Below, piece by piece: positions 1 through 51,498 of a stretch of 51,498 nucleotides of DNA; the first letter of the stretch is position 1; each line of letters opens with the position of its first letter. The stretch spans positions 1-51,498 of the forward strand of contig JBGTHM010000018.1 of assembly GCA_041746255.1 (NCBI GenBank), in the 5' to 3' direction. The notes under the pieces are model-generated. The model was given only the letters and a program-made list of their open reading frames with translations, searched no databases and was not told the DNA's origin. This DNA is from Fibrobacteria bacterium. GTDB lineage: Bacteria > Fibrobacterota > Fibrobacteria > UBA11236. The translations under genes and the position numbers were made by a program.

Positions 1-198
1 CGACTGCGGGTGGCCTTGGATGTGGGAAAATGGTTTAGCCAAGTGGATATCGGAAACTGTCTGGACAAAGGTGATCTAAAACTGGATGCGCAGGGTAACT
101 TGCAGGTGGATACCATAAACAGCTGCGGCGAATTGGAAAAAGATTTGAAGACCGCCATCAAATCTTCGGGGCGCTTCGAAAAGGTAACGGATTTATAA
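1..198 (+). CDS. 3' end of a hypothetical protein (truncated by window start)
   Basis: Frame open from base 1 to TAA at 196-198; no recognisable motif. Confidence 0.55.
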   Translation, partial: RLRVALDVGKWFSQVDIGNCLDKGDLKLDAQGNLQVDTINSCGELEKDLKTAIKSSGRFEKVTDL

Positions 199-226
199 TC
201 CGGAAATAGCTGACTCGCTTCTTTCC

Positions 227-859
227 CTACCCCACTTTGCGGGCCACCTGTATTCCGTCACGCACCGAAAGCAGTACGTTTTCCACGCGCGCGTCGCGAG
301 CCAGCATGCCGTTCAATTTATGGATAGCCCTGGCTTCTTCGTCCTGGGGATTTAACACCGCGCCGCCCCATAGGGTATTGTCGAATATCAAGAGTCCGCC
401 GGCTTTTACCTTATCTATGATGGCGTCAAAATAGGCGGGATAGTTTTCCTTATCCGCGTCCACGAAAATCAGGTCGAACGGCCCGGGAAGATGTGAGATG
501 GTTTGCAGCGCGGGCCCCATGCGGATTTCGATTTTTCTACCCAAAGGGCTGGCCTCGATGTATTTACGGGCAAAAGCTTCGGCTTGCGGATCGATTTCAC
601 AAGTAATCACGCTGCCGTCATCCGGTATTCCCTCTGCCATGCACAATGCGGAATAGCCGGTAAAGGTGCCTACTTCCAGGATATGGCGCGCGCCTATCAA
701 CTGCGCCAGCATTTTGAGGAGGCGCCCCTCTACGCGCCCCGTCAGCATGCGAGCCCCGGGCATCTTTTCCCGGGTATCTCGCGCGAGGCGCTGAAGCAAA
801 TCGGATTCCGGGCGGGTATGGGCCTCCGCGTATGCTTCCAATTTCTCATCAACAACCAT
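227..859 (-). CDS. SAM-dependent O-methyltransferase (caffeoyl-CoA OMT / Methyltransf_3 family)
   Basis: Motifs LEVGTFTGYS, FDLIFVDADKENY and DNTLW. Start set to the ATG at 859, which follows an AAGGAGG Shine-Dalgarno. Confidence 0.9.
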   Translation of the reverse strand: MVVDEKLEAYAEAHTRPESDLLQRLARDTREKMPGARMLTGRVEGRLLKMLAQLIGARHILEVGTFTGYSALCMAEGIPDDGSVITCEIDPQAEAFARKYIEASPLGRKIEIRMGPALQTISHLPGPFDLIFVDADKENYPAYFDAIIDKVKAGGLLIFDNTLWGGAVLNPQDEEARAIHKLNGMLARDARVENVLLSVRDGIQVARKVG

Positions 860-941
860 GGGGTAATCCTCCTTGAAAGGAAAATAAATTGTTTCCGGAG
901 GGGTGGGGTAATTTCCAGGTAAGCAGCCGGTGGGATAGGGC

Positions 942-1301
942 CTATAGGAACCGACGGTATTCACATTTCAAGGCTTTGCCAAGCTTTTGAGCTGAAACCT
1001 TTCCAATACCACGCTTGGCGTTCTCCATGGCCGAAAGATGCGATTCCGCAATGCCGGCTTTCTCCGAAAGTTCTGCCAGCGTAAGGCCCGCATTATCCCG
1101 GTATGCACGCAGGGCCTTGCCTGGCGTCAGCTTGGCCGATATCCCCTTGTACCAACTGGTTTCCGTGATATCAACGGTCTCTCCGCTATCCGGCTCAATG
1201 CGGACGTCCTTGTAGGTCCGACGAAGCAGATTGGCGACTTGGCGCGCCCCTCGTCCGCTGATGCGTACGTCAATACGGGGCGCTTTGGCGTGAACCAACA
1301 T
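942..1301 (-). CDS. XRE-family HTH antitoxin (HigA-like)
   Basis: C-terminal HTH (LRAYRDNAGLTLAELSEKAGIAESHLSAMENAKR); GAGGTG SD before the ATG at 1301; lies directly downstream of, and overlaps, a RelE-like gene. Confidence 0.8.
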   Translation of the reverse strand: MLVHAKAPRIDVRISGRGARQVANLLRRTYKDVRIEPDSGETVDITETSWYKGISAKLTPGKALRAYRDNAGLTLAELSEKAGIAESHLSAMENAKRGIGKVSAQKLGKALKCEYRRFL

Positions 1302-1536
1302 AATACACCTCAATGGTTATCGTTTCCTTTTCATAGGTCCAGCAAGCCACATAGCTATAGTTCAAGTGGCAGTGGTATTTATCCTTGCCTAACTTACTGT
1401 AGTTCGGCCACCTTGCCTGGACCGGACCCTTTTCGATTAGATCTTCAACCAAAAAGCGGAACTTCTCCTGGATTAGAAGAGGTAACTTCGGCAGTTTTTT
1501 CAGCTCCCGCTTTGTAATTCGGACCTTATGGGCCAT
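1270..1536 (-). CDS. RelE/HigB-superfamily toxin
   Basis: 88-aa basic protein with RelE-like pattern (V.ITKR..K.L.KLP...; YHCHL...Y...W...I.VYYVGSR); toxin-before-antitoxin order typical of higBA. Confidence 0.75.
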   Translation of the reverse strand: MAHKVRITKRELKKLPKLPLLIQEKFRFLVEDLIEKGPVQARWPNYSKLGKDKYHCHLNYSYVACWTYEKETITIEVYYVGSRQSAPY

Positions 1537-1543
1537 ATTCTAT

Positions 1544-1572
1544 AACTTACCACTTTTGGTAAGCCTTGTCCA
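1544..1572 (-). promoter_or_regulatory. sigma70 promoter with overlapping palindromic operator for the TA operon
   Basis: Minus strand reads TGGACA-17 bp-(TGn)TAAGTT-7 nt-ATG. The palindrome CTTACCA-N4-TGGTAAG (1546-1563) overlaps the spacer and -10 box. Confidence 0.7.
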
Positions 1573-1719
1573 GGAGTATTATTGGTTTTGCAAGGCCTTC
1601 GTGGTCCACGGTTCGGAGTGAGAGGCCACAGGTGCCGGAGTCGTAGAATGTGGAGTGCAACCTCTCAACCCGGAGACGCTGGAACGATTTTCAAATCTGG
1701 CTTTAAAAGGGAATAGCCA

Positions 1720-2175
1720 TTACAATTCCCGGTTTTTACTGTCCAAAATCAGGGTAACCGGACCGTCATTGACGAGGGACACTTCCATATGCGCCCCGAA
1801 TTCGCCGGTAGGCACCGGGCGACCCGATTCCTTTTCCAATTCCGCGCGCAATCGCTCAAAGAGCGGAACGGCGGCTTCCGGAGGAGCCGAGCGGGTAAAA
1901 GAGGGGCGATTGCCTTTGGACAGGGTTCCGTAAAGGGTGAATTGGCTGATGAGCAGAATATCCCCGCCGATATCACCCAGGGAAAGGTCCATTTGCCCCG
2001 CTTCATTGGGGAAAATACGCAAGGAGACGATTTTGCGAGCCAGCCATTGGGCATCTTCCAATTCGTCCTGGCTGCTCACCGCGGCGAAAACCAGCAGCCC
2101 GGCGGAAATGCTTCCCAGGGTCTTTTCGCCAACCGTTACAGAAGCGCGGGACACTCGCTGAACCAATCCTCTCAT
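1720..2175 (-). CDS. dtd: D-aminoacyl-tRNA deacylase
   Basis: MRGLVQRV start, SQFTL motif, GEFGAHMEVSLVNDGPVT. Confidence 0.97.
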   Translation of the reverse strand: MRGLVQRVSRASVTVGEKTLGSISAGLLVFAAVSSQDELEDAQWLARKIVSLRIFPNEAGQMDLSLGDIGGDILLISQFTLYGTLSKGNRPSFTRSAPPEAAVPLFERLRAELEKESGRPVPTGEFGAHMEVSLVNDGPVTLILDSKNREL

Positions 2176-2480
2176 GGCTTGGGAGTGGAATCGGACGAAG
2201 TATTCCCGGAGGTACCCATCTCGTCAACCAAGGTTTCACCCATGATGGAAAGCATTTTCGCGCGCTTTTCGGGAGACATCGATTCGAGCTTACGCAGCAT
2301 CAATTCTTTGGCTTCGTCTTGAACCTGCATACCCGCGTCACTTTTAGGACCGGGTTGGCGGGCGGCGGAGTCCAAATCTCCACAGGCGGCTATTACGAAG
2401 CCGACCAGGAGGAAGAAAAGGGCGCGGCGAGGCCGCCGCACCCTTCGGGAAATCGAATTTAGAAACGAGCTTTCACCCAT
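2172..2480 (-). CDS. hypothetical lipoprotein
   Basis: Basic N-terminus, hydrophobic stretch and lipobox-like IAAC; overlaps both eno and dtd in an operon-like manner. Confidence 0.55.
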
Positions 2481-3745
2481 TTGGCGTCAGCCCCCAATTC
2501 GGATTCGATTCGCAATAATTGATTGTACTTGGCCACGCGGTCGGTACGGCTGAGAGAGCCCGTCTTGATTTGGCCTGCGGCCGTGCCCACGGCCAGGTCG
2601 GCTATAAAGCTGTCTTCGGTTTCGCCGGAGCGATGGGAAATGACGGCTCCGAACCCGGCCTTTTGCGCCATGGAAATGGTTTCCAGCGTTTCGCTGAGGG
2701 TTCCGATTTGATTCACCTTCACCAGTACGGAATTTCCGATTTTCTGATCGATTCCGCGCTTGAGAATGGCGGGGTTGGTCACGAAAAGGTCGTCACCCAC
2801 CAATTGCACCCTGCCGCCGATGGCATCGGTGAGAAGCTTCCACCCGTCCCAGTCATGCTGGTCCATGCCGTCTTCGATGGAGTAGATGGGATAAGCCGAA
2901 CATAACTCGGAATACATGTCCACCATTTGCTGGGCCGAGAAGGCTTCGCCCGTCGACTTATGCAGAATATACTTGTTCTTGGCTTTATCAAAAAATTCGC
3001 TGGAGGCCACGTCCAGCGCGACTTTCACCTGCGAGCCGGGTTTATATCCGGCATCCTCGATGGATTTCATGATGGAGTCGAGAGCGTCTTTCGTGCCTTT
3101 GAGGGTGGGCGCGAAACCGCCTTCGTCGCCTACGGCGGTGGAATAGCCGCCTTTTTTGAGATGGGCTTTGAGAGCATGGAAGATTTCCGTCGACATACGC
3201 AAACCTTCGGAGAAGCTTTCAGCGCCTACGGGAGCGATCATGAACTCTTGAAAATCGATGGGCGCGTCGGAATGGGCGCCGCCGTTGATGATATTGCACA
3301 TGGGAAGCGGCAAGACGAAATTGGAATTGCCGGCCAACTTGCCGAGGTATTTGTACAGGGGGATTTTCTGATCGGCCGCAGCGGCCCGGGAAATGGCCAT
3401 GGAGCAGCCAAGCAGGGCATTGGCGCCCAGCTTTCCCTTATTGGGCGTACCGTCGAGTTCGCGCATCAAATCGTCGAGTTGCTTTTGCTGGCTGGGATCT
3501 TTACCTACCAGCGCTTGCTGTAAGGACGAGTTCACATTTTCGACCGCTTTGAGTACGCCTTTACCGAGGTAAGCGTTTTTATCGCCGTCACGCAATTCCA
3601 CGGCTTCGAGTTCGCCGGTGGAAGCTCCGGAAGGAACCGCAGCCCTTCCCAAAACGCCATTGTCCAAAATGACGTCCACTTCGACCGTGGGGTTGCCCCG
3701 CGAATCCAGGATTTGCCGACCGATTACCTTTTTGATTACTGCCAT
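2459..3745 (-). CDS. eno: enolase
   Basis: [44 protein letters not shown]. Confidence 0.99.
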
Positions 3746-3861
3746 TGACTCACTCCATAAAAGAAAATTTTGAGCCCGAAAGATACCAAAATGGCCCCGG
3801 GTTTAAAGCGCCGGACTGCTTCGGGATGCATTCCTATCCCCGTCCTTTGTACTATTCCAGC

Positions 3862-4560
3862 ATGTTCTCGCGCCTTCTCCCCTGGCTTTGCCGGTTGTCC
3901 GTCCCATTTCTCGCATTGGCTTTATATTCGGCGGGAACGGAAGCTTGGGCCGCTACGCTGTCCCAGGGCCTCAACCTGAGTCATTTGTGGCATCCCCATG
4001 CCCTGGCGTTCGCAGGCGGACTGGGTTTCCGATATGTGGTTTCCGCCGGTATGAACCGCCTAAGCCGATCCGATCCATTGGAATTCATTGATACCTTGGA
4101 ACACGAACTCACGCATGTTCTAGCCGGATATTTAACCTTGGCGCCCCCATTGGCCTTGAAAGCGACGCTAAAAAAAGGAGGAGAAGTGCAGTTGCGCGGC
4201 GCCAACCCCCTTGCGGCCCTCGCCCCTTATTTTTTGCCGCTGTGGTGCCTCATCTTGCTGGCCTTGGGCGCGGTCGTCACAGCGGAATTGCAATCGGTTT
4301 GGAGCCTGACGATTCTGTTTTTTCTGGGCTGGTACCTGTTTCGGCTCGGGGGGGAATTCCGCTTCCATCAAACCGATTTATTGATGTATGGCCGTCTGTT
4401 CTCCACGCTTTTCACCGCATTGGGTTTGTTGCTTTCAGTGGGAATCATCCTGCATTTCCGCGATATGCTGCCGTTGACGTGGATGGCGAATATTCCCAGC
4501 CGTAGTTTGGAAAACTTTTCTGCGCTACTTACGTGGAGCGGACTTCAATCCACGCTCTAG
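3862..4560 (+). CDS. M50B-like intramembrane metallopeptidase
   Basis: HELTH (HExxH) motif, ALAPYF, several TM segments; start set to the ATG at 3862. Confidence 0.7.
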   Translation: MFSRLLPWLCRLSVPFLALALYSAGTEAWAATLSQGLNLSHLWHPHALAFAGGLGFRYVVSAGMNRLSRSDPLEFIDTLEHELTHVLAGYLTLAPPLALKATLKKGGEVQLRGANPLAALAPYFLPLWCLILLALGAVVTAELQSVWSLTILFFLGWYLFRLGGEFRFHQTDLLMYGRLFSTLFTALGLLLSVGIILHFRDMLPLTWMANIPSRSLENFSALLTWSGLQSTL

Positions 4561-5636
4561 AACGCCTGACCGAAGTCAATGTAAATACCTGCACCCGAGG
4601 CCGAAAAGCCCAGGTCGCCCCGCAGCACGGCCGCCCGGCGGCCCAAAACCAGTCGTCCTCCTATTCCACCGGAAATGTGCAGGCGCGCTTGCGAAGCATC
4701 GGCAAAACTCTCCCCGACACGCCCCGATTCCGCGAACACGGCTGCTTGCCAGGTGTTCACCCGTTCCGGTAAAGGCATTTCAAATTGATAACGCAATTCG
4801 GTTTGCACGGCTTGGGCGCTGCGATCACGTAGTCGCTTGCGCGTTACCCCACGCATCAGCCTTTTGTCGCCCAAGTGGGGAAGTTCGTAAAAGGGAGGGC
4901 TACCCATAACCGATTGCTGGAATAGCTTGGCAGCAACCTCGAATCCACCCCCAAAGTGGGAATAGGCGGCCACCCAGGATTCATGCCATCCATAACGGAA
5001 ATCGGTGGAAAAAAGTGAATGCCCCGCTTTCTGTCCCGCATACCATCCTTGCCGCGCCGCCTTTTCTTGATCGCGCGAATCCCACTCCAAACTCAGGCTC
5101 CATAAATCGTTTACGCCGCCCGAACTCTGTGACACTCCGTGAGGAAAGACCCCCGATGGCCATGGTTCCAGCGACCGGACTTTACGAATGTCGACCCACT
5201 GCGCATATCCGGAACCTTTAAGGTAAAGGGAACTCCACATCCGTTGTTCCCAGGTTTCCCGCAACCGTCCCCCCCGCGGATGGTAGATCACTTCGTCCCT
5301 GGCTTCGGGCGCATTACCCTGACCGAAAAAGCTTTCGGGATAAGCGAAGAAATGTCCTTCACTGCGCAAGGCTGAGTTTCCACCGATAATTCCGCCGCGG
5401 AGGTGTTCCACCTTCATTTCCCATTGACCCTTGGTGGTGAGGTAAAAATGCAGGTCCCAGGCATGCGACGGAACGGACGATGGAACCGGTGACGGAGTGT
5501 TCACATATTTGAGTCCGGCGCCTACTCCATTCTCCGGATTCACCATTAAAATGGGAATCACCAGCCAGGTGCGCTCCGTGGCGGATAATTGCAGAGGATG
5601 AAAAAACGCCGCAAAGAGCGCAAATACCGCTCTCAT
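4557..5636 (-). CDS. BamA/TamA (Omp85)-family outer-membrane beta-barrel protein without obvious POTRA domains
   Basis: Signal peptide MRAVFALFAAFF; WDSRD, LG...MRG, and C-terminal GIYIDFGQAF. Confidence 0.75.
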   Translation of the reverse strand: MRAVFALFAAFFHPLQLSATERTWLVIPILMVNPENGVGAGLKYVNTPSPVPSSVPSHAWDLHFYLTTKGQWEMKVEHLRGGIIGGNSALRSEGHFFAYPESFFGQGNAPEARDEVIYHPRGGRLRETWEQRMWSSLYLKGSGYAQWVDIRKVRSLEPWPSGVFPHGVSQSSGGVNDLWSLSLEWDSRDQEKAARQGWYAGQKAGHSLFSTDFRYGWHESWVAAYSHFGGGFEVAAKLFQQSVMGSPPFYELPHLGDKRLMRGVTRKRLRDRSAQAVQTELRYQFEMPLPERVNTWQAAVFAESGRVGESFADASQARLHISGGIGGRLVLGRRAAVLRGDLGFSASGAGIYIDFGQAF

Positions 5637-5699
5637 CCCTGAAAAAAATCTTCCCCGTCCGTGCTCGCCTCTCACTGGCATAGATGCTAATTTAAAGCC

Positions 5700-6791
5700 A
5701 TGCCCAATTCCACTCTCTGGATAAGATTTACACGCGAAGCGTGGCATTTCCCGCGCGTCGCCTGGATGATTTTGCCTTTGCTTTTCAGCGCCAAGGCCAT
5801 TTTGTCCAAAGAGGTGGAAACGCCGCGGGGAGAAATGCGGGCCGCTACCCAAGCCGATTTGCGCCCACAGCCTGCCGACAGTAAAACTTTTAACGAATTC
5901 TGGACTTATCATTTCCTGCTCGACGGCGACATGCAAATCTTCCTAAACTTTTCGCGCGCTAATTTGGGCAATTTCAAATCCCCCGTTTGCGGCGCCGACA
6001 TGTCCATTCTGGGTTTCCATGGTAAAAACTACGTCGTCGCCCGCGAATACCCCAAGGACAACCTTATTTTTGAAGAAATGCATGGGAAACTTAGCGTCCA
6101 TCAAAATATCTGGTTCAAAGGCAAACTTCCCCATGCCCAACAGGTTTATTTCGAAAGCGAAAAAAACGGCGTCCATTACCTGCTCGATTTACACCTAAGC
6201 CAAATCAGCGAAGGGCGGGTTTGGGGCGATGGAGTTTTCCGGATGGGCGGGCACGACCAAATTGGCCTTTTCATCCATATACCTTACGCCCGGGTTACCG
6301 GAACCGTGGCCTTGAACGGCGACACCGTAAAAGTCAACGGCACCGTTTATATGGATCATACTTTCCAAACGGATTTCGCGCCCGCCCTGGTCAAGCGAGG
6401 CTATCGTTATGTTTCGCATTCTACTCCGCTGGAAGTGGGATATTACCTGAGCGGATCTTCCGATTATAAGGGCGCGGTGTTCGGATACGGCCTCCGGAAA
6501 ATGGGTGAAAAATTCGAACTCCTTCAGCCGAGCGAGTATCGCATTTTGGATGAAAAGAAAATCCGGGGCGCCTCGGTTGCCACCCGTCTGGAAATCAGTT
6601 ACCTCGGCCAGGCTCCCGCATTGCTGGAGCAGGTTTCGCATAAACAACGGCTGTCGGTATTGAATGAATTCAGTGGACTCACCAAATTCGCGGTTAAGAA
6701 ATTCATGGGCGGAGAAATCATTTCTTATAAGGGGCTGGGTAAATTGAACACCTCCCGGCCTATGCTCTACAATTACTTCGTGGTGGATTGA
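5700..6791 (+). CDS. secreted AttH/CrtC/Svf1-like lipocalin-fold protein
   Basis: NEFWTY near the N-terminus and GTVALNGDTVKVNGTVYMDH resemble AttH-like motifs; signal-like hydrophobic segment. Confidence 0.55.
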   Translation: MPNSTLWIRFTREAWHFPRVAWMILPLLFSAKAILSKEVETPRGEMRAATQADLRPQPADSKTFNEFWTYHFLLDGDMQIFLNFSRANLGNFKSPVCGADMSILGFHGKNYVVAREYPKDNLIFEEMHGKLSVHQNIWFKGKLPHAQQVYFESEKNGVHYLLDLHLSQISEGRVWGDGVFRMGGHDQIGLFIHIPYARVTGTVALNGDTVKVNGTVYMDHTFQTDFAPALVKRGYRYVSHSTPLEVGYYLSGSSDYKGAVFGYGLRKMGEKFELLQPSEYRILDEKKIRGASVATRLEISYLGQAPALLEQVSHKQRLSVLNEFSGLTKFAVKKFMGGEIISYKGLGKLNTSRPMLYNYFVVD

Positions 6792-6852
6792 CGCATGGCC
6801 TTTGCCCGCCCCGCATTTACCTTGGCGGAACCAAGACGCGTACCCGTAAATT

Positions 6853-7884
6853 TCAATCTTCCGAGAGTACCGGACGCATGAGTGAAATACCTTCTTTCGA
6901 ACCAAACCAAACGTCGCGGTTGCGGCCCGGCAATACGCTGTAAACGTAAATAGTGCGTATGCCTCCGCCCGTATTCACCCGGGTGTAGGTTTTCCAAGCC
7001 GTCCCGTCATAATAGGCGGCTCCGCCCTTCATCGCCATCCACACGCCACCCGCCGAATCGGCGACCAAATCGTAGACTTGTTCCACTCCGATTGGGCCCA
7101 GGGCGGCATCGTTGCTGAAACCGGTCCATTTGCCTTTGCGATTGCGGGCCACCCCTTTGTAGGTGCCCACCCATACATCGCCATTGGGCGCGATCATGAT
7201 TTTTGTGATGCGATTATGCGGAAGTTGTTCACGGGTGGAAGATTGGGTATGGGTTTCCCAAGTAGCCCCGGAAAACCGCACCAATCCCGCTATCGTGCCT
7301 ATCCATTTATCGCCGGCTGAATCCACCGCTATGGCCGTAGTCATTTTATTGGGAAGTCGGCCTGATACCATTTCTCCCGAATAGGGCGTCCAGACATTTC
7401 CCCGCAGCACGGCGAATCCATTGCGGGTTGCGAACCAATATTCCCGGTCTCTCCAGACGGCGATCGCAGACACCGAATTGTCCGGTAAACCCTTGTTGGT
7501 ACTTTCGAGCGTATGCCGGGTCCATCTTCCATCCGCATAATGACTCACTCCCCCGCCATCGGTGCCTACCCATAAGTCGGTGTTCATTCCGATGGCCAAA
7601 CTGGTAATCACATCAGACCCCAAGCCTCCGTCGGTAGACTTCGAGGTGAAAATCTCCCAATCCTGGATAGCCGAAAGGCGGGTAAGGCCACCTGGAGTAC
7701 CGAACCATTTATTGCCCTGGTTATCCATGGTAATGGCCATGACTTCGGGATGGGGAATCCGGCTCAAATCCTGAATGGTCCAGGTATACCGGGGTTGCGC
7801 CTTGACGGTGAATGATGCCGCCAGGCAGAAAATAAGCGTAAGCAAGGCACGGCGTAAGAAATTTAAAGTAAGGGGATACGGCAT
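6853..7884 (-). CDS. secreted beta-propeller protein (Reg_prop / two-component regulator propeller repeats)
   Basis: Repeated LP.N.V.aI..D..G..WfGT..Gl blades, signal peptide, GGAGG SD before the ATG at 7884. Confidence 0.8.
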   Translation of the reverse strand: MPYPLTLNFLRRALLTLIFCLAASFTVKAQPRYTWTIQDLSRIPHPEVMAITMDNQGNKWFGTPGGLTRLSAIQDWEIFTSKSTDGGLGSDVITSLAIGMNTDLWVGTDGGGVSHYADGRWTRHTLESTNKGLPDNSVSAIAVWRDREYWFATRNGFAVLRGNVWTPYSGEMVSGRLPNKMTTAIAVDSAGDKWIGTIAGLVRFSGATWETHTQSSTREQLPHNRITKIMIAPNGDVWVGTYKGVARNRKGKWTGFSNDAALGPIGVEQVYDLVADSAGGVWMAMKGGAAYYDGTAWKTYTRVNTGGGIRTIYVYSVLPGRNRDVWFGSKEGISLMRPVLSED

Positions 7885-8000
7885 GATTACGCCTCCTCGA
7901 GGGAATGGAACACCTGGACAGGGAGTGCATGGAAAAATGTACAAATTATGCCTAGCGGATTTCGAATCCCAGTGCGGGAGGGGCGGATCAGGGTCGGTTG

Positions 8001-10166
8001 CTAATAAACACTAAGACCTTGGAATAACACGACTTGCCGGGTCGCTCGCCACCACTGGGAGTAATTGATGATTAAGGCCTGTCCTAACGCCGGGTTGTGC
8101 ACGAAGAGGTTTCCCGTACCGTCCGAATAGGCGACAACCTCGCGCCTGGGATAGGTTTGGGTAACCAGCATGGGAATGGCTGCTCCCGCCAAATCCATGC
8201 GCGGCCAGAGCAGGGGGTACAAGCGTCGCGGGGAAGTTTTATCGGCGGATGGCTCAGTCCAGGGGAAACGGAAGGGCAGCAAGGTTACCGGAGGCAGCAT
8301 CGCCGGGGCCAACGCGGACATCACTTTTTCGATTCCCTGGGTGCGCGGGCCGTACCGGGAGTTGAGCTTGATTTCATCACCGGAAAAGGTGCGATAGACA
8401 TGCCGGTGACCGAATCCACGGTCTTTTTGTCCGGCCAATGTCACGGAACGAAGCGCCTCCAGCGAATTCACCCGCCCCGTATCCACAACCTCCACCGTTC
8501 CCAGGGCATACCGCGTCCACCAACGCTTCCAAAAGGTGTCTCGGCGCTTAAGGCGACCCAACACCACATACACGCCTTGCGCAGGGAGATGGTAAAAGCG
8601 AAAATCGAAGTCGCGGGTTTTGTCCGTATAAGTCGGCCGCCATCCCTGCGGTATGGAGTGAGGCCAAGCGTGAAGCGGCTCATGGACGCGGGCATAGCCA
8701 AAAGCGAAATTCTCATGCAAGGCGAGATTGTTGTCACGCCATTGCCTTCCCCTGAAATGCAGAACATCATTCAAGTTTCGCGGAAGGGTTTGGGAGGGAC
8801 GGATTAGCGCGGTGGTTGAACGCGATACCACGTCATAAACCCAGGGCGCCTCCCGCAATCCGGATTGATAAGTGGGAAAATTGCGCCCCTCGAAACCCTG
8901 GTATTTTCCACCCGCCGACAACAGGAAATTCGGAGACGTGAAATATTTTTCGGAGGTGGTCTGCCAATGGCTTCCCGCACGAAATCGTAAACGGCTTTCG
9001 AAGAGGTAATCGCCGCGTTTACCGCGCATATAATCCATGATCGCGTCGGGAACACGGTATTTCAAGTTCACCGACCAGAGCGCCAGCGAAGCGTGTGCCC
9101 AGTTTTGCTTCCACAGCTCGGTAAAAGGCCACAACTCATCCGGTTCCAGGCCCTGAGCCGCAAAAAAGCTGCAGGTGGCGTCGCTGGATATTAGGGAGCT
9201 ATCCAGGAATTTTTCGGAAGAGCGGCGATAAGGCGGATACCGGATAAAGTCCATGCTCTGAAAGGCAAAAACGGCCGAGACATAGTCCAGAAGGCTACCC
9301 GCGGCTGCTTGTAAATTTTCATCTCGGGCGAAACTATAGAGGTTGGCCAGTGCGTGCAGGGTGAAGCGTTGGTAGATTTGCGCGTTGAACTCGAAAAATC
9401 CATTGCGCATGATTTGATGCATGAGCCCCATCAACAAGCGGTGAACCTGGCCTTTATCATTATGGATTTCGAATCCGGATTCAATCAGTGCGGTTCGCAA
9501 TACCGCCAGGGTGGGCAAATCCCGCGAGTTGCGCCAGATGAAACCATTGGTGAGGTAACGGGCGCTTTCCGTCATGAACAAATGGTTTTCCGTTTCCGGA
9601 AAACTCAGGAAAAACACCTCGAAATTCATTTTGGGGGTCTGGCCCCACAGGCGGATAACCCGGCGGATAAGGTGGATAAAGGTCTCGTCCGTGAGGAGAA
9701 GGCGATCCTCTTCGAAGAGTCCCAGCAAGGATACGCAGCCCAATAGGGCCATGTCGAAATCGCCGCTTGTGTAACCCGGTATAGGGAGACTGGTGCCGAC
9801 ATCGCTCAAGGCGGAGATATCGCCACCCACCACGTAATTTTCCAGCTCCAAGCCGATTTTCCGTTTCAGGGCCGCATCCGAATTCCGATGCTCGGACAAC
9901 AACGCCACCCATTCCTGGAAAACATGTTTACCGGCATGGCGCCGGGTCCAGGGATGCACTCCTCCGTTTCTCTCAATGCGATCAAGCCATAAGTTCCGAA
10001 TGGTTGGCGAATTGTCGCGGGCGTTTTTTTCGGCTAAAGCGGATGTCGCCTCGGGAGCGACTGCGGTTAATTCTGCAGCAGGCAAAACCTGAAAACCCAC
10101 CCCTAAAATTATCAAGGAGGGAGCGATAATCCCCCAACTCTTGCATCGCATTCGCATTGCACCCAT
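8001..10166 (-). CDS. large secreted hypothetical protein (possibly heparinase II/III- or lyase-like fold)
   Basis: 721-aa ORF with signal-like N-terminus; ETENH and GFFEFNAQIY..F.LHAL.NLYSFA segments; start uncertain. Confidence 0.6.
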   Translation of the reverse strand: MGAMRMRCKSWGIIAPSLIILGVGFQVLPAAELTAVAPEATSALAEKNARDNSPTIRNLWLDRIERNGGVHPWTRRHAGKHVFQEWVALLSEHRNSDAALKRKIGLELENYVVGGDISALSDVGTSLPIPGYTSGDFDMALLGCVSLLGLFEEDRLLLTDETFIHLIRRVIRLWGQTPKMNFEVFFLSFPETENHLFMTESARYLTNGFIWRNSRDLPTLAVLRTALIESGFEIHNDKGQVHRLLMGLMHQIMRNGFFEFNAQIYQRFTLHALANLYSFARDENLQAAAGSLLDYVSAVFAFQSMDFIRYPPYRRSSEKFLDSSLISSDATCSFFAAQGLEPDELWPFTELWKQNWAHASLALWSVNLKYRVPDAIMDYMRGKRGDYLFESRLRFRAGSHWQTTSEKYFTSPNFLLSAGGKYQGFEGRNFPTYQSGLREAPWVYDVVSRSTTALIRPSQTLPRNLNDVLHFRGRQWRDNNLALHENFAFGYARVHEPLHAWPHSIPQGWRPTYTDKTRDFDFRFYHLPAQGVYVVLGRLKRRDTFWKRWWTRYALGTVEVVDTGRVNSLEALRSVTLAGQKDRGFGHRHVYRTFSGDEIKLNSRYGPRTQGIEKVMSALAPAMLPPVTLLPFRFPWTEPSADKTSPRRLYPLLWPRMDLAGAAIPMLVTQTYPRREVVAYSDGTGNLFVHNPALGQALIINYSQWWRATRQVVLFQGLSVY

Positions 10167-10199
10167 TTTCGCATAAAATACCTAACCACGAGGCGGGAA

Positions 10200-10988
10200 T
10201 TAGGCGCTGAGGGCGTCGGAGTAAAAAGCCGCCTGACGTTTCCGTAACAAGGCCTTAAGTAAATACCGGATTTGGGCGACCACTTCCGGATGAGCGAAAT
10301 CGGAGGGATGAAGGGCAATCCGAAGCACAGGCGAAGCGGAGCCCACCAGCGTCAGCAGGGGGGCGCTTATCAAAGAGGCATATTTCATCCAGGAATTGCT
10401 GACTGCCCAGGTAATCGTGGGGCAGAAAGTGGAACCTTGTCCCCCACCCCGCAGTTGAGAATATTTACGCAAATCATAGATATGGGTATGGCTTTCGGTA
10501 ATGTGAAAGCCCCGGCGGGCTAATAAGGGAAGCAGTTCGCGGCGGAAAAGCCAAGCGGGAGCCACGAAGCCGGTCGGTTTAAGGCCCAAACAGGCGGTAA
10601 AAACCCGTTCTGCCGCCGCCAGTCTCGTTTCCGCTGCATCCTGAGCGAGGGAATGGAATTCTCCTTCGCTTTGGCATAAGACTCGACGCGTTAGCCATTC
10701 CCAAGGGCGGGAAAGGGGGTTGATGCTCTCGGGTTCGATTTCCAGGTGATAATATCCGTGCAAAAACCAACTTAATGCGAATTCCCGGGGTCGGGAGATG
10801 AACTCCCGGAAACCGGAATGGATGTCGGATTCTCCCTGAGCGTGGAAATTAGGTACCAGCAGGTAGGTGATTTTCGTCAAACCTATTTCCTGGAACAAGG
10901 CTTCGGCCCGATCCAGCAAAGCCAAATGCCTGGGGGCTACGTCATGAAGGGTGACAAGGAGGTGTCGGTTGCCGGTATTCAACACCAC
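10200..10988 (-). CDS. DUF2334 / polysaccharide deacetylase-like protein
   Basis: TLHDVAP, LHGYYH, EGEF, GFVAPAW and RIALHP motifs. Confidence 0.8.
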   Translation of the reverse strand: MVLNTGNRHLLVTLHDVAPRHLALLDRAEALFQEIGLTKITYLLVPNFHAQGESDIHSGFREFISRPREFALSWFLHGYYHLEIEPESINPLSRPWEWLTRRVLCQSEGEFHSLAQDAAETRLAAAERVFTACLGLKPTGFVAPAWLFRRELLPLLARRGFHITESHTHIYDLRKYSQLRGGGQGSTFCPTITWAVSNSWMKYASLISAPLLTLVGSASPVLRIALHPSDFAHPEVVAQIRYLLKALLRKRQAAFYSDALSA

Positions 10989-11062
10989 TCTTATTTAGCA
11001 ATAGACGGCCCCTGTCGGGTAACCGATTGTATTTTTATGTTTCGCAGGGTATAACCCCATTT

Positions 11063-12451
11063 ATGCCGCCAACCATGACTTCCGCCCCTCCATCCCTAGC
11101 GGTTTCCGCTCCCACCTCCCGGCATTTCCGGGAGCATAGCCCCTGGACAACTCTCGGCGCCTGGAAGCTGATCTATTATTTTAAAATGGAGCTTATCCGG
11201 AACCTACCCGGACTGCTTCGGCTACGCGCCGCCTATCGAACCCGCCGCCGAACCCTGGATCCCCACCGAGCCCCGATTGTTTTATGGATAGGTGACAATC
11301 TCGACGAGGTCAACGGCATCGCGCTCTCGTCACGTTTGATGATTCGGAAGCTCCGTGAGAAAAAGCGGGATGCTTTTTTGCTTGGAGTGGCCTTCCATTC
11401 CAAACCCCCGCGAAGCGAAGGACCGGATAACGAGGTCGTCCTTTTGCAAGGCCGCTATTCACTGGCGCAAGCCGGGTATGCGACCAGCGAGTTGGCCATA
11501 CCCCGGCTTGACAAATTACTCGCGCATCTTCAAGATCGTACCGTTGACCTCATCGAATTTCAAACTCCCGGTCCCGTAGCGGTCATGGCGTTGATAGTCG
11601 CCAAAATAGCCGGCATCCCTACCCTCAGCCATTATCGCACCGATATCCTGACCTATGCCAAAGTGCTTATCCGGAACCGAGCCGGGATCTGGGCCATTCA
11701 AACCTGGACCAAATTCGCCACGCGATTCGCGGGACCGGTTATCGTACCCTCCGAGGCCTATCGGCATATCATGCAGGAAATCGGCGTCGCGCCAAACCGT
11801 ATCCACAAATTAAGCCGAGGCGTCGACCTGCAAAATTTCCATCCCGACAAAGCGGCCGCCGGAACCTGGGAAAGGCGGGGACTTCCTTTACATGGAATTC
11901 GCTTATTGTACGTGGGAAGGGTATCCCGCGAAAAAAATCTCGAATTGCTGACCCATGCCTTTCCCAAATTGCTGGGGAAATGTTCCGATCTGACCTTGAC
12001 GATTGTGGGCGATGGCCCCTATCGCGAGGAAATGGAGCGCGCCTTGGCGAAAACCCACAAGGCCTTTTTTACGGGAATGGTCGAAGGCGCCGAATTACCG
12101 GAGCTGTATGCCGCTGCGGATTTATTCGTCTTTCCCAGCCTAACCGATACTTTCGGGAACAGCGTTGCGGAAGCGCTGGCTTCGGGTCTCCCCTGCATTA
12201 CCTCCGACTCCGGTGGCCCTCAGGAAATCATTGAAGACGGAGAATCCGGTGTGATTTTCTCGCGCGGCATCTCCGGAGATTTCGAGGCCAAAATCCTGGA
12301 ATTGGTTTTGGATGTGGGTCGCTTGCAGGAATTCAAATCCAAGGCCCGCAAGCGGGCCCTACAGTTCACTTATGAGCATGCAGCGGATGATTTCTGGAAT
12401 TTCTACCTGGACATGCTTGTTAGGCACTCTAAAAATTCACAACAGGCATGA
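11063..12451 (+). CDS. GT4 glycosyltransferase (glycolipid synthase-like)
   Basis: EVNG, RGVD, YVGRVSREKN, FPSLTDTFGNSVAEALASGLP. Start set to the ATG at 11063, downstream of TTGTAT-17-TATAAC. Confidence 0.88.
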   Translation: MPPTMTSAPPSLAVSAPTSRHFREHSPWTTLGAWKLIYYFKMELIRNLPGLLRLRAAYRTRRRTLDPHRAPIVLWIGDNLDEVNGIALSSRLMIRKLREKKRDAFLLGVAFHSKPPRSEGPDNEVVLLQGRYSLAQAGYATSELAIPRLDKLLAHLQDRTVDLIEFQTPGPVAVMALIVAKIAGIPTLSHYRTDILTYAKVLIRNRAGIWAIQTWTKFATRFAGPVIVPSEAYRHIMQEIGVAPNRIHKLSRGVDLQNFHPDKAAAGTWERRGLPLHGIRLLYVGRVSREKNLELLTHAFPKLLGKCSDLTLTIVGDGPYREEMERALAKTHKAFFTGMVEGAELPELYAAADLFVFPSLTDTFGNSVAEALASGLPCITSDSGGPQEIIEDGESGVIFSRGISGDFEAKILELVLDVGRLQEFKSKARKRALQFTYEHAADDFWNFYLDMLVRHSKNSQQA

Positions 12452-13745
12452 AATAAAAGAAATATCCTGGAGCATTATCGGCTCCAACAGTAGTATTTGC
12501 CGCCGGTAAAAAATGGGCGGATTTACCGGGAATAAACAAACCCGCCCCAAAAATGAAATTGGTCTTGGGAATCGCAGTGACATGGATTTCCAAATCGATT
12601 TCCTGCCCATAGGGCTCATCGTCTTGCGAGGGCGCCGAGGCGGGCATGAAGAAATGGTATTGCGGCTTGAGGGAAACCCGGGGTGCTCCGGCTGCATTGG
12701 GAAGGAATCCCAAATCGGCATCGATACGGTAGTCGATGACGCCATATCTCGGATTGACCAGGAAGTAATCCATCCATCCGAAATAGGCATGCCCGAAGAA
12801 ATAATTGGCCCGATAGGTGTTCATATCGCTGTCGGTGGCGTCATCGTCGCCGCTGAGCATATCCAGACCGGCATTGAACTTATGCATACCGACCACGCCT
12901 CCCAGTCTTAAGGCCAATTGGAAGGCGGCGCTTGCAAGGGACTCCGTGGTATAGAGCTCTCCGCCTTGCCAGATGAATTCCTCTTCGAAGGTTACCGGAC
13001 CGAAGCGACCCGCCACCCGCTGGCCCACATAGACAAGGTCCGAATTGATGGCATTAACGCCCGCGACATTACTTCCGATTTGGGACTTGTCGTAAAATCC
13101 GAATAGATCTGCAGTCAGGCTCGGGGCGATTTTATGGGTATAGTACAAGCCGGATAGGATGTTGGTACCCCTGGTTAGCTGGGGATTTTCATCGCGAACC
13201 ATGAAACCCAATCCCGTCAAATCACCCGCACCCATGGCGTAATTAAAAGAGAGGCCGTCGAAAGCCCGGGAGTAGGGATGCCATTCCAAAGTGCTGAGGA
13301 AACGGCCCGCGCCCAACGACATTTTCTGTCGGCCCAAAGCCATTTGCAAATCCATGAATTGCAAGGTGGCATAACCCTGGAGCAAATCCAGGCCCTTCAT
13401 GTTACCTACCGTAGAAGTGGCGGGATTTTGGGGAGTACCCGGCTCGCTTCCAAAAAATCGCGTGTCCTGCATTTCGAATTTCACCCCAATCGGAGCGGGG
13501 CTAGCCGTAAATCCAAGCCGGGAACGCAAATGCGTATGCATCAGCGCTTCGTTGGCGGAGTTATCCACTACTCTCTTCTTGTCGATTTCGGAGCGGGTTC
13601 TGATTTGGCCATAAGGGGAAGTCGAGGCGCCGGCGCCAAAAGGAGATTCCGCGGGAGCGGCATGCAGCGGGCTGAAAATAGCCGCGACCAGCAAACAGCA
13701 GGGAAAAATAGGGGCGGCCATTCCGGGAGAAGTATTCTTTTGCAT
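12429..13745 (-). CDS. alginate-export-family outer-membrane barrel (putative nitrate-uptake porin)
   Basis: Signal peptide; RSRLG, QD.R, LLQGY, GRQ..G.GR, RAFDG pattern; terminal F; last gene of the nrt operon. Confidence 0.75.
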   Translation of the reverse strand: MQKNTSPGMAAPIFPCCLLVAAIFSPLHAAPAESPFGAGASTSPYGQIRTRSEIDKKRVVDNSANEALMHTHLRSRLGFTASPAPIGVKFEMQDTRFFGSEPGTPQNPATSTVGNMKGLDLLQGYATLQFMDLQMALGRQKMSLGAGRFLSTLEWHPYSRAFDGLSFNYAMGAGDLTGLGFMVRDENPQLTRGTNILSGLYYTHKIAPSLTADLFGFYDKSQIGSNVAGVNAINSDLVYVGQRVAGRFGPVTFEEEFIWQGGELYTTESLASAAFQLALRLGGVVGMHKFNAGLDMLSGDDDATDSDMNTYRANYFFGHAYFGWMDYFLVNPRYGVIDYRIDADLGFLPNAAGAPRVSLKPQYHFFMPASAPSQDDEPYGQEIDLEIHVTAIPKTNFIFGAGLFIPGKSAHFLPAANTTVGADNAPGYFFYFMPVVNF

Positions 13746-13806
13746 AAAATCCCTTTTAGGTAGGAAGAAGTGTAAAGGTGGTTTTTCGCATCGAAGTAAA
13801 CAAGGG

Positions 13807-14772
13807 TCAATGGTTTATTCCGGGAAGAATTTCGCGATGAAAACTCTCCAGGCAAATTGACCGCAGGTCGAGCCGCTTGGCGGCATATTCATCCACATGT
13901 CCGCATTTACGCATTTGTTCCAGATACCACGCGGCATGCCATTCGGATGCCAGATTGACACCGCCTTGAAAAAACCGGACGGCGGAATCGGCGAGATTCG
14001 TCTTGGCGGTGTTAACGTATTTTTTCGAGGCCAGAATTTCCATCGCCTCCATGCGGTTGACGGGTTCGTCGAGCCAGGCGGATGCCGAAGACAAAGCCTG
14101 GATAAGCCGACCATGTTCACGGGCGTGGGATGCATGCCATGCGGTGGAAACTCCCAGAACCTTTTCGGGCATGCCATTCCAAGCCGCTCCGCTCACGGCC
14201 ACGACCCTGCCCAACTTCGAGGCCGCGGCTCTGCGGCTCCAAGGATCTCCGACGCAAAAACCGTCGACCTCCCGCTTGCGAAGCCTTCCAACCATCTCCT
14301 GTGGTGGAATGATCTTCAAGGCGATACGTCCGCCCACTTCCATCCCACCGGTTGCCAGCCAAGACCTCAGGAAATACTCATGCGTACTGCGTGGGTGAAC
14401 CACACCGAAACGCAAGGATGCCTTGGCATTCGCCAGCATCCAGGCTCCGAGAACGGATGCGGATTCCGCGCCTTCTTTCCAAAGCGCATTCGACACGACA
14501 ATACCGTTACCATGCCGGCTCAATGCGAAGGCATAGCAAATCGGGGGAGCCTGTGATCCCGCTTCCAACGCGCATTGCAGTGGCATGGTGATTAATAAAT
14601 GCGCGGCGTCAATTTCGCCCGCGATCAACTTTTCCCGAATTTGACCCCATGATTGAAACTTGCGTAATTCGACATCCAGCCCCTTCTCGGCGAAGTATCC
14701 TTTTTCCCAGGCAATAACCAGGGAGGCGCAATCCACCAGGGGAACGAAACCGATTTTGATTTTCGTTTTCAT
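13807..14772 (-). CDS. CmpA/NrtA-family protein without signal peptide (NasS-like nitrate sensor)
   Basis: GFVPLVDCA, DAAHLL, STH.YFLRSWLA, PPQEMV and FCVGDPW motifs; the sequence starts directly at the binding domain. Confidence 0.75.
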   Translation of the reverse strand: MKTKIKIGFVPLVDCASLVIAWEKGYFAEKGLDVELRKFQSWGQIREKLIAGEIDAAHLLITMPLQCALEAGSQAPPICYAFALSRHGNGIVVSNALWKEGAESASVLGAWMLANAKASLRFGVVHPRSTHEYFLRSWLATGGMEVGGRIALKIIPPQEMVGRLRKREVDGFCVGDPWSRRAAASKLGRVVAVSGAAWNGMPEKVLGVSTAWHASHAREHGRLIQALSSASAWLDEPVNRMEAMEILASKKYVNTAKTNLADSAVRFFQGGVNLASEWHAAWYLEQMRKCGHVDEYAAKRLDLRSICLESFHREILPGINH

Positions 14773-14778
14773 GTCGAT

Positions 14779-15609
14779 TCAGGTCTGGAATTCCGGTTGT
14801 AATTTCGGAAGCGATCCACGTTTTCCGCCCCGGGCATGATCCTCCAAAAATCCGATTAGGGAACCCCGTAAGTCATAGTAAAGCGGGTGTTCGGTAACTT
14901 CGGCGCGCAGCCGCGGCCGTGGAAAGGGTATATCCAGAATGCGACCGACATGCGCGTGCGGGCCGTTCGTCATCATGACGACCCGGTCGGAGAGGAAGAG
15001 CGCTTCGTCCACGTCATGGGTCACCATCAGGGCGGTGATACGATGTGAAGCCCAAATCTCCATCAGTACTTGCTGAAGTTCGCCACGGGTTAAGGAGTCC
15101 AGCATGCCGAAGGGTTCGTCGAGCAGGAGGAGCCGGGGCTTGAGAGCGAAGGCCCGCGCGATGCCCACCCTTTGGCTCATGCCCTGGGAAAGTGATGCCG
15201 CTCTTTGGTGCAACGCCCCGGACAAGCCGACCTTATCGAGATAGTATTTGCAAATGTCCATTTTTTCGGAGGCGCTTCCGTGAGGAAAAACCTGCTTGAC
15301 TCCCAACATGACGTTTTCCAAGGCGGTCATCCAGGGGAAAAGGCTGGGCGATTGGAAAACCACGGCGCGATCGGGCGCGGGTCCGTCAACTTCATGCCCC
15401 CTGAGCACCACGCTTCCCGAGCTCAGATCGGTCAAACCGGCCGCAATGGAAAGTACGGTCGATTTTCCGCAACCCGAATGCCCGATTAGCGATACGAATT
15501 CTCCCTGCGAAATGGTCAGTTCGAAATCGTCAACGACTACCACGCTACCGCCCGGTGAGGGATAGGATTTGCACATGTTTACGAATTCCAAATATCGGTT
15601 GCCAATCAC
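14779..15609 (-). CDS. nrtD: nitrate ABC transporter ATP-binding subunit
   Basis: Walker A GHSGCGKST, LSQGM signature, LLLDEPF. Confidence 0.88.
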   Translation of the reverse strand: MIGNRYLEFVNMCKSYPSPGGSVVVVDDFELTISQGEFVSLIGHSGCGKSTVLSIAAGLTDLSSGSVVLRGHEVDGPAPDRAVVFQSPSLFPWMTALENVMLGVKQVFPHGSASEKMDICKYYLDKVGLSGALHQRAASLSQGMSQRVGIARAFALKPRLLLLDEPFGMLDSLTRGELQQVLMEIWASHRITALMVTHDVDEALFLSDRVVMMTNGPHAHVGRILDIPFPRPRLRAEVTEHPLYYDLRGSLIGFLEDHARGGKRGSLPKLQPEFQT

Positions 15610-15634
15610 ATTAACCCCCCGGACCTAATCCGCT

Positions 15635-16471
15635 TTACCATTCCACCGGTTGGATTTCGGGTAAAGTCATTTTCTCGATTTCTTCCCGCACGCTCTTACG
15701 CGATCCCGCATCCACGAGATAATGGAGCACTTGATTACGGATTTTCTGGAAAACCTCATTCCGGTTCAAGGCCGTACGATCACGAGGGCGCTCCAATTTA
15801 ACCTCGAAATCAGGTCCCAGGGTGGCTCCCGGTCCCGGGTTGAGAGGAAGGATGCGATCAGCCAGCAAAATGCTTTCATCGACATCGTTGGTGATGAGCA
15901 CGGCTGTTTTACGATCGCGGCTCCAGATATTCTCGATTTCGCTTTGCAAAGTGCCGCGTGTTAGCGCGTCCAATGCCCCCAAGGGTTCGTCCATAAGCAG
16001 CATATCGGGATTCATGGCCAAGGTTCTGGCTACGGCCACCCGTTGCCGCATGCCTCCGGACAGCTCCGCCGGTCGTTTGTACAAGGCCGGAGTCAAATGC
16101 ACCATTTCGATATGGCGCGCGATATGGTCTTCGCGGGCCTTGCGGCTCCAATGCGGAAACACCTGGTCAACCGCCAAGGCGACATTGCCGTGCACCGTGA
16201 GCCAGGGTAATAGCGAATAATTCTGGAAGATGACTCCTCGTTCCGGCCCCGGACCTTTAACGGGCTTTCCCTTGAACAATATCTCCCCTTCATCCGGCTG
16301 GATAAGACCGGCCATCAGGTTGATAAGGGTGGTCTTTCCGCTACCGGAAAATCCGACAACCGCCAAAAATTCACCTTCATCGACGGATAGGTTGATGTTT
16401 TTCAACACTTCCGTGCGCAGGGATCCTTCTCCGAATCCTTTGGAAACCTTTTTGAGTTGCAGATAAGACAT
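15635..16471 (-). CDS. nrtC: nitrate ABC transporter ATP-binding subunit
   Basis: Walker [22 protein letters not shown]; the H-loop reads TNDVDE. Confidence 0.88.
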
Positions 16472-16487
16472 GCGTCATTCTCCTCGG

Positions 16488-17621
16488 TTAAGCTCCGGCC
16501 GGTTCAGGTTGGAAGCTGACCATTTTTTGAAAAATCACCATGATGCGGTCCAGTCCGAAGCCGATAATCCCGATGGTCAGCACGGCCAGCATGATACGCG
16601 CCAGGGAATGGCTGCTGCCGTTTTGGAATTCGTCCCAAACGAATTTACCCAAGCCCGGGTTTTGCGCCAGCATTTCCGCGGCGATAAGCACCATCCACCC
16701 TACTCCCAGCGAGATACGCAACCCGGCGAAAATAAGCGGCAGGGAAGCGGGGATGATGATTTTGAATACCCGCGTATACCACGGCAGCCTGAGAACGCGC
16801 GCCACGTTCAAAAAGTCCTTATCCACCGAAGCCACTCCCAAAGCGGTATTGATGAGGCTGGGCCATAAAGAGCAAAGCGATACCGTTATCGCGGAAATAA
16901 TAAAGGATTTCGCGAACATCCCGTCGTTGGTGACATAAACGGCGCTTACGATGAGGGTGACGATGGGCAGCCAGGCCAGCGGCGACACCGGCTTCAGGAT
17001 TTGAATGAGAGGATTAAGGGCGTTCATCATGAAACGGTTCATACCGCATAATAGCCCAATGGGAATGGCCGCCAGCGAGGCGATTAGAAAGCCCATGAAA
17101 ACCGTTTTCAAACTAGTGGCAATCTGGTCCAAATAGGTCGGCTTACCGGTGTAACCTCTAATCCTGACCTCCGTCTCGGGATTTTCCGCCAAGAGCCGGG
17201 CATTGCGCTCATTCTGCCTTTGATAGAAAGCGCGCTCCTTCCCGCGTTCCACCCCATGCTCTTCAACCATGCTGACGGCCTGTTCCCAGACTTTTACGGG
17301 TCCGGGCAATTGGCCCAAGCTGGTGTCCACTTTTTTGGCCAAAACCGACCAGCCCATCAAGAACAACAAGATGGCGCCCATTGGAACCGCCACCAGAATT
17401 CCCAGTTCCTGGAATTGCCTGCGGGGATTTTCACCGCTAACCAACCTTACCAGGGGTATTCCCCAAGTCAAACCCGCCAGGGAAAGCATGCGGATAATCC
17501 GGGCTTTGGTCACCATTTTGCTTGGAAGTTTCCGCACGCTATCGGGTTTCGTCTTTTTATCATTTTCCACTTCTACCGGAAGCTCGGTTCCGACACGTTG
17601 GGTTTCAATGCTGGTTGCCAA
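16488..17621 (-). CDS. nrtB: nitrate ABC transporter permease
   Basis: [11 protein letters not shown] and [19 protein letters not shown]. Confidence 0.92.
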
Positions 17622-18948
17622 TTGCAGCCCCCTTCAGATATTCCAATGGTTTTTTTCCGTCATAAAGTTTTCCATCAATGAATTCGTCGGTCGGAGGACG
17701 ATACCCGTCCGTGGCGGGAATGTCGGTTTCCGATAGTTTCTTCTCGGCCACCAGGAGTTTCGCGGCCTTAAGCCAGATTTCCGGTAGGTACACCTGCTTT
17801 GCGGTTTCATGATACCAGGACGCCGGCTTGGGATCGGTGACTTGACCCCAACGACGCATCTGGGTGAGGTACCATATCGCGTCGCTATAGAAAGGATAGG
17901 TGGCGTGATACCGGAAAAAGACATTGAAGTCAGGCATCGGGCGTTTGTCGCCTTTCTCGTACTCGAAAGTGCCCGTCATGCTGTTGGCGATGACTTGATA
18001 ATCCGCTCCTACATATTCCGATTTGGACAGGATACGCGCCGCTTCCTTGCGGTTCTTATTATTGCCTTCGTCCAACCATTTCCCGGCTCGGATAAGCGCC
18101 TTGACCACGGCGATATGGGTGTTGGGATGTTTATCCGCCCAGGCCTTGGTCACTCCGAAAACCTTTTCCGGATTGTTCTTCCAAATTTCATAATCGGTTA
18201 TCACCGGTACGCCTATGCCCATGAATACCGCTTGCTGATTCCAGGGCTCCCCGACGCAATAGCCATGGATGGTACCCGCCTGCAAAGTCGCGGGCATTTG
18301 GGGAGGAGGCGTTACCGAAATGAGAACATCGGCATTGGTCGTCCCGGTTATGTCGGTTTTGGTGTATAACCCCGGATGAATTCCGCCGGCGGCCAGCCAA
18401 TAGCGCATTTCATAGTTGTGGGTGGAAACCGGGAATACCACACCCATGGGAAATTTTTTTCCCTCGGCCTTGAATTTTTGCACGACGGGCTTGAGGGCAT
18501 CCGCTTTGATGGGGTGGACGGGTTTTCCATCCTTAATGGGTATGTTCGGCTTCATGCCTTTCCATACTTCATTGGAAACCGTAATCGCGTTTCCGTTCAG
18601 GTCCATACTGAAGGCGGTGACGATGTGCGCCTTGGTACCAAACCCTATGGTGGCTGCCAGGGGCTGTCCCGCGAGCATATGGGCTCCATCCAATTCGCCG
18701 GTGATTACGCGATCGAGCAGCACTTTCCAATTGGCTTGGGCCTCCAGGGATACATACAACCCTTCATCCTCGAAGAACCCCATTTCCTTGGCGATTACGA
18801 TGGGAACGCAATCCGTAAGCTTGATGAAACCGAAGTTCAGTTCATCCTTTTCCAGTTTGGCCGCGAAGGACTGCGGGGATTGCAGCGTTCCGAGGATAAT
18901 GAGCGGTAAAAAAATTGAAAACGATTCGCGTAACTTATTCATCAGCAT
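17605..18948 (-). CDS. nrtA: nitrate ABC transporter substrate-binding protein (CmpA/NrtA)
   Basis: Signal peptide; [37 protein letters not shown]; start at 18948 or 18942. Confidence 0.92.
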
Positions 18949-18992
18949 CCGTCCTTTCCCCTGTGGCAGGGAAATACCTTTGGTCTTAAAAG

Positions 18993-19022
18993 CAAAAGGC
19001 CGGCCGGACCGGGTATCGGTTG
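18993..19022 (-). promoter_or_regulatory. conserved leader element, copy 1 (nrtA 5' UTR)
   Basis: Minus strand CAACCGATACCCGGTCCGGCCGGCCTTTTG; matches 19282-19310 with 2 mismatches and 1 gap. Confidence 0.7.
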
Positions 19023-19070
19023 CAAGGAGCAAAAAAATGTATTCGGACTCCTTATCGCTACCCAAGGCAT

Positions 19071-19086
19071 TGCAAAGGCTGTGCCA
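19071..19086 (-). promoter_or_regulatory. sigma54 (-24/-12) promoter of the nrt operon
   Basis: Minus strand TGGCAC-AGCCT-TTGCA, an exact match to the RpoN consensus. Confidence 0.88.
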
Positions 19087-19160
19087 CCTCACCAAGCTCT
19101 AAAAACAAAGAGGTTTCCATTTTCGGCAAGGCGATTGTCCGAATTTGTTCTCATATATTG

Positions 19161-19179
19161 ACAACTCGCGAACAGTTGT
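19161..19179. promoter_or_regulatory. candidate enhancer (UAS) palindrome between the sigma54 promoters
   Basis: ACAACT-N7-AGTTGT, almost exactly midway between the two -24 boxes. Confidence 0.4.
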
Positions 19180-19244
19180 ACCACACCGACTGACATTTAC
19201 CGACAACATGGGGTCAGCCTATCCAATCCAAGCCCAAACCGGTA

Positions 19245-19260
19245 TGGTATGGGCTTTGCT
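19245..19260 (+). promoter_or_regulatory. sigma54 (-24/-12) promoter of the nirA operon
   Basis: TGGTAT-GGGCT-TTGCT with correct GG-N10-GC spacing. Confidence 0.8.
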
Positions 19261-19281
19261 CATTCATTTGAAAGTCACCGC

Positions 19282-19310
19282 CAACCGATACCGGTCCGTC
19301 CGGGCTTTTG
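19282..19310 (+). promoter_or_regulatory. conserved leader element, copy 2 (nirA 5' UTR)
   Basis: CAACCGATACCGGTCCGTCCGGGCTTTTG; near-identical to the nrtA leader copy. Confidence 0.7.
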
Positions 19311-19346
19311 GCCATACGCTACTCCCTGAAAAATGGAGAAGAGGTT

Positions 19347-21149
19347 ATGGTTTTAGGAAGCCCCGATGCGAATTTTTTTTCTGCCGAACAAAAAGAATAT
19401 CTCGATGGGTTCTTGCGTGCCCTGGTTCCGACTGTAAAAAGCGGTGGAGTACCCGCGCAACTAGATTCGCAACCCGATGATATCGCTTCTGCGCCCGGCA
19501 GGCGCGCTCAAATTGCCTGGTTGGCGTCCGGAAAGCGACTTTCCAAAGAAGAAAAAATCAAGTTCGACTCCGATCCGCTGGACTCATGGCCCCGTATTGA
19601 AGAACTCTCTGCGCAAGGCGTATTGCCCGAGGGAGAGGACATTTTTCGTTTTAAGACCCATGGACTGTGGAATGTAAGTCCGGCCCAAGCCGGCATGATG
19701 TGCCGCCTTCGCATTCCCGGCGGCGTTCTGAAAGCCTATCAGGCGGAGGCCATTGCCGAATCCGCCGACAAATTCGGAGGCGGCTATGTCGATGTCACTA
19801 CCCGGGCGAATTTGCAAATCCGCGAAATTGGCGGACGGCATATGGCAGATCTATTAACCTCATTGCATGAGGTCGGTATCATGCCTCGCGGTTCGGGAGC
19901 GGATAATATCCGGAATATCACGGGTAATCCCACCTGCGGTATCGATCCCACCGAACTCATAGATGTTTTGCCGTTATGCCGGCAATTGCACCACCATATT
20001 TTACATGACCGCAACCTGTTTGGGCTTCCACGAAAATTCAATATCGCTTTCGACGGAGGAAATTCCATCGCCAGCCTGGAAGATACCAACGACATCGGTT
20101 TCAAAGCCGTCCGCGTCGAGGCTGGAAACGATGTGCAGACAGGTGTTTATTTTCGGGTAGCTTTGGGCGGGATTACCGGTCATGGCGATTTCGCCCGGGA
20201 TACGGGATTATTGCTCAAACCCGAGGAATGTCTGCCGGTAGCGGTTGCCATGGTGCGCGTCTATATCGCACATGGGGATCGCGGAAATCGCAAAAAAGCC
20301 CGCCTCAAATATTTGCTGGATGAATGGGGCTTCGAAAAGTTTCTCGCCGAAGTCGAAAAGTTATTGTCGTTTTCATGCTTGCGTATTCCGCTTTCGGAAT
20401 GCCGGTCACCGCGGGAGGTGAATAAAACGGCACATTTGGGAGTGCATCCCCAGCGACAAGCGGGACACCATTATATCGGCATAGCCATTCCGTCCGGTCG
20501 GCTTACTTCCGCGCAACTGAAGGGGCTTGCTTCCCTGGCCACCCAATTGGGTTCGGGTACCTTGCGCCTCACGGTTTGGCAAAATCTCCTTGTCTCCGAC
20601 ATCAAAACCGAAAATATTCCCGAGGCGCTCTCGCTACTCGCATCGCTTGGCCTTTCCCATGAGCCGAACTTCATCCAGGCCGGTTTGGTGGCTTGCACGG
20701 GAAGCGAGGGCTGTAAATTCGGTATGGCTCCCACTAAATCCACGGCCTTGGCCATAGCCGAACATTTGAAAAACCGGCTTGCGCTGGATACTCCCATCAA
20801 CATTCATCTTACCGGGTGCGTGCATAGTTGCGCGCAGCATTTCATCGGTGATCTGGGATTGCTCGCGGTATCCGTGGAAAATGAAACTTACCGGGGAGGC
20901 GGCTTTCACATTGTGGTCGGCGGGGGCCATGGAAAAGAGGCGCGCATGGGTATTCCGGTCTTACGCTCCATACCGGCTCCCCAGGCGCCCGGTGTTATTG
21001 AAAACCTCTTGCGCATCTATTTGGAGGCGCGTCTTTCGGGAGAAAGTTTTACCGCTTTTACCGCCCGTCATTCCGATGAAGACATCGTCGAACTCTTTTC
21101 AAGTGCGGTGGAAAATAAACTTTGCGTAATCAAAGAGGCGGTACAATGA
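19347..21149 (+). CDS. nirA: assimilatory nitrite reductase, siroheme subunit (NirA family)
   Basis: TTRANLQ, DNIRN, LPRKFN; siroheme/4Fe-4S ligands ACTGSEGC and TGCVHSCAQH; GAGG SD before the ATG at 19347. Confidence 0.9.
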   Translation: MVLGSPDANFFSAEQKEYLDGFLRALVPTVKSGGVPAQLDSQPDDIASAPGRRAQIAWLASGKRLSKEEKIKFDSDPLDSWPRIEELSAQGVLPEGEDIFRFKTHGLWNVSPAQAGMMCRLRIPGGVLKAYQAEAIAESADKFGGGYVDVTTRANLQIREIGGRHMADLLTSLHEVGIMPRGSGADNIRNITGNPTCGIDPTELIDVLPLCRQLHHHILHDRNLFGLPRKFNIAFDGGNSIASLEDTNDIGFKAVRVEAGNDVQTGVYFRVALGGITGHGDFARDTGLLLKPEECLPVAVAMVRVYIAHGDRGNRKKARLKYLLDEWGFEKFLAEVEKLLSFSCLRIPLSECRSPREVNKTAHLGVHPQRQAGHHYIGIAIPSGRLTSAQLKGLASLATQLGSGTLRLTVWQNLLVSDIKTENIPEALSLLASLGLSHEPNFIQAGLVACTGSEGCKFGMAPTKSTALAIAEHLKNRLALDTPINIHLTGCVHSCAQHFIGDLGLLAVSVENETYRGGGFHIVVGGGHGKEARMGIPVLRSIPAPQAPGVIENLLRIYLEARLSGESFTAFTARHSDEDIVELFSSAVENKLCVIKEAVQ

Positions 21150-23011
21150 ATGCACCCATTCTCCCCGAATCCGCACCATTCAGTGTCCAACAACGCCAAT
21201 GGCTTAATGGGTATTTAGCGGGACTCACCCAAGTCCATACATCCGCCCTTAATTTCTCCCCGCAGGCACGCAATGAACAGCCTATTACCACCCAATTCAA
21301 TGATTTCGATAATTCAACCGAAGTTATTCCGGTCACCCTTTTATTTGGATCCCAGAGCGGCAATGCCGAAGGCCTCGCACATGATTTAGCCGGCAAACTC
21401 AAAAGGGCTACGGAAATCCAGTCACCGGGAAGGGGCTCCCAGGCAAACCCTCTCCGCATCGAGCCGAAGGTTATGGGTCTGGAACAATTCGCGGAGGTGG
21501 ATTGGAGTGGCGTCGGACCCGTCCTCATCCTAACCAGCACTTGGGGTGACGGTGAGATGCCCTATAATGCTACCGGATTTTGGGAATGGCTGAACGGTCC
21601 CAAGTCACCCACCCTATCCGAACTCAACTATGCGATATTGGGATTGGGTGACCGCAATTATGCCCGCTTCTGCCAAGCGGGGAAAAATCTGGATACCCGC
21701 CTGGCCGAGTTGGGCGCAAATCGGATGCTCACGCTTTGCGAATGCGATACGGATTTCGAAGTGACGGCCGCAACCTGGATGGAGGAAGTTATCCGTGCGC
21801 TGCTGAAACTACCTGCTCCATTGCCTCCGGGTAATACGCTATCCGCGGCAGCGGTAACCCCTTCAGCCGCACCCCAAACCTATGATCGCAAGCACCCTTT
21901 TCCCGCGCCTTTGCTGGAAAATCATCCTCTCAACGCCAAGGGTTCCGAAAAAGATACGCGCCATTTGGTGCTTTCCTTGCTCGGCAGCGGATTGGATTAT
22001 CGAGTAGGCGATGCCTTAGGCGTTCAACCCCGAAATTGTTATGAACTGGTCGACCGCATCATTTTGGGATTGAACTGCCTCGGTAATGAGAAAGTGACTC
22101 TCAATCATGGCGAAACCTTTCCGCTCCGGTCCGCTTTACTCTCCCAATTGGATATAGGCCGCGTCCCTCCCACACTATTGGGGAATCTACGCCAGGCCTG
22201 TTCCAATCGAAACGAACAGGCTATCCTGGATGGCTTGCTTGCGGGTACGGATATCGAACTTCGGGAATATCTGGATGGCAAAGACCTGCTCGACGTATTG
22301 GAGGATTTCCCCCATACCCGTCTCGACGCCCAAAGCCTGGTGGAGAGCCTGGGCAAACTGGCTCCCCGCCTCTACTCCATTTCCAGTTCCCCAAAAGAAC
22401 ACCCTGGAGAGGTGCATATCACCGTGGGAATTGTCCGTTATGCGCAAGGCGCGCGCCTGCGCCGGGGAGTCGCATCGGCCTATCTGGCCGAGCGGGTTCC
22501 ATTGGGTATGCCCGTATCCGTTTATATCCAACCGTCCGCCCATTTCACCATTCCTGAACGGCCCGGAACACCCATTATCATGGTGGGACCGGGTACCGGT
22601 ATCGCTCCCTTTCGGGCGTTTTTGGAAGAACGCCGTGCCTTGGGCGACCCGGGAAAGAATTGGCTTTTCTTCGGCGATCAGCGGCGTAAATACGACTTCC
22701 CTTATGGGGAAGAATTAATCGCCTGGCATTCCGACGGCTTTCTCACCCGTCTCGACCTGGCTTTTTCCCGCGATCAGGAAGAAAAAATTTACGTGCAACA
22801 TCGCATCCTAGAGCAAGCCGAAGAAGTATGGCTTTGGCTGGAACAAGGTGCCCATTTTTATATCTGCGGAGATGCCAAGCGCATGGCCAAAGACGTTGAA
22901 CAGTCTCTGCTCGCAGTGATTTCGGAAAAGGGCGGCAAAAACAGCGACGAGGCCAAGGAATACCTTGCCGCCATGCAAAGCCAAAAGCGGTATCAACGCG
23001 ATGTCTATTAA
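21146..23011 (+). CDS. CysJ-like diflavin reductase (flavodoxin, FAD and NADPH domains)
   Basis: FGSQSGNAE, STWGDGE, PRLYSISSS, GPGTGIAPFR and RYQRDVY; ATGA overlap with nirA. Confidence 0.9.
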   Translation: MNAPILPESAPFSVQQRQWLNGYLAGLTQVHTSALNFSPQARNEQPITTQFNDFDNSTEVIPVTLLFGSQSGNAEGLAHDLAGKLKRATEIQSPGRGSQANPLRIEPKVMGLEQFAEVDWSGVGPVLILTSTWGDGEMPYNATGFWEWLNGPKSPTLSELNYAILGLGDRNYARFCQAGKNLDTRLAELGANRMLTLCECDTDFEVTAATWMEEVIRALLKLPAPLPPGNTLSAAAVTPSAAPQTYDRKHPFPAPLLENHPLNAKGSEKDTRHLVLSLLGSGLDYRVGDALGVQPRNCYELVDRIILGLNCLGNEKVTLNHGETFPLRSALLSQLDIGRVPPTLLGNLRQACSNRNEQAILDGLLAGTDIELREYLDGKDLLDVLEDFPHTRLDAQSLVESLGKLAPRLYSISSSPKEHPGEVHITVGIVRYAQGARLRRGVASAYLAERVPLGMPVSVYIQPSAHFTIPERPGTPIIMVGPGTGIAPFRAFLEERRALGDPGKNWLFFGDQRRKYDFPYGEELIAWHSDGFLTRLDLAFSRDQEEKIYVQHRILEQAEEVWLWLEQGAHFYICGDAKRMAKDVEQSLLAVISEKGGKNSDEAKEYLAAMQSQKRYQRDVY

Positions 23012-24728
23012 ATCCCCATCGCTCCAAGTTTTCCTGGGCGAGGAACATTCGCTGATCGAAGCCCTGCTGGAGCGCCAAAGCGACATGACTCCCGTGGAAC
23101 GATTCTCACAGGTCCATGAAGAGATGCGGAGCACCCCGCAGCAAGCACGACATTATCGCGAGCTTATTCCTTCGCACTCACCCGGCGCCGGGCAGCAATA
23201 TGGATTCGAAGTCGACCTCGACCGATGCAGCGGCTGCAAAGCCTGCGTAACCGCCTGCCATAATTTGAACGGACTGGACCTGGGTGAAACCTGGCGCGCG
23301 GTGGGCATGATTCACAATACCCGCGGAAAACCCATACAGCAAACCGTCACCACAGCCTGCCAACACTGCCTGGAACCGGCCTGCTCACATGGCTGCCCCA
23401 CCCTGGCTTATGAAAAAGACCCCGTTACCGGTATAGTACGTCACCTCGACGACCAGTGCATAGGCTGCCAGTATTGCATTCTCAAATGCCCGTATGACGT
23501 TCCCCAATTCCACCCGGAAAAAGGCATTGTCCGCAAATGCGACATGTGCATCGGCCGCCTCGCCCAAGGTGAAGCGCCCGCTTGCGTACAAGCCTGCCCC
23601 ACCCAGGCCATCCGCATCGCCTTGGTGGACGTGGAAGAGGTGCGCACAACTCCGGCAGCCTACGCAGCCATTCCCGGGGCGCCCGATCCGGCCTATACCC
23701 TGCCCACCACCCGGTTCACCACCCGGAGGATTTTCCCTGAAGGCATGCAAGCCGCCGATGAACATCGGGTAGGCCGGGAGAAAAGCCATCTTCCCCTGGT
23801 CTTTATGCTCGTGATTTCCCAAATGGCCGCGGGGCTCTATCTCTGCTTGGCGATAGCCGCCCTGGGGGGAATCGGATGGGCTTCCCTGTCTTCCTCCCAA
23901 CACTTTCAGGCAATGGGGCATGCCAACGCTCTCTTTCTCGTGCTTGCCTCCATCGTCATCAGCACCACCCATCTGGGCCGCCCGCTGCAAGCCTTCCGAG
24001 CCGTGCTGGGATTTCGCCGTTCCTGGCTCAGCCGGGAAATCATCGCCTTCGGATTATGGTCCGGCCTCGCTTTCGTTTCCACGGCCGCGCATTTCTCCTT
24101 CCTTTTTTACCCCCCTGGAAATGCCTTTATTTCCCAGGTAGCCTCATGGGCAACATCGAACGGGATGGCCATTGCGCTGGTGTTATCCGGTTTACTCACC
24201 GTCCATTGTTCGGCCATGGTTTATCGCGATACCCCCCGGGCTTTATGGGCTACACGACTCACTTCCGTCCGATTCTTCCTAAGCACTGGCTTATCGGGTA
24301 CGGCCGCCTTTTTGACTTTGACCGTGTTTTACTCGCTAGGATTTGCCGCCGCCGACTCCGTCGCCCTTGCGACCACACATTTTGGTCTGGAACTTATTCT
24401 GGTGGCGTTGGTACCGGTACTCACTATTTTCAAACTGTTGGGCGAAGCCAAAGTGCACCAACATCTCGATAACGAAAAATTCACTCCGCTTAAAAAAGCC
24501 GCCCTGCTGCTCCGGGGAGAATTGCGCGTACACCACACCCTGCGATGCGTTCTCGCATTGTTGGGAGGAATTTTGCTTCCCCTGGTCTGGCTTTATCATG
24601 GGTTTGCCACCGGACCGTTCCAAATCGTCTTTTGCTTAGGCTTACTCTCTCTCCTTATAGCGGGAGAATGCCTGGAAAGATTTCTTTTCTTTACCACTTG
24701 CATTCCACCCAGAATGCCGGGAGGTTGA
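23001..24728 (+). CDS. fused DmsB/NrfC-type 4Fe-4S protein and DmsC/NrfD-type membrane anchor
   Basis: [32 protein letters not shown] and KCDMC clusters; then HLGRP, SWLSREI and multiple TM helices. Confidence 0.88.
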
Positions 24729-24735
24729 ACAGAGC

Positions 24736-26967
24736 ATGGCTTGGAAGCATAAATTCGGCGACTTGCTCCGCTTGAAAACCGGAAAGTTGACGCGCGAAAT
24801 GGTGCTCACGCCGGGTCGCTTCGGTTTGGGGAAGACGCCGCAACGCTTACAACCGGACGCCACGACCACCATGACCTGCGGTTATTGCTCCACGGGCTGC
24901 GGCCTTAAAATCCATCTCAAAAACAACCGGGCCATCAACCTTACCCCCGATCCCGAATATCCGGTAAACCTGGGCATGGCCTGCCCCAAAGGCTGGGAAG
25001 CGCTGACGCCCTTGACCGCCTCGGATAGGGCCGTATCTCCTTGGTTACGGGACGCCGCGGGAAAAATGCGGGAAACCGACTGGCATGCCGCCATGCTCAC
25101 TTTTACCGATCGGTTTAAAGACATCATCGCCCGGCATGGCCGTGAATCCGTCGCCTTCCTGAGTACCGGGCAGATCCCCACCGAAGAAATGTTTATGCTG
25201 GGGGTGCTGGCCAAATTCGGCATGGGCTTTATCCATGGAGACGCCAACACCCGGCAATGCATGGCTACCTCCCATGTGGCCTATAAACAGTCCTTCGGTT
25301 TCGACGCTCCACCTTTCTCCTATAAGGACTTCGAGGAATCCGACGTGCTGGTCTTCATAGGCGCCAATCCTTGCATCGCCCACCCCATTATGTGGGAGCG
25401 CGTGATGATGAACCGCCGTAATCCGGAAATCGTGGTACTCGATCCCCGTCAGACGGAAACGGCCCTGGCCGCCACGCGCCATTACCCGCTATTGCCCAAA
25501 ACCGATCTTACCCTATTATATGGCCTGGCCCACCTGTTGATACGCGAAGGTTGGGTGGACCCGGAATACATCGCGCAACATACCGCGGGCTACGAAACCT
25601 TTTGTGAACATGTCCGCAGTTTCGATCCCGAAACCGTGGGGGAATTAACCGGATTGGGGCAGGAACGGTTGTTGGAATTGGCCGAATTGCTCCGACCCGG
25701 TCGCAGAGTTTCTTATTGGTGGACCATGGGCGTGAACCAAAGCCACGAAGGGGTGCGTACGGCGCAAGCCATTATCAATCTCGCCCTCATGACCGGGAAT
25801 ATGGGGAAGCCCGGCACCGGAGCCAACTCGATTACCGGCCAGGTGAACGCCATGGGTTCGCGCCTTTTCAGTAATACCACCTCATTACCGGGTGGACGCG
25901 ATTATGGTGATGCCGGCCATCGGCAGGAAATAGCCGGATTCTTCGGCATTCAGGAAAACCGTATCCAAAGGGAAGCGGGTTTGGCATACGATCAAATCCT
26001 GGAGGGCGTGAATGCGGGTCGCATCAAGGCCCTGTGGATTATCGCCACCAACCCTGCTCATTCCTGGATAGACCGGGGAAATTTTTCCGCCTTGATGGCC
26101 AAACTCGATTTTCTGGTGGTGCAAGACATGTACCCGAATACGGAAACAGCCGGCCTCGCGCATCTTGTCCTTCCCTCTGCCGGTTGGGGCGAGAAAGAGG
26201 GCACAGTCGTCAATTCGGAAAGGCGTATCGGACTTTTTAAAAAGGTCGCCACCGCTCCCGGATTGGCCCTGGCGGACTTCCATATCTTCCAACTGATCGC
26301 CCGATATTGGGGATGCTCCGACCTGTTGCAACGGCTGGACACTCCTGAAGATGCCTTCCGGGCCATGACGGAACTTTCCCGTGGGAGGCCTTGCGACATT
26401 TCCGGTATTCGGGATTACCGGATGATCGATACCGCGGGAGGCATCCAATGGCCCTACCCTGCCGACACCCCTCCTTTGGAAAGGGAACGCCGCCTGTTTG
26501 CCGACGGCCGCTTTTTTCATCAAGACGGTCGGGCGCGCTTCGTTTTCGATGCGCCCCGTCCTCCCGCCGAAACGGTGGACGGAGAGTACCCGTTTGTGCT
26601 TTTGACCGGCCGAGGATCCTCAGCCCAATGGCATACCAATACCCGCACGGGGAAATCGGCCGTGCTTCGTAAACTCTACCCTGAAGACTCCCGCATCGAA
26701 ATCCATCCCAGCGATGCCGACCGTCAGTCTTTTTCCCAGGGAGAGTGGGTCAAGGTGCATTCACGGCGCGGAGAGGCGCGAGCCCGGATTTTCATCGCTT
26801 CTACAGTTGGACGCGGCCAGGTTTTCATGACCATGCATGACGCCGCGGTGAATCAACTCACTTTTCCAGCTTACGATCCCCATTCCCGTCAGCCGTCCTA
26901 TAAACATTGCGCCGTTCGCATCGAGAAGCTTGCCGGTTTAAAAACATGGCGCTATCTTGGCAGGTAA
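24736..26967 (+). CDS. narB: assimilatory nitrate reductase, molybdopterin catalytic subunit (NarB/NasA)
   Basis: CGYCSTGC...[32 protein letters not shown]...QWHT.TRT; no Tat twin-arginine signal. Confidence 0.88.
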
Positions 26968-26989
26968 ATCAGTCAAGAAGGAGCCTCCC

Positions 26990-27286
26990 ATGTTCGTACA
27001 TTGCGTTTATTTATGGTTGAAAGAAGACTTGACTCCCAAGCAACTTGAAGATGTCAAGGCCGGAATTTCCAGCCTTACCAGCCTTGCATCCGTAAAACAC
27101 GGATACTTCGGCACCCCCGCCGACACCAATCGACCCGTCATTGACAGAACCTATAGCTACGGTCTGGTGGTGATGTTCGAAAGTGCGGCGGACCACGATG
27201 CCTATCAAGTCGACCCCGCCCATGACGACTTCCGTAAGAATTTCGCCAGCTATTGGAAGAGCGTCAAAATTTACGATTTCGAATAG
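26990..27286 (+). CDS. Dabb family (stress-responsive A/B barrel) protein
   Basis: MFVH.V..WLK...YQVDPAH pattern; AAGGAG SD. Confidence 0.85.
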   Translation: MFVHCVYLWLKEDLTPKQLEDVKAGISSLTSLASVKHGYFGTPADTNRPVIDRTYSYGLVVMFESAADHDAYQVDPAHDDFRKNFASYWKSVKIYDFE

Positions 27287-27339
27287 TTCCACCTCGAAGC
27301 GGACTGGAAAAAAGGGTCCGGATCGCAGACCTCAAGGGC

Positions 27340-29256
27340 CTAGGGAACTGCGCCTAAAAAGTCGAAATCCAATTGGGAACTGACGGGATCGGCTTTATCC
27401 AGGCGCACCCGGATTTTCTGACCCATGTGGAATTGTCGGCGCTGGCGACGGCCCACCAGGTGGCCGGTTCGGCTGTCTTTTTCGTAATAATCGTCGGTCA
27501 ATCGATTAATCGGCACCAGACCTTCGGCATAAGGATCCTTGATGATTACGAAAATGCCGAAGTTCTCCAACCCGCTGATTTCCCCGACGAATTCTTCGCC
27601 CAGATGGGCTTGCATAGTCCAGGCCATGGCGGTGCGCATCCCTTTTCGCTCCACCTTCATCACCGCGATTTCCCGTTCCGAAATGGAATCGCCGATTCGC
27701 TCGGCCCGTTTCAACCATTTGCGGTTCATGGTCTCGCGGCGCAAAAAGGCTTTCATCACGCGATGCGTCCATAAATCGGCATAACGCCGGATGGGCGAGG
27801 TGAAATGGGCGTAGTAGAGCCAGCCCAGCGCGAAATGACCTTCGCATTCGGCGGAGTAACGCGCCTTCTTCATACTTTGCAGAATTTTCCGTTGCACCGA
27901 TACCGGCAGCGATTCCGGCTCATCGAGAAGCCGGGTAAAAAGTTGTTGGATGCCGGGATTGATGTTTCCGGATCCCTTTTTCTTGGCTGTCATGGCGGCC
28001 TTGAGCAACTTGGGAGGAATATTGAGTCCGGGAAGCGAAGCCAACTCCGCCACATTATCCAGATCCGGTTCTTCATGCACACGGTAAAGCCCGGGAATGC
28101 TATGGCGTTGCATGAATTGCGCCGCCACCTGGTTGGTCAAGAGCATGCATTCCTCTATCCAGGCATGCGAAGCCAATCTTTCGCTGATATAAATTCGCTT
28201 CGGTACCCGCGCCTCGTCGAGTTCCACCCGGGGTTCGGGAAATTGGAAATCGATGAAACCTTCGCGCTTGCGCCTGTGGGTGAGGATTTTCGTGAAGGCA
28301 TCAAGCTGCGCCAGAAATTTATCACCGGAATCACGCGCCTGCTGGGCTTCTTCATAGGAAAAGAATTTGCGCACGCAAATCAGGGTTTCCACGAATTCGA
28401 ATTCGACCACGTCGCCTTTCGCATCGACTTCCATCATGCAACTGAAGGCCAGCCTGTCCACGCCTTCCCGGAGACTGCATAGGTTTCCCGAAAGAAAATC
28501 CGGTAACATGGGGGCCGCCGTCCAAGGCAGGTATTGCGTGAAGGCCCGATTGAGAGCCTCCTGGTCGATGGCGGTATCCGATTTAACATATTCGGCCACG
28601 TCGGCGATATGCACACCCAAAAGCCAATTTTCCTTGCCTTTGCGTTCCAAAGAAATGGCATCGTCATGATCCTTGGCGGTAACCGGATCGATGGTGTAAA
28701 TCTCGATATGCCGCAAATCCCGACGACCGGGATAATTTTCCGGATCGGGTTCGGGATAGAGCGCCGCGTCTTTCAAAGGCTTGGCAGGGTAGTTGAAAGG
28801 CACATGGTTTTCCTTGAAAAACATCTTGGAAACCTGTGAAAACGGAATCTGTTCCTTTTTCCAACCGCGTTCGCCCCGGTTTTCGTCGCGCGGCCTGGCC
28901 GACCCGGATTTACCGCGGACAACTTTTTTACCGGAAGGTCCTACCTTCGTCGCCGCACCGCCATGGGCTTTGGAACGGACGCCGGTTACCGGAGACCCGG
29001 CTGCCACGGTGGCCGGTGTGGGCGCCGGAGGAACAACGCCCTCCTGTTCCAACCTTGCCACATAACGATGGCCCTTCACCGAGCGGATGAGGTTTCTGCG
29101 TTCCAGCAAACGCAGGATACCGCGGAATTCACCTTTATGCTCGCGCGCAACCTGGAATTTTTCCCGCAAATCGCTGGCGCGATGCGCCCTTTGCCCCGCC
29201 GCCCGTAGAAATTCCAATACCTGCTCCGGTGTAGGCAAACCCTTCAACATATTCAA
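27340..29256 (-). CDS. rnr: RNase R / RNase II family exoribonuclease
   Basis: RNB motifs TIDPVTAKDHDDA and YAHFTSPIRRYADL; C-terminal S1 domain; N-terminal HTH-like segment. Confidence 0.88.
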   Translation of the reverse strand: MNMLKGLPTPEQVLEFLRAAGQRAHRASDLREKFQVAREHKGEFRGILRLLERRNLIRSVKGHRYVARLEQEGVVPPAPTPATVAAGSPVTGVRSKAHGGAATKVGPSGKKVVRGKSGSARPRDENRGERGWKKEQIPFSQVSKMFFKENHVPFNYPAKPLKDAALYPEPDPENYPGRRDLRHIEIYTIDPVTAKDHDDAISLERKGKENWLLGVHIADVAEYVKSDTAIDQEALNRAFTQYLPWTAAPMLPDFLSGNLCSLREGVDRLAFSCMMEVDAKGDVVEFEFVETLICVRKFFSYEEAQQARDSGDKFLAQLDAFTKILTHRRKREGFIDFQFPEPRVELDEARVPKRIYISERLASHAWIEECMLLTNQVAAQFMQRHSIPGLYRVHEEPDLDNVAELASLPGLNIPPKLLKAAMTAKKKGSGNINPGIQQLFTRLLDEPESLPVSVQRKILQSMKKARYSAECEGHFALGWLYYAHFTSPIRRYADLWTHRVMKAFLRRETMNRKWLKRAERIGDSISEREIAVMKVERKGMRTAMAWTMQAHLGEEFVGEISGLENFGIFVIIKDPYAEGLVPINRLTDDYYEKDSRTGHLVGRRQRRQFHMGQKIRVRLDKADPVSSQLDFDFLGAVP

Positions 29257-29600
29257 GCCGCGGGGTCGGGTTGAAGCGAGGGCTTGGTGCGCTCATATTT
29301 CAAAATGGGATCGCATTTTCCTGGAAACTTGACCGTAATCTTATCGGTACAGCCGGACTCAGACAGCTTCGCGCATTCCTGACAGACCTTTTCGAACCAC
29401 TCCTCCGAAATTCCCGCCGGTCGCATGGAGTTGCGTTTGTCCCCGCCGGCCGGTAAATTATCCAACTTGGGAATGATGCCTTTTACCACCGTCACCAATT
29501 GCTGCATCGATTGGGGAGGCAATTGCATGCCGGCCTGTTGCAGGTATAGCTGGAGCGCCTGCACAATCAAATCCTTCTCGTTTTCCGATAAAGCCATCAA
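29253..29600 (-). CDS. hypothetical protein with C-terminal Cys cluster
   Basis: 115 aa; CxxC-x7-C-x11-C; 4-bp overlap with rnr. Confidence 0.6.
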   Translation of the reverse strand: MMALSENEKDLIVQALQLYLQQAGMQLPPQSMQQLVTVVKGIIPKLDNLPAGGDKRNSMRPAGISEEWFEKVCQECAKLSESGCTDKITVKFPGKCDPILKYERTKPSLQPDPAA

Positions 29601-29628
29601 TAACCCCCGTCTTTCCCTGGAAAACTAA

Positions 29629-31869
29629 TTATTCGAAGGCTACTTTCACCAGCGCAGCCATTTGCTTGAGGTCAAAAGGCTTGTGGATGATCCACGTGTC
29701 GGGGATATCGAGCAAATGCCGCATATCGTATTGATGCTGCCTTCCCGTACAGAAAATGATTTTGACCTCGGGTCGGGCTTGCCGGAATATTTCCGCCGTA
29801 TCGAGCCCATTCATACCCGGCAAATCGACGTCCATCAAGACCAGGTCGGACGCGTGACCGTTATGCAGCATGCTGAGAGCCGCGGCGCCCGTCGCAGCGG
29901 TAGCGACTTGATAACCGAGTTCAGCCAGCATTCGCCCCGTGGTCTTGCGCATGATTTCATCGTCGTCCACAATAAGTACGGTTCTGCCGTCTGGAAGTGA
30001 ATTTTTTTCGAGATGGGCTTGGGAACGCTTTGGACCCTGGGCCGCCGCGAAATACAAACGAAATTCGCATCCCTGTTGCGGAGTGCTGTCCACTTCTAGA
30101 TAGCCGTTATGGCGCTTAACGATGGCGTCCACGATGGATAGCCCCAAACCCGATCCATTTTCGCTCTTGGTGCTGAAAAAGGGATCGAAGATTCGATCCA
30201 GATTTTCCAGGGCGATTCCCTCCCCCGTGTCCTTAATCGTTAAAACCGCCATTTGGAGCGCTGTACAGGAGGGATGTTTGTTGCGAAAGGCCGCATCGAC
30301 ACGCACCTGATCCACATGGATACCGAGAGTGCCGCCCACCGGCATGGCGTCGCGCGCATTCACGCACAAATTGAGAAAGGCCTGTTCCAATTGGGATTTG
30401 TCTCCGCGAATCCATATCGGCTCGGAGGCGAATTCGGACTGGATGTAGATGCGGGCTTCGAAGGAGATTTGACACAGCGGGACCAGACTTTGGATTAAGG
30501 CGTTGAGATCCAGGATTTCGACGGCCGTGTCTTTTTTATGCGAAAGCGCCAGTAATCGTTGCACCATGGAGGTTGCGCGCGCGGTGCAAGCTTCGATAAT
30601 CTGCAAATCCTGGGTGCAGGCCTCTTTATCGAAATTGCCTTTTTGCAATCTGTCTTTCATGAGGCTGGTGGTTCCGACTATGCCTCCCAGCACATTATTG
30701 AAGTCATGGGCCAAGCCTCCCGCAAGCGTACCTACCGTCTCCATGCGTTGGGAATGGAAAAGCTGATGATTCAATTCGACGGTGCGGGTCACATCGTCGA
30801 TACGCAGCGCCACTTCGCCGCGATCCCGCCCGAACATGGTGAAAAGATTCGCCTTTAAGTAACGGATGGACCCATCTCCGATTTTATGGGCTTGAGGTTC
30901 GAAGTCGACGCCTTTATCGGCGTCCAAATGCAAAACGTCTTTCAAGGTTTCCGCCACCTGGACATAGGCGGGAACCAACTTCCAGAACACGCGGCCCAAA
31001 GCATCCTCCGCTTTGATTCCGAAGAATTCCTCGGCCCGGCTGTTCCAGGTCGTTACCGTTCCCAACAGGTCCATGCCGATAATGGCGGAAGGCATGGACT
31101 CGATGAGACCGCTTAATTGATCCTTGAGGTCGCGGACATGTTCCGCCAATTGCTTCTGCTCCAATATGGAAACGGCGTAGCGGCACATGTTTTCGAAAAG
31201 CCGTTTCTGTTGTTCCGACCAGGTCCTTCGTCCGCTGGTACGCTGAACGCAGAGCAGGGCTTGGCCGCCCAGACTGGTTTCGAGGGGAAACGCCAGGGCG
31301 CCTCCGCAGGTTACGCTGGCCGCCAAATTGAACTCACCGGCCAAGGCGGCGTGCAAACCTTCGTCCATGCGGTACGAAAGGTTTTTGTCGGGTGAAATGG
31401 TGATGGGATTTTCCCATTGCACCGCGGTCATGCCACCGGTATCGAGGCATTGCTCCAAAAAGCCCGTGAAGGTATCCGCGCCGCCGGCAGGCAAAAAGTA
31501 AGGGAGGGAAAGCCGCTCCACACCCTTTCCCACCGCTTCTTGCGAAACGGCGAGTGTCCTCTCTCCCCCTTCATCCACCAGGATATAGGCGACTCTGTCC
31601 GCCTTCAACTCCAGCAGGAATTCCTCAACCATAACGTCCAACAAGGATTCGTCGTCCAAACGCATGGTCATGCGCCCCACGAAATCCATCAAGCGTTTCT
31701 GGCTGGAGACGTAGCGTGAATGCTCCAGGTCCGAGGCTTCCAACTTGGCGCAGACAGCCGTCAATTCGGAAAGTTGGCGCGTAAGGCGCCGATTATCCAT
31801 GGTCAACGAACGGCATTTCTTCTCTTCGTCGTCTTGAAGTGGAGGTGCATCCGAATTAATCACTTCCAA
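29629..31869 (-). CDS. hybrid sensor histidine kinase (GAF-PAS-HisKA-HATPase-REC)
   Basis: GLAHDFNN H-box, NLCVNARDA, DTGEG, PFFSTK, GSGLGL; receiver VDDD...MDVDLPGMNG...KPF. Confidence 0.93.
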   Translation of the reverse strand: MEVINSDAPPLQDDEEKKCRSLTMDNRRLTRQLSELTAVCAKLEASDLEHSRYVSSQKRLMDFVGRMTMRLDDESLLDVMVEEFLLELKADRVAYILVDEGGERTLAVSQEAVGKGVERLSLPYFLPAGGADTFTGFLEQCLDTGGMTAVQWENPITISPDKNLSYRMDEGLHAALAGEFNLAASVTCGGALAFPLETSLGGQALLCVQRTSGRRTWSEQQKRLFENMCRYAVSILEQKQLAEHVRDLKDQLSGLIESMPSAIIGMDLLGTVTTWNSRAEEFFGIKAEDALGRVFWKLVPAYVQVAETLKDVLHLDADKGVDFEPQAHKIGDGSIRYLKANLFTMFGRDRGEVALRIDDVTRTVELNHQLFHSQRMETVGTLAGGLAHDFNNVLGGIVGTTSLMKDRLQKGNFDKEACTQDLQIIEACTARATSMVQRLLALSHKKDTAVEILDLNALIQSLVPLCQISFEARIYIQSEFASEPIWIRGDKSQLEQAFLNLCVNARDAMPVGGTLGIHVDQVRVDAAFRNKHPSCTALQMAVLTIKDTGEGIALENLDRIFDPFFSTKSENGSGLGLSIVDAIVKRHNGYLEVDSTPQQGCEFRLYFAAAQGPKRSQAHLEKNSLPDGRTVLIVDDDEIMRKTTGRMLAELGYQVATAATGAAALSMLHNGHASDLVLMDVDLPGMNGLDTAEIFRQARPEVKIIFCTGRQHQYDMRHLLDIPDTWIIHKPFDLKQMAALVKVAFE

Positions 31870-32039
31870 AATGTATTAACACCACGCCCCCCTCCAAATC
31901 CCAGCTGACCCGTCCTGGGGAAATTTCACGGAAGGCCCGATAATTACTTAATTTTGGGGAAATGCGTGCTTATTCGAAGTGAAAAGGACGGATCAGGGAT
32001 GTTTTCCCTAAACTCTCGAGTCGGAGAAAACCGGATACG

Positions 32040-33263
32040 ATGAAAATCGCTTTTCTAACCAATGAGTTTCCGCCGTATGTATACGGGGGCGCCGGCGTGC
32101 ATGCCGAATACCTGAGCCATGCGTTGGGGCGTAACGACGGCCATCAGGTGGAACTGCTTTGCTTCGGCGATCAGAAAGCCTTGGAAAGAAACCTCACCGC
32201 CGAAGGAATAGCCGCTCCGACCGGCCTTCCCAGCCAAAACCCACGTTTCGCCAAACTAATCGATACTCTGGCCCGCAACGTAATGATGACGGGCCGCGCG
32301 TCCTGCCCCGATATCGTCCATTGCCATACCTGGTATACTCATCTGGCCGGGTGCCTGGTGAAATCGCTGTTCAACGCACCGTTGGTTCTGACCACCCATT
32401 CGCTGGAGCCGCATCGTCCCTGGAAGGCGGAACAATTGGGCGAAGCCTATCGGGTGTCCACCTGGCTGGAAGCCACAGCCTACCGCAATGCGGACGGAGT
32501 CGTCGCCGTCTCCGAATCGATGCGCCGCGACGTAAAAGCGCTTTACCAGGTGGAAGACCGACGCATAAGGGTTATTCCCAACGGAATCGATATTGACCAA
32601 TATCGCAAGGTCGAGAAACCCGAAATCCTGGCGCATTATGGCATTGACCCCAGCATCCCCTTCGTCCTTTTCGTAGGACGCATTACCCGGCAAAAAGGAG
32701 TCGTGCATCTCCTCAATGCCATCCCCCAGTTCCATACCGGAATGCAAGTGGTTTTATGCGCCGGCGCTCCCGATACCGACGAATTGGGACAGGAGGTGGA
32801 AAGGCTTGTTCAAGCCGCCCGCCGCCAAACCCCGAATCCTATCCATTGGATTCCCGCCATGCTTTCCAAAGACGAAATTATTGCCCTGTATAGCCATGCC
32901 TCGTTATTCATCTGCCCTTCGGTTTACGAACCCTTCGGCATTATCAACCTCGAGGCCATGGCTTGCGAAACCCCGGTTGTCGCCTCAGCCGTGGGCGGTA
33001 TACCCGAAGTGGTCCTGCACGGTGAAACCGGTTTGCTGGTTCCCTTCAAGGCGCGCGGTGAAACCGACTTCGAACCCGTTGACCCGCAGACCTTTGCGCG
33101 CGACCTGGCCGATGCCGTAAACCAGGTCATGGCCTCGCAATCCCTGCGCGATACCATGTCCGCCAAAGCCCGCAGCCGGGTTGTCGAACATTTTTCCTGG
33201 ACGGAAATCGCCCGTAAAACCCTCCACTTTTACCAGGAGTTGATTGACCAGAATGGCAAATAG
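32040..33263 (+). CDS. glgM: GlgM-type glycogen synthase / alpha-maltose-1-phosphate synthase (GT4)
   Basis: EFPPYVYGGAGVH, HCHTWY, HSLEP.RPWK.EQLG, YEPFGIINLEAMAC; adjacent to glgE. Confidence 0.88.
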   Translation: MKIAFLTNEFPPYVYGGAGVHAEYLSHALGRNDGHQVELLCFGDQKALERNLTAEGIAAPTGLPSQNPRFAKLIDTLARNVMMTGRASCPDIVHCHTWYTHLAGCLVKSLFNAPLVLTTHSLEPHRPWKAEQLGEAYRVSTWLEATAYRNADGVVAVSESMRRDVKALYQVEDRRIRVIPNGIDIDQYRKVEKPEILAHYGIDPSIPFVLFVGRITRQKGVVHLLNAIPQFHTGMQVVLCAGAPDTDELGQEVERLVQAARRQTPNPIHWIPAMLSKDEIIALYSHASLFICPSVYEPFGIINLEAMACETPVVASAVGGIPEVVLHGETGLLVPFKARGETDFEPVDPQTFARDLADAVNQVMASQSLRDTMSAKARSRVVEHFSWTEIARKTLHFYQELIDQNGK

Positions 33264-35004
33264 GAAAAATCCGATCCCGATTCTCCCTCCCCGATACCAT
33301 GTAACCATCGAAAATCTGCAACCGGTCGTGAATGGCGGACTCTATCCCATAAAAGCCATTCCCGGAGAAACCATCGAAGTCACGGCGGATATTTTCCGCG
33401 ACGGACATGAGGAATGCGAAGCCCTCCTTCTTCATCGAGAGGTCGGAAAAAAAACCTGGAATAAATCCCCCATGGTTTTTGTGAACAACGATTCCTGGCA
33501 AGGGCAATTCATTCCCGAAAAAACCGGGCAATATGAGTTTACCGTCGAAGCCCGAACCGCGGGCAAAACCCTTTCCGCCAGTTTCGAAGAGCCTTTGCTC
33601 TATGAGCCATTTGGCCGCCTCCGGGTCGATCCCTCCCTGGTGCAGTTCAGTTCCTGGTATGTGATGTGGGCCCGTTCGCAAGGCACCGATCCCACGCGCA
33701 GCGCCACTTTCGCGGACATGCAGCGACGTCTCGTGGAAGTCAAGGAACTCGGCTTCGACGTGCTGTACCTGCCTCCGATCCATCCCATCGGCCGCACCAA
33801 CCGCAAGGGAGCCAACAACAGTCTGAAAGCCAAACCCGGCGAACCCGGTTCTCCCTATGCCATCGGCAATGAAACCGGCGGACACAAAGCCGTCGATCCC
33901 GAATTGGGAACCCTCCAGGAATGTCGCGATTTTTTCAAACATTGCCGTAAGATGGGATTTACCATCGCCTTGGATTATGCCCTGAATTGTTCGCCGGATC
34001 ACCCTTACGTCAAAAGCCATCCCGACTGGTTTTACCGCGAGAAGGACGGCACCATCAAATTCGCGGAAAACCCGCCCAAAAAATACGAGGATATCTATCC
34101 GCTCAATTTCTTCTGCAAGGATAGAGAAAAACAATGGCTTGAACTCAAATCCATTATCGAATTCTGGGTAGATATGGGCGTCACTATTTTCCGCGTCGAT
34201 AACCCGCATACCAAGCCTTTCGGCTTTTGGGAATGGATGATCGCCGATATCAAGTCCCAGAATCCCGACGTGGTTTTTCTTTCGGAAGCTTTCACCCGCC
34301 CCAAACTCATGCGGCGCTTGGCTAAAATCGGGTTCGATATGTCCTATACCTATTTCACCTGGCGGACGGAAAGTGGCGAGTTGAGGGAATATCTCGAAGA
34401 GCTGACCGCCGGCCCCTCCCGCGAGTACATGAAACCCCTCTTTTTTCCCACCACCCCCGACATCCTGCCCCGGCAATTGCAGAACGCTCCTCCGGCTATG
34501 TTCAAAATCCGGTATGCCCTGGCGTCCACTCTTATCGGGGCCGGGGGTATTTACAACAGCTATGAATTGTGCGAAGGCACTCCCTACCCCGGCAAGGAGG
34601 AATTCAATTTCTCGGAGAAATACCAATACAAAGTCTGGGACTGGGACCGCCCCGGAAATATCAAACCTTTCATCCGCGCTTTGAACGAAATCCGCAGGGA
34701 ACACAGCTCCCTGCATTTCTTTCGCAACCTGCGGTTTCACGACTGTTCCAACCCGCATTTGCTGGTGTACTCCAAGCGACATCAGCAAAATTTGTTGCTT
34801 TTCATCGTCAACCTCGATGCCCACCATACCCAGTCCGGATTCGTCCATCTGAATTTGGCGGAAATGGGCCTGGAAAGCGAAAACATCTTCGGTCTCTACG
34901 ACCTGATGACCCACGAAAGTTATGTCTGGTCCGGAGCGTCCAATTATGTGGAATTGAATCCCCATAAAGAGGTGCTACACATTTTCAAGATTGAGAAGTT
35001 TTAA
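33253..35004 (+). CDS. glgE: alpha-1,4-glucan:maltose-1-phosphate maltosyltransferase
   Basis: YLPPIHPIG, RKG.NN, AENPPKKYEDIYP, FRVDNPHTKP, FLSEAFT, TPDIL. Confidence 0.95.
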   Translation: MANRKNPIPILPPRYHVTIENLQPVVNGGLYPIKAIPGETIEVTADIFRDGHEECEALLLHREVGKKTWNKSPMVFVNNDSWQGQFIPEKTGQYEFTVEARTAGKTLSASFEEPLLYEPFGRLRVDPSLVQFSSWYVMWARSQGTDPTRSATFADMQRRLVEVKELGFDVLYLPPIHPIGRTNRKGANNSLKAKPGEPGSPYAIGNETGGHKAVDPELGTLQECRDFFKHCRKMGFTIALDYALNCSPDHPYVKSHPDWFYREKDGTIKFAENPPKKYEDIYPLNFFCKDREKQWLELKSIIEFWVDMGVTIFRVDNPHTKPFGFWEWMIADIKSQNPDVVFLSEAFTRPKLMRRLAKIGFDMSYTYFTWRTESGELREYLEELTAGPSREYMKPLFFPTTPDILPRQLQNAPPAMFKIRYALASTLIGAGGIYNSYELCEGTPYPGKEEFNFSEKYQYKVWDWDRPGNIKPFIRALNEIRREHSSLHFFRNLRFHDCSNPHLLVYSKRHQQNLLLFIVNLDAHHTQSGFVHLNLAEMGLESENIFGLYDLMTHESYVWSGASNYVELNPHKEVLHIFKIEKF

Positions 35005-35176
35005 GAATTGGGCAGAATTCCACCCTCCTCAGAGCGCTACTCCCTTTTTCATGTAATTACCCGCTCAAACTCCCTATATTTGGGAAGATGCAGCCCGGCC
35101 TGCGGGCGTCTTGTTATTTTATGTTCTTCCGGGATCCAAGAGCGTATCGCCATCCTAAGGGAAGGGAGAAGATTTT

Positions 35177-35467
35177 ATGGCCGATCAAGAACTGCGCATC
35201 GAATGCCCCTGCTGCAAAGCCGTTCTCATCGTGGATGCGGCCTCGGGAGGGGTAATCAAATCCACGCCCCACAAAGAGGCGCCTACCAGCCTGGAAAGCT
35301 TTCTCAAATCCGACAAAAACCGGCAGAGCGAACTTTCGCAGCGCTTCGCCGAGGCGAAGTTGAAAGAGGACGCCAAAATGGATTTACTCAATAAAAAATT
35401 CGAATGGGCGAAAAAGAACAAGGATAAGCTCCCGGATGTGCCGAAACCGGGCATCCAATGGGATTGA
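35177..35467 (+). CDS. small hypothetical protein (CPCC knuckle plus helical C-terminus)
   Basis: IECPCCKAVLIVD; GGAG SD. Confidence 0.7.
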   Translation: MADQELRIECPCCKAVLIVDAASGGVIKSTPHKEAPTSLESFLKSDKNRQSELSQRFAEAKLKEDAKMDLLNKKFEWAKKNKDKLPDVPKPGIQWD

Positions 35468-35495
35468 GTCTTGCGCTTCTCCTTTCTCCCATAGG

Positions 35496-37802
35496 ATGAT
35501 TTCTACAATGTCCGATTCTTCCACCGCATTTGAGATCATCCGCAGCGTAACCCGCACCATGGTGGACAATGATTCGGTGCAACCCGCTCTGGAAGCCATT
35601 GTCCAGCTCATCTCCGAGAAAATGCGCGTAAGCGTCTGTTCCATTTACCTCTATCAGCCCGATACGGGTTTGTTACGCTTAACCGCCTGTTGCGGTTTGA
35701 ACCGGGATAAAATGGACGAAATCGCCATGGTCCCGGAAGAAGGTTTGGCCGGCTACATTTTCAGAACCGGCGAAGTCGTCAATATCGCGAACCCCAGCCA
35801 AGACAGCCGCTTCAAATATTTTCCCGCGCTGGGCGAGGAGAAGCTGAACAACTTTCTCGGTATCGCCATTCCACCGGAAACCCGGCGCAGCGTCGGAGTG
35901 CTGACCCTTCAATCCAGCGAGGCGGAACCCTTTCCGCCCACTATCGAAGATTTGGCCTATACCCTGGCGGCTCAGCTCGGCACCCTCATTGAAAATAAGA
36001 TGCTGCGTTCTCCCGGCTCTTCTTCTTTTTTAGGCGAGTCGAGTTCCAAAAAGGAAGAATCACCCCCTTTTTTCCAGGCGCAAGTGGCCTTTGGAGGTAT
36101 TGCCCAGGGAACCGTAGTCGTCTTGAAAACCCATCAAATCTGGGACACGATTTATTTCACCGAATCGGCTGATGCGGAAGCCGAAATCCAGATTTTCCAA
36201 AAAGCCCTGGAGGTGGCGAAAACGGAAAGCGAGTGGCTGCGAACCAAGGCAAGCCAGATTTTCGCCGAAATGGACGCCCGCATTTTTGAAACCCATTTGC
36301 TCATGTTATGCGATCCGGAATTCGTCGGCGCCATTGAGGGCCATATCCGGGAAAAGATGACCGCGCCTTTCGCGGTGAAGCTGGCGACGCGCAATCTCCT
36401 CAAAACTTTTGAAGGATCCAAAAGCGCCATTCTCGCTGCCAAGAGCGCGGATTTACAGGACGTGGCGTTAAGGCTCATCAACGCCCTGTTCGAAGTGAAC
36501 GACCCGGATAAAATCCATGAAACCCCGCTGGAGGGAGCCATAGTCGCTTCCGTGGAATTATTGCCTTCCGATCTTATCTACCTGCAAACCAAGCGGCTGC
36601 TCGGAATCATTTGCGAAAAAGGCGGCAGCACCTCCCATGCGGCCATCCTGGCGCGTTCTTTGGGTATCCCCTGTTTCATGGGCGTTCCGGGCATCACCGC
36701 CTATCTGGAAAACGGCACTCCGGTTATCCTCGACGATAACTCCCGCCTCATCTATATCCGTCCGGATGCGCATGTGCTGCGGGAATACCAGCGTCTCAGG
36801 GCGGAGCTCGACCAACGCAAGCCCCCCCAGCACGCCGTCGACTCGCATACGCGCGACGGCCGCCTTATCCGCCTGCTGGGTAACATCTCCCTGCTCTCGG
36901 ATATCGAGTTGATGCACAAATATGGATTGCAGGGCGTCGGTTTATACCGCTCCGAATTCCTGTTCATGATCCGTAATCACTTCCCGGAAGAGGACGTGCA
37001 GCTTGAGGTCTACCGCCAGGTGGTCAAGCGCTGTGAACCCCATGAGGTGACCATTCGGCTGCTGGACATCGGCGGCGACAAGCCTTTACGCTATTTCGAT
37101 TGGGGCAAAGAAGAAAACCCCTACCTGGGCTGGCGCTCCATCCGCATGCTGCTGGCCCGTAGGGATATATTCATTCCTCACCTGCGCGCCCTGTTGCGGA
37201 CTTCCATACAGGGAAACATGCGCATACTCATACCCATGATCACTCTCATGGCGGAGGTGAGGCAGACCAAAAAACTCATCAACGAAGTGCGCTTAGAATT
37301 GGAACAGGAATATGGGCACGCTTTTCCCCTTCCCCCTTTGGGGGCCATGATCGAAGTTCCCTCCGCCATCCTGCAGATTGAAGCCATTCTCGCGGAAGTC
37401 GATTTCATCGCCATCGGCACCAACGATTTGATCCAGTACCTCTTCGCCGTTGACCGGGGCAATGAAAAAGTGGCGGATTATTATCAGTCCTTCCACCCTC
37501 CCATGCTGGCGGCTTTGTGGAAAATCTGCGCAGCGGCGAAAAAAGCCGGAAAGCCCGTATCGGTATGCGGCGAAATGGCGGGGGATCCCTATGCCTTGCC
37601 GATACTGCTGGGACTGGGCCTGACCGATTTGAGCATTGCGCCCGCCGCCGCGGAAACCATACGCGACGCGATGGGAATGCTCGATACGAAATGCTGCTCG
37701 GATTTGCTGCAAAAATTGCTGGAATTGGAAACGGCCGAAGAGGTGCGTGAGGAAGTACGGCTTTTTCTCGGTCGGGAATGCCCGAACTGGCCCCAGCTCT
37801 AA
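35496..37802 (+). CDS. ptsP: GAF-domain phosphoenolpyruvate-protein phosphotransferase (EI-Ntr)
   Basis: N-terminal GAF; TSHAAI phospho-His, GLYRSEF, E.NP.LGWR, GTNDL.QY, CGEMAG; start at 35496 or 35508. Confidence 0.93.
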   Translation: MISTMSDSSTAFEIIRSVTRTMVDNDSVQPALEAIVQLISEKMRVSVCSIYLYQPDTGLLRLTACCGLNRDKMDEIAMVPEEGLAGYIFRTGEVVNIANPSQDSRFKYFPALGEEKLNNFLGIAIPPETRRSVGVLTLQSSEAEPFPPTIEDLAYTLAAQLGTLIENKMLRSPGSSSFLGESSSKKEESPPFFQAQVAFGGIAQGTVVVLKTHQIWDTIYFTESADAEAEIQIFQKALEVAKTESEWLRTKASQIFAEMDARIFETHLLMLCDPEFVGAIEGHIREKMTAPFAVKLATRNLLKTFEGSKSAILAAKSADLQDVALRLINALFEVNDPDKIHETPLEGAIVASVELLPSDLIYLQTKRLLGIICEKGGSTSHAAILARSLGIPCFMGVPGITAYLENGTPVILDDNSRLIYIRPDAHVLREYQRLRAELDQRKPPQHAVDSHTRDGRLIRLLGNISLLSDIELMHKYGLQGVGLYRSEFLFMIRNHFPEEDVQLEVYRQVVKRCEPHEVTIRLLDIGGDKPLRYFDWGKEENPYLGWRSIRMLLARRDIFIPHLRALLRTSIQGNMRILIPMITLMAEVRQTKKLINEVRLELEQEYGHAFPLPPLGAMIEVPSAILQIEAILAEVDFIAIGTNDLIQYLFAVDRGNEKVADYYQSFHPPMLAALWKICAAAKKAGKPVSVCGEMAGDPYALPILLGLGLTDLSIAPAAAETIRDAMGMLDTKCCSDLLQKLLELETAEEVREEVRLFLGRECPNWPQL

Positions 37803-37823
37803 AGCCGCGAGGGCGCGGACCCA

Positions 37824-39164
37824 TCAGGCGCGGGTATGTAATTTCCCCATGACGGCGTTCACGCTTTTTTTGAAGGCGCCGTCTTTTTCCATGATTTTTT
37901 CGATGGTCTTGATGGCATGGACCACGGTGCTGTGGTCGCGGCCGCCGAAGCGCTGTCCGATGGATTTGAGCGACGCCGAGGTCAACTCTTTCATCAGGAA
38001 CATGGCCAATTGCCGGGCCTGGGCCACTTCCTTGGTGCCCCTCCCCTGCTCGATGATTTTATCCACCTCGACGGTGAAATAATTGGCGACTTCGTTGGTA
38101 ATCTCCTCGGGAGAGACTTTCTTATTGGGCCGGCTGGACGCGGTTCGATTGACGATTTCCCGCGCCAAATCCATGGTGATATCGGAATGCTTGATGGAAG
38201 CCTGTAACAGCAGCTGGCGAATGGCTCCTTCCAAAATGCGGATGTTGGAGTCGATGGCTTCGGCCAGATAGGAAATGATGTCCGAGGAAATATCCAGGTT
38301 GAGGACCTGGGCCTTACGATGCAAAATGGCTTCGCGCGTTTCCCTATCCGGAGATTGGATATCCACGAACAAGCCCCATTGAAATCGGCTTACCAACCGG
38401 TCTTCCAATCCGCGCAGCTCTCCGGGCGGAGAATCGCTGGTGAGGACGATTTGCTTGCGGCTTTGGTGCAGGGTATTGAAGATATGGAAGAACTCCTCCT
38501 GGGTTCTGTCCTTTCCGCTCATGAATTGCACGTCGTCCATGAGCAGGAGGTCGACTTCGTTGCGGTAGAAATTCGAAAGCTCGTTGATGCGGTTATGCTG
38601 GATGGACTCCACGAATTCGCGGTAAAAGGTCTCGGAAGTAACGTAACGCACCTTTTTATTGGGAAACTCGGCCGATACGGAGTTGCCGATGGCCTGCAAA
38701 AGATGGGTTTTCCCCAACCCTACGCCCCCGTAAATGAGTAACGGATTGAATTTGGTTCCGCCGGGATCGCGCGCCACCGCCTGAGCGGCCGAATAGGCGA
38801 ATTGCGAGTTGCTTCCCACCACATATTCTTCGAAGGTATAGTTGGGATTGAGGTCGATGGCCGGCATGGAAGAAAAAGAGGCGGAGGCCCGGACGACGCC
38901 GAAATTGGGCGGCAACTTGCGCAAATTGACGCGTACGTCACGGCCATTCGATTCCTGGAAGCAATGTTCGATAAGCCCCAGATAACCCTTGGTCAAATGA
39001 TCGAGGTCGATATTGCCGGGCACACCCAGGTTCAATTGGAACTCGCTCAGCTCGAGGACTTTCAAAGGAGCGACCCATTGCCGGAAGGCGTCTTCCGAAA
39101 GCTTTTCCTTCAATGAGGAAAGGCATAATGTCCAACTATTCGTCGAGGTGGCGGAAGGAATCAA
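37824..39164 (-). CDS. dnaA: chromosomal replication initiator
   Basis: NPLLIYGGVGLGKTHL, DDVQF, QEEFFH, RL.SRF, FGGRDHSTV; TTG start after AGGAGG. Confidence 0.98.
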   Translation of the reverse strand: MIPSATSTNSWTLCLSSLKEKLSEDAFRQWVAPLKVLELSEFQLNLGVPGNIDLDHLTKGYLGLIEHCFQESNGRDVRVNLRKLPPNFGVVRASASFSSMPAIDLNPNYTFEEYVVGSNSQFAYSAAQAVARDPGGTKFNPLLIYGGVGLGKTHLLQAIGNSVSAEFPNKKVRYVTSETFYREFVESIQHNRINELSNFYRNEVDLLLMDDVQFMSGKDRTQEEFFHIFNTLHQSRKQIVLTSDSPPGELRGLEDRLVSRFQWGLFVDIQSPDRETREAILHRKAQVLNLDISSDIISYLAEAIDSNIRILEGAIRQLLLQASIKHSDITMDLAREIVNRTASSRPNKKVSPEEITNEVANYFTVEVDKIIEQGRGTKEVAQARQLAMFLMKELTSASLKSIGQRFGGRDHSTVVHAIKTIEKIMEKDGAFKKSVNAVMGKLHTRA

Positions 39165-39492
39165 GCAACCTCCTTTCGGGCACGTAAAAAACGAAATTCC
39201 CGCCGACGGTGGGAAGGGATAAAGATTTAGTAATTTTTCGCCTCCGTACGGAATCAGACGGTCGTCACTTCGCTACTTGTTTTGCGGGCTTTGCGTCCGG
39301 ACCCTTTCAGCCAAACTGCCTGCCCTATATAGAGATAGAGAGGGTGGAGCCGAAAAAACGGGAAAATTGGGGAGTGCCGTCCATCTCTTTCTTGCGGAAT
39401 CACTCGTTAAAGCGTTAAGATGCGTAGAATAGGCTTGGTTTCGTACCCGCGCCGGGACGGAATTTTTGAAATGGGCCGCAACAGGAGATTAT

Positions 39493-40071
39493 ATGACTTG
39501 GGTTTTTACCCCATGGCAAACTGTGGATTATATCGTATTGGCCATCGCCCTGGGGCTTTTGTTAATCCATTGGGCCTGGTGTAGCTATTTGGCTTATCCC
39601 ATGGAACTGGAAAAGCAATTGAAAAGCGGGAAATCCTGGGTCTATGTCCCTCTCCATTGGACCAAGGGCCGAAAATTCTCCCTGGCCCTAGTCACCCGCC
39701 TCTTGCTGGCCGCAACGAGTGCCGGCCAAATCGGCGTTCTCCATCACTTTTTCCCCTTTCCCCATTGGGGAGTTGCAGCCGGCGCCTTTATCGTCACTCT
39801 GCTCGTGCTATGGCGTCTACAGCGGTTTTGGGTGATGAGGCGGTATAAACAGGAAGAGGACGTTTATTTTCGCATGCACGATCAATTAAGGGACAAGCTA
39901 AGCCAGGAAGGGAAATTTCCCGCCGAAATGGCTTTTAAGAGCCTGGCCACCTACCAATTCCAGATGTACTTACGCAAGGCGGACGAAGCGGGAAACTTTC
40001 TGAGCGCTTTGAAGCGGGAAAAGAAAAGCGCCCAGGGCCAAAATAATCTGCCTCAATTGGAAGCCGTCTAG
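39493..40071 (+). CDS. hypothetical membrane protein
   Basis: About three TM segments; AGGAG SD before the ATG at 39493. Confidence 0.7.
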   Translation: MTWVFTPWQTVDYIVLAIALGLLLIHWAWCSYLAYPMELEKQLKSGKSWVYVPLHWTKGRKFSLALVTRLLLAATSAGQIGVLHHFFPFPHWGVAAGAFIVTLLVLWRLQRFWVMRRYKQEEDVYFRMHDQLRDKLSQEGKFPAEMAFKSLATYQFQMYLRKADEAGNFLSALKREKKSAQGQNNLPQLEAV

Positions 40072-40159
40072 AAAGCTCCGATCGGGTCCGCCTAATTTGC
40101 TACAATTGGGTTGGATTGACCATGCCCTTTTCATCGTCCCTGCCAGCCCACCCGAACGC

Positions 40160-41299
40160 ATGCCTGCCATGATTGCCGACTCTACTATGGCGACCCGCGA
40201 AGAAAGGGATTGGAAGGAGCGTCTGCTCGCCAACCACATCGACAATCCCCGGGATTATGCGTCTTTCGTTTTAGGTAAGGTCTCGAGAACCTTCGCACTC
40301 AACATCCATGTGCTACCCGCCTCACTGCGCCGCCAAGTTTTACTGGCCTACCTTTTCTGCCGTATGGCGGATACCTTGGAGGACGACACCCTTTTGCTTC
40401 CCCAGGTTAAAACCGGAATGTTACGGGGATTCGCAGGATTATTCCGCGAAGGGATAGGCTTCGACGCGCAATTCCACGATTTCCAAAGTTCGCTTCCAGT
40501 CGAATGGAAAGACTCGGAAAAATGGGACCATTTGCTGCTCTATCATTCCCACTGGATATTCAACGAATACCATCAGATCGGGCCCAAGGCACGGGCCATT
40601 ATCGCGCGATGCGTAGTGGAAATGTGCAACGGCATGGCCGAGTTCGCCCACAAGCAGCATGTCATCGCCAAAGACGACGCCTTCATCGAAACCGTCGAGG
40701 AGTTGGACCGGTATTGTTATTTCGTCGCCGGCACGGTGGGAATCATGCTGGGAGAGTTATTCGCGACCCACACTCCCCTCATCGGCGCTTCCCGCTTGCG
40801 CAAACTGAAAGCCCTTTCAGTTTCCTTCGGATTGGGTCTGCAGTTGACCAACATTCTCAAGGATATTCAGGCGGACGGGGAAAGGAACATCTCTTTCATC
40901 CCCGGAGCCATGCTGCGGGAAAGAAATCTCAACGCCTCGGTATTGCTCTTACCCCAGAACCGCCGGGAGGCGGAGCCGGTGCTGCATGCGCTCATCGACA
41001 AGGCCCGACTCCATCTCGAAGACGCATTGGAATATTCCTGCCTACTCCCCCGCTTCGAACCTCGGCTACGCCTATTCTGCCTATGGCCGCTTTTCATGGC
41101 CGTGGAAACCCTGGTATTGGCCGCGGAAAACCAAAACGCCCTCCGCCCCGAAGTCAAAGTGAAGATAAAACGCGAACAGGTAGAACGTATCATCCGCATT
41201 ACGGGCCTGGCCTGTTGGTCCAACTTTCTTCTACGCCGACTTTTCCGTAAGCGCCTGGAACGCCTGGATGCCGCCTTATCGGCCTACCTTACCGCTTGA
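40160..41299 (+). CDS. squalene/phytoene synthase family protein (SQS-like)
   Basis: VSRTFAL flap, YLFCR.ADTLEDD, YCYFVAG.VG, LQLTNILKD; start uncertain (40160-40187). Confidence 0.88.
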   Translation: MPAMIADSTMATREERDWKERLLANHIDNPRDYASFVLGKVSRTFALNIHVLPASLRRQVLLAYLFCRMADTLEDDTLLLPQVKTGMLRGFAGLFREGIGFDAQFHDFQSSLPVEWKDSEKWDHLLLYHSHWIFNEYHQIGPKARAIIARCVVEMCNGMAEFAHKQHVIAKDDAFIETVEELDRYCYFVAGTVGIMLGELFATHTPLIGASRLRKLKALSVSFGLGLQLTNILKDIQADGERNISFIPGAMLRERNLNASVLLLPQNRREAEPVLHALIDKARLHLEDALEYSCLLPRFEPRLRLFCLWPLFMAVETLVLAAENQNALRPEVKVKIKREQVERIIRITGLACWSNFLLRRLFRKRLERLDAALSAYLTA

Positions 41300-41301
41300 A
41301 G

Positions 41302-41853
41302 ATGCTGAGCAAAGCCAACCTGCTGCGCCTTATCATGGTCATTACGGCTTTCGCCGCGGACCAATACACCAAATGGCTTGCGCGTAAGCATTTTTCCTTC
41401 GCCGGAGGCGAGCCGGACTATTGGAAAGTGGAGCCCATACTGGGCGAGTGGCTGCGCTTTCGGCTTGTCTTTAATGAAGGAGCCGCCTTCGGACTTTCCC
41501 CCCAATCCCTATTCCCCTTTTTGCATCCCAGTCTCTTTTTCGGCCTGGTGACCCTGATTGCCGTAATCGCCTTGGGCATCTATTACTTCCGTCTCCCCGC
41601 ATGGGAGGGAACCACGCGAACCGGCATCGCCCTCATTCTCGCGGGCGCCTTCGGGAATTTCGCCGATCGCATGGCGCTCCACAAGGTCACCGATTTCATC
41701 GATGCGGGCGTGCCGGGATTCAACCCGCGCTGGCCCACATTCAATCTCGCCGACGCGTATGTGTGCGTGGGCGTGGCTTTGATATTGATACTGCCGTTAT
41801 TCCGTTCTCCCGGTCGGGGGGAAGGGGAAGTTACGTCTAACCCAGTTGCTTAA
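41302..41853 (+). CDS. lspA: lipoprotein signal peptidase II
   Basis: DQYTK, NEGAAFG, GAFGNFADR, VTDFI, PTFNLAD. Confidence 0.95.
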   Translation: MLSKANLLRLIMVITAFAADQYTKWLARKHFSFAGGEPDYWKVEPILGEWLRFRLVFNEGAAFGLSPQSLFPFLHPSLFFGLVTLIAVIALGIYYFRLPAWEGTTRTGIALILAGAFGNFADRMALHKVTDFIDAGVPGFNPRWPTFNLADAYVCVGVALILILPLFRSPGRGEGEVTSNPVA

Positions 41854-42013
41854 ATTGGTCTTTCTGGAAACCTTTGCCATTCCAACTTGGGCCCGAATAA
41901 CATCTTGAATAGCCAATAGAAACAACCCCGGGTCTTTAGGCAATGTCAATCAGGGCTAAATTGGTAGGGGCGAAGAAAATTAAATTCCACAGAAAACAAG
42001 CAGTACCGCATTC

Positions 42014-43447
42014 ATGGATTATTACAGCCTCATAAAACTTCGCAGTACGCATCCTGCCTGGCGCCTGCTCGCGGCGGAACATGCGCCACTGGTGGTCGGA
42101 TTTCTACATAAGAATTTCATAGAACCCAACATCCGTAATTTTTCCGAATCGGCATTGGCATCACGTCTGGAGGACTATTTATATCCGCTTCGCGATGCCC
42201 AGACGGGCCTCTTCCCGAAAAGCGCGGAAGCCTATTTGGGAGATTGGGCCGATGACAAGCGGGGGTGGCTTCGCAAATACTATCCGGCCGACAGCGACGA
42301 AGTCCATTTCGATTTGACGCCGGCCGTCGAAAAAGCCGTCGAGTGGCTGGAAGGGCTCAGGCGGAAGCAATTCGTAGGCACGGAGTCGCGCCTTATGACG
42401 ATATTCGCCTTGTTACGACAGATGGTGGAAGGCACGGAGGCCAGTCCGGAGACGCGCATCGCCGAATTGGAAAAAAAGCGCGCCCAAATCGATGCCGATA
42501 TTCTTCGACTACGCGAAGGCCAGGTCGATTTGATGGAGGAAACCCAGATAAAGGATCGCTTTCAGCAAATGGCGAACACGGCGCGCGGACTGTTGTCGGA
42601 TTTCCGTGAAGTGGAGCAGAATTTCCGCGAGCTCGACCGGCAAGTCCGGGAACGCATCGCTTTGTGGGAAGGAAGCAAAGGGGAATTGCTGGAAGAAGTT
42701 TTCGGGGAACGGGAAGCCATTGCCGATTCCGACCAGGGCAAGAGCTTTAGGGCTTTCTGGGATTTTTTGATGTCCCCATCGCGACAAGAGGAACTTTCCA
42801 AACTCCTGGAAATGGTATTCGACTTGCCGGCAGTGCGGCAATTGGAACCCGATCGGCGTCTGGCGCGCGTCCATTACGATTGGCTCGAGGCGGGCGAAGT
42901 GGCGCAGCGCACGGTGGCGCGACTTTCGGAACAGCTTAGACGCTATCTGGACGACAAGGCCTGGATGGAAAATCGCCGCATCATGAACTTGTTGCGCGAG
43001 ATTGAACAAAACGCCTTGGCCGTGCGCGGCAATGCACCCGCCGAAACTATCATGGAACTGGATGAGGCCGCGCCTTCGTTGGAATTGCCCATGGAGAGAA
43101 CCTTATATAGCTCCCCGGTCAAACCTCTTATCCTTGAACGAGTAACCGCTGAAGGCCAGGCGACTTTCGACATCGATGCGCTTTTCGACCATGAATACGT
43201 GGATAAGGAAAGATTACGGATGGCGATTCGCAGGTGCCTGGAGACCCGCTCGCAGGCCACCCTGGGAGAAATTGTGGCGATTCACCCATTGGAGCAGGGT
43301 TTAGCCGAAATCGTGGCCTATCTCACCCTGGCTACGGAAGAGCAGGTGGCCATTATGGATGAATCCCGGCCGGAAACGCTGCTTTGGACCGATGGCGAAG
43401 GAATTAAACGCCAGGTAACCTTGCCTCTAGTGCTCTTCAGTCGTTAG
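42014..43447 (+). CDS. jetA: Wadjet JetA (DUF3375)
   Basis: HPAWRLL.A..AP, GWLRKYY, FVGTESRL, SDQGKSFRAFWDFL; first gene of a four-gene operon. Confidence 0.92.
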   Translation: MDYYSLIKLRSTHPAWRLLAAEHAPLVVGFLHKNFIEPNIRNFSESALASRLEDYLYPLRDAQTGLFPKSAEAYLGDWADDKRGWLRKYYPADSDEVHFDLTPAVEKAVEWLEGLRRKQFVGTESRLMTIFALLRQMVEGTEASPETRIAELEKKRAQIDADILRLREGQVDLMEETQIKDRFQQMANTARGLLSDFREVEQNFRELDRQVRERIALWEGSKGELLEEVFGEREAIADSDQGKSFRAFWDFLMSPSRQEELSKLLEMVFDLPAVRQLEPDRRLARVHYDWLEAGEVAQRTVARLSEQLRRYLDDKAWMENRRIMNLLREIEQNALAVRGNAPAETIMELDEAAPSLELPMERTLYSSPVKPLILERVTAEGQATFDIDALFDHEYVDKERLRMAIRRCLETRSQATLGEIVAIHPLEQGLAEIVAYLTLATEEQVAIMDESRPETLLWTDGEGIKRQVTLPLVLFSR

Positions 43448-43457
43448 ATTTTTCCAT

Positions 43458-44093
43458 GTGAATGCCCAGGACTCGAACCAAGCTTTTTCCCAGATTCTCA
43501 TCGGGCTGCTCAAAGGCATGCTTTACTCCGATGCCGACGCCGGTCGCTGGCAAGCCCTGCTGCAATTGCAGGCCCGCGTGCGCGACCATGTAGCCGTGCT
43601 CGGACTGGAACTGGTTTTGGATGAAGCCGAAGGTTACGCCTATCTCAAGCAACGCCCCGCCATCGAGGGGGAACCCGAACTTCCGCGTTTGGTGGTACGC
43701 CGACAACTCGGCTATTCCGTAAGCCTATTGCTGGCTCTCCTGCGGAAAAAACTGGCCGAATTCGATGCCCTTGGGGAGGACAGTAAGCTGGTTCTGTCAC
43801 GCGCCGAAATTGCGGAAATGGTCAAGGTATTCCTTCCCGACACCGGTAATGAAGCCCGATTGATGGATAAACTCGACAGCCACATTTCGAAAACCGCGGA
43901 GCTGGGTTTTCTCCGCCGCCTGAAAGGCGACGACAGCCGCTTCGAAGTGCGCCGCATTCTGAAAGCCTTCGTGGATGCCCAATGGCTGCAGGAATTCGGA
44001 AGCCGCCTGGAAGCTTATCGCTCCCATGCACAGGAAGCCTTATCCGATAACACCTCCGATACTTCGCCTATACGGCCTGGGGAGGCGTCTTGA
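43458..44093 (+). CDS. jetB: Wadjet JetB (DUF4194)
   Basis: [20 protein letters not shown]...[26 protein letters not shown]. Confidence 0.92.
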
Positions 44094-47000
44094 TCGGTAA
44101 TTCGGAACCGCTCCAAACCCAATTGGAATGGGTGGAAAAAGACGAATTGGCCGGCTTCAGGCTTCAGCGTCTCGAGCTTTTCAATTGGGGTACATTTAAC
44201 CAGAATATCTGGTCTTTTGATCCCGCGGGCAAAAACGCGCTGCTCACCGGCGATATCGGATCCGGAAAATCGACCGTGGTGGATGCGGTGGCCACCTTGC
44301 TCGTGCCGCCGCAAAAGGCGGCTTATAACAAAGCGGCGGGAGCCGAGTCCAGGGAACGTACGCTGCGATCGTATGTCCTGGGTTATTATAAATCCGAACG
44401 ACAGGAAAGTTCGGTTTCAGCCAAGCCGGTAGCGCTCCGGGACACCGGGACCTATTCCGTACTCTTGGGCCGCTTCTTCAATGCCGGCTTCAACCTTTCG
44501 GTTACCTTGGCCCAGGTATTCTGGCACAAGGACGCCGAGGGACAGCCCGCGCGATTCTATGTGGTGTGCGACGGACCTTTGGCCATCGCCACGCATTTCA
44601 CGCAATTCGGAACCGACATCCAGGCCTTGCGCAAACGCCTTCGGGCTTTGCCCAACGTGGAACTGTTCGAAACCTTTCCGCCCTATGCCGCGACCTTCCG
44701 CCGCCGCTTCGGCATCGCCAATGAGCAGGCGCTCGATCTTTTCCACCAGACCATTTCCATGAAATCGGTTGGCAATCTCACGGAATTCGTGCGGCAGCAC
44801 ATGCTTGAATCATTCGAGGCAGAGCCGCGCATCACCGCCTTGATCGGGCACTTCGACGACCTCAACCGGGCGCACGAAGCCGTGCTGACGGCCAAGATGC
44901 AGGTGGAAAGACTGACACCCCTGGTAGAAGATTGCCGCCGGCACCGCGAACTCGCCGCGGAATCCGATTCGTTGCGCAATTGCCGCAACGCCCTGGACGC
45001 CTGGTTCGCGGGAATCAAAGGCGCACTGTTGTCCAAGCGCCGGGAAAACCTGGAATCGGAAGCGTCCAAGCTGGAAGCCCGTCTCGAAACTGCCAAGGAA
45101 CGATTGGCTGGCCATAAAGCGAAACGCGATGAAATCAAACTGTCCATCGCGGAAAACGGCGGCGATCGGCTCGAACGGCTACGCTCCGAAATCAGCCGGA
45201 CGGCAAAGGATAAAGAGGAACGTCACCGTAAAATGGATCAATACCGGTCGCTGGCCGAACTGGCCGGGTTACCGGAACCCGACTCGACGGATGCCTTCCT
45301 CGCCAACCGCCTCGCTCTGGAAACCGGCCTCGAGGAGTCCGAATCGCGTGAAGCCGATTTGCAGAACGCCCGCACCGAATCCGAAGTGCGGTTTCGGGGC
45401 CTGCGCGATCAACATGACTCGGTTGAACATGAGCTGACCTCGCTGCGCTTGCGCCGCACGAACATACCCACGCATATGCTGGATTTACGGGCGGAGCTGT
45501 GCCGCAGCCTGCAATTGGAGGAAGGACTGTTACCCTTTGCCGGGGAACTCATCCAGGTCCGGGCCGAAGAGAGCGATTGGGAAGGTGTTACGGAAAGGCT
45601 ATTGCACAACTTCGGACTATCTTTGCTGGTTTCCGACGACCTTTACCTCCGCGTGGCCGGGTGGGTGGATAAGACCCACCTGGGCAAGCGGCTGGTCTAT
45701 TACCGAGTGCGCGAAAATCGCACGGCATCCCCGGGCCGTGCCACAGCGCAATCGCTGGTAAGCAAACTCACCGTGAAGTCGGACTCCCACTTCTACAAAT
45801 GGCTGGTCAACGAACTCGAGCGCCGTTTTGATTATGCCTGTTGCGTATCGATCGAAGATTTCCGGCGCGCGGAAAAAGCCGTTACCCCCTCGGGTCAAAT
45901 AAAAGGCACCGGAGAGCGGCACGAAAAGGACGACCGCCATGGCATCGGCGACCGCTCGCGCTATGTATTGGGCTGGGCGAATGAAGCCAAAATCGCCGCT
46001 CTGGAAAAACAGAGAACCGATTTGCAAAAGCGCCTGCAAATTCAGGGTGAGGAGCTGGCGACAACGATTTCCGACCAAAGCACCCTGAAGGAAAAGCAAA
46101 ACCGTTTGCAGCAACTTTCGGTATTCGAAAATTTCCGTGAATTGGATTGGAAGCCCCTCGCGCTGGAATTACAGAGACTCGAGGAGGAAAAACGCGCCCT
46201 GGAAGCCGCCTCCGATAAATTGCGCGCTCTCGAAAACCAATTACGGGACGTCGAAACGGCACAAAAAGAAACCGAGAATGATATCGAGGACTTGCAACGC
46301 AACCGGGAACGCACCCGTTTGAAACAAGAGCAGGCCGTGGAACAGGCCGCCGAATGCGCCGCGCTCGTCTCGAAAGCATCCGAGGAGGTGAAGTCCTATT
46401 ATCCCCGCCTGGAAGCCCTGCGCGCAGAGGAATTGGGGGAAGCGGCATTGACGGTGGAGTCGTGCGATAATCGCGAGAAGAACATGCGCGAGAAGCTGCA
46501 AGCGCGCATCGACAAGCAAGCTCAGCGCATCAAGCGGATCGAGGAGAATATCATCAAGGCCATGGCCGATTACCGCAAGGACTATCCCCTGGAAACCCGG
46601 GAAGCGGATGCCTCGTTGGACGCCGCGGATGAATACGCCGCCATGCTCGACCGTCTGCTTACCGACGACTTGCCGCGCTTCGAGAAGCGGTTCAAGGAGT
46701 TACTCAACGAGAACACCATACGCGAAGTAGCCAACTTCCAATCGCAACTTGGCCGGGAGCGGCAAACCATCAAGGAACGCATCGAACTCATCAACCGGTC
46801 CCTCCGCGAAATCGACTACAACCCCAACCGCTATATCATTCTCGAAGTGACCGCGAGCATGGACGCCGACATCCGGGATTTCCAGCACGACTTGCGCGCC
46901 TGCACGGAAGGCGCTCTCACGGGATCCGAAGACGAAGCCTACTCGGAAGGCAAGTACCTGCAAGTCAAGCGCATTATCGAACGCTTTCGCGGGCGTGAGG

Positions 47001-47473
47001 GCACGGCGGAATTGGATCGCCGCTGGACAAAAAAAGTCACCGACGTGCGTAACTGGTTCTCTTTCTCCGCCTCGGAGCGCTGGCGGGAAGACGACAGCGA
47101 ACACGAACACTACACCGATTCGGGCGGCAAATCCGGCGGACAGAAGGAAAAGCTGGCCTATACCGTTCTGGCCGCAAGCCTGGCCTATCAATTCGGCCTG
47201 GAATGGGGAGCCACGCGTTCCCGCACCTTCCGCTTCGTGGTCATAGACGAGGCCTTCGGGCGCGGCTCCGACGAATCCACCCGCTACGGGCTGGAGCTTT
47301 TCAACCGCCTGAATCTGCAATTGCTGATCGTAACCCCTTTGCAGAAAATACAGGTGATCGAACCCTATGTTTCCGGCGTAGGCTTTGTGTACAACGAGGC
47401 GGGCCGCTCCTCCATGCTGCGCAATCTCACTATCGAGGAATACCGCGCCGAGCGCGACAAGCGCGACGCCTGA
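44090..47473 (+). CDS. jetC: Wadjet JetC SMC-like ATPase
   Basis: NWGTF, Walker [10 protein letters not shown], long coiled coils, KSGGQ signature, Walker B VVIDEAF. Confidence 0.95.
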
Positions 47474-47480
47474 AATCTCC

Positions 47481-48668
47481 ATGCCCTGGACCACCCCAGC
47501 CGATATACGCGCCCGCCTGCGAAAACATTGGGACAGGGGCACGCTCCTTTCGGCGCGACTTACGGGTGAAAACCCGTTTCCCCTAAAAATCTCCCTCGCC
47601 AAACCTTCGAGTCAAGACTTCTCCGGAAATTTCGAGGGTGTCCGCAATTGGATACGCGAGTTGGAAGAAGGATCCTTGGCCAAGCTGGGGTACGGCTATT
47701 CCATCGAATGGACGGAAATCAGCCATAGGCAACTGGGACGTAACCGTATCCCGGCCTCCGCGAGCATACCAAGCGAAAACGATGCCTTGCGTTTGCTTGG
47801 AAAACGATCCGAAACGGAACGCTTTGCACAATTGTGCCAGAAAACGCTGACCGTTTTTCCACAATTGCAGGAATGGCTGACGGCCAAACCCCATTCGGCG
47901 CTAAAACATGCCGATTGCTGGGATTCCATTCTAGCCGTACTGGATTGGTTCAAGCACAATCCCCGCTCGGGCCTTTATTTGCGGCAGGTGGACATCCCCG
48001 GCGTGGATACCAAGTTCATCGAAAGGCGCAAAGGGCTTTTTTCCGAATTGCTGGGCCTAATACTAACCGAACCCGCCGGTGAGAAAACCCCATTAGGCGC
48101 GCGTCATTTCGAGGCCCGCTTTGGCTTGCGCACAAAACCCATATTGATGCGATTCCGTTTCCTGGATACATCCCTGTTTCAGGCCAACCTTTCCGACATC
48201 TCCTCCCCACTGAATGAATTCGGCTCCTTAAATCCCCCCTGCCGGAATGTTTTCATTACCGAAAACGAAATAAACGGGTTGGCGTTTCCCTCGCTGCCCG
48301 ACAGCATGGTACTCTTCGGTCTCGGCTACGGAGTAGATTGCCTGGCGCATATACCCTGGTTACGGGAAAAACGGCTTTTTTATTGGGGCGACATCGACAC
48401 CCACGGCTTCTCCATCCTCAATCGCCTGCGCTCCATTTACCCCGAGACGCGTTCCTTTCTCATGGACAAGGAAACATTTTTGACCCATAAATCCTTATGG
48501 GTGGAGGAAGCAAGCCCCTTCAAGGGAACGCTGCCCCGGCTCCTTCCCGAAGAGTCCGCCGTCTTTTCGGATTTGTCCGGCAACGTATCCGGTTATCATG
48601 TCCGCCTGGAGCAGGAGCGCATTTCCTTCGGTTGGGTGGTAGAGCATGTGCATCGGTTATTGTCATAG
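47481..48668 (+). CDS. jetD: Wadjet JetD TOPRIM nuclease (DUF3322 + DUF2220)
   Basis: YLRQVDIPGVDTKFIE, ITENE, YWGDIDTHGF, RLEQERI. Confidence 0.93.
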   Translation: MPWTTPADIRARLRKHWDRGTLLSARLTGENPFPLKISLAKPSSQDFSGNFEGVRNWIRELEEGSLAKLGYGYSIEWTEISHRQLGRNRIPASASIPSENDALRLLGKRSETERFAQLCQKTLTVFPQLQEWLTAKPHSALKHADCWDSILAVLDWFKHNPRSGLYLRQVDIPGVDTKFIERRKGLFSELLGLILTEPAGEKTPLGARHFEARFGLRTKPILMRFRFLDTSLFQANLSDISSPLNEFGSLNPPCRNVFITENEINGLAFPSLPDSMVLFGLGYGVDCLAHIPWLREKRLFYWGDIDTHGFSILNRLRSIYPETRSFLMDKETFLTHKSLWVEEASPFKGTLPRLLPEESAVFSDLSGNVSGYHVRLEQERISFGWVVEHVHRLLS

Positions 48669-48721
48669 GCTTGGCTCTGCCGGGACAGTTTTTGTCCTAC
48701 CACCTAGTTTAGGTTTGGGTT

Positions 48722-49942
48722 ATGACACCGCAATTCTGGACCCAAAAGTGGATGGATCGTTTCCACCACCAATTTATTCGCCATACTAATAGCAGCCCTT
48801 ACTCCGACCCCGGGTTCCGGCCTGACTACGGGTATCTGGAAAAATTCCTGATGGCGCATCCCAAATCGCCGACCCAAATCGGCGAAACAGAGCTGCGCGA
48901 ATTTATCCAGTCGAAGGATAATCCCGGCTCGATTTCCATCAAGATCAAATCGCAATTACCCACCCTGTCGCTATTTTACCGGCAAACCATCCCCTCTACC
49001 CCGCATTTGGAATTACTGGAAGCGGTAACCGGAGAATTACGGGTCCAATCCAGGGGGGTACAGAGCGAAAATTGGCTGAAAAAGGCCGAACTGGAAATGA
49101 AGGCGCGAAACCTAAGCCGGGAAACGTTGAAAAATTACCTGCATGCCATCCGCCGTTATCTGTCGGCACAACCGGGAAACCCGGCCGTAGCCTCCGCCAG
49201 TATGGTGAAAAAGCACTCATTGCATTTACTGAATGAGGAGAAACTTTCGGCTTCCACGGTAAACCTGCATTTGGCGGCCCTGGGTTTTTTCTTCACCCAT
49301 GTGGCACGCAATCCGATGCTGTGGCAAGGGGTGAAGCGATTGAAGGAACCCAAAAAGCTACCGAAGGTGTATTCGTCAGGGGAAGTAAAGCGGTTACTGG
49401 AGGCCGTGGAGAATACCAAACATCGACTATTGTTGTCGCTGGCTTACGGATGGGGCTTACGTGTGCAGGAAATCGTGCAATTAAAGGTTACGGATATCGA
49501 TTGGGAAAGGAAGCTGATACGGATTCGGGGAAAAGGCTCGAAGGATAGGCAGGTAATGCTGGGAGAGAATGTGGGCATGCTTTTGCAGGAATATGCGGCG
49601 AGGCGCCCAGGCCTGCGGTTTGTTTTTGAAGGGCAATTGGAAGGCAGGCCCTATTCGACGCGCTCTGCGGAGAAGATTTTTCATCAGGCGCGAGCCAAGG
49701 CAGGGCTACGGCATTTGGGTGGTTTACACGTTCTGAGGCATAGTTTCGCGACTCATCTGCTGGAACAGGGGGTCGATTTGCGCTATATTCAGTCGCTTTT
49801 GGGGCATTCCAGTAGCAAAACCACAGAAATTTATACGCATGTTTCTGCTACGCATATCGCCAAAATCGAAAATCCGCTGGACAGGCTGGTAAAGGAACAT
49901 AGTCGGAACCAAGGGTTGGATAATGTTACCTTGGGTACGTAG
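48722..49942 (+). CDS. tyrosine recombinase, IntI-related but apparently lacking the I2 insert; two N-terminal SAM-like domains
   Basis: Intact catalytic set: GLRVQE (R), KGSKDR (K), HVLRH, LGH, IYTH (Y). The KDR-to-FVF segment is short. Confidence 0.88.
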   Translation: MTPQFWTQKWMDRFHHQFIRHTNSSPYSDPGFRPDYGYLEKFLMAHPKSPTQIGETELREFIQSKDNPGSISIKIKSQLPTLSLFYRQTIPSTPHLELLEAVTGELRVQSRGVQSENWLKKAELEMKARNLSRETLKNYLHAIRRYLSAQPGNPAVASASMVKKHSLHLLNEEKLSASTVNLHLAALGFFFTHVARNPMLWQGVKRLKEPKKLPKVYSSGEVKRLLEAVENTKHRLLLSLAYGWGLRVQEIVQLKVTDIDWERKLIRIRGKGSKDRQVMLGENVGMLLQEYAARRPGLRFVFEGQLEGRPYSTRSAEKIFHQARAKAGLRHLGGLHVLRHSFATHLLEQGVDLRYIQSLLGHSSSKTTEIYTHVSATHIAKIENPLDRLVKEHSRNQGLDNVTLGT

Positions 49943-49988
49943 TCGGAACTGGGTGTATGTGGAGGGGACCGACTAGAGGGAGTTGTCC
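49900..49988 (+). other. putative attI-like recombination site
   Basis: Direct repeat TAGTCGGAAC at 49900 and 49940, inverted CCGACTA at 49969-49975, then core GTTGTCC at 49982. Confidence 0.55.
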
Positions 49989-50558
49989 TCAATTGGCGGG
50001 GGCGGTCCCACCACAGTGAGATCGTCCATGGTTTCCAGGACGAAAGCTCCCTGTAGGTATTCTCTTCTTTTAGTCCTTCGGGAATACTTGTATTCCAAGA
50101 AGGACGTAGAAGAGAATACCAGGGATTCTTCCTACGGAAGAATCCCGTTAGGACCGCCTCGGCTGCGGGAAAATGCCGCAAGAAGTTGCGGGGACAGAAT
50201 TTGTCCACCCTCCTAGGCTAACTTCTTGCGGAACACCTTGATCCGGAGTCTCTATGCATTACCCTGCAGCCCCCGCCAACTCAGCCAGCCGCTACGCGTC
50301 TTCTGCCCTACGGGGCGGACAACAGCGACCTATGGCGGCTCGGCAAAGCCAAAGGACAAGCCTTTCGCCTCGCCCAAATGCCTCTGCTCCTCGTAGCAGG
50401 CGTTCAACCGGACCCGGAATCAGGGTCCCCTTGTCCCCAATTCCGGGTCTCGGTTTCCCGCATCCTACGCAGTCCTTGATTTGGATGCTATCATTATCAC
50501 ATCAAGGATTGCGTAGGACTGCTACGGTCGCGCCGGCACTTCGCCATAGGCGCGACCG
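49983..50558 (+). mobile_element. putative gene cassette 1 (ORF-less, structured) with its attC-like site
   Basis: Starts G|TTGTCC, contains the complementary GGACAAC (50317-50323), and ends at the next G|TT (50558). Confidence 0.55.
49993..50279. ncRNA. candidate structured ncRNA/ssDNA cargo of cassette 1
   Basis: Nested perfect stems: 10 bp 49993/50270, 8 bp 50001/50151, 13 bp 50056/50108, 11 bp 50122/50136, 12 bp 50176/50220. Confidence 0.45.
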
Positions 50559-50564
50559 TTGTGT
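50317..50564 (+). repeat. long branched attC-like site 1
   Basis: AAC-AGCGA-CCTATGGCG ... CGCCATAGG-CGCGACC-GTT closing stem; internal hairpins including an ACAAG loop. Confidence 0.6.
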
Positions 50565-50638
50565 GACATTTTGCAGGTAAGTATCGCCTTAGTGACTAGC
50601 GTCACCGAGGCATAAAAATGCTACTTTATGGGCGAATA

Positions 50639-51142
50639 ATGCAAATTCTAATTACAAATAAATTCAGTCACATAATTGCTATTGCAACTTTGGCTATCGC
50701 ATCCTGCACTGGTAAAAGCAGCAACCGGAATGCTGATTCACTCTCAAAAAATGAATTTTTAGATCTTTACCGGTTATCTAATCTGAGCAATGTTATTTGC
50801 AACAGAATAGAAGAAGGGACAGTAAAAAGAATTGCTATTAAGCCCAGGGTTTATGAAATGTTGAACCAATCCGAAAAAGAAATAATCGAAGAATGCTTAA
50901 TTTTAAAACGAGTAATTGTCGATACCAGTAGGACTCGGGTTTCAAGAAATTCGTACATATATGATTCGACAATTTACTTCGACTTTAGGATAATTTCTCA
51001 CGAAGGTTCCCAGTATCTTTCTGCCTGGTACCCATTGGGTTTTGGAATGGATTGTGGAACAGGAACACTTTTTGAAAAATATGAATTAATTAAAACCGAT
51101 TCGAAGTTAGTGGTTGGCGAAAAGATAGAGGATAATTTTTGA
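50639..51142 (+). CDS. AT-rich hypothetical lipoprotein (cargo of cassette 2)
   Basis: Lipobox IAS-C after a hydrophobic signal; visibly much more AT-rich than flanking genes; alternative ATG at 50618. Confidence 0.75.
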   Translation: MQILITNKFSHIIAIATLAIASCTGKSSNRNADSLSKNEFLDLYRLSNLSNVICNRIEEGTVKRIAIKPRVYEMLNQSEKEIIEECLILKRVIVDTSRTRVSRNSYIYDSTIYFDFRIISHEGSQYLSAWYPLGFGMDCGTGTLFEKYELIKTDSKLVVGEKIEDNF

Positions 51143-51181
51143 AAAATCGCCCATAAATCAACTAATGCACCTGCAAAACGC

Positions 51182-51358
51182 TCACACAACAACGCACAGG
51201 GTGCTCCGTGCGGGACAAGCCCGCACTCTGGGGCTACGCCCAAACGGTTTTTCGAGTTGGGCTGGCAGGTCACAAGGCATCCTCATGGCGCCCGCTAAGG
51301 CGGGCTTGTTCCGGTGCTCTTGTTCACTGCATGCTGCGGGCGAAGCCTACGGGGGGAC
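51182..51358 (+). repeat. attC-like site 2 (left part; interrupted by IS)
   Basis: TCACACAAC is complementary to the cassette start GTTGTGTGA; GTGCGGG-ACAAG-CCCGCAC hairpin followed by CGCCCAAA, as in site 1. Confidence 0.55.
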
Positions 51359-51498
51359 GATAACGTACGTTTTGTTTCGCAAAAATGAAGAGGCTCCTCA
51401 GTCTGATTAGATTTGAAGTTACCACACTTTAACCCTAGTTCAGAAAGAGGAGCACATGGAAAATATAATCCAAATCAACCAGGACCAAATCCGGAATC
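51359..51498 (+). mobile_element. left end of an IS256-family insertion sequence (truncated by window end)
   Basis: GATAACGTACGTTTTGTTTCGCAAAA resembles IS256-type ends as recalled; leader hairpin CTCCTC..GAGGAG; GAGGAG SD; ORF start MENIIQINQDQIRN at 51456. Confidence 0.65.

Follow-up and report, generated by a model that had tools for sequence, protein, structure and literature searches.

A candidate integron-type cassette array headed by a tyrosine recombinase without the I2 segment in a Fibrobacteria genome

Introduction

The I2 segment is currently used to define integron integrases and to detect integrons in genomes. At the 3' end of the window, by which we mean the whole stretch of 51,498 nucleotides of a Fibrobacteria bacterium that was analysed, a tyrosine recombinase lacking this segment is followed by units that resemble integron cassettes. 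The locus raises the question whether such an enzyme could serve as the platform of a cassette array. The reading that we favour, with moderate confidence, is that an integron-type cassette array begins at the 3' end of the window and that the I2-less recombinase is most likely its platform enzyme. No description of a cassette array headed by an I2-less recombinase was found in the literature searched. Below, contig names without a genome prefix (C18, the window contig, C23 and so on) refer to the window's own genome, G000, and G001 is a relative from the same genus.

Layout of the locus

The recombinase reading frame, the core sites and the fold-backs all lie where the first-pass annotation had placed them. 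The features are as follows.

43458-48668, plus strand: Wadjet genes jetB, jetC and jetD, upstream context only
43458-44093, plus strand: jetB (PADLOC JetB, E 9e-88)
44090-47473, plus strand: jetC (PADLOC JetC, E 0)
47385-48668, plus strand: jetD (PADLOC JetD, E 6e-144; Pfam DUF3322 and JetD_C)
48722-49942, plus strand: I2-less tyrosine recombinase, 406 aa (Pfam PF13495, PF00589)
49900-49984, plus strand: attI-like head site (repeats, inverted copy, G|TT; conserved in G001)
49983-50316, plus strand: body of cassette 1, without an ORF, highly structured (RNA MFE)
50317-50564, plus strand: giant attC site A (nhmmer E 2e-29 to the family HMM)
50559-51181, plus strand: body of cassette 2, with ORF 50618-51142 (ORF list)
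51182-51358, plus strand: giant attC site B, 5' part only, broken by an inserted element (copies on C37 and C23 83-90% identical)
51359-51498, plus strand: left end of a multi-copy element, with an ORF from 51457, up to the contig end (repeats on other contigs)

PADLOC places jetB, jetC and jetD consecutively, and the synteny of jetD with the recombinase gene is common only to the window genome and G001. The element at the contig end is present in many copies: its 140 nt recur at 97-100% identity at the ends of C47, C56, C57 and C106, partly also on C37 and C45, and its depth in run X1 is about 95.

Cassettes and their boundaries

As first noticed from the letters alone, the DNA 3' of the recombinase gene is divided into units that follow integron logic. 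The two units, 49982-50564 and 50558-51358, start at G|TT, and each start pairs with the unit's own AAC box. GTTGTCC at 49982, 40 bp past the stop codon (49942) of the co-oriented recombinase gene, has its partner in GGACAAC at 50317-50323, and GTTGTGTGA at 50558-50566 and TCACACAAC at 51182-51190 constitute the inverted-repeat pair I24. In 15 of 19 rows from eight loci at least seven contiguous nucleotides of the cassette start are complementary to its own R'' box, about three of them fixed by GTT/AAC itself; a 16th row has nine by eye. This complementarity is far beyond chance, and together with the G|TT boundary it reproduces the cassette definition of classical integrons.

In both C103 and G001 the identity between copies or orthologues ends precisely at GTT. 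C103 begins with a 99% identical copy of the 3' 122 nt of attC A; immediately past GTT its sequence is that of another cassette. A contig of run X1 spans exactly 49982-50560, at a depth of 46.7 against 15.3 and 11.9 for its neighbours. Joints that skip a cassette are absent from the contigs of four runs, which is uninformative either way because contigs drop rare forms.

The body of cassette 1 gives an RNA MFE of -162.6 kcal/mol (z -9.5), and none of 100 shuffles was as stable. An ORF-less homologue is located in G013 (L118, 6664-6970), and in an Rfam search of 48000-51498 (E up to 1) nothing beyond a chance microRNA match emerged. Cassette 2 encodes a lipoprotein-like protein of 174 aa (50618-51142) that matches no Pfam or PADLOC family and has a weak lipoprotein-signal match only. 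Judged by their sequence, both units are real integron-type cassettes.

A family of giant branched attC sites

With each AAC a GC-rich fold-back begins, about 250 nt long; the first covers 50317-50564. In attC A the boxes are R'' GGACAAC, the L boxes CCTATGGCG/CGCCATAGG (inverted pair I23) and R' GTTGTGT. The multi-copy element interrupts attC B at 51358/51359; the copy on C23 runs on to ...CTGAC|GTTATAC and measures about 259 nt in all. The genome contains 15 nhmmer matches to the giant family. The further fold-back copies beside unrelated ORFs that had been named as a check do exist, and partial attC fragments are present on C31 and C37.

The R''-L''...L'-R' inverted repeats with the AAC and GTT triplets, as known from classical integrons, are present in all 20 aligned sites. 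Compensatory changes occur in five of the six pairs of the L-box helix, and over the whole fold 52 of 60 predicted pairs change on both sides, a number that none of 500 shuffles reached. Of the cells, 90.8% are paired, against 67.3% in shuffles, and slid controls give 34-49%. The two fold-backs of the window can accordingly be described, as they were at the outset, as giant, branched sites of one family. What separates this family from classical attC is its size, 256-290 nt with an inner branched variable part of about 215-250 nt, where Cury 2016 gives 20-100 nt for the VTS, and its core consensus, GTTRNNN and not GTTRRRY.

The head site

Between the recombinase gene and the first cassette lies a site built of direct repeats TAGTCGGAAC at 49900 and 49940 (pair D8) and an inverted copy, CCGACTA, at 49969-49975, followed by GAGGGA and by G|TT at 49982-49984. 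The head motif GACTAGAGGGAGTT has no second copy in the genome. Comparison with G001 is instructive, since the orthologous region is 79% identical at the nucleotide level through jetD and the recombinase gene and the homology stops at GTTG (49982-49985). Beyond this point the G001 head leads into another cassette, whose start GTTGGGTGA pairs with TCACCCAAC ahead of its own fold-back. The cassette polymorphism downstream of an orthologous recombinase that the first-pass annotation had asked for is thus present, and the arrangement is that of an attI adjoining an integrase gene: 49900-49984 is conserved and the first cassette is exchanged. The array head is thus a live junction, and the head site may be used by the I2-less enzyme.

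Related heads elsewhere consist of a hairpin and AG|TTRY, 35-150 bp past the stop codon. The head of G013 folds as a mini attC. Two other readings were rejected: for the window genome, that the head represents a giant attC's 3' half (no R'' box lies upstream), and for G013, that the recombinase gene is itself a cassette (no GTTGCC-type start precedes it).

The recombinase

The enzyme is a member of the tyrosine recombinase superfamily (PF00589, E 3e-41). A helical extension occupies its N terminus (about residues 1-115) and is followed by a core-binding domain of the SAM_4 type and by the catalytic domain. The catalytic residues R247, K271/K274, H336, R339, H362 and Y371 are invariant across the 32 sequences of alignment A1. 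The proposed lack of I2 was corroborated in several ways. The IntI profile TIGR02249 matches with 208 bits, under its cut-off of 265, and does so in two stretches (profile 2-179 and 242-315), skipping positions 180-241. When aligned with VchIntIA (2a3v), residues 182-247 of the latter stand opposite just residues 293-316 of the recombinase, and the alignment with the genome's own canonical IntI has 52 gap positions. The IntI-specific I2 segment expected of an integrase adjoining a classical array is thus missing here.

The best solved-sequence match is 2a3v. In an AF2 model (pLDDT 85) the fold comes closest to XerA (4a8e, Z 23.2), followed by 5hxy (Z 18.8) and VchIntIA (Z 17.2). The N-terminal domain gave no clear fold match, the best having Z 6.7 over residues 35-113, and the first 118 aa alone found matches in two of the 296 genomes of the phylum, G000 and G001. 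Nor does the enzyme reach the cut-off of the XerA-type profile NF040815 (205.7 bits; cut-off 220). Wider scans with alignment A1 over genome and metagenome contigs yielded, among the matches listed, mostly short forms of about 40% identity and not the N-terminally extended family.

A dN/dS of 0.11 against the G001 orthologue indicates that the gene is under purifying selection. The G001 orthologue contains two in-frame TAG codons close to its 3' end, and several homologues in relatives contain stop codons.

Recurrence in relatives and other phyla

The layout is not unique to the window, and the same arrangement was found in other genera and phyla. We collected 25 loci of I2-less homologues from G000 and related genomes. 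Co-oriented giant attC sites lie downstream at nine of them, with the recombinase gene 35-150 bp before the first cassette, and in seven of these nine the GTT that comes first in the 130 bp after the stop codon is complementary to the first R'' over 7 nt or more. Upstream genes are common only to G000 and G001. Another 14 loci are without any attC match, ten of which have less than 2.5 kb of downstream sequence. The array is absent at four loci with 3-12 kb downstream (G034:C21, G034:C7, G033:C127 and G027:C38); the first of these encodes a full-length relative (40% identity) and lacks an array over 7 kb. Recombinases that head an array are intermingled in the tree with those that do not.

Outside the lineage, in Bacteroidota, Spirochaetota and metagenome loci, I2-less relatives head arrays whose attC sites are of the classical kind and about 130 nt long. 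Counting as a chained cassette a 9-mer R-box match with an L-box stem, at least two chained cassettes were found at 6 of 111 loci and at none of 111 on the opposite strand. The upstream/opposite-strand control, which is not a clean one since it can catch real divergent arrays, gave 2 of 61. None of the five array-bearing genomes of other phyla has a TIGR02249 match over the cut-off, and four of seven array-headed relatives from other phyla pass the NF040815 cut-off of 220, with 226-245 bits. Among the relatives, G003 (99% complete) and G015 contain such arrays and lack a canonical IntI.

Which enzyme works the array?

In view of the above, several roles can be considered for the I2-less recombinase. 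The genome does have a classical integrase: an intact canonical IntI is encoded on C56 (371 bits, an unbroken match to TIGR02249 profile 3-315). Of the 61 genomes searched, 26 have a canonical IntI, G000 included, as do 13 of 19 related genomes with giant attC. Other Xer-like genes of the window genome are on C79 and C102. Divergent arrays of the same giant attC family have a canonical IntI at their head in G029 and G030 (at G029:C262 and G030:C7), which rules out that giant attC is private to I2-less heads. The proposal of a gene-capture platform was borne out for the cassette array with its integron logic and its I2-less co-oriented gene; that this enzyme runs the array is what we infer.

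The most serious rival, which we still consider unlikely, is that only the canonical IntI encoded elsewhere services the array, the I2-less recombinase being a neighbour or an accessory that, for example, binds or resolves head DNA, and the head GTT being a secondary or attI-like IntI site. Since canonical IntIs head the same attC family in G029 and G030, the classical enzyme could do all the chemistry here. The intact gene on C56 and the frequency of canonical IntI among giant-attC genomes are consistent with this, as is G001, where the recombinase has stop codons and the cassette content of the head differs all the same. According to Cury 2016 and IntegronFinder 2.0, moreover, I2 is held necessary for attC recombination, and Cury 2016 argues that such I2-less recombinases are not IntI. 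However, a sole role for IntI leaves unexplained why a co-oriented I2-less gene precedes the first cassette by 35-150 bp at nine loci with unrelated upstream genes, why the same layout occurs in the five genomes of other phyla without an IntI match over the cut-off, and how G003 and G015 come to carry arrays without canonical IntI.

That the array is an immobile, CALIN-like fossil next to a recombinase with an unrelated Xer-like or element-integration role is improbable. The break in attC B, the stop codons in several homologues of relatives and the partial attC fragments on C31 and C37 would fit such decay, but cassette 1 and its attC show raised depth and recur at 99% identity in one other context or more, the head differs between two species of the same genus, the dN/dS of the recombinase is low and the attC fold is kept by compensatory changes. 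Most improbable of all is that the recombinase is part of a mobile element targeting array heads or attC and came to its place by insertion: on C23 a short recombinase (42% identical) followed by an IS91-family transposase does lie directly upstream of a cassette start, AAC|GTTATGC, but among the 25 loci a tblastn query with that transposase matches C23 alone and nothing at C18 or the other 23, the nine array-headed loci have no attC sequence upstream of the recombinase, and in G013 head and upstream flank are not paired by any repeat.

The anatomy, the cassette logic, the polymorphic head, the repeated occurrence of the layout and the missing I2 are observed; catalysis by the I2-less recombinase as platform enzyme, the choice of strand and expression are what we infer. 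Cassettes are bounded at G|TT, each with a 256-290 nt attC that forms a conserved, multi-branched fold closed by its R and L boxes. Like classical attC, the giant site presumably takes part in recombination as a folded single strand. The array is anchored at the attI-like site of repeats, hairpin and AG|TT, 40 bp past the stop codon of the Xer/IntI-like recombinase. This enzyme, with all catalytic residues and no I2, would bind the head and catalyse exchange between head and attC, either alone or jointly with the canonical IntI. The first cassettes could be expressed by read-through from the recombinase gene. The points that we count against this enzyme as the platform are the IntI on C56, the heads in G029 and G030, the TAG codons in G001, the four array-less loci, the interspersion in the tree and the reported requirement for I2.

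Comparison with known systems

Pdif modules of Acinetobacter plasmids are also discrete gene modules moved by XerC/D-type recombinases without I2. Their sites are short, double-stranded, dif-like and arranged in inverted pairs, unlike the folded AAC...GTT hairpin sites of the window, which all point in one direction. With XerA, XerC and XerD the window enzyme shares fold and domain order, as the matches to 4a8e and 5hxy indicate, and the lack of I2; it differs from them in having an extra N-terminal domain, in being linked to cassette arrays and in not standing in a dif-like context. The C23 recombinase, which belongs to the same I2-less clade, connects the window enzyme to IS91-family elements with an upstream tyrosine recombinase, but no HUH transposase is present at the window locus and no IS91 association was found there.

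The integrases of inverted-orientation integrons, the Treponema group, are IntI enzymes with the extra domain, which the window enzyme lacks. The geometry is the same, with the integrase gene co-oriented with the cassettes and the head past its 3' end (Cury 2016). These integrases are counted among the 215 IntI of Cury 2016, which implies the extra domain.

Sedentary chromosomal integrons, such as the Vibrio cholerae array with VchIntIA, resemble the window in their G|TT cassette bounds, the R''/L''/L'/R' boxes with AAC/GTT triplets, the pairing of each start with its own R'', the homogeneity of attC within a lineage and the polymorphic head. Unlike them, the window has an adjoining recombinase without I2, encoded in the orientation of the array, attC sites larger than the range in Cury 2016 and the relaxed core. 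IntegronFinder, if it detected the sites, would most likely file the locus as CALIN because the neighbouring recombinase fails the IntI test. By eye, too, the locus fits CALIN, since it has two attC sites and the recombinase beside them is not an IntI. Unlike a CALIN, the window array has a defined head beside a conserved recombinase family, and it is thus not an orphan fragment.

Implications

A wider proposal, which we put forward tentatively and hold to be somewhat short of an even chance, is that there is a second, widespread class of integron integrases, the I2-less Xer/IntI-like recombinases, which act on folded attC without I2. In this lineage they would share a cassette pool with canonical IntI, a pool marked by 270-nt multi-branched attC sites whose inner fold has its own function, and a homologous N-terminal domain would be common to both enzyme types. 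Because of the shared pool and the shared domain, the lineage could show how integron integrases arose from Xer-like enzymes or reverted to them.

Complete integrons are reported to be rare in Bacteroidota (IntegronFinder 2.0). If I2-less enzymes do run arrays, integrons would be much commoner than counted, for instance in that phylum, many 'orphan' arrays would have an overlooked enzyme, and the accepted structural account of attC recognition would be incomplete. Attachment sites that exceed the usual size more than twofold, and whose fold covariation shows to be conserved, raise the question of a role for the extra 200 nt. Here classical and I2-less heads occur together in a single genome and have an attC family in common, which would allow both enzymes to be compared directly on the same sites.

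Layout of the window

The source assembly comprises 4.59 Mb in 130 contigs; one of these, C18, makes up the entire window and ends at 51498. The public run that matches it best is labelled as a hot-spring metagenome. The recombinase frame, the GTT/AAC pairs and the two fold-backs described in the first-pass annotation are all found at the positions it assigned, and its Wadjet neighbour corresponds to jetB, jetC and jetD.

Features of the window, forward strand
5' of the recombinase, +, jetB, jetC and jetD (upstream context; Pfam/PADLOC matches)
48722-49942, +, tyrosine recombinase of 406 aa (ORF list; PF13495 and PF00589 domains)
49982, +, GTTGTCC, start of cassette 1, 40 bases 3' of the recombinase stop
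50317 onward, +, fold-back A, 248 nt, GC-rich, opened by GGACAAC (complement of GTTGTCC) and ending in GTTGTGTGA at 50558
51182, +, TCACACAAC, complement of GTTGTGTGA, 3' of a 174-aa ORF; opens fold-back B

At 51358/51359 fold-back B gives way to the left end (51359-51498) of an inserted multi-copy element, further copies of which stand at the ends of contigs C47, C56, C57 and C106 and at C37:1-232. The element has about seven times the depth of its flanks; the assembly is broken there and lacks the element's interior. The insertion point, a conserved GGGGG hairpin, is the same in two 90%-identical attC copies (C18, C37). On C56 a copy of it stands about 550 bp 5' of the start of a canonical intI.

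Cassettes and their boundaries

The units 3' of the recombinase are real cassettes with G|TT as their boundary. Contig C103 opens by repeating the 3'-terminal 122 nt of fold-back A at 99% identity; directly after ...GACCGTT the similarity ends and a different gene begins. This gene has GTTATGCTC at its start and the complementary GAGCATAAC at its end, where another fold-back follows. An HMM built from eight full-length attC sites gave 15 matches in the genome, spread over 10 contigs, so that the further fold-back copies beside unrelated ORFs proposed as a check do occur. In public run X1 a single contig spans exactly 49982-50560, from GTT to GTT, at a depth of 46.7 versus 15.3 and 11.9 in its neighbors, which fits several copies of cassette 1 in that sample, contig depth being no strict copy number. 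The cassette start pairs with its own R'' box over at least 7 contiguous nt in 15 of 19 listed rows (8 loci), and over 9 nt, counted by eye, in one more.

In cassette 2 the pairing of start and end (50558-50635, 51147-51190) runs past the 9-nt boxes, with TTTTGCAGGT/ACCTGCAAAA and TTTATGGGCGA/TCGCCCATAAA; the outer stem of the giant attC thus exceeds the R box. Many cassettes of the family start with GTTRNRTGACATTTTG or GTTRYRYGCAAT. Pieces 90-93% similar to attC A, the cassette-2 ORF and attC B (50327-51356) are present in run X2, a soil metagenome from another study, so related cassettes occur outside the source sample.

Cassette 1 (49983-50316) is without an ORF and extremely structured (RNA MFE -162.6 kcal/mol, z -9.5). 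Its homologue in another genus (L118 6664-6970, G013:C85), likewise without an ORF, preserves the hairpins on stems of different sequence and has GGTTYCCAGGACGAAA...CTGTAGGTATTC in common with it. A search of Rfam with cassette 1 gave no match. Cassette 1 may encode a non-coding RNA or act as a DNA signal.

Giant attC sites

Twenty full-length sites from 9 genomes were aligned over 345 columns. At both ends they are built like classical attC: first a 7-nt box with AAC as its last bases, about 4 nt and L'', then after the interior CCACTTC, L', NNAAC and GTT. The inner 215-250 nt show sequence conservation and a multi-branched predicted fold, and this fold is kept by covariation. RNAalifold predicts 60 pairs in 9 helices, with changes on both sides in 52 of the 60; paired cells amount to 90.8%, against 67.3% in shuffles and 34-49% when partners are slid, and none of 500 shuffles attains any of five covariation measures. 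The giant branched sites noted for the window, the 248-nt fold-back A among them, belong to this family. Exceptions of the G-U and A-C type looked about equally frequent (counted by eye), so the counts do not tell the folding strand. For the variable part of attC, Cury 2016 states a range of 20-100 nt; compared with that range the present sites are over twice as large.

A conserved CCACTTC stands directly 5' of the L' box (A2 alignment columns 295-300), and CAACT(T/G/A) occupies the matching place in attC sites of I2-less arrays in other phyla (L019, L022, L039, L040, L191, L224). The motif may be a sequence signature of such sites.

The recombinase

The proposed lack of I2, the IntI-specific segment, is borne out in three ways. 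TIGR02249 matches the recombinase in two pieces (profile 2-179 and 242-315) with 208 bits, below the 265-bit cut-off; residues 182-247 of VchIntIA, the best solved relative by sequence, lie opposite only 24 recombinase residues; and alignment with the genome's own IntI leaves 52 gap positions in the I2 region. For the predicted model the nearest fold is archaeal XerA (4a8e; Z 23.2, rmsd 9.0, 258 residues aligned), with VchIntIA at Z 17.2. The model adds a helical domain in the first ~115 residues, for which Pfam gave no match. Catalytic residues are invariant across 32 family members, and the nearest named homologues come from Fibrobacterota-type MAGs.

Link to array heads

The head is polymorphic. 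In G001, a genome of the same genus, jetD and the recombinase gene keep the synteny of the window at 79% nt identity, homology ends at GTTG (49982-49985), and a different first cassette follows (start GTTGGGTGA, end TCACCCAAC, then a fold-back), which is the cassette polymorphism that the first-pass annotation had suggested looking for.

I2-less enzymes are linked to such heads. Among 25 loci of I2-less homologues in the source genome and its relatives, 9 have a co-oriented giant attC downstream (G000:C18, G001:C60, G013:C85 with 7 sites, G003:C4, G030:C367, G004:C53, G025:C198, G034:C36, G015:C45), extending the layout noted in the window, where the head follows 40 bases after the stop. At one locus, C23, an IS91-family transposase separates recombinase and array. 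At another, G003:C9 (L138 670-2996), the giant attC lies upstream on the opposite strand, a classical divergent layout. The remaining 14 gave no attC match; downstream sequence is shorter than 2.5 kb in 10 of them, and the array is absent despite 3-12 kb in G027:C38, G033:C127, G034:C7 and G034:C21. In 7 of the 9 array-headed loci the first GTT, no more than 130 bp past the stop, is complementary to the R'' of the first attC over 7 nt or more. Heads carry a hairpin directly before (T/G)AG|TTRY, several share TTCGCACTAG or CTAG motifs, and the G013 head folds as a 50-nt mini attC.

On C23 (G000:C23:76353-79639) the I2-less recombinase is short; together with the transposase it stands directly 5' of the cassette start AAC|GTTATGC, behind which come a GNAT-like ORF and a complete giant attC. 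The recombinase of G003:C9 has one internal TAA.

Arrays in other phyla

At least 159 loci of ~40%-identical relatives were sampled; 111 among the matches listed are followed by 1.5 kb or more of sequence. Under a strict chain test (9-mer start/R'' match, L-box stem of at least 6 bp, following GTT), 13 of these 111 have at least one cassette and 6 have at least two in a chain; the same flanks read on the other strand gave 5 and 0. Read by eye, these arrays have textbook attC sites of ~100-140 nt after a hairpin-plus-GTT head. Hosts are a Spirochaetota MAG, a Flavobacteriaceae isolate, Winogradskyella and Aquiflexum, besides metagenome contigs. TIGR02249 likewise matches the heading recombinases in two pieces below the cut-off, and an IntI match above it was found in none of five array genomes searched, whose completeness is not given. 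According to the IntegronFinder 2.0 paper, complete integrons are rare in Bacteroidetes.

Which enzyme works the array

Canonical IntI occurs in 26 of 61 genomes searched, including the source genome (C56, 27174-28109, minus strand; 371 bits, TIGR02249 covered in one piece). Divergent arrays headed by canonical IntI contain giant attC sites of the window family (G029:C262, G030:C7), in G029 beside a classical ~150-nt attC; the giant attC thus belongs to the ordinary integron world of the lineage. Arrays are also present in G003 (99% complete) and G015, where no match covering the I2 region was found, and all G003 giant-attC BLAST matches except one weak one fall on the two contigs bearing its I2-less recombinases. 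A quick tree of 39 sequences groups the 17 canonical IntIs in a single clade (SH-aLRT 96) adjoining the 21 I2-less sequences (SH-aLRT 89), among which array-headed and array-less members are interspersed. That canonical IntI alone works the array is the strongest alternative, to which we give about one chance in four.

The lineage's canonical IntIs are N-terminally extended open frames of 430-500 aa (L001 = G000:C56 1384-2763, minus strand; L101, L108-L111). In a whole-profile comparison the extension aligned in one piece with the I2-less N-terminal domain.

In the G001 recombinase (L113, G001:C60 6305-7540) two TAG codons interrupt the frame less than 20 codons past the catalytic Tyr, and the tail is still conserved. 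Compared with the G000 gene, its dN/dS is 0.11 overall, with 0.07 for the core, 0.16 for the N-terminal domain and 0.22 for the tail. The TAG codons could reflect recent decay, an error in sequencing or a constraint that the head site places on the DNA; as the recombinase tail overlaps that site, such constraint may act on the tail. We regard a fossil array as improbable. Among the array-head loci compared, upstream genes are common only to G000 and G001, so the unit of conservation is recombinase plus array. That the recombinase belongs to an inserted element is the least probable reading.

We found no published description of arrays run by I2-less enzymes or of attC sites this large; Supplementary Figures S1/S5 of Cury 2016 may show relatives of this family. 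That paper reports 50 recombinases other than IntI that co-localise with attC, of which 29 belong to genomes encoding an IntI elsewhere; it concludes that these are not IntI.

On balance we lean towards the I2-less recombinase as the platform enzyme of the array. In this mechanism it would bind the head repeats and hairpin and carry out strand exchange with a folded attC at G|TT. The conserved elements CCACTTC-L' and NAAC|GTT may offer sequence contacts in place of the recognition of flipped-out bases by I2. Within the lineage, canonical IntI may act together with the I2-less enzyme, or instead of it.
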